This document shows, piece after piece, positions 1-64,000 of a DNA stretch of 64,000 nt (within the stretch, counting starts at the first letter, position 1; the number at the start of each line of letters is the position of its first letter). Both the position numbers and the translations under genes were made by a program. The notes under the pieces are model-generated. The model was not told the DNA's origin. It did not search any database and saw only the letters and a program-made list of their open reading frames with translations. This stretch comes from Bacilli bacterium (GTDB lineage Bacteria > Bacillota_I > Bacilli_A > RF39 > UBA660). Where the stretch lies: contig JAEDNL010000001.1 in the NCBI GenBank assembly GCA_016302505.1, forward strand, positions 7,851 to 71,850. The letters run 5' to 3'.

Positions 1-767
1 AAATTAAAACCTTTACTTGTTATATATTTGCTGAATCTATCTTGTAGTTTTGAAAAAGAATTTCTACCACCTAAATCTTTCCAAAATTGATCGTTATTTA
101 AAAATTTACCTTTAACTGTTTCATATACCATCTCACCATTTTTATCTCTGAGTAGAATAGGTACTTCTTTATCTTTTCCATTTCTATCTTTTTTAATTTC
201 TTTTATCAAATTACCATCTTTATCTCTTTGATAACATTTTCTTTTTACTTCATTTACCACAGGTAAAAAGTAAGCTTGTAGGTGAGGAGTGTCTTCATCA
301 AAATGTACTTGAGCCATTACTATATTTTCTTCACCAACTAATTCTTTTAAAAAGTTATAACTATCATCAAAATATTTAATTACTTCTTCAGGAATGTCAT
401 CTTTACTTTTAATATCAGGTGTCCATATATTTTGGCCTTCTTTTTTACCTGATTTATACTTTCTATCTGTTTCTTTAAATGGTAAACCCAGAGTCATAAA
501 AAACTCTGGGCCACTTGATATAGTTACACCATTTAATAGATTAGTTTTAGTTTTGTGAAGATATTCTATATTTCTAATCTCTAATTTATATTTAACATCT
601 TGATATAAATTATCCTTTTCTAGTTCTTTATATTTAATATTAAATTTAGTTCTTTCTTTATCATAATTACCTGTACCAACTCTATTATTCATCTCATTTC
701 CTATAAGATATAAATCTTTACTTTTATAATTGTTTTCAAATCTTAATACTTGATATCCATCATACAT
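1..767 (-). CDS. mob: MobV-family relaxase (Mob/Pre plasmid recombination enzyme), N-terminal ~255 aa; C-terminus outside window
   Basis: Own translation from ATG 767..765 gives MYDGYQVLRFENNYKSKDLYLIGNEMNN...AQVHFDEDTPHLQAYFLPVVNE. The HxDExTPH block is the MobV/Pre signature. AAGGAGG lies at 774-780. The frame stays open to nt 1, so it is absent from the ORF track. Confidence 0.75.
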   Translation of the reverse strand, partial: MYDGYQVLRFENNYKSKDLYLIGNEMNNRVGTGNYDKERTKFNIKYKELEKDNLYQDVKYKLEIRNIEYLHKTKTNLLNGVTISSGPEFFMTLGLPFKETDRKYKSGKKEGQNIWTPDIKSKDDIPEEVIKYFDDSYNFLKELVGEENIVMAQVHFDEDTPHLQAYFLPVVNEVKRKCYQRDKDGNLIKEIKKDRNGKDKEVPILLRDKNGEMVYETVKGKFLNNDQFWKDLGGRNSFSKLQDRFSKYITSKGFN

Positions 768-790
768 TTAAAACCTCCTTTGCAAAAGAA

Positions 791-812
791 AAACAACCAT
801 TATTGGTTGTTT
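791..812 (-). terminator. 9-bp hairpin (AAACAACCA/TGGTTGTTT, loop TTAT) between the small basic ORF and mob; minus-strand terminator or candidate oriT inverted repeat
   Basis: The inverted repeat 791-799/804-812 is perfect. On the minus strand it is followed by TTTTCTTTTG. MobV oriT sites are usually inverted repeats just upstream of mob. Confidence 0.4.
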
Positions 813-815
813 AAC

Positions 816-947
816 TTAATCGCCTTTCTTGTGATGATGAGTTTTCAATGATGTTTTATTCTTAGGTGTTAACTTATTATCTCTTCTTCTGCGATCTAAC
901 TTGCCAGTACTTTTTGCCTTTGGCTTAAGCCCTGGTTTAATTGGCAT
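816..947 (-). CDS. Small, very basic 43-aa protein (below the ORF-track cutoff)
   Basis: Own translation: MPIKPGLKPKAKSTGKLDRRRRDNKLTPKNKTSLKTHHHKKGD. A strong RBS GAGGAGG sits 6 nt upstream of ATG 947..945, and the hairpin at 791-812 follows. Confidence 0.45.
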   Translation of the reverse strand: MPIKPGLKPKAKSTGKLDRRRRDNKLTPKNKTSLKTHHHKKGD

Positions 948-992
948 ATTTGTCCTCCTCTCATAAATTTGAGAACAGGTACAAGCTTAATA

Positions 993-1208
993 CTAACCTA
1001 AATTATCATTTTTTATACCATTTGGCTTTGATACTGCTGTTTCAATGCCATTAATTTTTCTGACATAGTAATTGTCGTGATAAACTGAGTTTTCATTTTT
1101 AATTCTTGAGATAAACTCTTTATCAGTCATTATATGATTATTTCTTGTATCTTGAAATACTTTGTTTCTACCACTATCTGTTTCAGAAATTACTTTAACC
1201 ATTTTCAT
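993..1208 (-). CDS. Small protein, DUF3892-like
   Basis: 71-aa ORF with RBS GGAGGA just upstream. The C-terminal YYVRKINGIETAVSKPNGIKNDNL resembles the DUF3892 pattern (Y.v...nG....v...pdg...NNL), recalled from memory. Confidence 0.45.
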   Translation of the reverse strand: MKMVKVISETDSGRNKVFQDTRNNHIMTDKEFISRIKNENSVYHDNYYVRKINGIETAVSKPNGIKNDNLG

Positions 1209-1256
1209 GATATCATCCTCCTTATTTTTGAAATTGTAAACTAATAATTTTTCATG

Positions 1257-1285
1257 TTGTAAAAATAATTTAAAGATGATATAAT
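1257..1285 (+). promoter_or_regulatory. Sigma-A type promoter: TTGTAA, 17 nt, TGaTATAAT
   Basis: -35 TTGTAA at 1257-1262, a 17-nt spacer, and an extended -10 TGATATAAT at 1277-1285. It points away from all annotated genes on this strand. Confidence 0.55.
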
Positions 1286-1291
1286 TATATT

Positions 1292-1377
1292 ACAATAATA
1301 AAATTAGTAGTTTGTTATTGTGTTGAGTATTGGCTTGTACTCGTTCTATATACTATCCTGCAAGATAGTATTTTTTT
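1292..1377 (+). ncRNA. Candidate ~85-nt small RNA, antisense to the rep-ATPase/DUF3892 intergenic part of the minus-strand operon
   Basis: It starts about 7 nt after the promoter. There are three hairpins: ACAATAA/TTATTGT (1292-1298/1315-1321), GAGTA/TACTC (1325-1329/1338-1342), and the terminator ATACTATC/GATAGTAT (1350-1357/1364-1371) followed by T7. Confidence 0.45.
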
Positions 1378-1537
1378 GTCTCAGAAAATACCTCTGGGAC
1401 TATGTACATTTTACCATATAAATCAACATCTGTCAAAAGGTAGGACGAATATATGTTTGTGACTGAAATAGAAGTCATTTTATGACTTATCTCACTAGGT
1501 CATAGACCAAATGTGAGTTAGGATAAATCCTAAAACC

Positions 1538-2482
1538 TTATTCATCTAAAGTAAGTGGATCTATAAACTTAGCTTTGTAATTTCTAGAAGTAGCAGTTCT
1601 ATTTAACTCAACATATATGCCTTCTTTTTCTAATCTTTTAATATTACTATTTAGTAATCTTCCAAAACGAGAAGGGGTAATTAGTAGATTTAATTCTGCT
1701 ATCATTTCTGCTGGAGTAAATATTACTTCTTTCTTCTTAATTACATATCTCATAAATACGCTAAGATTAAAATCTAATTCAGTATTATCTTCATTAATAA
1801 TTTCAAATTCAAGTTTATCATTTCTTATAAGATTAAGATTTTGTTCTTCAAAGTCTCTATTGATTATTTTTAAAGTATAAGTATTATCTTTATTATTGAT
1901 TAATGTTAATATACCATTCATATTACCATCAATACCTGTGCTACCTAATGTTTTACCTTCTTTATTTAAATGATGTATTAGAAGAAATGTAAGATTATAT
2001 TTTTTAGCAAGTTCTCTATATTTATCAAACATATTCTTCATAACATCACTATAATTATTAATGTCAGTTTCATATCCATAATCTATACCACACATAATAT
2101 CTATAATTACAAATCTCCCATTATAAGTTTCTGAAAACTCTTTTAAATCTAATAATAGATCATCTCTAATACATAATTTATGTTGCTCATCTTTTTGTAC
2201 AAAGAAAAATGAATTAGGTTTAAAAGTGTATCCGGTTATTTCTAATCTTTCTTTAAGTTGTAATTCTGAGATTTCTGTGCTAACATATAAAACGGATGTG
2301 GGATTAGTATTGAATCCTAAGAATTGTTTATTATTTGCCAAAGAGTTGGCAAGCTGTAATGCTAAGAATGACTTACCAACTTTTGGTTCTGCTACTAAGC
2401 AATATAATCCATTTGACTTCATTATTCCATCAATAATGTTGTCTTTTTTTATGGTTATATTTAATTCTTCTATAGGTTTCAT
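1538..2482 (-). CDS. RecA-like replication ATPase (AAA_25 / RepA-DnaB-like) with C-terminal DNA-binding-like tail
   Basis: Walker A LVAEPKVGKSF, Walker B FVIIDIM, and the HHLNKEG sensor block typical of AAA_25 proteins from plasmids, phages and ICEs. Confidence 0.7.
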   Translation of the reverse strand: MKPIEELNITIKKDNIIDGIMKSNGLYCLVAEPKVGKSFLALQLANSLANNKQFLGFNTNPTSVLYVSTEISELQLKERLEITGYTFKPNSFFFVQKDEQHKLCIRDDLLLDLKEFSETYNGRFVIIDIMCGIDYGYETDINNYSDVMKNMFDKYRELAKKYNLTFLLIHHLNKEGKTLGSTGIDGNMNGILTLINNKDNTYTLKIINRDFEEQNLNLIRNDKLEFEIINEDNTELDFNLSVFMRYVIKKKEVIFTPAEMIAELNLLITPSRFGRLLNSNIKRLEKEGIYVELNRTATSRNYKAKFIDPLTLDE

Positions 2483-2719
2483 TTATTTCTCCAGTTCTGC
2501 CATATCTTTAAGGTAAGGAACATTAATGTTTAGCTTATTAACTACTTCACACATAGGTACTAAATTACATGGTAGTTTATAACCTTGATCTGTAAGATCT
2601 GTTATTATTTCTTTTCTGATTTTAAGTGCTGAGTTTCTACCAAGACTAGTTAATTTCATTAAATCTTGTAGAGTACACCATTGTTTAGATAATAATTCTA
2701 ATGTTTCAACTGCAGTCAT
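2483..2719 (-). CDS. Small putative HTH (excisionase/AlpA-like) protein
   Basis: 78 aa. The stop abuts the start of the ATPase gene. CTLQDLMKLTSLGRNSALKIRKEI looks like an HTH_17-type helix-turn-helix. The family call is weak. Confidence 0.35.
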   Translation of the reverse strand: MTAVETLELLSKQWCTLQDLMKLTSLGRNSALKIRKEIITDLTDQGYKLPCNLVPMCEVVNKLNINVPYLKDMAELEK

Positions 2720-2731
2720 ATATCAAACCTC

Positions 2732-2950
2732 CTATCTGCTATTTATTTTTTCATTCATTTTATATAATGCATTTATTAATTCTTCTCTTGAATTATCTTC
2801 AATATCCTCATTAAGACCATATTCTACTTTAACATCTTCACGATCTTTATTTTCTATCACTCTTAATCCACATAAGTGATTATGAACTAATTCAACAATA
2901 TCATTAGTATCCATAGTAGGTAATATAGAATCTAATACTTCTTTATTCAT
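2732..2950 (-). CDS. Hypothetical small acidic protein, first gene of the minus-strand operon
   Basis: 72-aa ORF with RBS AGGAGGAAAC upstream of ATG 2950. No recognisable motif. Confidence 0.5.
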   Translation of the reverse strand: MNKEVLDSILPTMDTNDIVELVHNHLCGLRVIENKDREDVKVEYGLNEDIEDNSREELINALYKMNEKINSR

Positions 2951-3113
2951 ATGTTTCCTCCTTTCTAACCCTAAATAGGGTAGTGCGATTATATTTGAGA
3001 TTTTAGTTATCTCATAACTCCCGTGCCAATAGGGTTATAATTTCTGCCTTGCCTTTTTTGAGTTACGGCATATCGGCGATTTCCGCAACTTACAAATTTT
3101 CAAAGAACTTGTA

Positions 3114-3253
3114 GTTCCAATTTGTCAAATTATATCTTAAAATAAAAGTTCCAAATTGGAAATACAATTATAATATATCACCCTGGTTCCATAATGTCAA
3201 TATTAAAATGATAAAAAATTGACAAAATGGAATTTTTATGTTCCAAAATGGAA
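3114..3253. promoter_or_regulatory. Divergent control region with five copies of a 15-bp operator (consensus GTTCCAwwwTGTCAA / TTGACAwwwTGGAAy)
   Basis: Sites: 3114-3128 GTTCCAATTTGTCAA; 3148-3161 GTTCCAAATTGGAA; 3186-3200 GTTCCATAATGTCAA; 3219-3233 TTGACAAAATGGAAT; 3240-3253 GTTCCAAAATGGAA. They overlap plus-strand promoter TTCCAA(3241)-17-TGcTATAAT(3261-3269) and a minus-strand TTGACA (3200-3195). Confidence 0.6.
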
Positions 3254-3298
3254 AATGTATGCTATAATGGTATCAAGAAGATATTAGGAGGTATACTT

Positions 3299-3841
3299 GT
3301 GGAGAATCGTAGAAAAAGTGACATAGCTATAGGTAAAAATATGGCTGACATGCGTAATAAATTTAATTTAACACAAAAAGAAATAGCTCAAGTTGTTGGT
3401 GTTAATGTTTCTACATATAAACATTATGAGTTAGGCGATAGATGTACACCATTAGCAGTTATTAGAGACTTAGCTAACTTTTATAAAATATCAACAGATT
3501 ATTTTTTTGAAAATATGCCAGAACTATCTACAAAAGAAGAATTAGAAGTAAGAAGATTTGCTTTTGATGTATCACAAAATAAACAACAATATATTGGTGA
3601 TATTATGAATTTTTCTGAAGGTATGGCAAAATTAGAAGAAAAAGTTCAAGCAAGAGCTAGATTAAGAGTAAAAAAATATAGATTAGATAATAAAAAATCA
3701 CAACAAGAAGTTGCAGATTATTTAGGTATAGATATTTCTACTTACAATAAATATGAAAAAGGTAGTAGAAAACTTAACAATGAAGTAGTAAGAAAGATAG
3801 CTGAATATTACAATATTAAAGTTAGCGATATATTAGATTAA
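3299..3841 (+). CDS. Transcriptional regulator with two XRE/Cro-C1 HTH domains (candidate island switch / R-M controller)
   Basis: Two HTH_3 units: FNLTQKEIAQVVGVNVSTYKHYELG and NKKSQQEVADYLGIDISTYNKYEKG. The likely start is GTG 3299, 6 nt after AGGAGG (3287-3292). The track ORF begins at 3227. Confidence 0.8.
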   Translation: MENRRKSDIAIGKNMADMRNKFNLTQKEIAQVVGVNVSTYKHYELGDRCTPLAVIRDLANFYKISTDYFFENMPELSTKEELEVRRFAFDVSQNKQQYIGDIMNFSEGMAKLEEKVQARARLRVKKYRLDNKKSQQEVADYLGIDISTYNKYEKGSRKLNNEVVRKIAEYYNIKVSDILD

Positions 3842-3900
3842 TGACAGAATGACATTAGATTTAGGTGTGGACTACACCGATAGTTAATGTCATAATGTCA
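3842..3900. promoter_or_regulatory. 59-nt imperfect palindrome between the regulator and the first methyltransferase
   Basis: TGACAGAATGACATTA (3842-3857) pairs with TAATGTCATAATGTCA (3885-3900), 14 of 16 positions. An inner stem GGTGT/ACACC sits at 3864-3868/3874-3878. The arms contain tandem TAATGTCA units related to the operator half-site. Confidence 0.5.
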
Positions 3901-3921
3901 CAACAAGATAAGGAGAAGTAT

Positions 3922-4983
3922 ATGAGTAAATATAATGTTTTAGATTTGTTTTGTGGATGCGGAGGTTTAAGCAAGGGATTTGAAATGGCCGGATTTAATA
4001 TTATTGGCGGAGTTGATTTTAATAAAGAAGCAATAGATACATTTAATTTTAACTTTAAAGGATCAAAAGGAATTCACACTGATATATTAAATATTGATGA
4101 AGAAAAGATAAAAGAAATATTTGAAAATAAAGTTGATATCATTATTGGTGGTCCACCTTGTCAGGGCTTTTCTTCAGCAAATAGAAATAAAGTAGATGAT
4201 GATCCTAGAAATAAATTGTTTTTTCAATTTGTAAAATTTGTAGATGTTTTTAAACCAAAAGTTGTTGTAATAGAAAATGTTAGGGGAATTGTTACAGAAA
4301 ATAATGGATATGCAAAAAAAGAAATATATAAAATATTTGAAAAAAGAGGATATAAAGTAACTCATAAAATTCTTGATGCATCAGATTATGGCGTACCACA
4401 AAAAAGAATGAGAAATTTCTTTGTTATGTCGAAAGATTTTATTTTTGATTTTGAAAAGATTAATAAAGTATCAAAAAAAGTAACAGTTAAGGATGCAATT
4501 GGTGATTTATACAAACTAGAAAAAAATGAAAAAGAAATAAAAAATGCAAATTTTGAAGATATGTCATCATATGCAAAAAAGATGAATAAAAAATCAGATA
4601 TATATAATCATGAAGTTAGATACCCGGCAGAAATTGTTCAAAAACGAGTTTCTTATGTTAAACAAGGAGAAAATTGGCAATCAATACCTAAAGAATTATT
4701 TTCTAATCAAAGAAATAATAGGCATTCTTCAGCATACAAAAGATTAAATGAAAAAGATGTTTCAGTAACTATTGATACAGGCAATTCTCATAGTAATTAT
4801 TTTCATCCGTTATATAATAGGATACCTACAGTAAGAGAGGCTGCAAGAATTCAGTCATTCCCAGATAACTTTATATTCTGCGGTTCTAGAACTAGTCAAT
4901 ATAGACAGGTTGGTAATGCTGTGCCACCTTTACTTGCTAATTCAATTGCTAAACTAATAAAGGAGGATTTGGATAATGAATAA
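3922..4983 (+). CDS. DNA (cytosine-5)-methyltransferase, M1 of the R-M operon
   Basis: Motif I FCGCGG, IV GGPPCQGFS, VI ENVRG, VIII QKRMRNFF, IX TVREAARIQSFPDNF, X GNAVPPLLA. Start is ATG 3922, after AAGGAG. Confidence 0.92.
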   Translation: MSKYNVLDLFCGCGGLSKGFEMAGFNIIGGVDFNKEAIDTFNFNFKGSKGIHTDILNIDEEKIKEIFENKVDIIIGGPPCQGFSSANRNKVDDDPRNKLFFQFVKFVDVFKPKVVVIENVRGIVTENNGYAKKEIYKIFEKRGYKVTHKILDASDYGVPQKRMRNFFVMSKDFIFDFEKINKVSKKVTVKDAIGDLYKLEKNEKEIKNANFEDMSSYAKKMNKKSDIYNHEVRYPAEIVQKRVSYVKQGENWQSIPKELFSNQRNNRHSSAYKRLNEKDVSVTIDTGNSHSNYFHPLYNRIPTVREAARIQSFPDNFIFCGSRTSQYRQVGNAVPPLLANSIAKLIKEDLDNE

Positions 4984-6016
4984 TATTATAGATCTTTTTT
5001 GTGGATGTGGAGGCCTAAGCAAAGGATTTGAAATGGCCGGATTTAATACAGTTTTAGCAATTGATTTTTGGAAAGATGCAGTTGAAACATTTAATAATAA
5101 TCATAAAAACAAAGTTGCTATATGTGATGATGTTTCAAAAATATCTAATGATTTTTTAGATGATTTTACCAAAAAAAATAAAATAACTGGTATTGTAGGT
5201 GGCCCACCATGTCAAGGATATAGTACGGTTGGTAAAAGAGATATAAATGATGATAGAAATTATTTATATCTTCAATATTGTAGAATAGTTGAAAAAGTTA
5301 AACCAGAGTTTTTTGTTTTAGAAAATGTAAAAGGATTATTAACTTTAAATAATGGTAAATTTAAAGAAGATATAGTAGAAAGATTTACAAAATTAGGATA
5401 TATAGTCGATTATAAAATTTTAAATTCTGCAGATTACGGTGTACCTCAAAATAGAAATCGAGTTTTCTTTGTTGGAATTAAGAATAAAAAGTTTAAATTT
5501 CCTAAGGAAAAATTAAAAAAAGTGACTACATATGAAGCAATATCGGATTTAACAAGTTATGAAGATAAATATACTACATCAGCTCAAACAAGTTATCAAA
5601 AAAATATGAGGGGAAATAATAAACAACTAAAGAATAATGAGTTCACAGTTCATACTGAGAAAACTATTGATGTTATAAGTAAAATCCCAGATGGAGGTAA
5701 AATAACAGATTTACCAAAAGAATTTTGGGAGATTAGAAAGTACAATAAAGCATTTCAAAGAATGAATTCTAAATTACAATCAAATACCATAGATACAGGA
5801 CATCGAAATTATTTTCATTATAGTGAAAATAGAATACCAACTGTTAGAGAATCAGCTAGAATTCAGTCGTTTCCTGATAACTTTATTTTCTATGGTTCTA
5901 GAACTAGTCAGTATAAGCAAGTAGGTAATGCTGTACCACCTTTATTGGCAAATGCTATTGCTATAGAAATAATGAAACAGATTGGAGGAGATGAAGATGG
6001 AAAAGATTGTTCTTAA
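4976..6016 (+). CDS. DNA (cytosine-5)-methyltransferase, M2 (paralogue of M1)
   Basis: FCGCGG, GGPPCQGYS, ENVKG, QNRNRVFF, TVRESARIQSFPDNF and GNAVPPLLA are all present. It overlaps M1 by 8 nt. Confidence 0.92.
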   Translation: MNNIIDLFCGCGGLSKGFEMAGFNTVLAIDFWKDAVETFNNNHKNKVAICDDVSKISNDFLDDFTKKNKITGIVGGPPCQGYSTVGKRDINDDRNYLYLQYCRIVEKVKPEFFVLENVKGLLTLNNGKFKEDIVERFTKLGYIVDYKILNSADYGVPQNRNRVFFVGIKNKKFKFPKEKLKKVTTYEAISDLTSYEDKYTTSAQTSYQKNMRGNNKQLKNNEFTVHTEKTIDVISKIPDGGKITDLPKEFWEIRKYNKAFQRMNSKLQSNTIDTGHRNYFHYSENRIPTVRESARIQSFPDNFIFYGSRTSQYKQVGNAVPPLLANAIAIEIMKQIGGDEDGKDCS

Positions 6017-6737
6017 TCAAGTATCTAATCCAGGAATTAGTTTTACAAAAGATGTTAATGAAAAAATATTAGCATTATATGATTTTTTAAATTCTAATAA
6101 TAAGAATTGTACTTATCAGCAATTTCAAGAAGACTTGATAAATAGCCAAATATTTACTGGATCATATATTAGATCTTTTATTCCTTTTCTATATAATGCA
6201 GGAATAATTAATGATTACAATAATGGAATTGCTTATAATGACCTATTTACAAAGAACGGATTACTATATGTACAAATTGTTAGAAATATAAAGAATGCTA
6301 GTGACAGTAATATAGATTTATCTAAAATGCTTGTAATTAAAAGCGATTTACTCTGCATGTCACTTGATTACATGATAAAAAGCAAATATAAATTTTACGA
6401 TAAATATTTAGACATTTTAAAATTTATAAAAAAATATAGAACAATTAATAGAGAAGAGTTTTATATAATGGAATATTGTTTACAAAATAGTTATAACTAT
6501 GATGATTATATAAATGCGTATAGAAATGAAAGTAAACAATATGATATATATATTAATTCAAATAATGATGAAGTATTAAGCTACAGAAGTAATAATGCAT
6601 TTAATTATTTAATTGCATTTTTATCAGAAGAACAATGTAATTACTTAAAAAAATTGAATCAGGGTGATTATATAATTAATGAAGAAAGAGAAAAATTTAT
6701 AGATTTAGTATTAAATAGTGAAGGAGATGTTAAATAA
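5997..6737 (+). CDS. Hypothetical 246-251-aa protein inside the R-M operon (possible third restriction subunit, position analogous to BsuMI YdiR)
   Basis: It overlaps M2 at its 5' end and the McrB-like gene at its 3' end. GGAGG at 5984-5988 favours ATG 5997. No catalytic motif is recognisable. Confidence 0.55.
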   Translation: MEKIVLNQVSNPGISFTKDVNEKILALYDFLNSNNKNCTYQQFQEDLINSQIFTGSYIRSFIPFLYNAGIINDYNNGIAYNDLFTKNGLLYVQIVRNIKNASDSNIDLSKMLVIKSDLLCMSLDYMIKSKYKFYDKYLDILKFIKKYRTINREEFYIMEYCLQNSYNYDDYINAYRNESKQYDIYINSNNDEVLSYRSNNAFNYLIAFLSEEQCNYLKKLNQGDYIINEEREKFIDLVLNSEGDVK

Positions 6738-8703
6738 TATGGATAACTATGAAGCTTTAAAAAATGATATAGAGAAGAATATAAATGAAATGGTTAATGA
6801 TTTGAATTTAAACGTTGATTCGAATAATCAAATGAAAAATCGTTTTGTTGAATGGATGCTAAAAAATCAATTTGAACAAAAAACTGTTAATAATTATACT
6901 AATGCTATATCAGTTGTATCAAGAGAAGCAATAAACGAAAATCTAATTAATAAACCTATCTATGATATAGATAACGTTAAAGAATTGGATGAATTGTTAG
7001 AAAAGCTAAATCAAAATCAAACTTACATTGAAAGAAGAGTAGCCAGTCATAATACAAATTCAGCAGCTATGAATCAATATAGAAAATTTTTAGAAGATAT
7101 TAATATGACTACAATAGAAGAAGACAATATCAATATAATAGAAAAATTTAAAAAATATTATTTTGATAATATAGAAGAATATAAATTAAATGAAGAAGCA
7201 ATTAATGGAATTAAACTTAGAGAAAAATTTAATGTAGAATATCCTATAACGAAATTAAAAAATATGTCTCTAGAAGAATATGCTTTAGGTACTGATAATT
7301 TTGTTAATTCTTTATCATATAAACTAGAATTTGGTGAGTATAAACATGCTGGAATGGGTTGTGGAGGCGGAAGCTCTGCAAAACATGGAATATATTTTAG
7401 TAAGGATAATGTTTATAGAGGATATAAAAATGAAGTTATTGACAATCCTGAGGAATATTGGATTAATTTTAGAAATCAATTATGTGATTTTTTAACTGAA
7501 ATAGGTGAAACAAATGAATTCCCTAATGTTGAAGAAAAATACCCTTTAATACAAACAATCCCATTAATAGCTGCAAAATTATGCTTTCTATATTATCCTA
7601 ATTATTTTATTTCAATTGGTTCAAGAGGAAAGTTACAAACAATTACTGAATTATTTGAAATACAATCGCAAGACGATGGTATATCTGCAAGAATTTCATT
7701 TAATATTTGTAAATTTTTTAAAGAGGCCTTTCCAGAAAGATTATCTGATGATCCTCAATGGCTTGGATATGCTTTATGGAGATTCATAAATGAATTTGAA
7801 AATGACGAAATTGAAGAAGTTGAACAAGAAAATAAAGATGAGAAATATGATAAAAATGATTTTCTAAATGAAGTGTTTATTGATGAAGAAAAATATAATT
7901 CAATAGTATCCGTTCTTGAAAAAAAGAAGAATATTATTTTGGAAGGTGCTCCTGGTGTTGGGAAAACCTTTATGGCAAAAAGATTAGCTTATTCTATTAT
8001 AGGTAGAAAGGATAAGAGTCAAGTTCAATTAATTCAGTTCCATCAGAGTTATTCATATGAAGACTTTATCGAAGGTTTTAGACCAACCGAAAACGGATTT
8101 AAACTTGAAAAAGGTTTATTTTATAAAATATGTAAAAAAGCTGAATCAAATCCTAAAGAAAAGTTTTATTTAATTATAGATGAAATAAACAGAGGAAATC
8201 TAAGTAAAATATTTGGAGAATTATTAATGCTTATTGAAACTGATAAGCGTGGTGATGAATTAACACTGGCATATTCGGAATTAACTTTTAGTGTTCCAAG
8301 TAACTTGTTTATAATCGGTTTGATGAATACTGCTGATAGATCACTTGCTTTAATTGATTATGCCTTAAGAAGAAGATTTTCGTTTATAAGGATTGAGCCG
8401 GCATTTGATAGTCCTAAATTTATAAAAGCATTTAATGATAAATTTGATCAAGATTTTAATAAAATAATTGAAATTATCAAGAAAATTAATGATGCAATAG
8501 AAGATGATAAATCACTAGGCTCAGGATTCAAAATAGGTCATAGTTATTTTTGTCCTGATATAAAAGATAGAAAAGGGAATAAAAGAGATATTGAAGACAT
8601 AATTACATACGAAATAATTCCTTTATTAGAAGAATATTGGTATGATAATCCTGACTCTATTATCCAATGGAAAGATGCTTTAAATGGTGTATTAAATGAT
8701 TAA
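6718..8703 (+). CDS. McrB-like GTPase (AAA+ AAA_5) restriction subunit with a long (~390 aa) non-homologous N-terminal region
   Basis: Walker A GAPGVGKTF, Walker B plus signature LIIDEINRGNLSKIFGELLMLIE, and the MNTADRSLALIDYALRRRF block diagnostic of the McrB family. The alternative start is ATG 6739. Confidence 0.85.
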   Translation: MKEMLNNMDNYEALKNDIEKNINEMVNDLNLNVDSNNQMKNRFVEWMLKNQFEQKTVNNYTNAISVVSREAINENLINKPIYDIDNVKELDELLEKLNQNQTYIERRVASHNTNSAAMNQYRKFLEDINMTTIEEDNINIIEKFKKYYFDNIEEYKLNEEAINGIKLREKFNVEYPITKLKNMSLEEYALGTDNFVNSLSYKLEFGEYKHAGMGCGGGSSAKHGIYFSKDNVYRGYKNEVIDNPEEYWINFRNQLCDFLTEIGETNEFPNVEEKYPLIQTIPLIAAKLCFLYYPNYFISIGSRGKLQTITELFEIQSQDDGISARISFNICKFFKEAFPERLSDDPQWLGYALWRFINEFENDEIEEVEQENKDEKYDKNDFLNEVFIDEEKYNSIVSVLEKKKNIILEGAPGVGKTFMAKRLAYSIIGRKDKSQVQLIQFHQSYSYEDFIEGFRPTENGFKLEKGLFYKICKKAESNPKEKFYLIIDEINRGNLSKIFGELLMLIETDKRGDELTLAYSELTFSVPSNLFIIGLMNTADRSLALIDYALRRRFSFIRIEPAFDSPKFIKAFNDKFDQDFNKIIEIIKKINDAIEDDKSLGSGFKIGHSYFCPDIKDRKGNKRDIEDIITYEIIPLLEEYWYDNPDSIIQWKDALNGVLND

Positions 8704-9760
8704 TGTTGATAATAAAGTAAAAAATATATATTATATGTTATGTTATTCATTTTATGGAGAATTGTTGAATGAAAAGGATGAGGCTGAGTTAGGCTCTGAG
8801 GCATTTGATAATATATATAATTTATTTTCTTTATTATTATGTCTTATTTTAAAAAAAGAAGTTAAAAAAGGATTGCACAGAGAGTATATAGGTACAAATG
8901 ATGAACTTGGAACTATTAGAGGAAAAATAAACATAAATGAAACAATTAACAAGAATTCACTAACAAGAAAAAAAGTATATTGTGAATTTGATGAGTATAA
9001 TGAAAATTGTTTATTAAATAGAGTAATAAAAACAACAATGTATTATTTAATTAAATCTAATAAAATAGGTAAAGTGTCAAAAGAATCTATAAAAAAATTA
9101 TTAAACTATTTTAATAAGGTAGATATAATTGAAATTAAAACAATTAAATGGGATCGGATTAAATTTAATAGAAATAATATGTCATATAAATATATAGTTG
9201 ATTTATGTAAGCTAATATTAAATGGATTGATAGTTAGTGATAAAAATGGCAATAACAAGTTTAAAGAATTCTTAGATGATACTAGAATTAGTGCAATATA
9301 TGAAAATTTTATAAAGGAATATTATAGAAAACATTACCCTGAACTAAATGCTTGTTCAAAGAAATTATATTTAACAAATAAACCACTTACATCTTATATT
9401 CCAATGATGAAGACTGATATTACATTAACATATGAAGAAAGAATGTTAATAATTGATGCTAAATTTTATAATAAAATATTACGAGATAATTACCTAAATG
9501 CAAGGTGCAAGACAATTTCAAATAATAACTTGTATCAAATATTAACTTATGTGGATAACCAAGATCCACTGAAAAAAGGTAACGTTTATGGTATGTTACT
9601 TTATGCACAAACAACTGATGAACCATCTATATCAATTACCGATACATTAAATCAACATAAAATAATGGTAAAAACATTAAATTTAAATGATGATTGGCAG
9701 AGTATAAGAGAAAGATTAAATATCATAGCAAATTGCTTTAAAACTGATACTTTCCAATAA
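8696..9760 (+). CDS. McrC-like PD-(D/E)xK nuclease subunit
   Basis: It overlaps the McrB-like gene by 8 nt. The C-terminal LIIDAKFYNK (D-x-K) block and the size and position match McrC / LlaJI.R2. Confidence 0.7.
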   Translation: MINVDNKVKNIYYMLCYSFYGELLNEKDEAELGSEAFDNIYNLFSLLLCLILKKEVKKGLHREYIGTNDELGTIRGKININETINKNSLTRKKVYCEFDEYNENCLLNRVIKTTMYYLIKSNKIGKVSKESIKKLLNYFNKVDIIEIKTIKWDRIKFNRNNMSYKYIVDLCKLILNGLIVSDKNGNNKFKEFLDDTRISAIYENFIKEYYRKHYPELNACSKKLYLTNKPLTSYIPMMKTDITLTYEERMLIIDAKFYNKILRDNYLNARCKTISNNNLYQILTYVDNQDPLKKGNVYGMLLYAQTTDEPSISITDTLNQHKIMVKTLNLNDDWQSIRERLNIIANCFKTDTFQ

Positions 9761-9763
9761 AAA

Positions 9764-9787
9764 AAGTGGCAATTATTTGCCACTTTT
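9764..9787 (+). terminator. Rho-independent terminator of the R-M operon
   Basis: AAGTGGCAA-TTAT-TTGCCACTT followed by TTTT, 4 nt after the stop codon. Confidence 0.7.
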
Positions 9788-9814
9788 ATGCTATAATAAT
9801 AGCTAAAATGTGGG

Positions 9815-10759
9815 GTGATTAATTTGACTGAAGAAGCAATAGAAAAAATAAAATCAGAATTAACAGATGATCAAATAATGCAACTAGTATATTTATTACA
9901 AAAAGATAAACTTGTTGAGTTAAAAGAACTAGCACGTAAAAAATGTAAGACTAAATTTGTCAATGTAATGAGAAGATATGTTAATAAGTTTTTTAAAGAC
10001 TTAGAAAATGATAAAGAATTTAAAAGACCAGAAACAGTAAACTTATTAAATCAAACTAGAAAAACGTTGAAAAATGTTTATAAATTTATTAAAAATAAAG
10101 AAGTAGTTGATGCTAATTCATTATTAAGATCTGCATTTGAAAACTTAATAATGGGTATGATGATTAATGAAAGTGAAGATACCTATAAGGAGTTTATTAA
10201 TTTATCTATAGATGATACAACTAGACAATATACTAAACCTCAAAAATTAAGAAATGATTTTAGAAAAGTATTACGTAAATTAGATGGTGATTTATTTATA
10301 GATATGAATAGTAGAGATTTAAAGGATTTTCTTGATGAGTTCTATGATAAGATGTGTTTATTTACTCATAGTACTATATTAGTCAATGCTATGATAGAAA
10401 TAGAAAAAGATGATGATTTAGATATATATGTCGTAGCTTTAAAACAGAATACTTATTTTGTAGAATTGCTATTATATTTATGTTTAAAGTATCTTTGTAA
10501 TTATAAAAAAGATCCAATTGATATTACATATTTATTATTAGGCTGGTATGTTTTAATTAGTGATGTTTCTAAAGAAAAAATCACACCAGAAAAGATGAAA
10601 AAACTAAATAAATTGTTATATGCCGATTTTAATAAGGAATATTTGGAAAAGAATAAAGAAAATGTTGATTTTTTGACAGAAGAAGCAAAAAAATTACAAG
10701 AAGATATACAAAAAAATCCTACTGGATTTGTAGAACTTCTTACAACATTAGTTAAATAA
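9815..10759 (+). CDS. Hypothetical 311-314-aa helical protein (orphan, own promoter)
   Basis: TGcTATAAT at 9788-9796. Start is GTG 9815 or TTG 9824, after GGGGTGA. No clear motif. The segments LLRSAFENLIMG and FTHSTIL vaguely recall DUF5677/AbiV-type helical proteins. Confidence 0.55.
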   Translation: MINLTEEAIEKIKSELTDDQIMQLVYLLQKDKLVELKELARKKCKTKFVNVMRRYVNKFFKDLENDKEFKRPETVNLLNQTRKTLKNVYKFIKNKEVVDANSLLRSAFENLIMGMMINESEDTYKEFINLSIDDTTRQYTKPQKLRNDFRKVLRKLDGDLFIDMNSRDLKDFLDEFYDKMCLFTHSTILVNAMIEIEKDDDLDIYVVALKQNTYFVELLLYLCLKYLCNYKKDPIDITYLLLGWYVLISDVSKEKITPEKMKKLNKLLYADFNKEYLEKNKENVDFLTEEAKKLQEDIQKNPTGFVELLTTLVK

Positions 10760-10760
10760 T

Positions 10761-10795
10761 TTTAGGTACGTAATTAGATGCGTAAAGTACCTAAA
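10761..10795 (+). terminator. 9-bp hairpin TTTAGGTAC/GTACCTAAA after the 314-aa gene (no clean U-tract)
   Basis: A perfect inverted repeat 2 nt after the stop codon. A second imperfect hairpin follows at about 10840-10860. Confidence 0.35.
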
Positions 10796-10878
10796 AACAT
10801 ATAAATTTGCATAAACTTAAATAAACTGATATGTATATAAACCTTTATAAATAAAGGGTTTTATATATTTTATAAATA

Positions 10879-10893
10879 TTGACAATATGGAAC
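10879..10893. promoter_or_regulatory. Sixth copy of the island operator (TTGACAATATGGAAC) immediately upstream of the structured RNA
   Basis: It differs at 1 of 15 positions from the reverse complement of the 3186-3200 site (TTGACATTATGGAAC). Confidence 0.5.
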
Positions 10894-10894
10894 T

Positions 10895-10985
10895 CAGTCG
10901 CCCCCTGAAGAGAGCGAAAGCTCTCATTTTTGTTTGTATTAAAGGATTTGCAATAGTCACAAAAATTTTAGGCGACATTTTTTTA
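10895..10985 (+). ncRNA. Structured ~90-nt RNA element (three-way junction plus U-tract) upstream of the two-HEPN gene
   Basis: Closing stem GTCGCC (10897-10902)/GGCGAC (10971-10976). Hairpin GAGAGC-GAAA-GCTCTC (10910-10925). Hairpin ATTTTTGT (10926-10933)/ACAAAAAT (10959-10966). Then A plus T7 (10978-10984). It is locally GC-rich in an AT-rich spacer. The 5' end and promoter are not defined. Confidence 0.55.
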
Positions 10986-11031
10986 ATTTTTACTTTGCTA
11001 TGATATAATATTTTCATAAGTAGGTGATGTT

Positions 11032-12702
11032 ATGGATAAATTAAATTCGGCTTTATCTTATTATAATGGAGTTAAAGCTTATTCGTTTTTTTTACTTAAT
11101 CAATTCGGAGATACTTCCTTTGATGGAGGTTTAATTCTAGAGAAAAATAATTATAATGCGGCAAAGGTTGCATTTATAAGTAGTATACTTCTTGGGGCAA
11201 AAGAGGATATAGTAGAAAAGTTACCTAATTTAGAATTTGGTTCTTTAATATATGAAGATGATCTTATTAAGAATGTTAAATTAATAGCAACGAAAGATAA
11301 AGATGATTATGTTATAGATAATTATAAATTTAGTTCAGCTGCTGAAGTGGTAGCAATGATTAGAAATAAGTTTGCTCATGGAAATTTTGAGCTAGATCTT
11401 GAACATAGTAGAATAATATTTGATTTTGCTGGAACTAAAGTTAAATTAAATATAGATAAATTAACTAACTTCGTGGTAATTGCATTAAATAATTATTATG
11501 AAAAATCTCAAAACAAAAAATATTATAAGGTTATATTAGAAAGTGATAAAGTTCTTGCAGATCGTAAAAAAACTTTTTCTAGTCCTACTGATGTTAAAAC
11601 CTTTATATTAAATTTAAATAAATTTTCGGTATCATTAAAAAGAAAAGATGGAGAAATTATTCCTCATGATTTGAAGTCTATACTTGATGGGGTTGTTAAT
11701 GGATATAAAAAAGATATGAACCTTAAGGTATTTTTAACTTTTAAACATTTTATTAATGATGAATATGATTTGGATTGGGGTAAAAGCAAAGTAGTAATTG
11801 ATGATATTGATGATTTTTCTATGGTTATGTATAATCAAGTGAAAGAGTTAGATTATGATTCTGCGGTAAATTTTGTAATGAATTCTGTCGCTGATGTAAT
11901 ACTTAAAAATAACAAGACATCTCACATGACTTCGTCGCTAAGGAACTTATTACTACTAGATGCGACTTATCATACTAATTCAATTTCTAAAGATAAGTTA
12001 TTTAATTATTTGAGTGATAAATTTGGTAATTACTTTTTTATAGGTAATAGAGAACTAGCTTCTTCTAGTATTTGCTTGTTTCAAACATTATTTGCATACT
12101 TGCATGACGATTATTTTGATAATGATAATAAATATACTAGTTTACCAAATAATGGTCTTAAATATGCTGCTTTAGATGTGTCTTGTTTTAATATTGATTA
12201 TTTAAAAGCAGATAGAAAAGTAATTAATCAATACTTGGAGGTTTATAATGGTGCTAGCAAGAGATTACTAGAAATAAGAAATAAGATTAACCAAAATACT
12301 TTAAGTTTAAATGTTGTTAAGCAAAAAGGCAATTTAAAAGCAGTAAGCGTGTTGAGTCAAAATATTGCAAATGAAAAACTCTTGGAAGCACAGTATGCTC
12401 AAGATGAAATTAATGCTAAGGCTAGTTATGATGAGGCGATTTTATATGAGGCAAATAATCTCGATTTAATTAAAAATAGAGCAATCATTAATGGAATAAG
12501 AAATAGCATAGCTCATGGTAATTATACATTTTATGTAGAAGATGGGGTTTCTAAAATATTATTTGAGGATTTATATGAGGGTGAATGCACTTTTAGAGCA
12601 AGTGTTTCTGTTGTTGATTTTTTGAATTTTATTTATGCTAGTGAAGCAATTGTAACAAGTTTTATTAATAGTAAAATTAAGGTAAATGACGCTTCTCTTT
12701 AA
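11032..12702 (+). CDS. 556-aa protein with two HEPN RNase motifs (RNxxAH at residues 111-116 and 490-495); Abi/Cas13-ancestor-like
   Basis: MIRNKFAHGNF (nt 11362-11379) and GIRNSIAHGNY (nt 12499-12516). TGaTATAAT at 11001-11009, AGGTGA RBS, ATG 11032. Confidence 0.75.
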   Translation: MDKLNSALSYYNGVKAYSFFLLNQFGDTSFDGGLILEKNNYNAAKVAFISSILLGAKEDIVEKLPNLEFGSLIYEDDLIKNVKLIATKDKDDYVIDNYKFSSAAEVVAMIRNKFAHGNFELDLEHSRIIFDFAGTKVKLNIDKLTNFVVIALNNYYEKSQNKKYYKVILESDKVLADRKKTFSSPTDVKTFILNLNKFSVSLKRKDGEIIPHDLKSILDGVVNGYKKDMNLKVFLTFKHFINDEYDLDWGKSKVVIDDIDDFSMVMYNQVKELDYDSAVNFVMNSVADVILKNNKTSHMTSSLRNLLLLDATYHTNSISKDKLFNYLSDKFGNYFFIGNRELASSSICLFQTLFAYLHDDYFDNDNKYTSLPNNGLKYAALDVSCFNIDYLKADRKVINQYLEVYNGASKRLLEIRNKINQNTLSLNVVKQKGNLKAVSVLSQNIANEKLLEAQYAQDEINAKASYDEAILYEANNLDLIKNRAIINGIRNSIAHGNYTFYVEDGVSKILFEDLYEGECTFRASVSVVDFLNFIYASEAIVTSFINSKIKVNDASL

Positions 12703-12775
12703 GTAGTGAATAAAGGCTAATTTATTGTAAATAATAGTAATAGATGGTATAATTTTATTGATTGTAGGTGGTATT

Positions 12776-13939
12776 TTGTATAGAAAAACTTACGCACTCA
12801 TTGATTGTGATGTAATAAAAAGTAATATTGAAAAAATAAGAGAAACTTATAATGATTATAAATATTATTTTGGAGTTGTTAAAGCTAATGCTTATGGTCA
12901 TGGAATATATGTTATTAATGCGATGATTGATGCAGGAATAAATTATTTGGCAGTAGCCACATTGGAAGAGGCTTTAAATATTAGAAAATTGAATAAAAAG
13001 ATTTCGGTTATAGTACTTGAACCAATAGATGCTTCTAATGCCAAGGTTGCTGCACTAAATAATATAACTATTACAATAGATGATGTAGAAAACTTTAAGG
13101 ATATCTTAAATCAAAAAGTTAAACTAAAATTTCACATGAAAATTGATACTGGGATGAATAGATTTGGTTTAAAGAAGAGTGAAGATGCTGATTATATTTA
13201 TAAGAATTCAAATAATATACTTGTTTTGGAAGGAATTTTTACTCAGCTTTATTCAGGATTTGGAGAAGAATTAAAAAAAGAGGAAAATAGATTTTTGGAA
13301 ATTACAAAAAATATTGATTTATCAAAAGTGCCAATTGTTCATTTGGATCGTTCATTAACTTTAGAACAGCACGAAAGGTTCTCTTTTGCAAATGGCGTAA
13401 GACTAGGAATAATTATGTATGGATTTCCTAAGAGAGTGTATCAGCCATCTTTAAAAAGACGAATATATAATTTTGTACTTAGAAAAAAAACGACTAGTGA
13501 AGAAAGCGTTCTTAAATTAAATACAGCATTTAAGTTTTATACAACTGTAATGGAAACAAAAAGTGTATTGCCTGGAGAAGTAGTTGGGTATGGTGGTATG
13601 TATGATAGTAAAGAAAATAGTAAGATTGCTATTTTACCTTATGGATTTGCTGATTTTACGTTTATTAAGCCAACTAACGTGTATATTAAAAATAGGAAAT
13701 ATAAAATTATAACTAATTATATGGATATAACAAGTGTTATAGTTGATGATTCAGTTAAATCAGGTGACATGGTAGAAATATTTGGTGATATAATTAAAAT
13801 TAGAGAAGCAGCAGAAGAAGCAGGCGTAAATGTTTATAAGCTTCTTTGCAGTGTTACAACTAGAGTACCACGGGTTTATAAGTATCAGAATAAAGAGGTA
13901 GAGGTTAATTATTTAGGAGGATTAGATGAAAAAATTTAG
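12776..13939 (+). CDS. alr: Alanine racemase
   Basis: PLP-site motif VVKANAYGHG, and a C-terminal YGG...Y block. TGgTATAAT at 12744-12752 and AGGTGG at 12765-12770 favour TTG 12776. The track start is 12758. Confidence 0.85.
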   Translation: MYRKTYALIDCDVIKSNIEKIRETYNDYKYYFGVVKANAYGHGIYVINAMIDAGINYLAVATLEEALNIRKLNKKISVIVLEPIDASNAKVAALNNITITIDDVENFKDILNQKVKLKFHMKIDTGMNRFGLKKSEDADYIYKNSNNILVLEGIFTQLYSGFGEELKKEENRFLEITKNIDLSKVPIVHLDRSLTLEQHERFSFANGVRLGIIMYGFPKRVYQPSLKRRIYNFVLRKKTTSEESVLKLNTAFKFYTTVMETKSVLPGEVVGYGGMYDSKENSKIAILPYGFADFTFIKPTNVYIKNRKYKIITNYMDITSVIVDDSVKSGDMVEIFGDIIKIREAAEEAGVNVYKLLCSVTTRVPRVYKYQNKEVEVNYLGGLDEKI

Positions 13940-15161
13940 AGCTTTAATTATTGGAAATGATATAAATGCATATTATTTGGCGAGATGTTATCATGAATTT
14001 ACTGGAGAAAAAGCTGATTTACTTGCTAATTATATTGCTGGGGAAAAACCATTTTCATATACAAGATATACGAATATTTTAAACATTAGATATCGTGAAA
14101 ATCTATGGGATGAAAAAGTGTTTTTAGAGGAATTAGATTTGTATTTTAATGAACATAAGAAAGAAAAGATTTTACTTGTTAGTAGTAATGAGACTTACGG
14201 TGAGTTTATTGCTAAAAATAAAGCAAAGTTAAAAAAGAAATTTTTCTTTAATTATCCTAGTGTTAAGTTACAACATACTTTAGTAAATAAAGAGGATTTT
14301 TATAAGACTTATGCTGATTATGAAATAGATTTACCTAGATCAATTTATTATGATTGTACAAAGGATGAAAAAATAAATGAATGTGATATTACTTTTCCAG
14401 TAATTGTTAAACCAGCAAATGTAATTCTTTTTAAGCATATTAGTTTTGCTGGGAAAAAGAAAATTTACAAATTAGAAAATATGGAAGAACTTAATGATGT
14501 TATTAATAAGTTTAAAAAAGGAAATTATACTGATACGATAATTATTCAAGAGTATATTCCTGGAGATGATTCTCATTTGTTTGATGCTGTGGTTTATGCT
14601 GATAAAAATAAAAAAGTTAAGATGGTATCATTTGCTCAAATTGGCTTACAAGAACATGCACCAAGAATGATTGGTAACGCAGCGGTTATTATTAATGGGT
14701 ATTCTCAGTATCCAGGAGTAGAAGAGCAAATTGAAAAGATTAGAAAGTTTACTGAAAAAATTGGTTATCAGGGTTTTGCAGAATTTGATATGAAATATGA
14801 TGCAAGAGATGGTAAGTATAAAGTTATGGAGATTAATGCAAGACAGGGAAGATGTTCTTATTATATTGTGCCTGCTGGTTTTAATTTAATAGAGTTACTT
14901 TATAAAGATTTAATTGAAGGCAAAGATTTAAAATATAAAGTTTGCAATAAAGAAGTTTTAGAGACTTTTGTACCTAAAAAGGTTGTGAAAAAATACATAA
15001 CTAATGAAGAATATAAAGCAAAAGTATTATCTATGTGGAAAGATAGAGTTGAGGCTTTAAATTATAAAAAAGATACAAGTTTTTTAAGAAAATTATTATT
15101 AATTAAGATTAGATATAACTATATTAAAGATTATAAAAATTTTAAATGGGACTGGAAATAG
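13926..15161 (+). CDS. ATP-grasp family carboxylate-amine ligase (unknown substrate)
   Basis: PVIVKPAN, IIQEYIPGDD and EFDMKYDARDGKYKVMEINARQGR match ATP-grasp B/C-domain motifs. It overlaps alr by 14 nt. Confidence 0.7.
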   Translation: MKKFRALIIGNDINAYYLARCYHEFTGEKADLLANYIAGEKPFSYTRYTNILNIRYRENLWDEKVFLEELDLYFNEHKKEKILLVSSNETYGEFIAKNKAKLKKKFFFNYPSVKLQHTLVNKEDFYKTYADYEIDLPRSIYYDCTKDEKINECDITFPVIVKPANVILFKHISFAGKKKIYKLENMEELNDVINKFKKGNYTDTIIIQEYIPGDDSHLFDAVVYADKNKKVKMVSFAQIGLQEHAPRMIGNAAVIINGYSQYPGVEEQIEKIRKFTEKIGYQGFAEFDMKYDARDGKYKVMEINARQGRCSYYIVPAGFNLIELLYKDLIEGKDLKYKVCNKEVLETFVPKKVVKKYITNEEYKAKVLSMWKDRVEALNYKKDTSFLRKLLLIKIRYNYIKDYKNFKWDWK

Positions 15162-15173
15162 TTCCTTTTTTTT
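15148..15173 (+). terminator. Terminator after the ATP-grasp gene
   Basis: GGGACT-GGAAAT-AGTTCC (one G-U pair) followed by T8. Confidence 0.55.
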
Positions 15174-15196
15174 GCTTGCTTGTAGGTTTATAATTT

Positions 15197-15556
15197 TTGA
15201 TTTTGGGAATAATAATAGTGATGATGTTTATGAAGAAGTTTACTATTTTCTTTTTTTTATTAAATTTATGTGGAGTGGTTATTGCCAAGGGGATAAATCA
15301 GTCCTATGCGTTTGATAATAGTTATGTTGATTATCCAGTAGGAGTAACTACTTTAAATGGGATAAATTATATTAATAGTAATAATGTACTTAAAGTTTGT
15401 TCTTATGAATATTGCTATGATTATAAGGGTGGCGAAATGCAAGCGTATTTAAAGAATTTTGCTGTTTATTTAGATTCTGTGTATGATGATGATTATAAGA
15501 TTTTAGTCTATTTTAAGGGGTATCCGATTACAAAAATATACTACGCTAAAGATTAA
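15197..15556 (+). CDS. Small secreted/membrane-anchored hypothetical protein
   Basis: It has an N-terminal hydrophobic signal-like segment (KKFTIFFFLLNLCGVVIA). The true start is probably an internal Met. Confidence 0.5.
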   Translation: MILGIIIVMMFMKKFTIFFFLLNLCGVVIAKGINQSYAFDNSYVDYPVGVTTLNGINYINSNNVLKVCSYEYCYDYKGGEMQAYLKNFAVYLDSVYDDDYKILVYFKGYPITKIYYAKD

Positions 15557-16937
15557 TAATTTCTATGTAGTCTTTACCGTATTTTTTTATTTCTTTGATA
15601 AATACGGATTCATTGTTGTTGGGAACTACTAAGTAAGTGTAATTTTTGGAACGAGTTAGGGCGACATAAAATAGTCGTCTTTCTTCTTCGTCTTTAAAAG
15701 TATCACCTTTTATAATTTTATCTAATAATTTAGGGTTAGGGATTCTGCTAGGCAAACTGTTTGATTTATTTTCAAGGTTTACTATGATAGTATTGTCAAA
15801 TTCTAAACCTTTTGATTTGTGAATGGTTAAAAAGCGAATGTTTTCAGTTTCTTCTATGAAGAACTTTTCTTTATCTTTATTATTTCTACCCATTATTAAT
15901 ATTGAGCCTTCAAGAGTGTTTACTATTTTGTTAATAATATTTTTGGAGTTTTTATAGTAAACTATTTTGATTGGTTTAGTAAGATTTTTTTGGCAAATAG
16001 TATTTTTAGGAATTTGATGTTTATTTTGCATGATGAATTTATTAGCTAGGTTTATAGTTTCTTGGTTGTTACGATAATTTTGTACTAGTTTTAATATGTG
16101 AATTGTTGGAATGTACTTTTTTATATTAAGAAATATGTTTAAATCTAGACCACTAAAACGATAGATGGATTGATAGTCGTCACCAACAAAGAATACTCTA
16201 GCATTATTCGCTTTTTTAATTGATAGAATTAAATTTAATCTGGTGTAAGAAGTGTCTTGAAATTCGTCAATAATAATAAATTTATAGGGTACACTTTTAG
16301 ATTTGTTTTCTATTTGTTGTTGTGCGTTAATTATTAAATCATTAAAATCGTGAGTGCCAGAAGATGATAATTCGTTTTGATAGATTAAGTAAATCTCTAT
16401 TATTATTTTTAAATAATCTTTATTTATAAAGTGAGATTTTTGATATAGAACATAAAGACTGTCAATGGAAGAATAATTGGCTTTATATAGATTTATAAAT
16501 GTTTTGATGTAGTTTTTAAGTTCATAAATGGGTGTTTCTATTTTAATTCTTTGAAGAGATTTATATGTATTTTTATTACTTTTAGCGTAACTTTCAAAAT
16601 ATTCGTTTATTATAAAGTTTAGCAAGTATTCGTTTGCTAATGTAAAGTTTTCATCTTTGATGATATTCATAGCTAGTTTATGAAATGTAAATATATCAAT
16701 GTTTTTTTCGCATTTTTTCTTAATATCGTTAACGGATTCGTTGGTAAATGATATTACTAGTATGTCTTTTTCTTTGTAGATGTTGTTTGCTAATAAGTAG
16801 TTAATTTTATTAATTATGGTAAATGTTTTTCCGGAGCCAGCGCCAGCGATTAGGAGGGTGTCATCTAGACTTTGGACGGCTTTAATTTGTTCTTCATTCA
16901 TGTTTGTTAATATATAAAATGATTTTGTTTTTGTCAA
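15546..16937 (-). CDS. Short UvrD/Rep/PcrA-family (SF1) helicase
   Basis: AGAGSGKT (motif I), IIIDEFQDTS (II), GDDYQSIYRFSG (III), TIHKSKGLEFD (V/VI), FYVALTRSK. Confidence 0.8.
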   Translation of the reverse strand: MTKTKSFYILTNMNEEQIKAVQSLDDTLLIAGAGSGKTFTIINKINYLLANNIYKEKDILVISFTNESVNDIKKKCEKNIDIFTFHKLAMNIIKDENFTLANEYLLNFIINEYFESYAKSNKNTYKSLQRIKIETPIYELKNYIKTFINLYKANYSSIDSLYVLYQKSHFINKDYLKIIIEIYLIYQNELSSSGTHDFNDLIINAQQQIENKSKSVPYKFIIIDEFQDTSYTRLNLILSIKKANNARVFFVGDDYQSIYRFSGLDLNIFLNIKKYIPTIHILKLVQNYRNNQETINLANKFIMQNKHQIPKNTICQKNLTKPIKIVYYKNSKNIINKIVNTLEGSILIMGRNNKDKEKFFIEETENIRFLTIHKSKGLEFDNTIIVNLENKSNSLPSRIPNPKLLDKIIKGDTFKDEEERRLFYVALTRSKNYTYLVVPNNNESVFIKEIKKYGKDYIEIINL

Positions 16938-16949
16938 TAAAAAAGAACA

Positions 16950-19900
16950 TTAATCTATTTTAGTTAATGTTCTTGTAGTAAGTGAATATAGGTAGGTGAA
17001 TGTTTTTTTGTGGGTTTTAGACTCTATAAAACTTTTGTAACCTTCTAATTGCTTTTTGTAAGCTGGATCATCTGTATGTTTTAATTTATAATCTATTATG
17101 TCAATGTGATCGTCATATTCTAACATAAGATCAATAACACCGACTTTTTCTTCATTTTCTTTAATATCTATAAATTCGTATTCTTGATATATTTTTGCAT
17201 TCTTTATATTTGAGAAAATGCTGTTTTTCAATAAATTAGAAAGAATACTTTTTTCATTGTCATTTAATATATTGTAATTAGGTTCTTTAAGATTTATGTT
17301 TTCAAGTATGTAGTGAAGCTTTGTACCAAATTTCATATTTTCTTTTTCTTCATTAGTAATTAATTTATTTTCTTCTTTTGAAAAATGATTTTCTTTTAAA
17401 GTTTCTTTAGCAAGTTCTTTTTCTTCTACATTTATTATTTCTTTACTATTATTTAAGTCATTTAGGTTAATATTTTTTGCTATTTTATATTCATTGTTAA
17501 TTAAAGGTATTGGTATATTTGTTATGTATTTTTCAATGTATGTATAGACAGAATTTAAGATATCTTTAAATGATTTATATTTCATTCTATCTAGATCATC
17601 TATGACGTTTGAACTGTTTGTGATGTAAAATTTATCATTGTCCAAACTTGTTACAATAATCATTTTTTCTTTTGCTCTTGTTAAGGCAACGTATAGTAAT
17701 CTAATTTTTTCAGAAATTTCGTTTTTGACATTATCTTCTTTAAATATTGTTTTAATAAATGTATTAGAGAATCCTTCGTTGTAGCTTGGCATAATTAAGC
17801 CGTAAGCGTTACTATATAAAATTTTATCTTTCATGTCTTGTAAATTAAATTCTTTGTGAAAACCTGAAAAATAACAAATTTTGTATTCTAAGCCTTTTGA
17901 TTTATGAATATTTGTAATTGTTACAGAATTAGAATCACTTATGATTGCGGGAAGTTTTATTACTTCTTGATTTTCCATTAAATTTTCAAAAAATTCTTTC
18001 ATATCATAGATGTTCATACCAACGTCATTTAAATTTTTGGCTTTGTTTAGTAGATTATTTAAAATGATGGTTCTGTAATTAAGATTTCCAACAGTTATCA
18101 TTTTATTATAGAAATTAAATTCGTTTATTATAGTTTCTATGATTTCGTAGTTACTCATGCTATCTATGTTTTTACTAATTTCAAGACACTTTTGGTAGAT
18201 ATTGGTTTCTTTGATTTTATTATTTGTTATTGTTTGATAGATTGTTTTATCTTCTATACTATACAAATAACTTCTTGCGATGCTGGTATAATAAAATTTG
18301 TTGGATGTACTATTGACTTCTTTTTTTATATTTATTATTAAGCCTAGTATGTTGTTTATTAAACACACTTCATCAGTAAATAGAATGTCTTCATCTTTAT
18401 AAATATTTAGTGGAATTTGCAAGTAGTCAAATATTTTTTTGTAGATGTCAAAACTACTGGTTCTATCCATTAATATGCAAAAGTCTTTATAAGTAATATC
18501 TCTTTGAGTTTCCTCATCTAGCACTTGATATTTTGCATTAATTTTATCTTTTATGTCATTACCAATGATAAATGCTTCTATTTCTTCTTTAGTGTGATCT
18601 TTATCTTTTTCATAATTATAGATTTCTAAGTTATTATTATATTTATTACTTCCAAAAATATAAAATCCTTGATTTCCAAAAATAAGTTTATGTTCTTTTT
18701 GATAATTTGCATTACCGATAAAGTCGTCCATTATGTGATTGAATATTTCATTTATGCTGTCTAGGACTTGCTCTCTTGAACGAAAGTTTTTATTTAAGTC
18801 TATTTTTATACCACCATCATTGTTTTTATATTTGTTATATTTTATTTTGAAAATATCTGGATTAGCGTTACGGAAACGATATATAGATTGTTTAACGTCA
18901 CCAACCATATAGACATTATTATTTTCAATAAGTGATATAAATGTTTCTTGCATGTCACTGGTATCTTGGTATTCATCTATCATAATTTCTTTAAAAGAGT
19001 TTTTTAAATTTTCTCTAACCAATTCATTACTTTTTATTAATTTAATAGCTAATTTACTTATATCATTAAATTCAAACATATTTTTTGAATATTTATAATT
19101 TTCAGTTTTTTGATGCAATTCCTTAATTATTTCAATGATGATACTAGCATCATTTTTAGTGCTTTTTAAGTTATTTAAAAGAGCTTCTTTATTGTAGTAA
19201 CATAACTCTTTAATTGATTCGGAAATTTCACTTATTTGTGTTTTATAATATTTAGCTTTTTCAGTAGAGCCATTGGGTAGTCTTGGCATTGTGAAATTTA
19301 TAGATGATCTAATTTCATCATAAGAAGTAGATTTAATTAAGGGTGATAAAACAGTATAAAATTTTTGATAGGCTTTTTCTTCAATTTCATAACCCATATT
19401 TTCTAGGCTGTTTTTGATAGAATTTACTTTATTTAGTATAAGGGATTCATAGGATTTAAATAGCGAGTTTAGATTATCTTCACTATAATAATTTTCAATA
19501 TAATTGGAAATGTATTCTTCTTTATTAATTATTAAATCTAGGGAACTATCTAAAGATAAGATTTTTTTTCTAAGAATTTTATCGTTTTTTATGCAGTATT
19601 TGGTAACAAAGTTAATAAAGTTTTGATTGTTTTCTTGGTATTTGCTTACAAATATCTGGTCAATTATCTTTTGTTTTTCTAATTTGATAATTGATGAGTC
19701 TATGATGCTTAGTCCAGCGTCTAAGTTTAGATAGTAATGATATTTTTTTACAAGCGATAATACGTAGGCATCAAAAGTTGTGATACTAGCACTTTCAATC
19801 AGATTCATTTCTTCTGATAATTCAGGAATTTTGCTGATTGCTTTTTTTATTCTTTCTTTCATTTCGGCAGCGGCATTGTTAGTAAATGTTAGTATTAATA

Positions 19901-20048
19901 ATTCATTAATATGAGTGCCATTTTTTAATTTTGTAATTACACGCTCGGTTAATACAGCAGTTTTTCCAGAACCAGCACCGGCAGAAATAATAATGTTACT
20001 TCCTTCAGTATTAATTGCTAATTCTTGTTCTTTTGTCCATTTAGGCAT
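16950..20048 (-). CDS. addA: ATP-dependent helicase/nuclease AddA (RexA)
   Basis: PKWTKEQELAI...AGAGSGKT, IMIDEYQDTS, VGDVKQSIYRFR, NIHKSKGLEY, LLYVALTRAK. The C-terminal RecB-type nuclease is GVIDLMLEYDDHIDIIDYK. Start is ATG 20048, after GAGGTGA. Confidence 0.9.
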   Translation of the reverse strand: MPKWTKEQELAINTEGSNIIISAGAGSGKTAVLTERVITKLKNGTHINELLILTFTNNAAAEMKERIKKAISKIPELSEEMNLIESASITTFDAYVLSLVKKYHYYLNLDAGLSIIDSSIIKLEKQKIIDQIFVSKYQENNQNFINFVTKYCIKNDKILRKKILSLDSSLDLIINKEEYISNYIENYYSEDNLNSLFKSYESLILNKVNSIKNSLENMGYEIEEKAYQKFYTVLSPLIKSTSYDEIRSSINFTMPRLPNGSTEKAKYYKTQISEISESIKELCYYNKEALLNNLKSTKNDASIIIEIIKELHQKTENYKYSKNMFEFNDISKLAIKLIKSNELVRENLKNSFKEIMIDEYQDTSDMQETFISLIENNNVYMVGDVKQSIYRFRNANPDIFKIKYNKYKNNDGGIKIDLNKNFRSREQVLDSINEIFNHIMDDFIGNANYQKEHKLIFGNQGFYIFGSNKYNNNLEIYNYEKDKDHTKEEIEAFIIGNDIKDKINAKYQVLDEETQRDITYKDFCILMDRTSSFDIYKKIFDYLQIPLNIYKDEDILFTDEVCLINNILGLIINIKKEVNSTSNKFYYTSIARSYLYSIEDKTIYQTITNNKIKETNIYQKCLEISKNIDSMSNYEIIETIINEFNFYNKMITVGNLNYRTIILNNLLNKAKNLNDVGMNIYDMKEFFENLMENQEVIKLPAIISDSNSVTITNIHKSKGLEYKICYFSGFHKEFNLQDMKDKILYSNAYGLIMPSYNEGFSNTFIKTIFKEDNVKNEISEKIRLLYVALTRAKEKMIIVTSLDNDKFYITNSSNVIDDLDRMKYKSFKDILNSVYTYIEKYITNIPIPLINNEYKIAKNINLNDLNNSKEIINVEEKELAKETLKENHFSKEENKLITNEEKENMKFGTKLHYILENINLKEPNYNILNDNEKSILSNLLKNSIFSNIKNAKIYQEYEFIDIKENEEKVGVIDLMLEYDDHIDIIDYKLKHTDDPAYKKQLEGYKSFIESKTHKKTFTYLYSLTTRTLTKID

Positions 20049-22326
20049 TATTATCACCTCTTAAAAATTCTAATTTATCATCAGGATAAATATATTTATT
20101 GTCTTTTTCAGTTTTAAAGCAGATACTTTGATATTTGCAAAATTTACAACTAATGTTATCTGTACCTTTTATTTTGGGTTCTATTTTAAAATTAGCTTTG
20201 TTTATGTTATAAATCATTTCATTTATTTTTTCTTCAGCAAAGGCACCTAAATCATTAAATTCTTTTTCTGTAAGTAGTTTAGCAAATCTGCTGAAGCCGT
20301 TTTGAGTAAGCGATAAGCTTTTGATGTACTTGCTATTTTCATAAGTTGGGTCAAATTCACTTATTAAAGTTTCATTACCAAGGGTGTATCCATTTAATTT
20401 TAAATGGTCGTCTATTTGATCTAGTTTTGTTTTGTCAGGAATGTAGTTAATTATTGGACTTATGATATTTTGTAAGTAAATACCTACTATTTGAGATTTT
20501 GGATATAAGTATTTTATTAAATAAATATAAATTGGTAATTGGAGTTTTAAGCCGTATGGTGCTAGTCTTAAATCAATATCAGTTTCTCCAGTTTTATAGT
20601 CAATTATGACAATTTTATCGTCGTATTTCATTATTTTATCAATAATACCAGTAAATTTAATCTTACTATTTTGAATTTCAATATTTTTTTCGCATTCTAT
20701 TTCTTGGTAATTTGTTAAATTTAAATGAGTGTTAATGTGACTTATTACATGTTTGAGTTCTAAGAGTATTTTTTCCATAAATATTTTATTTTCTCCTGTA
20801 AGCTCATAAGGGTTTTCTTGAAGATAATTTTCTTTGCATTTTTCAAAATCAAAATTCTTATTAAACATATTTTGTAAGATGTAATGACACAGTGAGCCAA
20901 TGTAGGCATCAAAAGTTTGTTGATAATCATCTAGTTTTAAAATATATGAGCAGTAATATTTAAATGGACATTCATAAAATGCATTTAATTTAGTGTATGA
21001 TAAATTTAGAGAGTTATATTGAAAGTCTATATTATGATAAGTGTTATCGTAAGTCATATACTTATTGTTTTGGTAAGTATTTAGTAGTAACGGTATTTGG
21101 CTATTATAGCTTCCATACTTAACGTATTCATCAAGAAGAACACCTAAATTATAGATGTTATTACTGTTTGAAAAATTACTTGGTTCATAACTTTTTTTAA
21201 CAACGTCTAGTTTGAGTTCTTCAATAAGGGGGGAGGTTTTTGTCCCACCTTTAAGGTTTTGTTTTGAACTTGTAATAATTAAATTTTTGGTATTTTTTAA
21301 GATGTTTTTCCAAATAAAGAATTCATTATTGTTTTTTTCATAAGTTTTTTCTAAATAAGACAATTTTTCACTATCTGAAATATAGTCTTCATCTTTATAG
21401 TTGTGTGGTATAGTTTCTTTGTTTAGGTTTATTAAATAAATAGTATCTTCATCTGATGGAATGTCATTTTTTAAATCTATTTCACTAATTGCGTTTTTAT
21501 ATTTTTGTTTTTTGATTTTAGTAATTTTAAATTCTTCTTTTAGAATATCACGAATTTCTTCTATATTTTTAACAAAACTATATTTGTTTAAAACTTTTAT
21601 AATGCTATTTTTGATTTCTTCATTTTTGATATTTTCTAAATTTAATTCTTGTAAAAATTTTAAGCCTTCTGTGGTTTCGTACAGAGTTTTTGCTTCATTT
21701 AGGTTGATTACAAGATGATAATTTTTAAATATTCTTTTAATTGTAGAGATATTATCATTATTTATATTTGCAAGGTATACTTTATTTAAGTCTAAATTTT
21801 TACTTATTATGTCATTGGCAATAAAATTAATTTCATTATCTAAATTTGAAAACTCATAAACTGGATGTGTATATTCATTTTCTTTTAGAGGTATTATCTC
21901 TACGTTTGAATATTTTTTTAGTATTTCAATTATGTGATTTGTCCATTTATCAATGTGGATAAAACCATAGATATTAACATTTTTATTTTGTATAGCATTT
22001 TTAAATAGATTATCTTCTTTTAATAATTTTTTTTCTAAAAGTTCATTTTTTAAAGTTACTAAATTATTTAATTTTTGATTTTGATAATCTTTATTTTCTA
22101 TATAATACATATTTGTAAGTAGTTCTTTTGCATTTTTATATGTGTAATTTTTTTCTTTAACTAAATAGTATATAGCTTGCTCATCATAATCAAAAAATAT
22201 TTTCTTTTGAACTTCATTAATAGTTAAGATTTTATAATTATATAGTTTGTTTTCTTGGCTTAATTGTTTGATTAGTCTTTTTTTATAGTTTTGAGGAACT
22301 ATTAAGTAATCTGCGATTATTTCCAT
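20041..22326 (-). CDS. addB: AddB/RexB-type helicase-nuclease subunit, short form (761 aa) without a Walker A motif
   Basis: C-terminal nuclease GIIDKIMKYDDKIVIIDYKTG. Fe-S cysteines at YECPFKYYC ... CKFCKYQSIC. It overlaps addA. Confidence 0.8.
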   Translation of the reverse strand: MEIIADYLIVPQNYKKRLIKQLSQENKLYNYKILTINEVQKKIFFDYDEQAIYYLVKEKNYTYKNAKELLTNMYYIENKDYQNQKLNNLVTLKNELLEKKLLKEDNLFKNAIQNKNVNIYGFIHIDKWTNHIIEILKKYSNVEIIPLKENEYTHPVYEFSNLDNEINFIANDIISKNLDLNKVYLANINNDNISTIKRIFKNYHLVINLNEAKTLYETTEGLKFLQELNLENIKNEEIKNSIIKVLNKYSFVKNIEEIRDILKEEFKITKIKKQKYKNAISEIDLKNDIPSDEDTIYLINLNKETIPHNYKDEDYISDSEKLSYLEKTYEKNNNEFFIWKNILKNTKNLIITSSKQNLKGGTKTSPLIEELKLDVVKKSYEPSNFSNSNNIYNLGVLLDEYVKYGSYNSQIPLLLNTYQNNKYMTYDNTYHNIDFQYNSLNLSYTKLNAFYECPFKYYCSYILKLDDYQQTFDAYIGSLCHYILQNMFNKNFDFEKCKENYLQENPYELTGENKIFMEKILLELKHVISHINTHLNLTNYQEIECEKNIEIQNSKIKFTGIIDKIMKYDDKIVIIDYKTGETDIDLRLAPYGLKLQLPIYIYLIKYLYPKSQIVGIYLQNIISPIINYIPDKTKLDQIDDHLKLNGYTLGNETLISEFDPTYENSKYIKSLSLTQNGFSRFAKLLTEKEFNDLGAFAEEKINEMIYNINKANFKIEPKIKGTDNISCKFCKYQSICFKTEKDNKYIYPDDKLEFLRGDNNA

Positions 22327-22652
22327 TTTATCACCAATATAATTATATCATGAAGCTATATAGAGTTCTAATAAAATTCATAATTTTTCGTACATTTGTA
22401 TAACTTTTTTAAATTTTAATATATTATGTAAAGCTGGTAAGTTTTAAAGTTTGTCTTCTTATTTTCAACTTTTCATGTGTTATAATTCTTATAGATAGAA
22501 TAGGTGAGAATTAGTGATTTTATGCAAGATGTTAACTATCGTTGACAAAGTTCCTGTGTAAGTTGCTAGACTTACTTGAACGGAAATGATATTATTGAGC
22601 CATTAAATTTGATTCCGAATTTAATATCAAAAAATGTAGAAGGAGTGTTTAT

Positions 22653-23411
22653 ATGAAATTTGAAGAAAAGATGATGTTATTGCGAAAAAAAAGCATGTTA
22701 TCCCAAGAACAATTAGCAGAAAAATTAGATGTAACAAGACAAACAGTTTCTAAATGGGAATTAGGACAGTCAAAGCCAGATATGGATAAACTAACATCAA
22801 TGAGTAAACTTTTTAATGTAAGTATTGATGTTCTTACTAATGATGATGAAATTATTGATAGTGATACATCAGTAAAAAATGAAGAAAAATCCAAACTGGG
22901 AGGTAGTGTAGTGAAAAGAAAATATGTTTTGTATATTTTAATTGCTATTTTAATAGCTGCATCAACAACTTTAGCAGTTAGAATAGGTAATAGTATTAAA
23001 GCAGAAAATGAAAAAAGAGCACAAGAAGAACAAGCTATTAAAGATGATATAAAACGTCGTCAAGAAGAAATAGATAAAAAAATTCAAGATACTCAGAAAA
23101 AAAATGAAGATATGAAAAAAGAAAATGAGAAAGCAAGTTTTAATAGAACATATGAAATTGCTGCTGGAACTGCTTCTAAATCAAGAGTATCTTGGACTTT
23201 AGATGATGTTATGACTAATAATAAGAAAAATAGTGATAGATTAATTGAGGTAATTTTTAATGAAACTTCTTATGGTACTTCATCAAATGAAATAGTTAAG
23301 ATTAAAAGTTTATTAAAAAATTTTGAAGGATATAAGATAGTTAATTATGAAGTATCTTTTGATTATAGCGAAGATGGCTATATAAATAAGATGACTATTA
23401 AGGAACAGTAA
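22653..23411 (+). CDS. Membrane-anchored XRE-family HTH protein
   Basis: N-terminal HTH_3 (LSQEQLAEKLDVTRQTVSKWELGQSKP), one TM segment (YVLYILIAILIAASTTLAV), then a coiled-coil and an extracellular domain. Confidence 0.75.
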   Translation: MKFEEKMMLLRKKSMLSQEQLAEKLDVTRQTVSKWELGQSKPDMDKLTSMSKLFNVSIDVLTNDDEIIDSDTSVKNEEKSKLGGSVVKRKYVLYILIAILIAASTTLAVRIGNSIKAENEKRAQEEQAIKDDIKRRQEEIDKKIQDTQKKNEDMKKENEKASFNRTYEIAAGTASKSRVSWTLDDVMTNNKKNSDRLIEVIFNETSYGTSSNEIVKIKSLLKNFEGYKIVNYEVSFDYSEDGYINKMTIKEQ

Positions 23412-23423
23412 GGGGGAATAGAA

Positions 23424-23963
23424 ATGATATTTAACATATGTTTAGTAATAGTAATAATTTTAACATTAGTAATGATTTTGGGGTATAATCGCTTTATAAA
23501 AGCAAATAATGCAGTTAAGGAGTCTACTTCAGCTATTGATGTATTATTAAAACAAAGATTTGATTTGTTACCTAATATAATAGAATGTGTAAAGGGATAT
23601 GCAAAACATGAAAAAACTACTTTAGAAGAATTAGTAAAATTAAGAAATAGTTATAATAGTAATGGATTTAGTGTTTCTGAGGCTGAAAAAATAGATAAAA
23701 AATTTGTACCTATTATGGCACTTGCTGAAAACTATCCGGAGCTAAAAGCTAATGAACAATACTTAAGTTTACAAAATAATTTAGTAGAAATAGAAAACAA
23801 AATTAATGATGCAAGACTTCAATATAATAGTAGGGTTACAACATTTAATAATTTAGTTGAATCAGTACCTTCAAATATAGTTGCAAAAACTTTTGGTTTT
23901 GAAAAGCAAGAATTATTTAAAGCTAATGAAGATGAAAAGCAAAATATCAAAGTTAGTTTATAA
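23424..23963 (+). CDS. lemA: LemA family protein
   Basis: N-terminal TM plus YNRFIKANNAVKESTSAIDVLLKQRFDLLPNIIECVKGYAKHEKTTLEELVKLRN, which is the LemA core. Confidence 0.85.
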   Translation: MIFNICLVIVIILTLVMILGYNRFIKANNAVKESTSAIDVLLKQRFDLLPNIIECVKGYAKHEKTTLEELVKLRNSYNSNGFSVSEAEKIDKKFVPIMALAENYPELKANEQYLSLQNNLVEIENKINDARLQYNSRVTTFNNLVESVPSNIVAKTFGFEKQELFKANEDEKQNIKVSL

Positions 23964-23964
23964 G

Positions 23965-23990
23965 GAATAGAGAGATCTATTCTTTTTTTT
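23965..23990 (+). terminator. Terminator after lemA
   Basis: GAATAGA-GAGA-TCTATTC followed by T8. Confidence 0.7.
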
Positions 23991-23994
23991 GTAT

Positions 23995-24037
23995 TTGAAA
24001 AAGACTATAAACAAGATTTTGCTTTGCTTATAGTCTT
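23995..24037 (-). terminator. Terminator of the minus-strand VanY operon
   Basis: 10-bp stem AAGACTATAA/TTATAGTCTT (24001-24010/24028-24037), followed on the minus strand by TTTC. Confidence 0.6.
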
Positions 24038-24041
24038 AGTA

Positions 24042-24905
24042 TTAGTCATCGTATTTTGATGTAATTCCAAAATAGCTTTCCATTGTGATCCAGTCGCCGC
24101 CGTTGTATAGTGCTTTTGCTAATTCTTTGCCAACATATCTAATATGCCAAGGCTCAAAAATATATCCTGTTTCGTCGGTTTTGTTTTCTGGGTATCTTAT
24201 AATATATCCATATAGATAAGCGTTGTTAGCAACCCATTTGCCTTCTGCGGTGTCTTTAAATGATGTTGTTATAGTGTTTAGGTCAAAGGCTAATCCAGAT
24301 TGATGTTCAGAATGTCCTGGTCTTGCTGATGATTTGTCTGCTGCTGCTTTACCCTTTTTACTGACATAGCTTTCGTATAGTTCTTTTTGATAATCATAAG
24401 AACGATAGCCACTTTGAGCCCATAGGTTTAGGTTTAGGGCGCTAGCATCGTTTTTCATAAGCAGCCATGCATCATAAGCTTCCTTATTTAACGGTTCTCT
24501 AGCAAAGCCACTATTTGGAACGCTTTTAAATGTATTTTGTGGCTTCCAATCACTTGATAAGGCATAAGTTTTATTAGCTATTAAATAACCATCAACGTAA
24601 TAAGCACCATTTTCATAAGTGATTTTATATCCTTTAGAAGAAACGAATTTATCGCTTTGGTCAACTTTTTTTGTTGTGGTTGTTGCTTTTGTAGTTACTT
24701 TTGTTGTTGTAGTTGATGTTGAAGTGGTTGTCGTTTCAGTCGTAGTCGTTGTTGTAGTACTAGTTGTAGTGGTGTTATTGTTAGCAATTTTGTTATTTTC
24801 TTCTTGTTTATTATCTTTTTTGTCCATATAAATATTGTATGTTAGAAAACTTATTAGTGAAATTATTAAAATTAATAATATTATACATTTTGTTTTATTT
24901 TTCAT
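24042..24905 (-). CDS. D-alanyl-D-alanine carboxypeptidase, VanY/peptidase M15B family, with TM anchor and Thr-rich linker
   Basis: SGYRSYDYQ, SEHQSGLAFD (SxHxxGxAxD) and EPWHIRYVG. The poly-Thr linker is encoded at about 24680-24790. Confidence 0.85.
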   Translation of the reverse strand: MKNKTKCIILLILIISLISFLTYNIYMDKKDNKQEENNKIANNNTTTTSTTTTTTTETTTTSTSTTTTKVTTKATTTTKKVDQSDKFVSSKGYKITYENGAYYVDGYLIANKTYALSSDWKPQNTFKSVPNSGFAREPLNKEAYDAWLLMKNDASALNLNLWAQSGYRSYDYQKELYESYVSKKGKAAADKSSARPGHSEHQSGLAFDLNTITTSFKDTAEGKWVANNAYLYGYIIRYPENKTDETGYIFEPWHIRYVGKELAKALYNGGDWITMESYFGITSKYDD

Positions 24906-25501
24906 TTTTCCTCTTCTTTATATATTATGTTAGAATCCTTTAAAATAGGAATACTATTGATTAATTCGTTATAAGCTTTTTCATAATTATCTGTTGCTAT
25001 TTTTAAAACATTAATATTTGCTTCTTTTAGATTATCTGCTAACTTTAAGTAAGTATTTTGCTGATTAACACTGCTTTCAATAGAAAATGCTTGATATTGG
25101 TGATGCTGACGTTTTAATCTTTTTTCATAAATACTAGTGTCATTTAAATATAAAACTACATAGTAAATGTTAAAATCTAATGCGTTCAATTTTTGGACTA
25201 ATCTTTCGTAGACATCATCAAATCTATATTCTTTAAAACCTAATAAACAATAAACTTGTTCAGTGAAGAAAGTTCTATCAAATATTAAATTTAGTTCAGT
25301 GTCTTCTAATTCTTCCATATAGTTTAATAGATTTAAGTACATTCTTTTATTTTTATCATAGCCTGTTTTTGTTTTGTCTTTGATTCCTGTCAATCTATAT
25401 AGATTGGATGATGCTAAGTTGTCTCTTAAAAAATTGGCCATAGTGCTTTTACCAACACCTTGTGGGCCTTCAATTATTATTATATTGCCTCTATTTTTCA
25501 T
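24902..25501 (-). CDS. P-loop kinase (deoxynucleoside/nucleotide kinase-like)
   Basis: IIIIEGPQGVGKST Walker A, a FDRTFF (DR) block, and a LID-like KRLKRQHH. It has a 4-nt ATGA overlap with the downstream gene. Confidence 0.55.
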   Translation of the reverse strand: MKNRGNIIIIEGPQGVGKSTMANFLRDNLASSNLYRLTGIKDKTKTGYDKNKRMYLNLLNYMEELEDTELNLIFDRTFFTEQVYCLLGFKEYRFDDVYERLVQKLNALDFNIYYVVLYLNDTSIYEKRLKRQHHQYQAFSIESSVNQQNTYLKLADNLKEANINVLKIATDNYEKAYNELINSIPILKDSNIIYKEEEK

Positions 25502-26288
25502 TTTTTACCTCTTCATATTTTATATTATTTTCTTTTAAAAATTCTATTATTGTTTTGGAGTCTATGCCATAGCTGAGTTTTCTTGGACCTATATTTTTAT
25601 TGCCAACAGCTAGTCCGATAATTTCTCCTTTAGTGTTAACAATTGGTGCTCCTTGCATACCAAGTTCTATACCATCTGACATTTCAAACATAGTGATGCG
25701 ATTTTGATCATCGTAAATGTTTCTCGTAATCATTGCACTTATTGGGAAAATTGGAAAGTTCATAATTTCATTTGTAGCAATTAATTCATAATTTGCTTGT
25801 TCTTTAAAGGCTTTATATTCAGGAAAGGCAAAGCCAACTATACATACGCTTTCGCCAATTTCTTTACTTTGATAGAATTTAGGCATTTGACTTTTAAAAG
25901 TATTTTCTTTATTTTCAATTTGAATAATTGCTAAATCTAAATATTTGTGACTTATTATTTTTACTTTTCCAGGATTTTCAGCGATATCAATTAAAATATT
26001 TAAAACGGTTATTAGAGTTGTGTTTTCAATACCATATTTTTTTAAAATCTTTGCTTTTTTACGTTCGGATGTGTTTTGAATTTCTGTTAATATTGGTTTA
26101 AAAACGTCCCTTAATTCATCTTGCATTGCAAATAATGAAGCAACTTTTTTGGTAGTTAGTAAATCACCATCTTCATTTAAAAGTATCGTTGTTGAAAGAC
26201 TATTAATTAGTTTGTGGTCATAATATAGATAGCCAGAAGCTAGCGGTCTAACAAAATTCAGGGCTTTTTTTATGGCTTTTTTAAACAT
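25491..26288 (-). CDS. Trypsin-like (S1/S1C) peptidase-fold protein whose expected GxSGxP serine position reads Gln
   Basis: The C-terminal ELGMQGAPIVNTKGEIIGLAVG aligns to the G-D/N-S-G-G-P ... G.viGi pattern, with Q in place of S. Start is ATG 26288, after GGTGA. Confidence 0.45.
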   Translation of the reverse strand: MFKKAIKKALNFVRPLASGYLYYDHKLINSLSTTILLNEDGDLLTTKKVASLFAMQDELRDVFKPILTEIQNTSERKKAKILKKYGIENTTLITVLNILIDIAENPGKVKIISHKYLDLAIIQIENKENTFKSQMPKFYQSKEIGESVCIVGFAFPEYKAFKEQANYELIATNEIMNFPIFPISAMITRNIYDDQNRITMFEMSDGIELGMQGAPIVNTKGEIIGLAVGNKNIGPRKLSYGIDSKTIIEFLKENNIKYEEVKNEK

Positions 26289-26334
26289 TTTTATCACCAA
26301 TATTATTATACTTTATTTTCAAAATAAAAGATAC

Positions 26335-26517
26335 CTAATTATTATAAGTATCTTTAATAATTTGAAAAAGTCCATATACTTCTATAACTAGTGAGATAAT
26401 CATTAAGATTACACAAAATACATCATCTATTTCTAAATAACGATTTACTAATAATGAACAGACGAGGGCAATGGCACCAATAATTAATGTTATAATACCT
26501 TTTTTGTTTTTTTTCAT
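26335..26517 (-). CDS. Small two-TM membrane protein
   Basis: 60 aa with two hydrophobic helices, RBS GGGGTG. Confidence 0.45.
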   Translation of the reverse strand: MKKNKKGIITLIIGAIALVCSLLVNRYLEIDDVFCVILMIISLVIEVYGLFQIIKDTYNN

Positions 26518-26630
26518 GAATATTCACCCCATCCTTGCTAGCTAAATTATATCAAACAAGTGTTATTTTTTGCAATAATAAAGTTTAAAAAATCTTACTT
26601 ATGATATACTATTTACAGAGGCGATTATAA

Positions 26631-27038
26631 ATGGCAGAAATAATTAACAAAGGTGAAATTTTTGATATGAGTCTTGCTACTAACATTATAGATATTGTCT
26701 ATGTACTTGTATTTAAATCTTATAATGAAATATTTTTAAAATTAAATTATGGAACGTATGAATTTGTAACTCTTTATAATGATTTTGATAATATTTTAAA
26801 GTATGGTAAAGAAATAGTTACTATTATGAAATATGAAAAGGATTATCCGACTTTTGATGATAAAACAGTTTATCGTAAGCATTATGTTATTGATAAAAAT
26901 TATAATAATTATAAAAATGATAATTTAGAGTTAGTTTTAGTTAATGATTTAAAAGAAATTTTAGAAAAGAATATGTTTGATAATCCTAGCAATAGAGATA
27001 AAACTAAAGAAATGCTTGAAGTTATTGAGTATTTATAA
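26631..27038 (+). CDS. Hypothetical protein
   Basis: 135-aa ORF with coding-like composition and no motif. Confidence 0.45.
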   Translation: MAEIINKGEIFDMSLATNIIDIVYVLVFKSYNEIFLKLNYGTYEFVTLYNDFDNILKYGKEIVTIMKYEKDYPTFDDKTVYRKHYVIDKNYNNYKNDNLELVLVNDLKEILEKNMFDNPSNRDKTKEMLEVIEYL

Positions 27039-27072
27039 ATTTATAATTTTGTAATTTTTTTATGCAATAAAC

Positions 27073-27113
27073 TTAGCACTTTATATTGACAAGTGCCAAA
27101 AACGTGATATAAT
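27073..27113 (+). promoter_or_regulatory. CIRCE-like HrcA operator overlapping the promoter of ybaK-htpG
   Basis: TTAGCACTT-N9-AAGTGCCAA (27073-27099) against the CIRCE consensus TTAGCACTC-N9-GAGTGCTAA. TTGACA at 27086-27091 and TGATATAAT ending at 27113. Confidence 0.6.
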
Positions 27114-27136
27114 TTTTTCATGAAAGGTGGATAATT

Positions 27137-27610
27137 ATGTCATTAATTAAAGTTAAGGAATATTTAAAACAATACGGAATAGAAAATAGAATAGTAGAAC
27201 TTGATGAATCTAGTGCATCAGTTAAAGAAGCTGCGCATGCGTTACATACAACTGAAGCTGCGATAGCAAAGAGTATAGCCATGATGATTGATAATGAGCC
27301 ATCAATTATAGTTCTTGCTGGAGATATGAAATTAGATAATCATAAATTTAAAGAGGAGTTTCATGTAAAGGCAAAGATGTTACCATTTGAAGAAACAGAA
27401 GCAATTGTTGGTCATGCGCCAGGTGGAGTTTGTCCTTTTGGTGTAAATGAAAACGTAAAGATTTATTTAGATGAATCACTTAAAGCACATGATTTTGTAT
27501 ATCCAGCTTGTGGAAGCTCTAATTCAGCAATTAAACTTTCTTTAGATGAACTAGAAAAAATTTCAAAACCAGTAAAATGGGTAAATGTTGGCAAAGGAAA
27601 GGATGAATAG
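27137..27610 (+). CDS. YbaK/ProX-type aminoacyl-tRNA deacylase (editing domain protein)
   Basis: 157 aa with a GHAPGGVCPFG motif and overall YbaK/EbsC-like layout. Confidence 0.65.
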   Translation: MSLIKVKEYLKQYGIENRIVELDESSASVKEAAHALHTTEAAIAKSIAMMIDNEPSIIVLAGDMKLDNHKFKEEFHVKAKMLPFEETEAIVGHAPGGVCPFGVNENVKIYLDESLKAHDFVYPACGSSNSAIKLSLDELEKISKPVKWVNVGKGKDE

Positions 27611-27611
27611 A

Positions 27612-29495
27612 ATGAAAAAGAAAGAGTTTAAGAGTTCATCAAAAAGAGTACTTGATTTGATGATTAATTCAATATATACAAATAAAGAGATTTTTTTAAG
27701 AGAATTAATTAGTAATGCTAGTGATGCTGAAGACAAACTAGTGTTTAAGGCGCTTACTGATTCTTCTATAAAAACTGCATCAAGTGATTTAAAGATAGTT
27801 ATTGAAAGAGATAAAGATGCGAGAATTTTAAAAATTACTGATAATGGTATTGGTATGGATGAAAAAGAATTAGAAGAAAATTTAGGTACAATCGCAGAGT
27901 CTGGTTCTTTAAAATTTAAAGAAGAAAATAAGGATCAGAATGATACTTCAATAATAGGTCAGTTTGGTGTTGGCTTTTATTCAGCTTTTATGATAGCTAA
28001 AAAGGTTGAAGTGCTTAGTAAAAAATATAATTCAGAAAAAGCATATAAATGGGTAAGCGAAGGCACTGATGGTTATACAATTGATGAGTGCGATAAAAAA
28101 GATATCGGGACAACTATCATTATGCATTTAAAAGATGATACTGAAGATGAAAAGTATTCTGAATATTTAGAAGAGTATACTATTAGAAATATAGTTACAA
28201 AGTATAGCGATTATATTAAATATCCAATTATGATGGAAGTAGAAAATTCAAGACTTAAAGATGGGTCTAAAGATGAATATGAAACTTTTAAAGAAATGGT
28301 TACTTTAAATACTATGGTACCATTATGGAAGAAAGCTAAGAAAGATATAACTGAAGAAGAGTATAATAATTTTTATTCATCAAGATTTGGAGATTATGAT
28401 AAACCATTGAAAGTGATTCATACTAATGCTGAAGGTTTGACTAGTTATAAAGCACTTTTATTTGTACCAAGTCATGCACCATTCGATTATTATTATAAAG
28501 AATATAAAAGAGGATTAGAACTTTATACTAATGGCGTTCTTATTATGGATAAGTGTGAAGAACTGGTTCCTGAGTATTATAGTTTTGTAAAAGGTGTAGT
28601 TGATACTGATGATTTATCTTTAAATATATCTAGAGAAACGTTACAAAATGATAGACATGTAATTGCTATTGCTAAAGCTTTAGAAAGTAAAATTCATAGT
28701 GAACTTAAGGATATGCTAGAAAATGATTTTGAAAATTATAAAAAATTCTTTGAGGCTTTTGGATCACAAATTAAATATGGTATTTATAGTACTTATGGTA
28801 TGAATAAAGATAAATTACAAGATTTATTAGTTTTCTATTCTCATGAAAAACAAGATTTAATAACCCTTGATGAGTATGTAAAGAATATGAAAGATGGTCA
28901 AGAAGAAATATATTATGCTACTGGTGAAACTACTGATAAAATAGATGGATTACCACAGGTTGAACAGATTAAAAATAAAGGCTTTGATATTTTATATTTG
29001 ACTAATTATCTAGATGAGTTTACAGTTAATGCTTTAAGAGAGTTTGATGGTAAGAAATTTAAGAATGCTGCTGATAGTTCATTAGATTTAGAAACTGAAG
29101 AAGAGAAGAAAGAAATTAATAAAATTAATGAAGATAACAAAGATATGTTAAAAGAAATAAAAGAAGCGATAGGCGATGATATTGCTGATGTAAGATTTAC
29201 TAAAAAGTTGGTTAATCATCCAGTTTGTTTAACTAGTGAAGGTGATATTAGTGCTTCTATGGAAAAAGTTATTAATGCAATGCCTACTGATGAAAAAGTA
29301 AATGCTAAGCTAGTATTAGAAATTAATGAAAGTCATAGTATTTGTAATAAGTTAAAGGAATTATATAAAACTGATAAAGAAGAGTTAAAGAAATATGCGA
29401 AGATTTTATATAGTGAAGCAAGACTTATTGAGGGATTATCAATTGAAAATCCAACACAGATTTCTAATTTGATTTGTGAGATAATGGCAAAGTAA
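27612..29495 (+). CDS. htpG: Molecular chaperone HtpG (Hsp90)
   Basis: LMINSIYTNKEIFLRELISNASDA, GQFGVGFYSAFM and LNISRETLQ. Start is ATG 27612, just after the ybaK stop. Confidence 0.92.
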   Translation: MKKKEFKSSSKRVLDLMINSIYTNKEIFLRELISNASDAEDKLVFKALTDSSIKTASSDLKIVIERDKDARILKITDNGIGMDEKELEENLGTIAESGSLKFKEENKDQNDTSIIGQFGVGFYSAFMIAKKVEVLSKKYNSEKAYKWVSEGTDGYTIDECDKKDIGTTIIMHLKDDTEDEKYSEYLEEYTIRNIVTKYSDYIKYPIMMEVENSRLKDGSKDEYETFKEMVTLNTMVPLWKKAKKDITEEEYNNFYSSRFGDYDKPLKVIHTNAEGLTSYKALLFVPSHAPFDYYYKEYKRGLELYTNGVLIMDKCEELVPEYYSFVKGVVDTDDLSLNISRETLQNDRHVIAIAKALESKIHSELKDMLENDFENYKKFFEAFGSQIKYGIYSTYGMNKDKLQDLLVFYSHEKQDLITLDEYVKNMKDGQEEIYYATGETTDKIDGLPQVEQIKNKGFDILYLTNYLDEFTVNALREFDGKKFKNAADSSLDLETEEEKKEINKINEDNKDMLKEIKEAIGDDIADVRFTKKLVNHPVCLTSEGDISASMEKVINAMPTDEKVNAKLVLEINESHSICNKLKELYKTDKEELKKYAKILYSEARLIEGLSIENPTQISNLICEIMAK

Positions 29496-29518
29496 AGCAG
29501 TTAGAGCTGCTTTTTTTT
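29495..29518 (+). terminator. Terminator after htpG
   Basis: AAGCAG-TTAGAG-CTGCTT followed by T6. Confidence 0.65.
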
Positions 29519-29551
29519 GAGAACAAATAAAAAAGACTAAATTAATAGCCT

Positions 29552-29965
29552 TTAGTTTCCACAACAAGTACGACGTACAGGTTTATTACAATAGCATCTT
29601 CCGGTGATTTGACATGGAGTAAATTCTACTGTTACAAAGCAACTTTCTTCATTTAAGCAAGGACATGTATTTTCGTTAGGGATAATTTCACATGTTCCTT
29701 CCAAAGTTACGACTTCTACTTTGTTATTGCATCTATTTGTGATTTGGCAACAACAATGATTATCGTTTTGAATTAGTTCAGCTAAGTGTCCGTCTACGCA
29801 AGTTTCAAATAATAGTTTTATATTTCCGCAAAAGCAATCGCTATCATAGATGATTGGTGTACAAAATGGAGTGCCGTTATCACATAAAGTTAGAGTACAT
29901 AAATCATTATTTTGAATTATTTTCATTGCTTCTTGCATTTTTAATCTTGTAAAATTTGTGTTCAT
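29552..29965 (-). CDS. Cysteine-rich (19 Cys in 137 aa) PNPOx-like split-barrel family protein
   Basis: The N-terminal half follows the Pyridox_ox_2 pattern (..EAMKIIQNNDLCTLTLCDNGTPFCTPIIY..G.I.L.F.T...G). Start is ATG 29965, after GGGAGGA. Confidence 0.5.
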   Translation of the reverse strand: MNTNFTRLKMQEAMKIIQNNDLCTLTLCDNGTPFCTPIIYDSDCFCGNIKLLFETCVDGHLAELIQNDNHCCCQITNRCNNKVEVVTLEGTCEIIPNENTCPCLNEESCFVTVEFTPCQITGRCYCNKPVRRTCCGN

Positions 29966-30096
29966 AATTCCTCCCACTTTATTTTATGTAGGACTGCTTT
30001 TTAGACATAATGTAAATGACCTAGTTTTTAAGCGTTAATATATTAGTGATGAATTTTTTACTTGAAATTGGTATAATATAGTTAGGAGTGGTTAGG

Positions 30097-30438
30097 ATGT
30101 ATTGTACAAATTGTGGAAATAAATTAAATGGAGATGCTTATTGTTCTAATTGTGGAAAACAGATTAAGACTCATAGTAGTTTTGGTTTTGGCGTTCTTGG
30201 TTTTTTCTTTCCAGTAATAGGACTAATTTTGTTTTGCGTGTGGATAGGTAGTAGAAAGAAAGATGCTAAAAGTGCGATAATTGGAGCGATTATAGGTTTT
30301 ATTTTGCATGTTATTTTATATTTATTTATATTTTATTTTGTTGTGAGCATAATTGATAATACTGATTGTTTTTCGGTTTGTAATGGCCATTTTGAGTATA
30401 GAGATGGTGTGTGTATTTGTCAGGATGCTGTTTATTAA
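30097..30438 (+). CDS. Zinc-ribbon membrane protein
   Basis: MYCTNCGNKL...YCSNCG zinc ribbon followed by two TM helices. Confidence 0.6.
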   Translation: MYCTNCGNKLNGDAYCSNCGKQIKTHSSFGFGVLGFFFPVIGLILFCVWIGSRKKDAKSAIIGAIIGFILHVILYLFIFYFVVSIIDNTDCFSVCNGHFEYRDGVCICQDAVY

Positions 30439-30516
30439 CATTTTATAATTAGATGATCTTTTATTTACTTTAGTGCTCTTTTAGTATATAATAATTATCT
30501 TGTTAGGTGGTACAAA

Positions 30517-31503
30517 ATGAAAAAAAGCAGTAGAGCACTTAATTTAATGTTTAGATTTTATAAGGAGCATAATTTTGATCCTTTTCATTTTTTAATGGTT
30601 GGAGATTTACTTGCTAGTTATGATTTTGATGATAATTTAGTTGCTAGTGGTTATTTACTTCCTTTAATTAGAAATAAGATTTTTGATGCTTGTGAATTAT
30701 CTAGTTTAGTTGGCGGGGATGTTTCTAGTATATTATTATTAAGCACAATTCCTAAGGATATGAGTGATATTAAATTAAAAAAGTTTATTTCAGATTTACC
30801 AGATAGAGTAAAATGCTTGATTTGTGCGGATTTAATAGTTAGCTTAAAAAACGAACACGAATTGGATTTAGATTATTATTATTTACTATTTGATGCTTTG
30901 AAAAATGATTTTGATAATTTTATTATTAACTATTTATATTTTGCTTTATTAGATTATCAAAATGGTACTATAAGTAGTAGTCAAGAGGTAAAATTTGCTT
31001 CACTAAATGAGACACTAAGTAGTTTAAAACCATATGTTTTATTAATTGGTGAAGGAATTGATTCTTTTGATAGTTTCTTTTCTGAACTGTTTGTTAACGA
31101 TTTTTTGATTAGAGTAGGGACTGAACCGTATAGAAGAGGAATTTCTTTAGAAGAAAGAAATAGACTTATTAGTTATGCTTTGGATGATAGTCTTTTTTAT
31201 CAAATGTTTGGTGATAGAAGGATTGTACTCCTTCATGAAGATGTTTATGATAGATTAGTGTGGTTAAAAATTTTGGTTAATAGAAAAGAGTATACTTTAC
31301 TTGATATTAACAAATACTTTAAGAATAGTGCGGTTCTTTTAAAAAAGAACATGAATTTTTGTTATTTTGATTTTATGCAATCTATTGATGTAAATATTGA
31401 TGTGAAAAGTGCTGATTTTGAAGTTGATGTTGCTTCTTTGTTTTTGCCAATAATGAGTGTTAAGAGTTTATTACTACTAAAAGCTAAAATAAAAAATAAA
31501 TAA
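30517..31503 (+). CDS. Hypothetical protein; N-terminus resembles a degenerate RelA/SpoT-type HD domain
   Basis: PFHFLMVGDLLASYDFDDNLVASGYLLPLI ... VGGDVSSILLLSTIP ... PDRVKCLICADLIVSLKN parallels HP..VA.iLa...D...i.AalLHD ... FG..Va.lV.gvTK ... D.RV.LIKLADRLHNMR, but without the H/HD residues. Confidence 0.35.
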   Translation: MKKSSRALNLMFRFYKEHNFDPFHFLMVGDLLASYDFDDNLVASGYLLPLIRNKIFDACELSSLVGGDVSSILLLSTIPKDMSDIKLKKFISDLPDRVKCLICADLIVSLKNEHELDLDYYYLLFDALKNDFDNFIINYLYFALLDYQNGTISSSQEVKFASLNETLSSLKPYVLLIGEGIDSFDSFFSELFVNDFLIRVGTEPYRRGISLEERNRLISYALDDSLFYQMFGDRRIVLLHEDVYDRLVWLKILVNRKEYTLLDINKYFKNSAVLLKKNMNFCYFDFMQSIDVNIDVKSADFEVDVASLFLPIMSVKSLLLLKAKIKNK

Positions 31504-31522
31504 GAATCGGGTATCTCGGTTC

Positions 31523-31786
31523 TTATTTATTTGTGTTTTCATAGTAGTTGCGTTCTGATAATTCGTCTAATACTATGTTTAAATCTTCGTCTAAAGTTTC
31601 TTCATAAATTTCTTCGGCAACGTAAATTATATCTTTTAATTTTGTGTAAAGACTTGGGTCTATATCAAACCTTTTTAATACTTCAATTTGATAATTGGTT
31701 AGTGTGATGTAGTCGTTAACTTTTTGAGTTTTGTACTGATCTATATTTATGTCATTTAATAGAGATTCTATTTTAGAATTATTCAT
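31523..31786 (-). CDS. Small acidic hypothetical protein
   Basis: 87-aa ORF that overlaps the upstream gene by 8 nt. Confidence 0.45.
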   Translation of the reverse strand: MNNSKIESLLNDINIDQYKTQKVNDYITLTNYQIEVLKRFDIDPSLYTKLKDIIYVAEEIYEETLDEDLNIVLDELSERNYYENTNK

Positions 31787-32327
31787 TTTCGTTTACCAGT
31801 TCGTAAGTTGTACCACCATAGTTAATAACTAGTGTGCGGTTGTTAAACTTACCTAAGAAAGTTTCATTTGTTTCGGTTGTAAATGTATAAGAATTTTGAG
31901 CTATATCATAAGTAAATGAGCCAGTTAATGCTTGTTTAGTACAAACGTTGTCAAATATAACAAAATTAAATGTGTTTTCTTGATTGTTGATTTCTATCTC
32001 TGTGGTACCTAAAGAGCATGTTGTTGATTTTGCTTTATAGTATACAGAGTTTTCATTTCTTTTCTTGGTGGTTGTCGTTGTTGTTGATATTTGATCCATT
32101 GGAATAATTGGGTTTTCATTTTTTATTTCAAATGGATTCGGTAAGATGCCCTTACTCATTAAAAAATAAATACCAAAGACGATAATAATTAATATAAGCA
32201 AAGATGATAAAAAGTTGATAATTTTGTTAGCTTTTTTTTCTTGGTTTGGGTCAGGTAATTTAATTTCTTCTTCTTTTATTAATTTCTTTTTTAATTCAAT
32301 GTTTTCATTGTTTGGTTCATTTTTCAT
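31779..32327 (-). CDS. Membrane-anchored hypothetical protein
   Basis: 182 aa with one TM segment (IINFLSSLLILIIIVFGIYFLM), a short poly-Thr stretch and an extracellular domain. Confidence 0.5.
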   Translation of the reverse strand: MKNEPNNENIELKKKLIKEEEIKLPDPNQEKKANKIINFLSSLLILIIIVFGIYFLMSKGILPNPFEIKNENPIIPMDQISTTTTTTKKRNENSVYYKAKSTTCSLGTTEIEINNQENTFNFVIFDNVCTKQALTGSFTYDIAQNSYTFTTETNETFLGKFNNRTLVINYGGTTYELVNENE

Positions 32328-32458
32328 ATGAGCTCCTTTTTATACTTTTATTATTAAAATTAATTATATCATTTTTTACTTGCTCAATCAACAATTCTTT
32401 TGCTCTTTAAATACGAAAAAAAGTATGGTAAAATGATTATTGTAAAGAAGGTGATAGA

Positions 32459-34204
32459 ATGAGTGCTGTTGCGATGTTTTTAGAAGAACTTCAAAAGAGA
32501 ATAGATAGTGCTGCTTTACAAAAAACAAGTTATGATAATAAGCGAAATGCTTTAATTGAAATAGATAATATTATTCTAACGTATGGGTTAGATAAGAAAA
32601 TGATTACTAGTGCTGATTTAGGAACACTAGCAAGCACTAATATTGTTCATTTAGATAAACTTTTGGATTTTACATCAATTGCTACTGAACCCGGTGATAG
32701 GAATCTAATTAAGAATTATCTTGCTGTTTTAGAGCTTGATAGAAGAATAAGAGGAAAATATGAAGGTGTGGGAATGGAACCTTCTATTATAAGAACTAAA
32801 GAATATATAGATAGAGTTGCGATGGAAGTTACTCAAAATTTAGCTGTATGTTTAAAAAAGGAAAGAGAAGTATCAGAAAGAGAAAAAGAGATGCTTGACT
32901 TACCTAGAAATGTTTTGGCTTTGTTTAAAAATGGAGTTTTGACAAAACCAATATTTGATTTTAGTGATATTGATAAATTGTCTCTTGGAATGCCTTCTAA
33001 AGAAAGAGGCGAATTAAAATTAGAGTTATATGTTCAAAGTTATAATTTAGTCGCTTTTAAAATGAGTAAAGAAGATGAACTTTTTTTAAATAAATTTAAA
33101 GAAATTGTGAGTACTAAAAAGAAAAAATATGCAGCTGCTTATGAAAAAATAGTTAATGAAGATATAAATTTTAGTGATATGGATGCTGCTATTTCACTTT
33201 TTGAAGAACAATATGGTCTTAGTTTTGCAGATGCTAAAGGTGCGGTAACGGTTTTGCTGTTGGAAAAAAATATAACTGATTATGAAAATACGTTAAGAAG
33301 AGCTGATGTTCCTGAAAACTTTAAGAAGGAAATGATTCAGACAATTAAAGATGAAATGGAAAGTGTTTTGGCATTTTCTCGTAAACATGAAAAAACTAAA
33401 AAAGTAGAGGTTGAGGAAAATACAGAACTATCTAATAGTAAACTTTTACTAGATGAACACATTAAAGAGGCAGAAGGCATTATAAAAGCAGAAGATGCTT
33501 TGATTAAAAATGTAGATGGTGAAAAACTAGGAATGTTTCTTGCTCAAAGTGCGAGTGAAGACACCAAAGAAGCCTTAACTTATAGACTTGCCTCTATTTT
33601 AATTAGTTTAGTTAATGTTTTAAATGCGATTAAAGATAAAGAAAAATTATTAGAAGATGATGAAAATGCCTTAATAAGAGAACGAAAAGAAGCGATTGGG
33701 AAGATAAATGATTGTATTGAAACTTATAGAGTATTAAGAAAGCAAGAACCTTTAGAGAAAATTCCTGAGAAAGAAGAAGATATTTCGTTTAAAGTATTAT
33801 ATTTGACTGATAATAGTGGAAAAGATTATTTTTCAGCAATTACTGCTGGTCAAGAAAAAAAATATATTAGTGATGTATCAAAGTTAGTTCATAAGTTGGA
33901 ACAAGGTATGTTTGCAGGTAGTGAGAAGTGTGAAGGGTATAGCCAACCAATTTATAGACTTGCTTCAAAAAAGAGTAGAATTATATATATGAGATTAGCT
34001 AATAATTATATTTTAGTGCTTGCTCCTGCGATAAAAAGTGAGGAAACTAAGAGTGTTTTAGATAAAATTGTTAGAAACAGTGATAGAATTGATTATTTTA
34101 TTAAAACTGCTAAAGATGAAAGTGTAGCATCAGTGTTGTATGATGAACAGGCTAGTATAAGACAGAGTTTAAAAGCAAATGATGTAGTAAAGAAGGTAAT
34201 GTAA
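32459..34204 (+). CDS. Large helical protein ending in a RelE/ParE-superfamily (Gp49/HigB-like) domain
   Basis: The C-terminal ~110 aa, KVLYLTDNSGKDYFSAI...KLVHKLEQGMF...PIYRLASKKSRIIYMRLANNYILVLAPAIKSEE, follows the Gp49 pattern (f....Gk.p...l..L..G...lyElR...R.iY.....ivlL..f.K). Confidence 0.5.
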   Translation: MSAVAMFLEELQKRIDSAALQKTSYDNKRNALIEIDNIILTYGLDKKMITSADLGTLASTNIVHLDKLLDFTSIATEPGDRNLIKNYLAVLELDRRIRGKYEGVGMEPSIIRTKEYIDRVAMEVTQNLAVCLKKEREVSEREKEMLDLPRNVLALFKNGVLTKPIFDFSDIDKLSLGMPSKERGELKLELYVQSYNLVAFKMSKEDELFLNKFKEIVSTKKKKYAAAYEKIVNEDINFSDMDAAISLFEEQYGLSFADAKGAVTVLLLEKNITDYENTLRRADVPENFKKEMIQTIKDEMESVLAFSRKHEKTKKVEVEENTELSNSKLLLDEHIKEAEGIIKAEDALIKNVDGEKLGMFLAQSASEDTKEALTYRLASILISLVNVLNAIKDKEKLLEDDENALIRERKEAIGKINDCIETYRVLRKQEPLEKIPEKEEDISFKVLYLTDNSGKDYFSAITAGQEKKYISDVSKLVHKLEQGMFAGSEKCEGYSQPIYRLASKKSRIIYMRLANNYILVLAPAIKSEETKSVLDKIVRNSDRIDYFIKTAKDESVASVLYDEQASIRQSLKANDVVKKVM

Positions 34205-36120
34205 TGGAAGGTAAAGAAATTTTATTACAAATTTTAAATAATGGAGCACTTGCTTCTGATTCTGCTTTGCTTGAAGGTTTAAGAGAATTAACTTTAAAAA
34301 TAGATAAGGAACTTGCTTTAGTTAATGAAGGTAAAGAGCATTATGTCAAAGTTCTTAGTGATGCTATAAAAGATGGTGAAGTTTTTGATAAAGTAACTAA
34401 TCTTTTGGTAGATGCTGACAAAAATGTTTTTAAGGCAAGACTAGAGTTTATAAATGGATTAAGTGAGATAAGTGGGGAAAATCAGTTTATTTTGACGGCT
34501 GAGCAAGAAACTGAATTAAATAAGTTTATTTTACTGTTAAAAGAGGCTTCAGAAAAGTTTAAACTTAGACTAGAACTTATGGAAAAAACTGATGTTTCAG
34601 GAAGCGAGATAGAAAGAATTAAGAAGCTTCTTGATGCTGATGAACTTTTTATGCCAGATGATTATTATGCAGTAATGAATATTGTTAGGTCGTATAATCC
34701 AGCACTTGCTGATACTAATTGGGATAAGGTTGTTACGTTTTTAAATAGTTATAATGGTGAAAAATTAAAGAAATTTTATGAAGAGAAACAAAAAGATGAC
34801 GGACCAGTTAGAGCTAAATTTACTAATCCGGAAGAAGATATTTTTAGTCATAAGGATGTATTGAAGAGACCTGCTAAACCAGTAAGCGAAATAGAAAAAA
34901 TTGAAAATAGACAAAAAGTTAAAGAGATAATGGCTAGTATTGGTTTTGATTTTGATAAGTTACCACAATATTATCAAAATAAATTATTAATAGCGGATGT
35001 AAACGAACTAAAAGAGATGGCAATATATTTAAATGATAATGGTTATATTAAAAAGATTGGTGTTAATAATGATAGAGGAATTTGTGAGGTTTTAACCGGA
35101 GCTAACGTTAGAGATTTTGTAAGTATTATTGATGCACTAAAAAATGGATATAAACTTCAAGATAGAGAGATTAATAATATGTTAGTTCGTGGGACAGTTA
35201 TTTTTACTAGAAGAGGATTTAAAAATTTTAGAGGTAATGCTAATCTTTTAACTCAGTATGGTGTTGGTTTGAATTTTATGATTTATAGAGCTATTACTTT
35301 CTTGTTTGGCAATGCTAAAAATCAGGCTAATTTACTTGAATATTTAGGTAATATAGGTATTAACTGTAAGAAATTTTTAGAAAAATGTGGTTCTGTATTA
35401 ACTGATGGAGGCGCAAAAATAAAAGAAAATATTAATACACTAGTTAATTATGGCTTTAGTTTAAGTGAAAGTGATGAAAATAGTTTAAATTCTTATACTG
35501 TGTTAAAATCTAATGATTTAGCTACTGCACTTGATCAGTTTATTGAGCTAGGGTTAAATGAGTATATTCATAATTCACCAACGGCTGCTGTAAAGTCTAT
35601 TAAGGAGTTAATTGTTAAGAGAATATATTATGCTTTTAAGAATAATTTGCCGGTTTGGAAGACTTATAATACGGAACAAAGTCAATTAAATGGTGAAATA
35701 GTAAGACCAGATGGTTACAGTGAAGAAGAGGTTAATGCAACTATTTTAGAACAGTTTTATTCACAAAACACTAAGTATAATAGTTGGATTGCTGAAGAAA
35801 AAACTCCTAGTGAAGAGGAAATACTAATTTTAATTGCTGATTATCCTAATTTAGAAATGCTTGAAGAGGGGCATAGATTAGCTATTTATACTGATAGTAG
35901 ATTTGCACAAATAAAGCGTAAGACTGAATTTATGTTTGGAAATAAAGTTATTTCTAGATTAAAGACTTATAGGGCATTTAATGCTTTAATTAAACATGAG
36001 GTTGATCCTAATGAGGCTTTAAAGTATGCTATAACGTATAATTCTATATTAAGTGATGGAGATTTAGAAATGATAAATAAGTCTTTATATGGTGGTAATG
36101 AGGAAGTGAAAAGCTTATGA
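34204..36120 (+). CDS. 638-aa helical-repeat protein (mTERF-like ~35-aa repeats)
   Basis: It shares 1 nt with the stop of the previous gene (TAATG). Periodic units recur about every 35 aa: LNDNGYI, LKNGYKL, LTQYGVGL, LGNIGIN, LVNYGFSL, FIELGLNEY. Confidence 0.5.
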   Translation: MEGKEILLQILNNGALASDSALLEGLRELTLKIDKELALVNEGKEHYVKVLSDAIKDGEVFDKVTNLLVDADKNVFKARLEFINGLSEISGENQFILTAEQETELNKFILLLKEASEKFKLRLELMEKTDVSGSEIERIKKLLDADELFMPDDYYAVMNIVRSYNPALADTNWDKVVTFLNSYNGEKLKKFYEEKQKDDGPVRAKFTNPEEDIFSHKDVLKRPAKPVSEIEKIENRQKVKEIMASIGFDFDKLPQYYQNKLLIADVNELKEMAIYLNDNGYIKKIGVNNDRGICEVLTGANVRDFVSIIDALKNGYKLQDREINNMLVRGTVIFTRRGFKNFRGNANLLTQYGVGLNFMIYRAITFLFGNAKNQANLLEYLGNIGINCKKFLEKCGSVLTDGGAKIKENINTLVNYGFSLSESDENSLNSYTVLKSNDLATALDQFIELGLNEYIHNSPTAAVKSIKELIVKRIYYAFKNNLPVWKTYNTEQSQLNGEIVRPDGYSEEEVNATILEQFYSQNTKYNSWIAEEKTPSEEEILILIADYPNLEMLEEGHRLAIYTDSRFAQIKRKTEFMFGNKVISRLKTYRAFNALIKHEVDPNEALKYAITYNSILSDGDLEMINKSLYGGNEEVKSL

Positions 36121-36413
36121 TAGATTATTTAAAAAAATATAATTTAACTGATGATGATATTAATTTATTAAATAGTCAGTTAAGTGAAGATCTTAAGAAT
36201 AGTTTATTTGTGATGAAAGAAAATGCAGAAGCAATTTTAGATTATTTAAAGGAATTAGGCGTTACTAATTTTAAAGATTTGTTATTTGAGAGAACTGATA
36301 TTTGTTTCTTTGATTTAAATTATTTAAAAGAAAAAATAGAGAAATATGATAAGAAGTTAATTAAATTTGTTATAGATAATTCTATTGGAGATTTACTAGA
36401 TTTTGATATCTAG
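36117..36413 (+). CDS. 98-aa protein with the same helical-repeat unit
   Basis: ATGA overlap with the upstream gene. ILDYLKELGVTNFKDLLFERTDICFF resembles one mTERF-type unit. Confidence 0.45.
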   Translation: MIDYLKKYNLTDDDINLLNSQLSEDLKNSLFVMKENAEAILDYLKELGVTNFKDLLFERTDICFFDLNYLKEKIEKYDKKLIKFVIDNSIGDLLDFDI

Positions 36414-36463
36414 TATTTTTTTTATTTTCCTGTACATAATAATTAAGGATATTAATAAAAAAG

Positions 36464-36504
36464 TTAGCACTTGCTATTGACAAGTGCTAAAATAGTGATA
36501 TAAT
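36464..36504 (+). promoter_or_regulatory. CIRCE (HrcA operator) overlapping the hsp20 promoter
   Basis: Perfect inverted repeat TTAGCACTT-N9-AAGTGCTAA (36464-36490). TTGACA at 36477-36482 and TGATATAAT ending at 36504. Confidence 0.7.
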
Positions 36505-36522
36505 TATAATTGTGAAAGGAAG

Positions 36523-36927
36523 ATGAGATTTATGAATTTAATCCCAAGAAATTTTTTATTTGATGATGATTTGGAGGATTTCTTTGTGACAAAACCTAGT
36601 AAAAGAGGTGAAATGAAATGTGATATTTATGAAAAAGATGATAAATATTATATTGAATTAGATGCACCTGGTTTTGATAAAAAAGACATTAATATTGAAG
36701 TAAAAGATGGATATCTTACTGTAAGAGCACATAAAAAAGAAGTAAATAAAGATGAAAAGAAGAATTATATTAGAAAAGAAAGATATTATGGTGAGTATTC
36801 AAGATCATTTGCTTTAGGTGATGTTGATATTGAAAACATAGATGCTAAATTTGAAAACGGTATTTTAAATATTACTGTTCCAAAGAAAGAACTTCCTGAA
36901 AATAAAAAATATATTGAAATTAAATAA
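36523..36927 (+). CDS. Hsp20/alpha-crystallin family small heat-shock protein
   Basis: DIYEKDDKYYIELDAPGFDKKDINIEVKDGYLTVRA ... FENGILNITVPK, the alpha-crystallin domain. Confidence 0.88.
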   Translation: MRFMNLIPRNFLFDDDLEDFFVTKPSKRGEMKCDIYEKDDKYYIELDAPGFDKKDINIEVKDGYLTVRAHKKEVNKDEKKNYIRKERYYGEYSRSFALGDVDIENIDAKFENGILNITVPKKELPENKKYIEIK

Positions 36928-36931
36928 TTAG

Positions 36932-36956
36932 AACTAGCAAAACCGCTAGTTTTTTT
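36932..36956 (+). terminator. Terminator after hsp20
   Basis: AACTAGC-AAAACC-GCTAGTT followed by T6. Confidence 0.7.
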
Positions 36957-37008
36957 CTTGACTTAAATACTAAAATGACCTTATACTTTTGTTGATTGGA
37001 GAATAGGT

Positions 37009-37896
37009 ATGGGATTAATAGTAAAAAATGTTAATAAATATTTTGGAGATAAACATGTTGTTGATAATATTTCTTTTTCTTTAGAGGAACCAGGGGTATT
37101 TGGACTTTTAGGAACTAATGGTGCGGGAAAAACAACAACGATTAGAATGATTTTAGGAATTATTAAAAAGGATAGTGGAGAGATAACTTGGAATGGTAAA
37201 GCGGTTACTAGAGGTAATGTAAATTTTGGATATTTGCCGGAGGAAAGAGGGTTATATCCTAAGAGTACGATATATGATCAATTAGTTTATTTTGCTAATT
37301 TAAAAGGATTAGATAAGCGAGCAGCTGATAAGGCAGTTAAAATGTGGCTTGATAAACTTAACTTAATGGAATATATTAATAGTCCAGCCGAAAAACTTTC
37401 AAAGGGTAATCAGCAAAAAGTACAGTTTATTACGTCTATGCTACATGATCCTGATTTAATTGTTTTGGATGAACCTTTTAGTGGACTAGATCCAGTGAAT
37501 ACAGAAATTCTTAGTAAAATAATGAAAGATCTTGTAAAAAGTGGAAAATACATTATTATGTCATCTCATCAAATGAGTGTTATTGAAGAATTTTGTTCGG
37601 ATTTAGTTATTTTAAATAGAGGGAAAACGGTTTTAAGTGGCAATTTAAAAGAGATAAAAGATAGTTATGAAACTAATAAAGTTTTAATTGAAACAACCGA
37701 TGAGATAGATGGAATACTTAAGAAACTTAAAGTAGATGTATTAGATAAGAATGATGATGAGTATTTAGTTAGTGCTGATGCTGATAATAGAAGAAAACTA
37801 TTAAAGGAACTCGTTAAAAATAATATAGATGTTAAAACATTTAAAGTGATTAAACCTACTTTACATGAAATTTTTATTGAGAAGGTTGGTGAGTAA
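37009..37896 (+). CDS. ABC transporter ATP-binding protein (ABC-2/NatA-like)
   Basis: GLLGTNGAGKTT, LSKGNQQKVQF and VLDEPFSGLD. Confidence 0.88.
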   Translation: MGLIVKNVNKYFGDKHVVDNISFSLEEPGVFGLLGTNGAGKTTTIRMILGIIKKDSGEITWNGKAVTRGNVNFGYLPEERGLYPKSTIYDQLVYFANLKGLDKRAADKAVKMWLDKLNLMEYINSPAEKLSKGNQQKVQFITSMLHDPDLIVLDEPFSGLDPVNTEILSKIMKDLVKSGKYIIMSSHQMSVIEEFCSDLVILNRGKTVLSGNLKEIKDSYETNKVLIETTDEIDGILKKLKVDVLDKNDDEYLVSADADNRRKLLKELVKNNIDVKTFKVIKPTLHEIFIEKVGE

Positions 37897-37898
37897 CA

Positions 37899-39128
37899 AT
37901 GAAAGAAATGTTGATTGTTTCAAAGTTTACGATTAAGGATATGATTAAAAGAAAAAGTTTTATAGTTAGTAATATTATTTTTCTTTTGATTATATTAGTA
38001 GGGACAAATATTCCAAGAATTTTAGAAGCATTTAATAGTGATGATGAAAATTCTAGATTACTGATTGTGGATAACGATAATCTTTTGGGTGAGAGTTTGT
38101 CAGCATTAAGTGACAATAAAGATTTGAGATATGAAATTAGTTTTTCAAGTGGCGAATTTTTAAAAAGTGATGCTCAAGAGGCACTGGATAATGATGAGTA
38201 TGATGAGATTATAAGTTTTAAATTGGATGGCAATAAAATAATGTTTGAGGATTATCAGACTGACATGAATTTATCTTCTACTAATACTGAGGTTGTTGTT
38301 AATCAAATTACGAGTATTTATTATAATAAGAAATTAGTAGACTTAGGTCTTACTAGTAAACAACTTGAAGATTTAGATGTAGGTTTTGAACTTAATAATA
38401 ATTATTTATCTAATTCGGATAGTGGCAATAGTACATTTGCGATGATGATGTTTTCAATAGTGCTTTTTTATGCAGTTTTCTTTTGTGCTAGTCAGGTTTC
38501 TTCTTCAGTTACGACTGAAAAAACCTCTAAGATTATTGAAAGTTTAACAACATCAACTAGTCCTAAGAATATTGTTTTAGGAAAAACTTTAGGAGTAGGT
38601 GTAACTGGTTTAATTCAGTTAGTTGTATTACTTGGGTTTGGAATTATATGTGCTAAGATGTTTTTACCAAGTGAAATTTTAAGTGGGGTAATTAATTTAA
38701 GTTCTATTAATTTTGCCGTATGGGTAATTATAATTTTATATTTTGTTTTGGGTTATGCTTTATTTGCATTAATATTTGCACTTACCGGTTCTTTAGTACA
38801 AAAGCCTGAAGATATACAAAGTGCTAATAGTCCGGTTTCAATGCTTTCAGTTTTTGCGTTTTATTTAGCTTATTTTTCTATGATGAATCCAAAGAGTAGT
38901 GTAAGTGTTTTTGCTTCATTATTTCCATTCTCTTCACCATTTAATATGCCTTCAAGATATATGCTTGGGATAGCTAATGTATGGGATGTAGTTATTTCAA
39001 TTGGATTATTAATTGTAATGTGCGTGATTATTGGATTTATATCTGTTAAAGTCTATTCTAATGCGATATTAAATTATGGCAGTAAATTTAGTTTAAAAGA
39101 TATAGGTAAGTATTTGAAACAAAGATAA
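37899..39128 (+). CDS. ABC-2 type permease (NatB-like)
   Basis: 409 aa with one N-terminal TM, a large extracytoplasmic loop and 5 C-terminal TMs. It is adjacent to the ATPase gene. Confidence 0.75.
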   Translation: MKEMLIVSKFTIKDMIKRKSFIVSNIIFLLIILVGTNIPRILEAFNSDDENSRLLIVDNDNLLGESLSALSDNKDLRYEISFSSGEFLKSDAQEALDNDEYDEIISFKLDGNKIMFEDYQTDMNLSSTNTEVVVNQITSIYYNKKLVDLGLTSKQLEDLDVGFELNNNYLSNSDSGNSTFAMMMFSIVLFYAVFFCASQVSSSVTTEKTSKIIESLTTSTSPKNIVLGKTLGVGVTGLIQLVVLLGFGIICAKMFLPSEILSGVINLSSINFAVWVIIILYFVLGYALFALIFALTGSLVQKPEDIQSANSPVSMLSVFAFYLAYFSMMNPKSSVSVFASLFPFSSPFNMPSRYMLGIANVWDVVISIGLLIVMCVIIGFISVKVYSNAILNYGSKFSLKDIGKYLKQR

Positions 39129-39133
39129 AATTA

Positions 39134-39162
39134 TTGCATAAACATTATTTTTTGTGTATAAT
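39134..39162 (+). promoter_or_regulatory. Promoter of the tRNA gene (TTGCAT-17-TATAAT)
   Basis: -35 at 39134-39139 and -10 at 39157-39162. Confidence 0.55.
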
Positions 39163-39173
39163 GTTTGTTGCAA

Positions 39174-39249
39174 GGCCTATTGGTGAAATGGTTAACACAT
39201 TGCCCTCTCAAGGCAACATTCATGGGTTCGAATCCCATATAGGTCACCA
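39174..39249 (+). tRNA. tRNA-Glu (anticodon CUC), CCA encoded
   Basis: Hand-folded cloverleaf: acceptor GGCCTAT/ATAGGTC, D-arm GTGA..ACAC, anticodon stem TTGCC/GGCAA with loop CT-CTC-AA, T-arm ATGGG-TTCGAAT-CCCAT, then A-CCA. It closely resembles Bacillus tRNA-Glu. Confidence 0.88.
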
Positions 39250-39260
39250 ATTGATTGTTA

Positions 39261-39281
39261 AGCGAGTTATACTCGTTTTTT
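39261..39281 (+). terminator. Terminator after tRNA-Glu
   Basis: AGCGAGT-TAT-ACTCGTT followed by a T-run. Confidence 0.55.
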
Positions 39282-39310
39282 ATTTATAATAATAATGTTC
39301 AGGGAGTGAT

Positions 39311-39721
39311 ATGATGCTTATTATTGATGGTAAAGAGTATAAAATAAATGAAGCTGTTGCTTATGTTGGAAAACATATTTGTAATAATGTAAAAGGTTAT
39401 AATATTAATTTTGAAATTTCCTTTAATGATGGAGAAGATAAGGGTTATTTATATTTAAATGTAGGTTTTGTAAAAGAAAAAGATATTAATTTGTTTTTAA
39501 ATAAAAAATTTACTGGGTTTAATTTTGGTGAATATCCGTTTATGTTTTTGGAAGTATGCGATACTAAAAAATATTTAGATTCAGAAATTGAGAGTGAGAT
39601 TACTGTTGAAATTAAGGATCTAACTGATGAAAAGATAGGAGTTTCTATAAATGTAGATGATGACTTAATTAAGATTAAGTACGAGAAAAATATGAAATTA
39701 ATTGAGAGATTAAAATGCTAG
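39311..39721 (+). CDS. Hypothetical protein
   Basis: 136-aa ORF with RBS AGGGAG and no motif. Confidence 0.5.
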   Translation: MMLIIDGKEYKINEAVAYVGKHICNNVKGYNINFEISFNDGEDKGYLYLNVGFVKEKDINLFLNKKFTGFNFGEYPFMFLEVCDTKKYLDSEIESEITVEIKDLTDEKIGVSINVDDDLIKIKYEKNMKLIERLKC

Positions 39722-40014
39722 ATAGTAGTGAAATACAAGTAGATTACATTGGTTTATTTGATGATTTTAAAGATTCTGTAAAAAGACGTTTCAAGGCAAA
39801 TAAAAGATAATATGATAAATGATATGTTTTATTGTGAAAGAAAATTACAGAATCAATTTCTAGTGCTGAGCAAGTTGAAGCAATTGTTAGACGCGTAAAC
39901 AGAGAGCTTGGGGATGCGGATATAGATAAGAAATTTCAAGAAATACTTTTATTTGATTTAGAAGAAAAACGTAAAAGTTTTAATTTGGAAACTGAGGAAA
40001 CTAAGAAGATATAA
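39715..40014 (+). pseudogene. Possibly decayed ~99-codon gene, interrupted around two A-runs
   Basis: A 31-codon ORF (39715-39810) and a start-less 57-codon open frame (39838-40014; KITESISSAEQVEAIVRRVNRELGDADIDKKFQEILLFDLEEKRKSF...) share one frame. They are separated by three stops. A +1/-1 pair in the A-runs at about 39802-39805 and 39841-39844 would join them. Confidence 0.3.
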
Positions 40015-40036
40015 TTTTCTTTTTTTTTTGCTTTAC

Positions 40037-40061
40037 AGTTGAACAAGTATTCAACTATAAT
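40037..40061 (+). promoter_or_regulatory. ArsR/CadC-type operator (AGTTGAA-N6-TTCAACT) overlapping the -10 TATAAT of cadCA
   Basis: Inverted repeat 40037-40043/40050-40056, with TATAAT at 40056-40061. Confidence 0.55.
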
Positions 40062-40076
40062 GATAATGGAGGCTAT

Positions 40077-40451
40077 ATGGATTGTAAATGTTTAGAATGT
40101 GATTGTAATGTTATTCATGACAGTGTAGTTAAAAAGACTTTGAAAGAAATGCCAAAAGATGTAGTAATTACTAAAATAGCTAATTTTTTTAAAGTTATTG
40201 GTGATAGTACAAGAGCAAAAATTTTATTTGCTTTAGATACCAATGAAATGTGTGTTTGTGATATTGCAAATGTATTAAATATGACTAAGTCGACGATTTC
40301 TCATCAGCTTTCAGTTCTTAGAGAAGAACGAATTGTTAAGTGTAACCGGGTTGGCAAAGAAGTTTATTATTCGTTAGATGATGAACATGTTAAAGATGTT
40401 TATGAGGTAGCATTATCACATGTAAAGGAGATAATAAATGAAAAAATATAA
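40077..40451 (+). CDS. cadC: ArsR/SmtB-family metalloregulator CadC
   Basis: N-terminal Cys cluster (DCKCLECDC), the EMCVCDI metal site, and HTH MTKSTISHQLSVLRE. Confidence 0.85.
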   Translation: MDCKCLECDCNVIHDSVVKKTLKEMPKDVVITKIANFFKVIGDSTRAKILFALDTNEMCVCDIANVLNMTKSTISHQLSVLREERIVKCNRVGKEVYYSLDDEHVKDVYEVALSHVKEIINEKI

Positions 40452-42471
40452 GTATAATATAAATAATTTAGATTGTGCAGGTTGTGCTAAAGAGGTAGAA
40501 AATACTTTAAATAAAAATAGTAATTTTAAGAATGTGGTTGTTAATTTTAGTACAGGAAAAATTAGTTATGAGTCTGATAAAGATATTGCTTTAAGCGAGC
40601 TTAATAGGTTAGTAAAAGCGGTAGAACCTGATGCTAGTGTAAGTATTAATGAAGAAATTAAGAAGGAAACTAATATTTATTTTTTGATTATTGGACTTAT
40701 CGTCCTTGTTGGTGCTATGTATTTGCCAATTAGTAAAAATTTTAGGATAGTTCTTTATATTATTAGTTATGGATTTCTTTTGGAAAAAACATTTATTAAA
40801 GCGGTTAAACTTTTATTTAAAAGCCATACTATTAATGAAAATATGCTTTTGACAATTTCTTGTGTTGGGGCGCTTTGTATAGATAAAGTTATGGAAGGTG
40901 CGATGGTTATTAGTTTGTATACTATTGGTAAAGTGTTAGAAGAGAAGGCATTAAATAACAGTAGGAAATTAATTAAGGGTATTTTGGAACTTAAACAGGG
41001 CTATGCTAATTTAGTTGATGGTAAAAAAATAGTTAAAACTAATGTTGAAGATATTAAACCGGGTGATGAACTTGTTGTTAAAAAAGGAGAGCGTATTCCT
41101 GTTGATGGCGTAGTTTTTAAAGGGGAGACGTATTTGGATGAGTCAGCGCTAACTGGAGAAAGTGCACTTTGTTTTGTTAAAACTGGTGATAAGGTGCTAT
41201 CTGGGTCAATTAATAAAGGGGATGTTATTCATGTTAAAACTACTACTTTATATGCTGATTCAACGGTTGCGAAAATATTAGAGCTTTTGGATAATGCTAC
41301 GGATAAGAAGACAAAGTTAGAGACTACTGTTAGTAAACTTAGTAAATACTATACGCCAATAATTTTGGGATTAGCAATTTTAGTAATTTTTATGCTTCCG
41401 ATTTTTGGAGTGTCAATGAAAGAAAGTTTTTATAGAGGGTTAACATTTTTAGTTATTTCTTGTCCTTGTGCTATTGCTATTTCTGTGCCACTTTCCTATT
41501 TTACTGGGATAGGGGCAGCTAGTAAAAATGGTATTTTAATAAAGGGTAGCAACTATTTAGATGGTTTATGTGATATAAAAAATATTGTTTTTGATAAGAC
41601 TGGGACACTTACTAGTGGTGAATTTAAAGTTAATGATGTAGAAATTGATAAAGATAGTAAATATAGTAAAGAAGAAATTATTGATATTGTTGTTAGTGGG
41701 GAAGAGATGAGTAATCATCCGCTTGCTAGTTCGCTTAAAAAACTTGGTAAGAGTAGTGGCCAAAAAATTACGAAATTTAAAGAATTAGATGGTAAAGGAG
41801 TTAGTTTTGTTTATAATAAACATGCGGTATTAATTGGTAATAAGAAGATTTGCGATTGCAAGAAAAATGCAGATGTGCATGTTGTGATAGATGGTAAACA
41901 TGAGGCCTCTATAATGCTTACTGATGGTATTAAAGATAATGCTTTTGAGATTATTAGAAATCTTAAAGATTTGGGAGTTAAAACTTATATGTTTACTGGA
42001 GATAAAAAAGAGATAGCGCTTGCAATTGGAAAGAAACTTGGGATAGATGAGATAGAGTATGAAATGTTACCAACTGATAAATTTAACGAGTTTGATAGTG
42101 TAAATAAAAGTGGAATTACGGCGTTTGTTGGTGATGGAATAAATGATGCGCCAGTTTTAAAAAGAGCAGATATTGGAATTTCCATGGGGGGAATTGGTTC
42201 GGAGTCAGCTATTGAGGCAAGTGATATTGTTCTTATGAATGATGATTTAGCTAAGATACCACTTGGAATAAGAGTTTCACAGTATACGAAAATGATAATT
42301 AAACAAGATTTGATATTTGCGATTTCTGTGAAAGTAATTATTCTACTTTTGAGTGTATTTGGTCTTGCTAATATGTGGTTTGCCGTGTTTGCTGATACGG
42401 GAGTTACAATTCTTGCAATACTAAATACTTTAAGAATTACAAATAAATTTAGAATAGAGAGGGAAAAATAA
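40438..42471 (+). CDS. cadA: Cd/Zn/Co-type heavy-metal P1B-ATPase
   Basis: HMA domain with CAGC, transmembrane CPC, DKTGTLT, GDGINDAP. Confidence 0.9.
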   Translation: MKKYKYNINNLDCAGCAKEVENTLNKNSNFKNVVVNFSTGKISYESDKDIALSELNRLVKAVEPDASVSINEEIKKETNIYFLIIGLIVLVGAMYLPISKNFRIVLYIISYGFLLEKTFIKAVKLLFKSHTINENMLLTISCVGALCIDKVMEGAMVISLYTIGKVLEEKALNNSRKLIKGILELKQGYANLVDGKKIVKTNVEDIKPGDELVVKKGERIPVDGVVFKGETYLDESALTGESALCFVKTGDKVLSGSINKGDVIHVKTTTLYADSTVAKILELLDNATDKKTKLETTVSKLSKYYTPIILGLAILVIFMLPIFGVSMKESFYRGLTFLVISCPCAIAISVPLSYFTGIGAASKNGILIKGSNYLDGLCDIKNIVFDKTGTLTSGEFKVNDVEIDKDSKYSKEEIIDIVVSGEEMSNHPLASSLKKLGKSSGQKITKFKELDGKGVSFVYNKHAVLIGNKKICDCKKNADVHVVIDGKHEASIMLTDGIKDNAFEIIRNLKDLGVKTYMFTGDKKEIALAIGKKLGIDEIEYEMLPTDKFNEFDSVNKSGITAFVGDGINDAPVLKRADIGISMGGIGSESAIEASDIVLMNDDLAKIPLGIRVSQYTKMIIKQDLIFAISVKVIILLLSVFGLANMWFAVFADTGVTILAILNTLRITNKFRIEREK

Positions 42472-42473
42472 TT

Positions 42474-43001
42474 ATGTGGATTAGTTTTATTGTAATATCT
42501 ATTGTTGGTACACTTTTACATTTTTTGTATGAAATGAGTGGACATAACAAAATAGCTGCTATATTTGCAGCTGTGAATGAAAGTACTTGGGAGCATATTA
42601 AAATTGCTCTTACGCCAAGCTTTATTTGGGGATTGTTTGATGGTTTTAAATTTGGAATGAATGAAAATTATTTTATTGCTAAAACTGCTAGTTTATTGGT
42701 AATTGTGATACTTATCCCGCTTATTTTTTATACGTATACATTTATAACTAAAAAAGCGATATTGTGGTTTGATATTATTTATTTCTATATTACTATCTTT
42801 TGTTCACAATATTTATTTAATTATATTATAAACATGAATTCTCTTGGTTTTATATATCAATATATTGCAGTTGTTCTTTTATTTGTATTATTTGGCACTT
42901 ATATGGTTGCAACATTAATGCCTCTTAAAAGACCAATTTTTAAAGATCCAATTTCTAAAAAATATGGAATTGATGGTCACACAGAAATGCATAAGCATTA
43001 A
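42474..43001 (+). CDS. Membrane protein, DUF6512-like
   Basis: GTLLHFLYEMSGHN ... AVNESTWEHIKI matches my memory of the DUF6512 signature. About 5 TMs. Confidence 0.55.
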   Translation: MWISFIVISIVGTLLHFLYEMSGHNKIAAIFAAVNESTWEHIKIALTPSFIWGLFDGFKFGMNENYFIAKTASLLVIVILIPLIFYTYTFITKKAILWFDIIYFYITIFCSQYLFNYIINMNSLGFIYQYIAVVLLFVLFGTYMVATLMPLKRPIFKDPISKKYGIDGHTEMHKH

Positions 43002-43013
43002 TTTGGAGTTTTT

Positions 43014-43547
43014 ATGAAGTTTTTAAAAAGATATATTTTGGCATTTTTGATTTTTGCAATTTGTGGTTGGCTATATGAAGAGTTTCTTTTTATAGTAGAG
43101 GATCATGTTTTGGTAAATCGTGGGTCACTGTTTGGACCATGGTTACCCATATATGGATTTGGTGGACTTGCTGTAATTTTATTGTTTTATAAATGTAAAG
43201 ATAAGAAAGTAATGATTGGTAAGGTTAATATTAGACCTATTATTTTGTTTTTTGAAACGACTATTATTTGTGTATTATTAGAACTTATTGCAACTTATAT
43301 AATTGATTTTAGACCGCTTTGGGATTATAGTGATAAATTTATGAATTTTGAAGGGCGAATTGCACTTATTCCTGGTCTTAGATTTGGAATTCTTGCTTTA
43401 TTTGGATTATATTATGTATATCCATTTGTGATAAAATTAGCGAATGTGAAAGATAAGAAAATTAACTTTTTGTATTTACTAATTTTTACATTATTTATAA
43501 TTGATGCTTTAGCTAGAATTTGGCTGGACAATAATTATAGTATGTAG
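43014..43547 (+). CDS. Membrane protein, putative ABC-transporter type IV (PF06541-like)
   Basis: CGWLYEEFLF N-terminal motif and about 5 TMs. Confidence 0.5.
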   Translation: MKFLKRYILAFLIFAICGWLYEEFLFIVEDHVLVNRGSLFGPWLPIYGFGGLAVILLFYKCKDKKVMIGKVNIRPIILFFETTIICVLLELIATYIIDFRPLWDYSDKFMNFEGRIALIPGLRFGILALFGLYYVYPFVIKLANVKDKKINFLYLLIFTLFIIDALARIWLDNNYSM

Positions 43548-43603
43548 TTGATTTTAAGGGATTATTTTGTTAGAATTGTAGGGAAGAAAGACGGGAGATA
43601 TTT

Positions 43604-45247
43604 ATGACTGATAATGAAAAACTTGCAGAGCTTCTTTATCCTGATGTAAGGCTTACAATTGATGATTTGGAAAAGAAGTATCCTAAAAGAAATCTTGATG
43701 AAAAAGCAGAAGTTTGTCGTTTTGCACCTAGTCCAACGGGTAGAATGCACATGGGAAATTTATTTGCTTCTTTTGTTCCTGAAAGATTTGCTCATCAAAG
43801 TAATGGTGTATTTATTTTAAGAATTGAAGATACTGATGATAAAAGAGCAATTGATGATGGAATAAATTTAATTATGCAGGATTTAAAAGAATATAATTAT
43901 AAAGTTGATGAGGGACCTAATTCTGGTGGGGAATATGGACCATATATTCAAAGTCAAAGAAAAGAGATTTATCATACTGTTGCTAAGTATTTAGTATCTA
44001 TTGGAAGAGCTTATCCTTGTTTTTGCAGTGAAGATGATTTAACTCACATGAGAGAACATCAAGAGCATAAGAAAGAAAGAATAGGTTATTATGGTAGGTA
44101 TGCTAAGTGTCGTAATCTAACTTATGTTGAAGTAAAAGCTCATATTGATAATGGCGATAAATGGGTTTTAAGGTTAAAGTCAATGGGCGATTTTAATAAA
44201 AAGATTGTTTTTAAAGATTTAATTAAAGGAACAATTGAATTACCAGAGAATGATATAGACCAAGTTTTAGTAAAGTCTGACGGAATTCCGCCTTATGCTT
44301 TTGCTCATGTTTGTGATGATCATTTTATGAGAGTAACTATTGTTACAAGGGATGATTCATATATTTCTTCTGTTCCTTATCATTTAGAGTTATGGGATGC
44401 TTGTAGATTTGAAAAACCAAAGTTTGCTCATTTATTACCACTTAATAAAAAAGATGGAGAAGTGGTTAGAAAACTTAGTAAGCGTAAAGATCCAGAAGCA
44501 GCAGTAGCTTTTTATCACGAAAAGGGAATACCAACAGAAGCGGTAAAACTTTATTTTGCAACACTTTTAAATTCAAATTTTGATGGTTGGTTCTTACAAA
44601 ATCAAGATAAAGATTATAATGATTTTACTTTTAGTTTTAATAAAATGAGTACAAGTGGGGGTTCTTTATTTGACATAGAAAAACTATTAAATATTTCTAA
44701 AAATTATTTAAGTAGATTGAAAGCTGAAGAGGTCTTTGCAAATTTAGATAATTGGTCTAAGGAGTTTGATAATGAGTTTAACCAGCTTATAAAACAATAT
44801 AGAGATTATACTATTTCAGTTTTAAATATTGAAAGAGAGCAAAAAAAACCAAGAAAAGATTTTGCTTGCTATAGTGAAATAAAGAAGAATATTTGGTATA
44901 TGTATGATGAATTGTTTTCCGATGTAGATTTTGATTTTAGTTTTTTGAAACATGAGGAAGATGCGAGGAAAATAGTTTCTACATATTTAAGTGACTTTTT
45001 TGATATTAATGATGATAAAGAAACTTGGTTTAATAAGATTAAAGAACTTACTGAAAAGATGGGTTATAATACTAATATGAAGGAGTATAAAGAAAATCCT
45101 GATGAGTTTAGGGGAAGTATAGCCGATATTAGTAATGTTATTAGGGTATCACTTACTACTAAGTTAACTACTCCTGATTTATTTGAAATTATAAAACTTC
45201 TTGGAAATGAGCGAGTTTGTGAAAGATTTAAAAGAATTTGTGGATAA
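43604..45247 (+). CDS. gltX: Glutamate--tRNA ligase (class I GluRS)
   Basis: RFAPSPTGRMHMGN (HIGH region), RIEDTDDKR, KLSKRK (KMSKS). Confidence 0.85.
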   Translation: MTDNEKLAELLYPDVRLTIDDLEKKYPKRNLDEKAEVCRFAPSPTGRMHMGNLFASFVPERFAHQSNGVFILRIEDTDDKRAIDDGINLIMQDLKEYNYKVDEGPNSGGEYGPYIQSQRKEIYHTVAKYLVSIGRAYPCFCSEDDLTHMREHQEHKKERIGYYGRYAKCRNLTYVEVKAHIDNGDKWVLRLKSMGDFNKKIVFKDLIKGTIELPENDIDQVLVKSDGIPPYAFAHVCDDHFMRVTIVTRDDSYISSVPYHLELWDACRFEKPKFAHLLPLNKKDGEVVRKLSKRKDPEAAVAFYHEKGIPTEAVKLYFATLLNSNFDGWFLQNQDKDYNDFTFSFNKMSTSGGSLFDIEKLLNISKNYLSRLKAEEVFANLDNWSKEFDNEFNQLIKQYRDYTISVLNIEREQKKPRKDFACYSEIKKNIWYMYDELFSDVDFDFSFLKHEEDARKIVSTYLSDFFDINDDKETWFNKIKELTEKMGYNTNMKEYKENPDEFRGSIADISNVIRVSLTTKLTTPDLFEIIKLLGNERVCERFKRICG

Positions 45248-45271
45248 TTTGTAAGTTATTCACATTTTTTA

Positions 45272-45383
45272 TTGACTTTTGGGATTGTTTTTCATATAAT
45301 TCATATTGGTACATTTTGATTTACTCTTTTATTTGGCGACGTGGGAAGTTTAAATTTATGAGAGTAATGAAAGGAATTATTTT
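45272..45383 (+). promoter_or_regulatory. rplM promoter (TTGACT-17-TATAAT) and structured 5' leader (possible L13 autoregulatory leader)
   Basis: -35 at 45272-45277 and -10 at 45295-45300. The leader stem TTACTCT (45321-45327)/AGAGTAA (45361-45367) encloses a GC-richer loop. Confidence 0.45.
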
Positions 45384-45815
45384 ATGAAGACATTTATGCA
45401 AACAAAAGAAACAGTTGATCGTAAGTGGTATGTAATTGATGCTGCTGAGTTACCTTTAGGTAGAGTTGCTACTAAGGCTGCTACTATTTTAAGAGGAAAA
45501 CATAAAGCAACATTTACACCACATATTGATTGTGGAGACTATGTAATTATTGTTAATGCATCTAAAGTTAAATTAACTGGTAATAAGATTAATGATAAGA
45601 TGTATTATAATCATTCTGGATTTCCAGGTGGACTTAGAACTCGTAATGCGAAGACTATGTTAGAAAATTATCCAGTAGAAATGGTAGAAAGAGCAGTAAA
45701 GGGAATGCTTCCAAATGGACCTTTAGGTAGACAAATGTATCGTAAGTTATTTGTTTATGCTGGAGCAGAACATAAGCAAGAGGCTCAAAAACCAACTGCT
45801 ATTACGATTGATTAG
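45384..45815 (+). CDS. rplM: 50S ribosomal protein L13
   Basis: [40 protein letters not shown]. Confidence 0.95.
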
Positions 45816-45825
45816 GAGAGAGATT

Positions 45826-46242
45826 ATGAAGAAAAGTGAAGTTACTGCAACAGGCAGAAGAAAACGTTCTATTGCTCAAGTTAAGTTAGTTACTGGTAAG
45901 GGTAATATTATAGTTAATGGAAAAGATGTAAATGAGTATATGCCTTTTCCTACACTTGTTATGGATTTGAAACAACCGTTAGTATTAACTAATAATGAAA
46001 ATACATTTGATGTTTTTGTTAAAGTTAATGGTGGTGGATTTTCAGGACAAGCTGGAGCTATTAGACTTGCTATTACTAAGGCTTTAGTTGAACTTGATGC
46101 TGATACTGACCAATCAAGAGATGATGCATATAAGAAAATTCTTAGAGAAGCTGGTTTCTTAACTCGTGATCCAAGAGTTAAAGAACGTAAAAAATATGGA
46201 CTTAAAAAGGCTCGTAGAGCACCACAATTTTCTAAACGTTAG
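45826..46242 (+). CDS. rpsI: 30S ribosomal protein S9
   Basis: [14 protein letters not shown]...[19 protein letters not shown]...[12 protein letters not shown]. Start is ATG 45826, after GGAGAG. The track ORF starts upstream, inside rplM. Confidence 0.95.
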
Positions 46243-46259
46243 TTTAAAATGTTTCTTTT

Positions 46260-46280
46260 ACCCCTTAATTGGGGTTTTTG
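46260..46280 (+). terminator. Terminator after rpsI
   Basis: ACCCC-TTAATT-GGGGT followed by TTTTG. Confidence 0.65.
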
Positions 46281-46344
46281 TTTGCAATATTATTCTTGAT
46301 TTAAATTAAATATTAAGATAGACTATTTACTTAAGGAGATTTGT

Positions 46345-47679
46345 ATGAAGGACGTTGTAAATTTTTTAGAAAGTTTAAATATTTTAGATGATGAACTCGT
46401 AGTTTTGGCTTGCTCTTATGGGCCTGATTCTATGTGTTTATTAAATTTACTTTTGGATTGTAATTTTAATGTTGTTGTTGCTCATGTTAATCATATGGTG
46501 CGTGAAGAGTCTTTTGAGGAATATAGGCTGATGAAGGAGTACTGTGAAGAGCGTGATGTTAAATTTGAATATTATCAGTTTGAGAATAAAATTACTAAGA
46601 ATTTTGAGGCAACGGCTAGGTTAAAAAGATATAATTTTTTTGAAGAAGTATTAACTAAATATCATTCTAGATACTTGTTTACAGCTCACCACGGAGATGA
46701 TTTGGTAGAAACAGTATTAATGAGATTATCTAGGGGAGCATCTTTTAGAGGTTATGCTGGGTTTAGAGAGATTAGTGATTTTAGAGGTAAATTTTTAGTT
46801 AGACCTTTATTGTTTGTTGCAAAAGAAGATATTAATAAATTTAATTCTAAGAGGAATATTCCTTCTTCTTTTGATTATACTAATGCTGATAAGAGTTTTA
46901 CACGAAATAGGTATCGTTTAGATGTTTTACCAATACTTAAAGATATTAATCCTAAAATTCACAAGAAATTCATAAAGTTCAGTCATACTATAAGTGAATA
47001 TGATGATTATGTTGAAAATGAGGTTAAAATTTTATATAGTCGTTTATATTCATTTAATAGATTAGATTTGAATGAGTTTGATGTTTTACCCCTTCTACTA
47101 AAAAAACGTTTACTGTGTGAGATATTTTCTAATTTATATAATGGTGAAATTATTAATATTAATGATAAGCATTTAAATCTAATCTTTAATTTGATTGATA
47201 GTAAGTCTTGTGGACAGGTTAATTTACCTAAGAAGATTATGGTTGTAAAGTATTATAATATCTTAGAGTTTAAAGTTAATGATGCCGGTTTAAAAAGATT
47301 TGATTATATATTTGAAGATAAAGTTATGCTTCCTTTTGGTTATATTGAAAAGTTAAGTGAAGATATTAATTCAAAAAGTAATTATATTATTAGATTAAGT
47401 TCTAAGGAGATAAGTTTACCACTACATGTAAGATCAAGATGTAATGGTGATATTATGTTTGTTAAAAATTTAAATGGTAGCAAGAAAATTAAGAATATTT
47501 TGATTGATGAAAAGGTTCCTTCTGATAAAAGAGATGGGGTGCCAGTTGTTACTGATAGTGATGGTAAAATTTTATGGCTTGCAGGCGTAAAAAAGAGTAA
47601 ATTTGATAAACAAAGTGATGAATATTATGATATAATATTAAGGTATGTAAAAAAGGAGAAAGAGTTTGATGAAGAATAA
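46345..47679 (+). CDS. tilS: tRNA(Ile)-lysidine synthase
   Basis: PP-loop LACSYGPDSMCLL, TAHHGDDLVETVLMRL, and a C-terminal TilS domain (RSRCNGDIM ... PVVTDSDGKILWLAGV). Confidence 0.88.
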   Translation: MKDVVNFLESLNILDDELVVLACSYGPDSMCLLNLLLDCNFNVVVAHVNHMVREESFEEYRLMKEYCEERDVKFEYYQFENKITKNFEATARLKRYNFFEEVLTKYHSRYLFTAHHGDDLVETVLMRLSRGASFRGYAGFREISDFRGKFLVRPLLFVAKEDINKFNSKRNIPSSFDYTNADKSFTRNRYRLDVLPILKDINPKIHKKFIKFSHTISEYDDYVENEVKILYSRLYSFNRLDLNEFDVLPLLLKKRLLCEIFSNLYNGEIININDKHLNLIFNLIDSKSCGQVNLPKKIMVVKYYNILEFKVNDAGLKRFDYIFEDKVMLPFGYIEKLSEDINSKSNYIIRLSSKEISLPLHVRSRCNGDIMFVKNLNGSKKIKNILIDEKVPSDKRDGVPVVTDSDGKILWLAGVKKSKFDKQSDEYYDIILRYVKKEKEFDEE

Positions 47680-49639
47680 GAAAAGTTATACTAAACAGTC
47701 AGTTCCGTATGCGATATTATTTATTGTTATTATTGGAGTATTATTGTTTTTTAATTTATCTCAATATAAGGTTTATGAGTATTCTTATGATGAGTTTATT
47801 AAAAGATTATCTGAAGGAGAAGTTACTAAGTTAGAGATAACACCAAAGAATGGTTCAGGTGTTTATGTTATTGATGGTGCTTTAAAAGATTATAAGAGTA
47901 CTGAAAGCTTTAGAGTTAATGCACCTTTATCTGATACTGTTTTAGAGAAAGTAATGAAGTATGTTGATGAAGATGATATTGAGGTTATTACGAATGCTAA
48001 TCCAGAAAATAATGGATTTGTAACGGTTTTAATCAATGTTGTTCCAACTGTATTATTAATTGGTGCAACTATTTGGTTATTTTCAAAGATTAGTGGAAGT
48101 AATAAAAATAGTATGGACTTTGGAAGAAGCCGTGCTAAATTAAATGAGGAAGCTAAGGCTAAATTTAGTGATGTTGCTGGTCTTGTTGAGGAAAAAGAAG
48201 AAGTTGCTGAGTTAATTGATTTCTTAAAAAATCCAAAGAAATTTCAAAAACTTGGTGCTAGAATTCCAAAGGGAGTTTTACTTGTAGGGCCTCCAGGAAC
48301 TGGTAAAACATTACTTGCTAAAGCTGTTGCTGGTGAGGCAAATGTACCATTTTATTATATTAGTGGTTCTGATTTTGTTGAGTTATTTGTTGGTGTTGGG
48401 GCTTCACGTGTTCGTGATATGTTTAAACAAGCTAAACAATCAGCGCCTTGCTTAATATTTATTGATGAAATAGATGCTGTTGGTCGTCAAAGAGGTACTG
48501 GTTTAGGCGGTGGCCATGATGAAAGAGAGCAAACTCTTAACCAATTATTAACTGAAATGGATGGTTTTGGTGCTAACGAAGGAATTATTATTATTGCTGC
48601 AACCAATAGACCTGATGTTTTAGATCCAGCTTTACTTAGACCAGGTAGATTTGATAGACAAGTTACTGTTAGTCTTCCAGATCAAAAGGAAAGAGAAGCT
48701 ATATTAAATGTTCATGCTCGTAATAAAATATTTGATAAGAGTGTAAATTTATCTAATATTTCAAAACGTACACCAGGATTTAGTGGGGCAGATTTAGAAA
48801 ATTTACTTAATGAAGCAGCACTTCTAGCGGTAAGAAGAAATTTACCAGCAATTACGATGGCTGAAATTGATGAAGCAACTGATAGAGTTTTAATGGGACC
48901 TGCTAAGGTAAGTCATACAATTACACCAAAAGAGAAAGAATTAATTGCTTTACATGAAAGTGGTCATGCAGTAATTGGAATGAAAGTTCCTGATGCTGAG
49001 GTTGTTCATAAGATTACAATTATTCCTAGAGGTGTAGCTGGTGGTTATACAATGATGCTTCCTAAGGAAGAAAAAATTGCGATTATGACTAAGAGTGAAC
49101 TTCTATCTACTATTACCGGATTGCTTGGTGGTAGAGTGAGTGAAGAATTATTCTTTGGTGAAATAACTACTGGGGCTAGTGATGACTTTAGTAAAGCCAC
49201 TAAGATTGCTCGTTCTATGGTTACTGAGTACGGTATGAGTGATTTAGGACCTGTACAATTAGAACAAAAAAGTGAAGGCGTTTTCTTAGGACGTGATTAT
49301 AATAAGAGTAAAAACTTTAGTGATGCTGTTGCTTTAGAAATAGATCAAGAAGTTAGAAAGATTATGAGTCAGTGTTATAAGGAAGCTACAAGAATTTTAA
49401 AAGAAAATGAGAAATTAGTTAGATTACTTGCTGATACTTTAATTGAAAGAGAAACTATTACTAAAGAAGAAATTGAAGAATTAGTTGAAACTGGTCATAT
49501 TTCAGATGGTTTTGAACCAAAAGAAGAAGAAATAGATTTAAAAGAAAGAGCGAAAGTTTTAGGTATTAAAGGATACAATAAAATGAGCTTGGAAGAATTA
49601 AAAGAAGCAATCAAAGATGCAGAGAACTCTTTAAAATAG
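47666..49639 (+). CDS. ftsH: ATP-dependent zinc metalloprotease FtsH
   Basis: [28 protein letters not shown], the SRH region, and the HESGHAV zinc site. Start is TTG 47666 or ATG 47669. Confidence 0.95.
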
Positions 49640-49650
49640 AGTTCTTTTTT
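49623..49650 (+). terminator. Terminator overlapping the ftsH stop
   Basis: AGAACTCT-TTAAAAT-AGAGTTCT followed by T6. Confidence 0.65.
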
Positions 49651-49680
49651 GTTATACTAATTATAGTAAAGGAGAACAGT

Positions 49681-50766
49681 ATGAAATATAAATGCGAAAA
49701 ATGTGGACAAATAATAGATTATGAACATAATTTTTGCCCTTATTGTGGACAAGTGACTGCTAAGGGATTTATGTTTTTTAAAGATCCCCATAATCAGGAG
49801 TTATTTAAGGGTGCTGGTTTTGCTCTTAGGAAAAGAATTGGTATGTATTTTTCTTTATGCGTAATTATACTTACGATAGGTGCTGGTTTAGTTGCGTATA
49901 GACAAATGGATTTATTTAGACCTTTTGCTTATTTAAATCAGAAATATTTTTATTACAAGCACGGCTATTATAGAACTTTACTGGATAATAATATTTTATA
50001 TGTAGATGAAATAGATTCAGAATTAGAGGCAAAAAGTTTAATAAAAAAAGATACTAGTAATCAATCTTGGAAGTGTGTTTATGATGAAGAATTATCTAGA
50101 AAACAGGTGGCTTACGAAGAAAAATACGGTATTATGAATATTAATTTATGTGATTTAGATTTAGAAACATCAGAAAAAATTTTTAATGTTTTAGATGTTT
50201 ATGATGGATTATTTCCAAATACTTTAAATAGACTAACTAATTTAACACTTACAAATTCTGATGATGATAATGATTTTATAGCAGTTTTTAATCCGCTTAA
50301 TAATATTTTAAAGAATTCGGATAAACTTGTTAATAAGACAGAGATTTTGCTAAATAGTTATTTCTTTTTGAATAAAGATATCATGAATAGTTATAATATA
50401 AGGAGCCAGTGGTATGTTAGGAATGCTTCTTGGGAGTCATTGTTAGCTCATGAATTGGGACATTATTTACTATATTACTATGCTTTATCAAGTTTTGGTA
50501 ATAATTCGTTTTTATATGTTAATGAAGATAATATGATTGAGTTTGCTGATTTTGAAAATTTGTTTTTGAATGAATATTTTGCGAAAGGAATATTGGATAA
50601 TTTAAATATTAGTGAAGTTAATATGTCAGAATATGCGGCTGAATCTTTCAACTTAGGTAATTATAGTGAGGTAATTGCTGAGGCAGTTCATGACTATTTT
50701 GTTAATAGGGAAGATGCTGATAGTGATAGTTTACGGATAGTTTATTATATAAAAGGAGCATTATAA
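49681..50766 (+). CDS. Zinc-ribbon, single-TM protein with an HExxH motif (putative metallopeptidase-like)
   Basis: YKCEKCG...FCPYCG, one TM segment, HELGHYL. Confidence 0.5.
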   Translation: MKYKCEKCGQIIDYEHNFCPYCGQVTAKGFMFFKDPHNQELFKGAGFALRKRIGMYFSLCVIILTIGAGLVAYRQMDLFRPFAYLNQKYFYYKHGYYRTLLDNNILYVDEIDSELEAKSLIKKDTSNQSWKCVYDEELSRKQVAYEEKYGIMNINLCDLDLETSEKIFNVLDVYDGLFPNTLNRLTNLTLTNSDDDNDFIAVFNPLNNILKNSDKLVNKTEILLNSYFFLNKDIMNSYNIRSQWYVRNASWESLLAHELGHYLLYYYALSSFGNNSFLYVNEDNMIEFADFENLFLNEYFAKGILDNLNISEVNMSEYAAESFNLGNYSEVIAEAVHDYFVNREDADSDSLRIVYYIKGAL

Positions 50767-50939
50767 TGAGATGTCATAATTGTGGAAAGAAATTAGTAAA
50801 ACATAGCAAGTACTGTTCATATTGTGGGCTAAGAAGACAGTTTGTTTTTTCGTTTTTATTTGTTAGGGTATTTCTTGTTGTGTTGATATTTCTATTTATT
50901 TTATTATTAATTATGCTTGGTTTATCATTTGTATTGTAA
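50766..50939 (+). CDS. 57-aa zinc-ribbon membrane protein (below the ORF-track cutoff)
   Basis: Own translation: MRCHNCGKKLVKHSKYCSYCGLRRQFVFSFLFVRVFLVVLIFLFILLLIMLGLSFVL. It has a TAATG overlap with the upstream gene. Confidence 0.5.
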   Translation: MRCHNCGKKLVKHSKYCSYCGLRRQFVFSFLFVRVFLVVLIFLFILLLIMLGLSFVL

Positions 50940-50951
50940 AGGATGTGTTTT

Positions 50952-53534
50952 ATGAAAGAAGTTTATAAAAAAAGTTTACAGGAGGTTTTTGAATATTACG
51001 AGAGTTTTGAAAAAGGACTATCTAGTAATGAAGCTTTAAATAGATTATATAAAAATGGAAAAAATAAGTTAAAAGAGCCAAAAAAACAGTCTCTTGTTTT
51101 GATGTTTTTGTCACAGTTTAAAGACACTATGGTTATTTTGCTTTTAATTGCTTCTTTATTTTCAGCAGTTATTTCATTTATTTCTCATGAGTCTTATGTT
51201 GATACGATTATCATTTTAGTAATTGTTTTTATTAATGCTATTTTGTCATTTATACAAGAAAAAAAGGCTGATGAGTCAATCAGTGAGTTAAATAAGATGT
51301 TTACAACTTTTTGTTATGTGTTAAGAGACGGCAAGAAGGTAAAAATTAATGCTGAAGATTTGGTTGCCGGCGATATTGTTGAGATAGAAGCTGGAGATTA
51401 TGTTGCTGCTGATGGAAGACTCATTCGTGAAAATGATTTAGCGATAAGTGAAGCGACATTAACTGGTGAATCTAAGGGAATAAAAAAAGAGGTTTGCGAT
51501 ATTTCGGAGACTACTGAACTATATGCTAGAAAGAATATGGTGTTTGCTGGCTGTAATGTTTTAAATGGTCATGCTTTTTATATAGTAACTGCAACTGGAA
51601 TGGATACTGAGCTTGGCTTAATTGCGGATAGTTTGATAAATAAAGAAAAGGACATAACGCCACTACAAAAGAGAATAAATCATTTGAGTAAAGTGTTATC
51701 TTATATAATTATTTTTATTATTCTTTTAATGATGATTGTTGGGTTTATTCTTAAAAATGATTTTGTTGATGTACTAATGTTATCAATTTCTTTAGCGGTT
51801 GCAGCTATTCCGGAGGGGCTTTCTTCAGTTATAACTATTATTCTATCTATTGGTATGACTAGCATGGCGAAGAAGAATGTTATTATTAGAAAGATAGCCA
51901 GTGTTGAAACGCTGGGGTCTGCAAATGTAATTTGTTCTGATAAAACGGGAACTATTACCCAAAATAAGATGGAAATTAAGTATTTGTTTTATGATAATGA
52001 AGAAAAGAGTGATGTATCTTCAGATAATGAATTAGTAAAATGTGCAGTGTTATGTAATAATGTTATTTGTTCTAATGGAAAATATTTGGGTGATGAGACC
52101 GAGATTGCTATTTATAAATATTTGGAAGGCAAACAAACTAGTGTAAGTGATTATGAAAGAGTATTAGAACATCCTTTTGATTCTGAGAGAAAAATGATGA
52201 GTGTTTTGGTTCGTCATGGTAAAGATTTGAAATTTTATACTAAGGGTAGTTTAGATTCGGTCTTAAAGAAGTGTAAGAGTTATTTATTAAATGGTAAAGT
52301 TTTAAAGCTTGATGATTCAGTAATTAAAAAGATAAAAGATGCTGAGGAAGAGGCAGCTCAAAAGTCACTTAGAATATTAGCGTTTGCATATTCGGTTGAT
52401 AATGCAGAAGAAGATATGATTTTTATTGGACTTATGGGAATGATGGATCCACCAAGAAATGATGTAGGTTTTGCCATAGATTCTTGTAAAAAGTTTGGAA
52501 TAAGACCAATTATGATTACGGGGGATAGTTTAAATACAGCTATTGCGATTGGTAAAACAGTTGGAATTATTAGTAATGATAAAGAAGCTATTTTAGGTAA
52601 GGATATTGATGATTTATGTGATGATGAGCTTGCGTTAGCGGTTAATAAGTATAGCGTTTATGCAAGAGTATCACCTAATACTAAGTTAAAAATTGTTAAT
52701 GAATTACAGAGAGAGAATAATGTTGTAGCAATGACGGGTGATGGAGTTAATGATGCTCCAGCTATCTTACAAGCTGATATTGGTATTGGTATGGGAATTA
52801 CTGGTACAGAGGTTGTAAAAAATGTTGCTGATTGTATTTTATTAGATGATTCATTTGCAACCATAGTTGATGGTGCAGTGGAAGGAAGAAGAATTACTAG
52901 TAATATTAAAAAAGTCATATTGTATTTGCTTGCGGGAAATATTATTGAAGTAATTTTAGTATTTGTTTCTATGATTATGAATGTTGAAATGTTTACGACA
53001 ATACAGCTTCTTTGGCTTAATTTAGTTACAGATTCAATTCCAGCGATAATGCTAGCTTATGAGAAAGATTATGATAATGATAATAGAGTATATATGCAAG
53101 GCAACTTTATGACACCATTTTTAGTTAGTAAAATATTTATTGGAGCATTTTTAAAATCAGTTTTGATGATGGGATTCTTTATTTATTATTCTAAGAGTCT
53201 TGGAGTAAATGCGGCAGGAAGTTTGATGTTCATATTCTTAATAGCTCATGAGTTATTGTTTGCTTTTAGTTGTAAAAATCCTAAAAGAAATGTGATAAAT
53301 AAGAGTTTTTTTGATAATAAGTATTTAAATATTGGAATGCTTATAATTCTTTTTGTTCAGATACTTATATTAACAACGCCGCTTTCTAAGTATTTTATTG
53401 TTACAGGATTGGGTTTAAAAAATATTTTAGTAGTAATATGTGCATCTTTAATAATGTTTTTGGTTGGTGAATTATTAAAACCAGTTTATAATAAATTTTT
53501 TAAAGATTATAGGGGTGATGTTAATGAAAAGTAG
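50952..53534 (+). CDS. Cation-translocating P-type ATPase (P2, Ca2+-type)
   Basis: CSDKTGTITQN, MITGDSLNTA, TGDGVNDAPAL, 10-TM layout. Start is ATG 50952. Confidence 0.88.
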   Translation: MKEVYKKSLQEVFEYYESFEKGLSSNEALNRLYKNGKNKLKEPKKQSLVLMFLSQFKDTMVILLLIASLFSAVISFISHESYVDTIIILVIVFINAILSFIQEKKADESISELNKMFTTFCYVLRDGKKVKINAEDLVAGDIVEIEAGDYVAADGRLIRENDLAISEATLTGESKGIKKEVCDISETTELYARKNMVFAGCNVLNGHAFYIVTATGMDTELGLIADSLINKEKDITPLQKRINHLSKVLSYIIIFIILLMMIVGFILKNDFVDVLMLSISLAVAAIPEGLSSVITIILSIGMTSMAKKNVIIRKIASVETLGSANVICSDKTGTITQNKMEIKYLFYDNEEKSDVSSDNELVKCAVLCNNVICSNGKYLGDETEIAIYKYLEGKQTSVSDYERVLEHPFDSERKMMSVLVRHGKDLKFYTKGSLDSVLKKCKSYLLNGKVLKLDDSVIKKIKDAEEEAAQKSLRILAFAYSVDNAEEDMIFIGLMGMMDPPRNDVGFAIDSCKKFGIRPIMITGDSLNTAIAIGKTVGIISNDKEAILGKDIDDLCDDELALAVNKYSVYARVSPNTKLKIVNELQRENNVVAMTGDGVNDAPAILQADIGIGMGITGTEVVKNVADCILLDDSFATIVDGAVEGRRITSNIKKVILYLLAGNIIEVILVFVSMIMNVEMFTTIQLLWLNLVTDSIPAIMLAYEKDYDNDNRVYMQGNFMTPFLVSKIFIGAFLKSVLMMGFFIYYSKSLGVNAAGSLMFIFLIAHELLFAFSCKNPKRNVINKSFFDNKYLNIGMLIILFVQILILTTPLSKYFIVTGLGLKNILVVICASLIMFLVGELLKPVYNKFFKDYRGDVNEK

Positions 53535-53886
53535 ACTTCGTGATTATTATATTATTACAGCAATGTTTATTTTAGGAGTGTTTATTGCTGGATCATTTAA
53601 GTTATTTTATGATAAGAAGAATGATGGGTATTATGCGACAGCGGTTAGAGATGTTGATAAAATGATTAGTGATATAAAACTGGATGGTAATGTTCTTACT
53701 TTTAATAGTAGTGCTAGTTATTATTGTTTAAAAAGTACTAAAAGTGATCCAAAAGAAACTTCAATTTGTTTTAAGAAAATAGAGGATAATCATGTTGAAG
53801 AAAAAGTAATTGTTAGTAAGCATTATTATTTGTGGATTATGGATGGTAAGGGGAATATTAGTAAGATGATAACACTTAAAAAATAA
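53515..53886 (+). CDS. Membrane-anchored hypothetical protein
   Basis: 123 aa with an N-terminal TM. It overlaps the ATPase stop, and the start is ambiguous (53515/53518/53524). Confidence 0.45.
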   Translation: MMLMKSRLRDYYIITAMFILGVFIAGSFKLFYDKKNDGYYATAVRDVDKMISDIKLDGNVLTFNSSASYYCLKSTKSDPKETSICFKKIEDNHVEEKVIVSKHYYLWIMDGKGNISKMITLKK

Positions 53887-53896
53887 GTGTTTTTTC
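53872..53896 (+). terminator. Terminator
   Basis: ACACTTA-AAAAA-TAAGTGT followed by T5. Confidence 0.55.
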
Positions 53897-53961
53897 TTTA
53901 GACAAATATCATTATATATGATAGAATATTTTATAGAAGTAAAGAAGGCAGTGATGATAAT

Positions 53962-54747
53962 ATGACAAAAGTTATATCTTTAGTTAATCAAAAGGGTGGA
54001 GTAGGTAAAACAACAACAAGTATTAATCTTGCGGCATCATTGGGTAAATTATGCATGAAAACTCTTATTATAGATTTGGATCCTCAGGGAAATGCAACAA
54101 CTGGACTTGGGGTTAATAAGGGAAATATTAATTATAGTGTTTATGATGTGCTTAATGGGTCTTGTGAGGTTAAGAAAGCAATTAGAAAGACTGGGTTTAC
54201 TAATTTATCAATTATTCCAGCAACAATAAATTTAGCTGGTATTGATATTGAGCTTATGGAAAAAGGTTATCAGGATGCACAGTTTAAGAAGAATGAGCAA
54301 CTTAGAAATGCACTTTTAGAAGTTAAAGAAAATTATGATTATATTATTATTGATTGTCCTCCTTCTTTAGGTTTACTTACAACTAATGCACTTGTTGCTA
54401 GTGATAGTGTTATTATACCAGTGCAATGTGAGTTTTTTGCTTTGGAAGGAATTACTCAGCTTTTAAATACGATTATAATGACTCAAACTAGGCTTAATCC
54501 AACGTTAAAAATAGAGGGAGTTTTATTGACATTATTAGATTCAAGAACTAATCTAGGGTTAGAGGTTGTTGAAGAAGTTAGAAAGTTTTTTAAAGATAAA
54601 GTTTTTAATACAATAATTCCTCGTTTAATTAGATTGGTAGAAGCGCCAAGTCATGGAGAACCTATAAATGAGTATGATCCAACTAGTAGAGCAGCTGAGG
54701 CTTATAGTAATTTAGCCAAGGAGGTTATTGAGAGAGATGGAAAATAA
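53962..54747 (+). CDS. soj: Chromosome partitioning ATPase ParA/Soj
   Basis: NQKGGVGKTTTSINLA, IIIDCPPSLG. Confidence 0.92.
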   Translation: MTKVISLVNQKGGVGKTTTSINLAASLGKLCMKTLIIDLDPQGNATTGLGVNKGNINYSVYDVLNGSCEVKKAIRKTGFTNLSIIPATINLAGIDIELMEKGYQDAQFKKNEQLRNALLEVKENYDYIIIDCPPSLGLLTTNALVASDSVIIPVQCEFFALEGITQLLNTIIMTQTRLNPTLKIEGVLLTLLDSRTNLGLEVVEEVRKFFKDKVFNTIIPRLIRLVEAPSHGEPINEYDPTSRAAEAYSNLAKEVIERDGK

Positions 54748-55624
54748 GAGAAAAGCTTTAGGAAAGGGATTAGAACAGCTATTTAATAGTGAACAAATTA
54801 ATTTTGATAAGATTGAGCAAAATATTGTTGAGTCTACAAGTGAAAATGATATTAAACATATTCCCGTTAGTGAAATTAGAAGTAATCCATATCAGCCAAG
54901 AGAACATTTTGATGAAGATGCTTTAAATGAACTTGCTGAATCAATTAAAGAACATGGGGTTATTGAACCAATAATTGTTAAGAAAAGTATTCACGGTTAT
55001 GAGTTAGTGGCTGGTGAAAGAAGAACAAAGGCTAGTGTAATTGCTGGAGTTAAGACGATTCCAGCTATCGTTAAAGATTTTACTGATGAACAAATGATGG
55101 ATATTGCTATTTTAGAGAATATTCAAAGAGAAGATTTGTCGCCAGTAGAGCTTGCCGTAGGTTTTCAAAACTATATAAATCATACTGGTTTGACTCAAGA
55201 TGAGATAGCTAAAAAGTTTGGAAAGAGTAGAAGTTATATTACGAATTTATTGGGATTACTTAGATTACCAAAGAGTGTAATAGAGCAGATTAATAGAGGA
55301 AAAATTTCTATGAGTCATGCGCGAGTTCTTTCTAAATTAGAAGATGACGATTTAATTTTAACGCTTGCGGAAAGAGTTGTTTCTGACGACATATCTGTAA
55401 GAGAGTTAGAAAAGTTATGTTCAATTGGGGCTATTTCAAAGAAGCAACCAATAACTAGAAATAAAGTAAAACCACTTAGATTTTCAATTTATGAAAGTGT
55501 TATGAGAGATAAAATTGGAACTAAGGTTCAAATTAATAAGAATAAAATCGTAATTCCTTTTGATAGTGAAGGAGATTTGGGAAGAATTTTAGAAATATTA
55601 AATATTGATGTGAGTGATGAATAG
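54728..55624 (+). CDS. spo0J: Chromosome partitioning protein ParB/Spo0J
   Basis: NPYQPREHFDE, LVAGERRTKAS, HTH LTQDEIAKKFGKSRSYITN. The alternative start is ATG 54737. Confidence 0.92.
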   Translation: MREMENKRKALGKGLEQLFNSEQINFDKIEQNIVESTSENDIKHIPVSEIRSNPYQPREHFDEDALNELAESIKEHGVIEPIIVKKSIHGYELVAGERRTKASVIAGVKTIPAIVKDFTDEQMMDIAILENIQREDLSPVELAVGFQNYINHTGLTQDEIAKKFGKSRSYITNLLGLLRLPKSVIEQINRGKISMSHARVLSKLEDDDLILTLAERVVSDDISVRELEKLCSIGAISKKQPITRNKVKPLRFSIYESVMRDKIGTKVQINKNKIVIPFDSEGDLGRILEILNIDVSDE

Positions 55625-56430
55625 TGGAAATAATTGAGTTTGCTGAATCTGTTAAATTTTATGGTCCAATAATTGTTATTTTAGGAGCAATATTTATTTA
55701 TAGTGTTATTTCTATTGTTTTAAATAAAGCGACTATTAGAGGTAAGACGGAGTATGAACGTAAAAAGAGAAAAACAGTAATTCTTTTATTTCAAAATATT
55801 ACTAAATACGTTTGTTTAATTTTTGCTATTTTGATGATTTTAAATATTTATGGGGTTAATACTTCTTCAATTATTGCTGGACTTGGAATAGCTAGTGTGG
55901 TAATTGGGTTAGCTTTACAAGATGCTCTTAAAGATATTATTTCAGGAATAAATATTATTATGGATAATTACTATGTTGTAGGTGATTATGTTAAATATGG
56001 AGATTTTACTGGGATAATTACATCTTTTGGTTTGAAAAGTACAAAAATCAAAGATTTTAATGGCAATGTTTTAAATATAGCGAATCGTTATATTGATAAA
56101 ATTATAAATATCAGTCAGGAAAGACACGTGATTTATTTAAGAGTACCAACTGCGTATGAAGCAAGTGAAGAAAAGGTAAAGAAAGTGCTTTTGAGTGTTT
56201 TAGAAAAATTAGGGAAACTAGCTGATGTTGATGGCAAGGAATGTAATTATTTAGGTATTGATGATCTTGGGGATTCAGCAGTTAAATATTTAATTACAAT
56301 AAAATGTAAACAAGGCAGTGAGTACCGAGTTAGGAGAGCTGCTCTTACTTTAATTAAGGAAGCTTATGATAAAAATAATATAAAGATTCCTTATAATCAG
56401 ATAGAGGTGCATAATGGAAGTAAAATATAA
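55624..56430 (+). CDS. Small-conductance mechanosensitive channel (MscS family)
   Basis: 3 TMs plus GDYVKYGDFTGIITSFGLKSTKIKDFNGNVLNIANR. Confidence 0.8.
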   Translation: MEIIEFAESVKFYGPIIVILGAIFIYSVISIVLNKATIRGKTEYERKKRKTVILLFQNITKYVCLIFAILMILNIYGVNTSSIIAGLGIASVVIGLALQDALKDIISGINIIMDNYYVVGDYVKYGDFTGIITSFGLKSTKIKDFNGNVLNIANRYIDKIINISQERHVIYLRVPTAYEASEEKVKKVLLSVLEKLGKLADVDGKECNYLGIDDLGDSAVKYLITIKCKQGSEYRVRRAALTLIKEAYDKNNIKIPYNQIEVHNGSKI

Positions 56431-56602
56431 AGTTGGAGATAAAGTAATAATGAAAAAACCTCATGCGTGTGGAACAAATGAGTGGGTTATTACAAGAAAT
56501 GGCGTAGATATTAAACTTAAATGTATTAACTGCAATCATGAAATAATGATGGATAGACTTGAGTTTGAAAAGAAACAAAGGAGAATAATTAATGAAAATT
56601 AA
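56414..56602 (+). CDS. DUF951 family protein
   Basis: YKVGDKVIMKKPHACGTNEWVITRNGVDIKLKCINCNH. This is the typical neighbour of soj-spo0J in Bacillota. Confidence 0.75.
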   Translation: MEVKYKVGDKVIMKKPHACGTNEWVITRNGVDIKLKCINCNHEIMMDRLEFEKKQRRIINEN

Positions 56603-58124
56603 GAGAAAATATCAGAAGGTTATGTTACATCCAATAATGACTTTTTGCTTACTAATTTTAGTGACAATTGTTTTAAGTGGAATATTATCATTATTTAATG
56701 CTAGTGCAACTTATAATAGAGTGTCTAATACAGGGACTTATGTAAAAGAATTAGTACATGTGGAGAACTTATTTAGTTTAAGAGGTTTAAAGTATATTTT
56801 TAGTAATGCGGTATCTAGTTTTGCATCTTTTACGCCGTTATCTATGTTAATTATAACTTTAATTGGTTTTGGGGTTATGGATAAAAGTGGATTTTTGGAT
56901 AGTTTTTTCTATGTGCTTACAAAGAGGGTAAGTAAAAAAGTTGTTACTTTTACATTATCACTTATTTGTATACTTGCTAGTATTGGTGGAGATTTAAGTT
57001 ATATTGTTTTAATTCCTTTGGCAGCGTTGCTTTTTAAGTATGGAAAGAGACATCCTAAAGCAGGTATTATATGCGCGTTTGCTAGTTTATCTTGTGGTAT
57101 TGGTATAAATATCTTTATGAATTCAATTGACTCGGCACTTCTTGGTTATACTGAACTTGCTGCTAGATTACTTTCTCCAGATTATAGCATTGGAACATTT
57201 TCTTATGTTTTGGTTATGTTAGTTGTAGCACTTATTCTTGCTGGTATTGTTACAAGCGTTACAGAGAGAGTGGTTGTTCCGAAGCTTGGCAAGTATGCTT
57301 TACTTGATGAAGAAGAAGATTATTTTACGAAAACTGAAAGAAAAGCATTAACCATTTCTTTAATTGCTGGGTTAATTTATCTATTAATATTTATTTATAA
57401 TATTATTCCTAATGCACCACTTGGTGGAAATCTACTTGATTATTCACAAGAATTATATATTGATAAGTTATTTGGTTATAATTCATTTTTCAATCATGGA
57501 TTTGTATTTGTTGTAACTTTATTATTTGTAATTTTGGGACTAGTGTATGGTGCTTATAATAAAACGATTAAGAATGTTAAAGATCTTTGTAATGGCTTTA
57601 GTTATTCTTTAGATTATATTGGTAAAGTATTAGTTTTAATATTTTTTGCTTCAGCTTTAATTTTTATATTTAAGAAGAGTAATATTGGTACTGTGGTAAC
57701 TGCTTATTTAGCTAGTATTATTAATAATGCTAATTTTACAGGGGTTCCTTTGATTCTACTTACATTATTTGTTAGTGCTATTTGTACTTTGGTTGTGCCT
57801 TCTAGTACATTAAAGTGGTCAATTTTAAGTGGTAGTGTGGTGCCTGCATTTATGAATGCGGGAATTAGTCCAGAATTTGCACAGCTTACATTTAGAGCAG
57901 GTGAATGTTTTACTTATGCTCTAACGCCGCTGATGGCTTATTTTGTAATTTATTTATCTTTTATGGAGTTATATAGTACATCTACTGACCGTGATGGTGT
58001 ATGGGGAAATATAAAGTATTTAATGCCTTATAGTGCTTATGCTAGCTTAATGTGGATAGTAATTATTGTTTTATGTTATTTGATTGGGTTACCTTTAGGA
58101 ATAGGTTCTAGTGTTGCATTATGA
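56592..58124 (+). CDS. AbgT-family transporter
   Basis: GGDLSYIVLIPLAALLFKYGKRHPKAGIICAFASLSCG parallels the AbgT core aSDaGyvvliPLgA..F...GRhPlAG..aaFAGvsgG. About 510 aa and multi-TM. Confidence 0.7.
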   Translation: MKIKRKYQKVMLHPIMTFCLLILVTIVLSGILSLFNASATYNRVSNTGTYVKELVHVENLFSLRGLKYIFSNAVSSFASFTPLSMLIITLIGFGVMDKSGFLDSFFYVLTKRVSKKVVTFTLSLICILASIGGDLSYIVLIPLAALLFKYGKRHPKAGIICAFASLSCGIGINIFMNSIDSALLGYTELAARLLSPDYSIGTFSYVLVMLVVALILAGIVTSVTERVVVPKLGKYALLDEEEDYFTKTERKALTISLIAGLIYLLIFIYNIIPNAPLGGNLLDYSQELYIDKLFGYNSFFNHGFVFVVTLLFVILGLVYGAYNKTIKNVKDLCNGFSYSLDYIGKVLVLIFFASALIFIFKKSNIGTVVTAYLASIINNANFTGVPLILLTLFVSAICTLVVPSSTLKWSILSGSVVPAFMNAGISPEFAQLTFRAGECFTYALTPLMAYFVIYLSFMELYSTSTDRDGVWGNIKYLMPYSAYASLMWIVIIVLCYLIGLPLGIGSSVAL

Positions 58125-58765
58125 TTTTAAAAGGATATATATTAATTTACGGTTATCTTCTTTTGATATTAGGAATATCTTCAATATGTTCTAAGGTATT
58201 TAAGTTAAGAACAATTTTTACAAAAAAGTTTATTCATATTAGTATTTCTTTTTGTTATGTTATTATGTATTATTATTTTGGAACTAGTATACATATAATT
58301 ATTCCGCCAATATCATTTATTATTATAAATATTTTGTCATATAAGTTTGGGTTATTTAAAGCGATGGAAGATGGTTCAGGCAATTTAGGAACAATTTATT
58401 ATCCGATAAGTGTGTTTATTATGGCTTTAATTACGCATTTTGTGCCTGATTTTTATCCGGCTTTTGGGATTGGCCTTTTTTGTATGGCGTTTGGAGATGG
58501 CTTTGCCCCTTTAGTATCTGGATTTTTGCGTTCTAGAAAAATATATAGTAATAAGACAGTTAGTGGGACAGCGACTGTGTTTGGATTTTCACTTATGGGG
58601 ATTTTAATTTTTAATTATATTTTTAAGTTAGAGTTTAGTGTTTTTGAAATGCTTGTTGTTAGTATAGTATCGGCACTACTGGAATTGTTTGATAAGAAGG
58701 GGTTAGATAATTTATTTGTGCCGCTTGGAGTTTCCTTGCTGGTGTATTTATTGGAAGTGATTTAA
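58121..58765 (+). CDS. Polyprenol/diacylglycerol-kinase-like membrane protein (CTP_transf_1 superfamily)
   Basis: CMAFGDGFAPLVSG motif and about 6 TMs. Confidence 0.5.
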   Translation: MILKGYILIYGYLLLILGISSICSKVFKLRTIFTKKFIHISISFCYVIMYYYFGTSIHIIIPPISFIIINILSYKFGLFKAMEDGSGNLGTIYYPISVFIMALITHFVPDFYPAFGIGLFCMAFGDGFAPLVSGFLRSRKIYSNKTVSGTATVFGFSLMGILIFNYIFKLEFSVFEMLVVSIVSALLELFDKKGLDNLFVPLGVSLLVYLLEVI

Positions 58766-59506
58766 ATGTATTTAGCTTTTTTATTACCATTAGTGTTTGC
58801 TTTTTTTGCTTTTATTAAGAAAAAAGTTACAATTCCAGGGATTATAGCAGCATATCTTATGGGAGTTATAATAACTTTTATTGGTGGAATTTATGCCTTT
58901 GTGGCGCTTGCGGGGACTTTCGTTTTAACAATATTAAGTGATAAATTAAAGAAGTCTAAAAGCGATGAAACAAGGACTTTATGGCAAATTATTTGTAATG
59001 TTTTTGTTGCTACTTTAACTTTAGTTTTCTTTAGAATATATAAAAATGATTGTTATTTGGCACTTTACTATGCGGTAATAGCCTCTAGTTTAGCCGATAC
59101 TTTGGCAAGTAGTATTGGTAGTTTATCTAAGAAAAAACCAATTAATATTAAAACTTTTAAAAGAGCGAGTACTGGAGAGAGTGGTGCTATTTCACTTTTA
59201 GGAATCGGAGCATCTTTAGCTGGCGGGCTTTTTATTGGCGGTGTTAGTTTTCTTTATTTTAAATCTTTTTATATACTGTTAGTTATAGCTTTTTTGGGAT
59301 TATTTGGCTCATTGGTTGATAGTTTTTTAGGTGCAACTATTCAAGGAAAGTTTAAATGTGTAGTTTGTAAAAAAGATACGGAAGAAAAGGTTCATTGTGG
59401 TAAATGTGCTAAGCTGATATATGGACTTAATTTTGTTGATAATAATATAGTTAATTTACTTAATAATATATTTGTATTTATGCTTGGTTATATTATTTTA
59501 ATTTAA
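58766..59506 (+). CDS. DUF92 (TMEM19-like) membrane protein
   Basis: SSLADTLASSIG, GESGAISLLG, LVDSFLGATIQG. Confidence 0.65.
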   Translation: MYLAFLLPLVFAFFAFIKKKVTIPGIIAAYLMGVIITFIGGIYAFVALAGTFVLTILSDKLKKSKSDETRTLWQIICNVFVATLTLVFFRIYKNDCYLALYYAVIASSLADTLASSIGSLSKKKPINIKTFKRASTGESGAISLLGIGASLAGGLFIGGVSFLYFKSFYILLVIAFLGLFGSLVDSFLGATIQGKFKCVVCKKDTEEKVHCGKCAKLIYGLNFVDNNIVNLLNNIFVFMLGYIILI

Positions 59507-59507
59507 A

Positions 59508-59543
59508 AGCAATTAGTTTTTGGGGACTAATTGCTCTTTTTTT
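59508..59543 (+). terminator. 10-bp-stem terminator after the DUF92 gene, overlapping the 3' end of srtB
   Basis: AGCAATTAGT-TTTTGGGG-ACTAATTGCT, then C and T7. Confidence 0.65.
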
Positions 59544-60372
59544 GAGTTTTTATTAGTTTAGCGTGCATAACAACTTTTTCTTCATCATTCCAACAGGTTG
59601 AAAGAGTAATAATTTTATCAGTACTATTTACTGGGGTATTAAAGTTATATGAACTTCGTTCAATTAATTTATTTGCAAAGTTTTGAAATTCTTCATCTGA
59701 AGAAAATTTGATTTGTAGGTAATCACTGGTTGTTGGAATTTTGTAGACACTAAACACTTCCCATAATGAGTTTTCTTGCTCCGTTGCTAGTTTTATAACA
59801 TAGTTATTACTGTCTTTGAACCATGAACTTTTTAAAATGTTTTTTAGGGTACCAAACATTGATGTGTTGCTTCGGCCATGGCCATAAATTATAGTATTCT
59901 TGTCAAATTCTTGTGGATTATTGCGATAATCCATGAAAATCCAGCCAGCGCCATTTGATGATTTGTCAAAGGAGTGATTTAGATAAAAGTCATTATCACT
60001 TGCTTGGACATAAGGATAATTGATGTTTGTACCATTAACTTGGATCCATCCTCGAACCTCTTTGTTGATTTGTTTTAGTTCGTTAAAATCGGCATCTATT
60101 AAGTTCATTTTTATAAAGTTCCAGTATGGGGCATTTTTATCTATGGTTATTGGCTGCTCAATGATTTCTGTGTTTTCATCATCGGTTACTTCTTCAATAA
60201 CTTTAATATTAGTGATAATTTCTGTCTGTTTATCGGTTTTCTTGTTGTCAATTGTCCATTTTAAGATGTTTACGATTGAAATTATAAATATTGCTGTACA
60301 TATTAAAATTATTAGTAAGATTGTTAGATTTCCCCATTTAATCTTTATTTTTCTTTTTTTCATATTATTCAC
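59527..60372 (-). CDS. srtB: Class B sortase
   Basis: N-terminal TM, NINYPYVQASDNDFYLNHSF, IIYGHG, TLSTCW (TLxTC). Confidence 0.85.
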   Translation of the reverse strand: MNNMKKRKIKIKWGNLTILLIILICTAIFIISIVNILKWTIDNKKTDKQTEIITNIKVIEEVTDDENTEIIEQPITIDKNAPYWNFIKMNLIDADFNELKQINKEVRGWIQVNGTNINYPYVQASDNDFYLNHSFDKSSNGAGWIFMDYRNNPQEFDKNTIIYGHGRSNTSMFGTLKNILKSSWFKDSNNYVIKLATEQENSLWEVFSVYKIPTTSDYLQIKFSSDEEFQNFANKLIERSSYNFNTPVNSTDKIITLSTCWNDEEKVVMHAKLIKTQKKSN

Positions 60373-60458
60373 TATTAGTATTATAACATTATTTTGAATT
60401 AATTTTAATTTAGTTTAACATTTTTTTGATTAATAATAAAATATATTAGATAGAAATT

Positions 60459-60719
60459 ATGGAGACTAAGTTAAATAATACCGCAAGTGTACTTGGGGAG
60501 TATGATGTTGTGCCTACTTCTGTAAATTCTGAGGTTTTAGTTGTTAGTTTAATTAGTGGATTAACTGTTACTAAGAGCGCTGATAAAATGGTTTGGGCTG
60601 ATGGAACTTTAACATTTACTATTGAGGTAAATAATCAAACTGAGAAAAGTTATACGGCCCCAGTTATTACAGATGTTTTGGATATAAATTTAGTAAGTTT
60701 TGTAGCTGGTAGTGCTTAA
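60459..60719 (+). pseudogene. Isolated fragment of a DUF11-repeat surface protein (no signal peptide, truncated)
   Basis: LTVTKSADKMVWADGTLTFTIEVNNQTEKSYTAPVITDVLDINLVSFVAGS is one DUF11 repeat. The frame stops at 60719, where the coding signal switches to the opposite strand. Confidence 0.55.
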
Positions 60720-62379
60720 TTGAGTGGTTGTTGAGCTATCTTTAAAAATTAGGGCACTTTTTAAGGCATTTCCTGTTTCTGATATGGGATCATTATTTAT
60801 AATTGCGTATAAATTCCATGTCGTGCTTATAGCCCTTGTATTGGCAACTTCAATGTTATTTCTTTGGTTTTATGACAAATAACGGGATTTTTGCTGATAG
60901 CATTTAGTTCAAATTCAATTTTGTAGTAGGTGCTGATAGTATTGTTAGCGTGCCGTTATATTTGCTTCTTTTGTGATTATTGATATTTCTGTGCTTTCGG
61001 GCGGGGTATTTTCTAGATTTAGTGAATAATTGCCATTTTCATCTGCTAAGACTACTTCAGATTTTTCATTAATGATATTAACAGTGAACTATTTGGATTT
61101 GATACGCCGGTTAATTATGTCATTTGATCGGTTATAGGGTTTATTAATAGAGGAAGTGTGCCAATACTGATTATTTTTTTATTAATTAAATTAAAGTTAG
61201 TCAGTGCTAGAAGCACGGATAATTCATTAGTAGTTAAGCTGGTTTCAGTAATGGTTGTTTTAGAATTTGTAAATCTTCCTTTAATTTCGGATAATTTTGG
61301 AAGTTTGTACCAAGTGTATGCTGGCAATGTTTCTTTGCTGATAGAATTTAGAAAATTTATTTTTGTATCAAATAGGTTTATTCTTGAAAAGTTAAAATTA
61401 AATTTTGTTGTACTATTTGTGTATATTGTGTTAGCGGTGCTATTGGATAAGATAATTTTCTTAGGGTTAGTTAAATTGAATTCTGATCAGTAGTTAAAAA
61501 ATAAATGTTGTAATTTGATGCGGTTATGTTTGGGTATTCGTTAATAATTGTTAAAGATGCATTTTCATTTATTGTTAGAGACCCGTAGCTATACCATACG
61601 GCGTAGGATCTTCGGTAGGTTGTTTGATTAATGGTAAGATTTGCGTTTTCATCTATGATTGTTTTGCCAGTTCCAAATGTGTCGTATGCTAGACCATTTT
61701 TTGTTGTTACATTAAAATTAGTATTTTTGGCAGCTGTAAATTCTAAGTTGGTTGGTCCGTAAAATAGTTCACGATTGGGACTCTTAAATGTGGTGCTTGC
61801 GTTTTCTAGTATTGTAAGTGATGGATTAGAATTTCTAAACCAAAAGGCAGAGTTTCCTTTTGAGTTGTGAGTAATGGTAATGCTGCCGCCGATTTCAAGT
61901 TTGTTACATTTAGCTACTTCGCCATCATTTATTAGGAATGTATTATTAATGGATATATTAGAATTGATAAATCTTGTAAGTCCAGTTGAGTGAAAACTTA
62001 TTTGAGTTCCATTATATGTTATGTTATTATATTCAGTTATAATATCTTTGTATGAAGCAGATTCTGGAATGTATATAATTCCGTAATAATTATTTCCAGT
62101 AATGTCCATATTTTGAACTGTTGCTTTTTGAATAAGTTAGTTAAAAGCTATTATTGTGTCACTTGCATTTAGAGTGGTGTGGTCTTTAAATGTATGTCCA
62201 ATATCGTTATAAGTACCGTCTATAATTAAATTTGTTTTGGTTTGAGGTATTGTAATACTTGATGTCATTTTAATATTCGCATCTAGATAAATTAGATTTA
62301 CAGCGTTATTTGTTTCAATTATGCTTTTTAATTCAGCAAATGTTGATATAGCAACAGTCTCATCATTTAAGATTGTCAT
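60720..62379 (-). pseudogene. Decayed large surface adhesin (pectate-lyase-like beta-helix N-terminal region plus Cna-B-like segment), broken into at least 4 frames
   Basis: The track ORFs 62379-62137, 62109-61471 and 61327-61115 are contiguous on the minus strand. My translation continues across 61471 in another frame (LTNPKKIILSNSTANTIYTNSTTKFNF...). At about 61090-60950 it reads NIINEKSEVVLADENGNYSLNLENTPPEST. There is no signal peptide or LPXTG-type sorting signal. Confidence 0.6.
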
Positions 62380-62482
62380 TATATAATATCCTTTTATAAA
62401 AGTTTATAGGCTTTAAGTGGATTATATATGTAAATTAGGCACTCAATGTGTTATTTTGAATAAAATAAACTAGGTGATAAGT

Positions 62483-62770
62483 ATGGCTTTAAAAGGTGTT
62501 GTTTTAGACAGTGGGCATGGAGGTAGCGATCAAGGCTCTTCAGGTAATGGTATTATAGAGAAAGATTTAACTTTAAAAATTAGTCAATATATGTACGATA
62601 GGTTTAAGGCTTTAGGTGTTCCTGTAAAAATGACTAGGGATAGTGATGTGGATTTACAACCGAATGATAGACCAGGCGTTGTTCTTGATCAATTTGGAAA
62701 TGGGAAAGACGTAGTTGTTATATCTAATCATATAAATGCAGGAGGTGAAAGGTTCACTTACCATTATTAA
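62483..62770 (+). pseudogene. Truncated N-acetylmuramoyl-L-alanine amidase (Amidase_3), N-terminal ~95 aa only
   Basis: VVLDSGHGGSDQGSSGNGIIEKDLTL ... VISNHINAGG, then unrelated residues and a stop. Intact catalytic domains are about 170 aa or longer. Confidence 0.6.
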
Positions 62771-63273
62771 ATTTAATTGGGTATTTAGATGGTTATATTT
62801 GAATAAAATTGTTGGTTGGTATAATTAATCAAATTAATATATTAAAGTGTTTAAAATAGTGTTTATTGGTAAAATAAATGATATTTTTTATTAGCACTTG
62901 TATTTTGATATTGCTAAAAAAATTTTTTTATGGTATATTGTGCTTATAAGGATATATGTCGCTTTTAAGACATAAAAAAATATGCTCGAGCAATGGCATA
63001 TTTCCTTATGATTCGGTAGCTACCAACTACCAAAAGAATTAAAACAAATATCAAGAAATATTTGGAGAATTGAAAAATGAATAAATCAATTCCTATAATT
63101 ATATTAACACAAGTTGTTTTTAAAAGTCAATTGTTTAATTATTTGTAGTGCATATTGATTTACATTCTTCAAGAGAGAGGAGAAGCAATATGCATTTTTA
63201 TTTGATAGAATAACTACTTGTAAGGTAGTTGGAGTTACCTCACGAATTTATATATTTAACAAGGAGGTAATTT

Positions 63274-64000
63274 ATGGATTTAAATATAAAAGTTCTTGCT
63301 CCTAATGAGCAAAAAGATGATAGAGATTTTGGTGATTGCATTATCATAAATGATAATGGTAATGTTACTGTATATGACTGTGGTTCTGATGAATTAGCTG
63401 ATCAAGTTTTAGAGTATGTAAAAGAGAATAATGTAGACAAAATTGATATAGTTTTATCACATAATGACAACGATCATTTTGATGGAATCCCTAAGTTAGT
63501 TGATTCAGGAATTGTCAATTCAATTACAACCTTATTACTTTTGAAATATAAAGATGAAATATTTGATAAAATTCCTGATGGTAGGGTTACTAAAGATTCA
63601 ATGATAGAACACATTAAAGAAATGTATAGTAATATTTATTCATTAAATGGTAATAATTTACTGAATGCATTGGATAATAACAATATTTCTTCTAATGTAA
63701 AAGTTGTTGGCCCATCAACAGATTATTTTATAGAGGCAGTAGCAAAACAATTTACACCTACTGAAAGTGATAATATAAATAATAGTACTATAATGAATGC
63801 TATAAGTGTTCAATTAGAGGTATCATTTAATGATAAAAAACTATTATTAACTGGAGATGCAGATGTTGCAGCATTTAATGACAAAGTATTAGAATATGAT
63901 GCAGTTCAATTACCACATCATGGGAATCCTGATATGGCTGAAAAAATATTTGATATAAACAACAAGAGAAATAGTGTATTGTATATTATTTCAGATAATA
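63274..64000 (+). CDS. Metallo-beta-lactamase-fold protein (ComEC C-terminal-like), partial; continues beyond the window
   Basis: Own translation from ATG 63274 (AAGGAGG at 63261-63267): MDLNIKVLAPNEQKDDRDFGDCIIINDNGNVTVYDCG...IVLSHNDNDHFDG...LLLTGDADV...VQLPHHGNP. It contains an HxDxDH-type motif, TGD and HHG. Confidence 0.65.
   Translation, partial: MDLNIKVLAPNEQKDDRDFGDCIIINDNGNVTVYDCGSDELADQVLEYVKENNVDKIDIVLSHNDNDHFDGIPKLVDSGIVNSITTLLLLKYKDEIFDKIPDGRVTKDSMIEHIKEMYSNIYSLNGNNLLNALDNNNISSNVKVVGPSTDYFIEAVAKQFTPTESDNINNSTIMNAISVQLEVSFNDKKLLLTGDADVAAFNDKVLEYDAVQLPHHGNPDMAEKIFDINNKRNSVLYIISDN

Follow-up and report, generated by a model that had tools for sequence, protein, structure and literature searches.

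Organisation of the operon

The window that we analysed is a stretch of 64,000 nucleotides, in which positions 32,459-36,413 are occupied by three overlapping open reading frames, g1, g2 and g3 (Table 1). The translational coupling initially annotated at TAATG (34,204) and ATGA (36,117) is confirmed by both junction sequences, which read ...GTA ATG TAA TGG for g1/g2, with an overlap of 1 nt, and ...AGC TTA TGA for g2/g3, with an overlap of 4 nt. Between the candidate operon promoter and the ATG of g1 lies an RBS-like GAAGGTGA; the promoter itself is a pattern match, in a region whose promoter-like sites are no commoner than in its shuffles. Downstream of g3, a CIRCE-like repeat (TTAGCACTT-N9-AAGTGCTAA, 36,464-36,490) is followed by hsp20, so the trio does lie upstream of CIRCE-hsp20 as had been claimed. 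hsp20 has a promoter and CIRCE of its own. A search of the + strand from g3 to hsp20 found no intrinsic terminator, and read-through into hsp20 is therefore possible. The same gene also adjoins the trio in two distant loci, and the neighbours differ in other lineages. Metatranscriptome coverage is present and fragmentary.

Table 1. Coordinates of the three genes, their domains and the flanking signals in the window.
Feature	Positions	Strand	Basis
Candidate operon promoter, TTTAAA-17-TAAAAT, extended -10 TG	32406-32434	+	Consensus scan, sequence
g1	32459-34204	+	581 aa ORF
g1 residues 1-430, elongated all-helical scaffold	32459-33748	+	AF2 model, motifs in alignments A1, A6
g1 residues 444-530, predicted RelE/HigB-like fold (beta1-alpha1-alpha2-beta2-beta3-beta4)	33788-34048	+	DSSP of model, Foldseek
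g1 residues 531-581 and stop, tail with conserved YDxQxxxR	34049-34204	+	Alignments A1, A11
g2	34204-36120	+	638 aa ORF
g2 residues 1-228, helical N-terminal region	34204-34887	+	AF2 secondary structure, low pLDDT
g2 residues 229-460, seven mTERF-type helical repeats	34888-35583	+	Unit anchors, Foldseek, profiles
g2 residues 461-638 and stop, most conserved domain of the family	35584-36120	+	A5, A9, A10
g3, acidic protein, probably two mTERF-type units	36117-36413	+	98 aa ORF; A3, A8, hhalign
CIRCE-like repeat over 12/12 sigma-70 hsp20 promoter (operon boundary, outside the module)	36464-36504	+	

Conservation and selection

Examination of gene neighbourhoods, proposed with the initial annotation, found the trio co-conserved, as about twelve low-GC Firmicute lineages, divergent from one another and with differing neighbourhoods, keep the order and tight spacing of g1, g2 and g3. 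The hosts are uncultured 'Tenericutes'/Bacilli from gut MAGs and spore-forming relatives. The trio is far wider than one lineage, since the g2 family comprises 73 clusters at 50% identity and the triad recurs in the spore-formers; of the suggested lineage-specific housekeeping module, the restriction to a lineage is thus lost, and the role in housekeeping or nucleic-acid metabolism fits better than one in toxicity or immunity. In every locus with sequence at that point, g3 directly follows g2. g1 adjoins g2 upstream in the trio loci, but the open reading frame upstream of g2 is not recognisably g1 in three loci (L011, L039, L040), and the three-way core is therefore firm only for g2 and g3.

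Purifying selection acts on g1, g2 and g3. Their dN/dS is about 0.08-0.10, which indicates real genes under selection, and no sign of diversifying selection on the trio was seen. Within the genus the trio keeps a fixed position in all species, in surrounding synteny that is otherwise 77-95% identical. It evolves about 4× faster than htpG and the neighbouring housekeeping genes, a pace that is also expected of conflict systems and that counts against the vertically inherited module proposed below. The large g2 is conserved better than g1. The three proteins are soluble and acidic (pI about 4.4-5.5), with the repeat region of g2 about neutral; neither transmembrane segments, signal sequences nor a catalytic domain were detected in any of them, and the trio had no matches in PADLOC, PHROGs, viral contigs or BFVD.

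mTERF-type repeats of g2

The initial annotation gave g2 at least six repeat units about 35 residues apart and assigned them to the mTERF type; both claims hold. We count seven units, anchored at G247, G280, G315, G353, G382, G417 and G450 (spacing 29-38 residues), with the signature hydrophobic-x3-L-x2-(Y/L)-G-hydrophobic. The units are too degenerate to be detected when segments of g2 are compared with one another. A profile of the repeat region built from 22 diverse relatives (A7) matches the PDB sequences of MTERF1 (E 5e-8), MTERF3 (1.1e-5) and mS93 (1.5e-3); all of its ten best PDB matches belong to the mTERF family, and designed armadillo repeats come next. The Pfam mTERF model matches 6 of the 22 family members (best E 3.5e-5) and gave no score with the g2 of the window, so that the homology appears with family profiles only. 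At that level, the seven repeats are shown to be homologous to eukaryotic MTERF1 and MTERF3. The fold agrees, as Foldseek pairs the g2 model with MTERF1 (3mva_O; probability 1.00, RMSD 4.1 over 240 columns) and MTERF3 (3m66; 0.99), from a poor AF2 model (mean pLDDT 55) and with all E-values above 0.03. Superposition on MTERF1 and MTERF3 gives an RMSD of 4-6 Å over about 240 columns, and the best-modelled part of g2 is residues 230-360 or so (pLDDT 70-90).

With the eukaryotic mTERF family (PF02536; human MTERF1-4, plant mTERFs and Tetrahymena mS93), g2 thus shares tandem helical units of about 30-38 residues. Unlike these proteins, it is bacterial and chromosomal, its repeats are set between a helical N-terminal region of about 230 residues and a conserved C-terminal domain of about 180, and it lies in an operon with a candidate mini-mTERF, g3, and the long helical g1. 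It is also acidic to neutral, whereas canonical mTERF proteins are basic. That such repeats are rarely discussed in bacteria, as first noted, understates the matter, as a 2026 survey has the family absent from prokaryotes (PMC12977773). The trio would accordingly place in bacteria a fold that recent reviews report as missing from them. TAL effectors and BurrH-type proteins, which likewise form helical solenoids from repeats of about 33-35 residues, appear among the Foldseek matches of g2 (dHax3 and BurrH, probability 0.5-0.9), but they superpose poorly overall (RMSD 13-19 Å). The g2 repeats are degenerate and not near-identical, lack an RVD-like hypervariable pair, and match mTERF proteins, not TALEs, by sequence profile.

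Neither flanking domain of g2 has known relatives. The N-terminal region is variable across the family, many distant relatives matching the family profile from about residue 230 onwards only, and has a weak collinear similarity to the N-terminus of g1 (hhalign probability 43%). In the C-terminal domain, which has no Pfam or PDB match and is modelled at pLDDT below 50, S584, R585 and K587 are invariant or nearly so. The best-conserved residues of g2 fall here in a basic patch, KRKTEF...ISRLKTYR, and residues 560-600 carry a net charge of +6.

g3 as a candidate mini-mTERF

g3, for which a unit of the g2 type had been claimed, gives moderate support to that assignment. In broad alignments its family aligns with the repeat region of g2 (hhalign E 2.9e-5, probability 74%, 72 columns), the unit HMM scores it at p of about 0.014-0.03, and weak Pfam mTERF matches occur in 3 of 10 family members. 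g3 is thus probably a mini-mTERF of two units, and ends in a conserved acidic/hydrophobic DLLDFDI.

Helical scaffold and predicted RelE-like module of g1

The largely helical nature first ascribed to g1 is seen in the AF2 model, where residues 1-428 are helices only (pLDDT mostly 70-90). Residues 1-430 form the conserved core of g1 among the closer lineages (alignments A1, A6), and no sequence relatives of this part were found in Pfam or the PDB. Its helical Foldseek matches, to catenin, vinculin and spectrin-like bundles, all have probabilities of 0.2 or less and RMSD above 15 Å.

These matches, weak as they are, raise the possibility of a protein-protein scaffold whose repeats bind protein and not nucleic acid; in these Bacilli, which are reduced or little studied, it might serve the cytoskeleton, cell division or the organisation of the chromosome. 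Helical-repeat solenoids are often protein binders, designed armadillo repeats are the next-best profile matches of g2 after the mTERFs, and no catalytic domain was detected in the trio. Moreover, because the trio is acidic and the repeat region about neutral where canonical mTERFs are basic, the binding partner of g2 could be a protein. However, the specific and significant similarity of g2 is to the mTERF proteins, all characterised members of which bind DNA or RNA (PMC7909791), and its best-conserved residues lie in the basic patch. We regard a pure protein scaffold as unlikely, while giving it appreciable weight.

Beyond the helical part, residues 445-523 form a beta-alpha-alpha-beta-beta-beta-beta unit in the AF2 model (pLDDT about 58-79). 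Foldseek matches residues 444-530 to Streptococcus pneumoniae HigB (6af4_C; probability 1.00, E 0.036, TMt 0.58), Mycobacterium tuberculosis RelE2 (3g5o_B; TMt 0.76), RelE1 (9g12) and ParE2, and HigB, RelE and ParE are its only high-probability matches; with a best E-value of 0.036, the RelE-like call is one of fold. Thus, the RelE/Gp49-like end proposed for g1 stands as a predicted fold, alike in element order and three-dimensional shape to HigB (6AF3/6AF4) and to RelE1/RelE2, and is unsupported as sequence homology, since no sequence or profile signal to the RelE, HigB, ParE or Gp49 families was obtained, broadened profiles included. Nor is it the extreme C-terminus, as it ends at residue 530 and 51 residues follow. 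RelE/ParE toxins are normally stand-alone proteins of about 100 residues, whereas the g1 module is fused to the end of a 430-residue scaffold and is succeeded by a tail whose Q564 and R568 do not vary in A1 or in the broadened A11. In many lineages g1 ends with this predicted module and the YDxQxxxR tail, which co-occurs with it and whose helices are of low confidence in the model.

A non-canonical toxin-antitoxin, abortive-infection or defence system, in which the module is an mRNA interferase tethered to a sensing scaffold and held inactive by g2 and/or g3 unless phage, stress or another trigger sets it free, would account for these Foldseek matches, for the tight translational coupling and for evolution markedly faster than that of adjoining genes. 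In higBA loci the toxin is encoded first, and the toxin-like part of g1 is likewise upstream. The basic residues R500, R512 and K527 of the g1 in the window also lie, as judged by eye, near the expected RelE catalytic positions. Yet a check of putative catalytic residues found none conserved beyond the genus, R512 being replaced in L012, L013 and L038, and family-wide conservation in the module is confined to hydrophobic positions. The module is missing from a subclade (L015, L031-L033) that keeps the N-terminal part of g1, g2 and g3 in the same layout, and g2 and g3 are therefore not there merely to neutralise it. No HTH/RHH antitoxin accompanies the trio, no PADLOC model or phage relative was matched, and inheritance appears vertical, at one chromosomal position genus-wide, with no mobile-element association and with dN/dS about 0.1. 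The novel toxin/immunity system first suggested is thus disfavoured, and we consider it improbable.

We think it very improbable indeed that the locus is a polymorphic (contact-dependent or secreted) toxin, with g1 as a delivered BECR-fold RNase toxin and g2 and g3 as immunity or accessory proteins. A long helical N-terminal region followed by an RNase-like fold resembles the order of LXG-type toxins, and of the two parts of g1 the C-terminal one varies more within the genus, but this module is homologous between lineages and unswapped, and the triad persists without it. Neither a signal peptide nor a transmembrane segment was found, nor any secretion-associated domain such as LXG or WXG; in the loci examined, no annotated neighbour was seen to be a secretion-system gene, and g2, large and better conserved than g1, is unlike immunity proteins. 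The RelE/HigB-like module, which is ancient since distant L038 also has one, is accessory and probably non-catalytic; the toxin-like domain looks like a dispensable add-on, not a poison.

Proposed role of the trio

We propose that the trio is a vertically inherited, cytoplasmic module of low-GC Firmicutes built around mTERF-type repeats, and not a toxin-antitoxin or defence system, a reading to which we give about an even chance. We infer that it acts in gene expression as an mTERF-type adaptor complex. The gene overlaps suggest that g1, g2 and g3 may form a stoichiometric complex; as in MTERF4-NSUN4, g2 appears to act with dedicated partner proteins. The ligand of the g2 solenoid would, as for all characterised mTERF proteins, be nucleic acid, in this case a specific rRNA or DNA, and g3 could possibly extend or cap the solenoid in trans. 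Likely roles would include one at the ribosome, in its biogenesis or by association with it, or one in the termination or pausing of transcription. g1 would serve as the elongated scaffold, and its RelE-fold module, where present, as a docking surface and not an RNase. Characterised RelE/ParE folds have the ribosomal A site or gyrase as their binding target.

Gene order and expression signals

The three genes form a compact run on the + strand in a stretch whose G+C content is ~27%, and the window as a whole differs very little from a contig of 'uncultured Tenericutes bacterium UMGS1372', a MAG from the human gut (gene 2 protein 99% identical). The translational coupling described in the initial annotation can be read directly in the sequence, as the stop codon of gene 1 overlaps the start of gene 2 in TAATG and the stop codon of gene 2 overlaps the start of gene 3 in ATGA. 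A weak promoter-like site lies upstream of gene 1, and no intrinsic terminator was predicted on the + strand between gene 3 and the promoter/CIRCE site of hsp20. Metatranscriptome contigs over the operon were short and of low depth, and none convincingly crosses a gene junction. The CIRCE-like repeat over the hsp20 promoter implies HrcA control of the small heat-shock protein. A heat-shock link for the operon itself was set aside, because no CIRCE element lies upstream of gene 1 and hsp20 is served by a separate promoter and operator; the different neighbours of the three genes in distant lineages also count against such a link. In the window and in two distant loci (L013 and L015), hsp20 follows gene 3, which may reflect ancestral synteny or a functional link.

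Table. Coordinates of features in the window and in the loci of relatives
Feature	Locus	Position	Strand	Size	Remark
Cysteine-rich ORF	window	29552-29977	-	141 aa	
Putative zinc-ribbon ORF	window	30088-30438	+	116 aa	
Upstream ORF	window	30517-31503	+	328 aa	
Promoter-like site	window	32406-32434			weak, extended -10
Gene 1	window	32459-34204	+	581 aa	
Gene 1 N-terminal segment	window	32465-33313			residues 3-285
Gene 2	window	34204-36120	+	638 aa	
Gene 2 N-terminal segment	window	34222-35082			residues 7-293
Gene 3	window	36117-36413	+	98 aa	
CIRCE-like inverted repeat	window	36464-36490			TTAGCACTT-N9-AAGTGCTAA; overlaps hsp20 promoter
hsp20 promoter/CIRCE site	window	36464-36504			TTGACA-16-TATAAT; perfect sigma-70 promoter
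hsp20	window	36523-36927			
Staphylococcal-nuclease-domain gene	L013	3988-4773			divergent, upstream of gene 1
Staphylococcal-nuclease-domain gene	L014	4531-5310			divergent, upstream of gene 1
Staphylococcal-nuclease-domain gene	L015	4939-5682			divergent, upstream of gene 1
Sister-genome insertion	L001	663-2463			
Sister-genome insertion	L001	12461-14073			
Sister-genome insertion	L003	3787-4907			
Sister-genome insertion	L007	12860-14422			
Sister-genome insertion	L008	5793-7670			

The gene 2 family and mTERF repeats

Direct scans of the three proteins against Pfam, NCBIfam, PADLOC and PHROGs gave no relevant match, and the window gene 2 protein alone has no mTERF match in Pfam. A profile of the repeat region built from 22 diverse members of the gene 2 family, searched against PDB sequences, matches human MTERF1 (E = 5e-8 to 2e-7, 8 chain sequences), MTERF3 (1.1e-5) and mS93 (1.5e-3), with no unrelated protein scoring above the mTERF matches. 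Six of these 22 members also match Pfam mTERF individually by E-value (best E 3.5e-5). The AF2 model of gene 2, made from a shallow genus-level alignment, has a mean pLDDT of 55 and is confident only at residues ~230-400, where it forms a run of short helices in triplets. Foldseek searches of this low-confidence model against the PDB recovered MTERF1 (3mva_O, probability 1.00, RMSD 4.1 Å over 240 columns), MTERF3 (3m66, probability 0.99), MTERF4 and Tetrahymena mS93, with a TMt of 0.48-0.50 and an RMSD of 4.1-6.2 Å for the MTERF1 and MTERF3 superpositions; TAL-effector solenoids rank after the mTERF proteins and superpose poorly, and every E-value is weak, at 0.18 or above. Seven units, anchored on G247, G280, G315, G353, G382, G417 and G450 and spaced 29-38 aa apart, give the protein the tandem ~30-35-aa helical repeats with a leucine/glycine hydrophobic pattern that are characteristic of mTERF proteins. 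Segment-versus-segment hhalign detected no significant internal repeats, which we attribute to the degeneracy of the units. The initial reading of these repeats as mTERF-like holds, with significant family-profile matches and, from a low-confidence model, structural matches that agree with them; the profile matches establish homology of the repeats to mTERF at the sequence level, beyond fold resemblance.

The best-conserved part of the family is the C-terminal ~180 residues of gene 2, where S584, R585 and K587 show little or no variation and a basic KRK...SRxKxYR patch is present. This domain has no relative in Pfam or the PDB and is modelled at low confidence (pLDDT <50); the genus-level gene 2 profile likewise gave no match to PDB sequences. 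The repeat region has a net charge of ~0 and the whole protein a pI of 5.2. The N-terminal helical segments of genes 1 and 2 align collinearly in hhalign (E 2.5e-4, probability 43%), a likeness that could reflect ancient paralogy or noise from helical composition.

Eukaryotic mTERF is the closest known family and shares its repeat-level features with gene 2, but the eukaryotic setting of nuclear-encoded, organelle-targeted proteins is absent, as the gene 2 family sits in bacterial operons beside htpG, hsp20, uvrA, gpr/spoIIP, cotE or sspI. According to a 2026 survey, fungi and prokaryotes lack mTERF genes (PMC12977773), and we found no literature link between mTERF and Firmicutes or Mollicutes. 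The descriptive finding, which runs counter to this stated view of mTERF distribution, is solid.

The small gene 3 protein

Gene 3 encodes an acidic protein (pI 4.4) that ends in a conserved DLLDFDI motif. The initial annotation held that it contains the same kind of unit as gene 2, and the comparisons diverge with the depth of the alignments: pairwise BLASTP and genus-level hhalign between the two proteins were not significant, whereas hhalign with broad alignments placed gene 3 over two consecutive gene 2 units (72 columns, E = 2.9e-5, probability 74%). A unit HMM derived from gene 2 scores gene 3 above shuffled sequences (p about 0.014-0.03), and 3 of 10 gene 3 homologs match Pfam mTERF weakly; a gene 3 profile searched against PDB sequences found no match. 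By these comparisons, gene 3 is probably a mini-mTERF.

Conservation of the three-gene set

Word-indexed protein searches found 29 clusters for gene 1 and 16 for gene 2, all unnamed, and a third search with a broad alignment returned almost only proteins known already. With an exhaustive profile search of representatives, the gene 2 family grew to 73 clusters (50% identity level), of which 41 match at E<1e-30; its conserved core consists of the repeats and the C-terminal domain. The three genes are co-conserved in all related loci examined, and their neighbours differ among the distant lineages. Distant gene 2 relatives, 16-31% identical to the window protein, have the same three-gene layout in every context examined, and three metagenome loci (L031-L033) have the identical order.

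Table. Gene products and neighbours in distant three-gene loci
Locus	Gene 1 (aa)	Gene 2 (aa)	Gene 3 (aa)	Neighbours
L011	215	604	97	adjoins rpsT, gpr, spoIIP
L012	600	663	98	
L013	595	617	97	hsp20
L014	533	757	97	
L015	403	655	98	hsp20
L016	676	685	99	uvrA
L038	507	562	78	flanked by ymcA-like gene and cotE
L039	307	744	100	
L040	595	631	99	adjoins sspI, rnhB

The upstream ORF is a gene 1 homolog by HMM in L012-L015 and L031-L033, and the downstream ORF is a gene 3 homolog by HMM at all loci, also with HMMs untrained on them (E 1e-7 to 1e-14); the genes are spaced by -26 to +28 nt. All three proteins are soluble and acidic and carry neither TM nor signal sequences. The copies in L011, L038 and L040 lie among sporulation genes (gpr-spoIIP, cotE and sspI, respectively), indicating that the family is not limited to reduced, non-sporulating gut lineages. 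The metagenome and viral contig search used a 10-sequence subset of a 47-sequence alignment, and no relative was found in 2.9 million viral contigs or in PHROGs. The features of a defence or mobile toxin-antitoxin locus were not found, as PADLOC gave no match and the genes hold the same position in conserved synteny in all genus-level genomes. The inheritance pattern of the set is vertical and non-mobile. In the three distant lineages L013, L014 and L015, a divergently transcribed staphylococcal-nuclease-domain gene lies upstream of gene 1, its product sometimes also carrying Flg_new; here too, ancestral synteny or a functional link may be the cause.

Gene 1 and its RelE-like module

The AF2 model of gene 1, likewise made from a shallow alignment, has a mean pLDDT of 74 and is helical up to residue 428. 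Residues 445-523 are modelled as beta-alpha-alpha-beta-beta-beta-beta at a pLDDT of about 58-79, with low-confidence helices after them (DSSP: E445-447, H457-461, H467-481, E488-490, E498-502, E507-513, E517-523, H528-539). Foldseek against the PDB matched this region to S. pneumoniae HigB (6af4/6af3, probability 0.97-1.00, best E 0.036), M. tuberculosis RelE2 (3g5o_B, TMt 0.76) and RelE1 (9g12, TMt 0.70-0.73), and ParE; HigB, RelE and ParE were the only matches with a probability >0.4, every helical match having a probability of at most 0.2. At this level of model and E-value, the compact beta-alpha-alpha-beta-beta-beta(-alpha) fold of the RelE/ParE superfamily is predicted, in agreement with the initial assignment of a RelE-like C-terminal fold. 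In the viral structure library, Foldseek found no RelE-like match, only low-probability tape-measure-like helical ones.

Beyond the predicted fold, likeness to the superfamily ends. Full-length gene 1 has no match among the RelE family models of Pfam or NCBIfam, full-length gene 1 profiles did not match PDB sequences, and the cropped and broadened alignments of the domain gave no signal in Pfam or PDB sequences; hhalign of the segment with E. coli RelE returned a probability of 0.1%. The catalytic and basic active-site residues of RelE are K52, K54, R61, R81 and Y87. R512 of gene 1, which by eye we take to be the candidate equivalent of R61, belongs to the only invariant positions of the module within the genus (M511-R512-L513 and a few hydrophobic ones) and is confined to the genus-level clade, being replaced in L012 ('CIPI'), L013 ('YML') and L038 ('YIPM'). 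Checked across the family, none of the catalytic residues is kept; what is conserved in this part of gene 1 is the pattern of hydrophobic core positions and, further downstream, a YDxQxxxR motif (Q564, R568). The segment spans residues 444-530 of a 581-aa protein instead of forming a small stand-alone toxin, and neither gene 2 nor gene 3 has an HTH, RHH or AbrB domain (Pfam, NCBIfam) that would mark a DNA-binding antitoxin. Gene 1 shares only the predicted fold with RelE/ParE proteins, so that an annotation as RelE/Gp49 toxin would be wrong for it. More generally, a RelE-type predicted fold in a non-toxin setting cautions against annotating toxins by fold alone.

In L015 and L031-L033 (GC 24-25%), gene 1 ends where the module would start. 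In the very distant L038 the module is clearly found (29.5 bits, where shuffled sequences reach at most 5.1) and the N-terminal part of gene 1 is unrecognisable. This distribution shows an old module of the family that was lost more than once and that the gene 1 N-terminal part, gene 2 and gene 3 do not need for their role. The toxin/immunity system envisaged in the initial annotation, or a defence system, could draw on the predicted RelE-like fold, but is disfavoured and improbable given the lack of catalytic conservation, the missing PADLOC match, the non-mobile context and the persistence of the other parts in the four loci without the module. A polymorphic toxin is very unlikely indeed.

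Proposed model and its significance

We propose, with roughly balanced confidence, that the three genes encode a gene-expression adaptor complex. The three proteins would form a stoichiometric complex in which the gene 2 solenoid, perhaps completed by gene 3, would bind a specific nucleic acid like the characterised mTERFs, and gene 1 would be the scaffold, its RelE-fold module providing a docking surface. Characterised ligands are dsDNA for MTERF1 and rRNA or the ribosome for MTERF4, mTERF9 and mS93 (PMC7909791). The main caveat is electrostatic: the neutral repeat region of gene 2 and the acidity of all three proteins make a scaffold that binds proteins instead of nucleic acid a serious rival, one we consider unlikely overall. 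We also tentatively raise the possibility that the set is an unrecognised ancient bacterial branch of mTERF, a three-protein machine acting on the ribosome or transcription in low-GC Firmicutes, composed of a large mTERF, a mini-mTERF and a helical scaffold whose domesticated, catalytically dead RelE-fold module docks to the ribosome or gyrase. If so, the question of where organellar mTERF proteins come from would gain its first prokaryotic context, and the module would exemplify a toxin fold turned housekeeping adaptor.

In the literature or databases searched, we found no description of a system that combines a large mTERF and a mini-mTERF with a helical scaffold, the scaffold bearing a RelE-fold module in some lineages. 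In mitochondria and chloroplasts, mTERF proteins have a central part in regulating gene expression. A bacterial family bears on their origin, and on whether eukaryotic mTERF has bacterial roots or bacteria received their family by transfer. With two fixed partners, the family also offers a tractable prokaryotic system for studying solenoid ligands and partner cooperation, and a structural class can now be given to three 'hypothetical proteins' that are conserved in gut Bacilli which are abundant, uncultured and probably of the RF39 type with reduced genomes.

Rate of evolution and surrounding genes

Genomes of what is apparently the same genus, with neighbour proteins 77-95% identical, are syntenic from htpG through hsp20 to an ABC transporter. 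Between clades, protein identity is 82% for HtpG, 94% for Hsp20, 77-82% for the ABC transporter and 85% for a P-type ATPase, and 36%, 41% and 51% for the products of genes 1, 2 and 3. The dN/dS ratios between the window and the related locus L005 are 0.092, 0.083 and 0.091 for genes 1 to 3, 0.10 for the RelE-like segment alone and 0.025 for htpG. The three genes are under purifying selection, at a roughly four-fold higher rate. Allelic replacement was considered as a source of the 36-41% between-clade identity and is unnecessary, because the ~4x within-clade excess in amino-acid divergence and dN/dS roughly accounts for it.

Two ORFs further upstream, of 328 and 116 aa, are as divergent as genes 1 to 3 (between-clade identity 30% and ~42%, dN/dS about 0.10-0.14) among neighbours that are 77-95% identical. 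The longer has no match in Pfam or NCBIfam, and the shorter, judged by eye, looks like a zinc ribbon with a membrane helix. The neighbouring minus-strand ORF is rich in cysteine, with many C-x-x-C-like pairs, and is 81-84% identical between clades with a dN/dS of 0.01. Sister genomes (L001, L003, L007 and L008) carry insertions at the otherwise syntenic locus: an IS with an rve transposase separating htpG from the cysteine-rich ORF, one or two added genes separating hsp20 from the ABC transporter, and, upstream of htpG, a gene for a reverse transcriptase (RVT_1) together with a MutS_I fragment.
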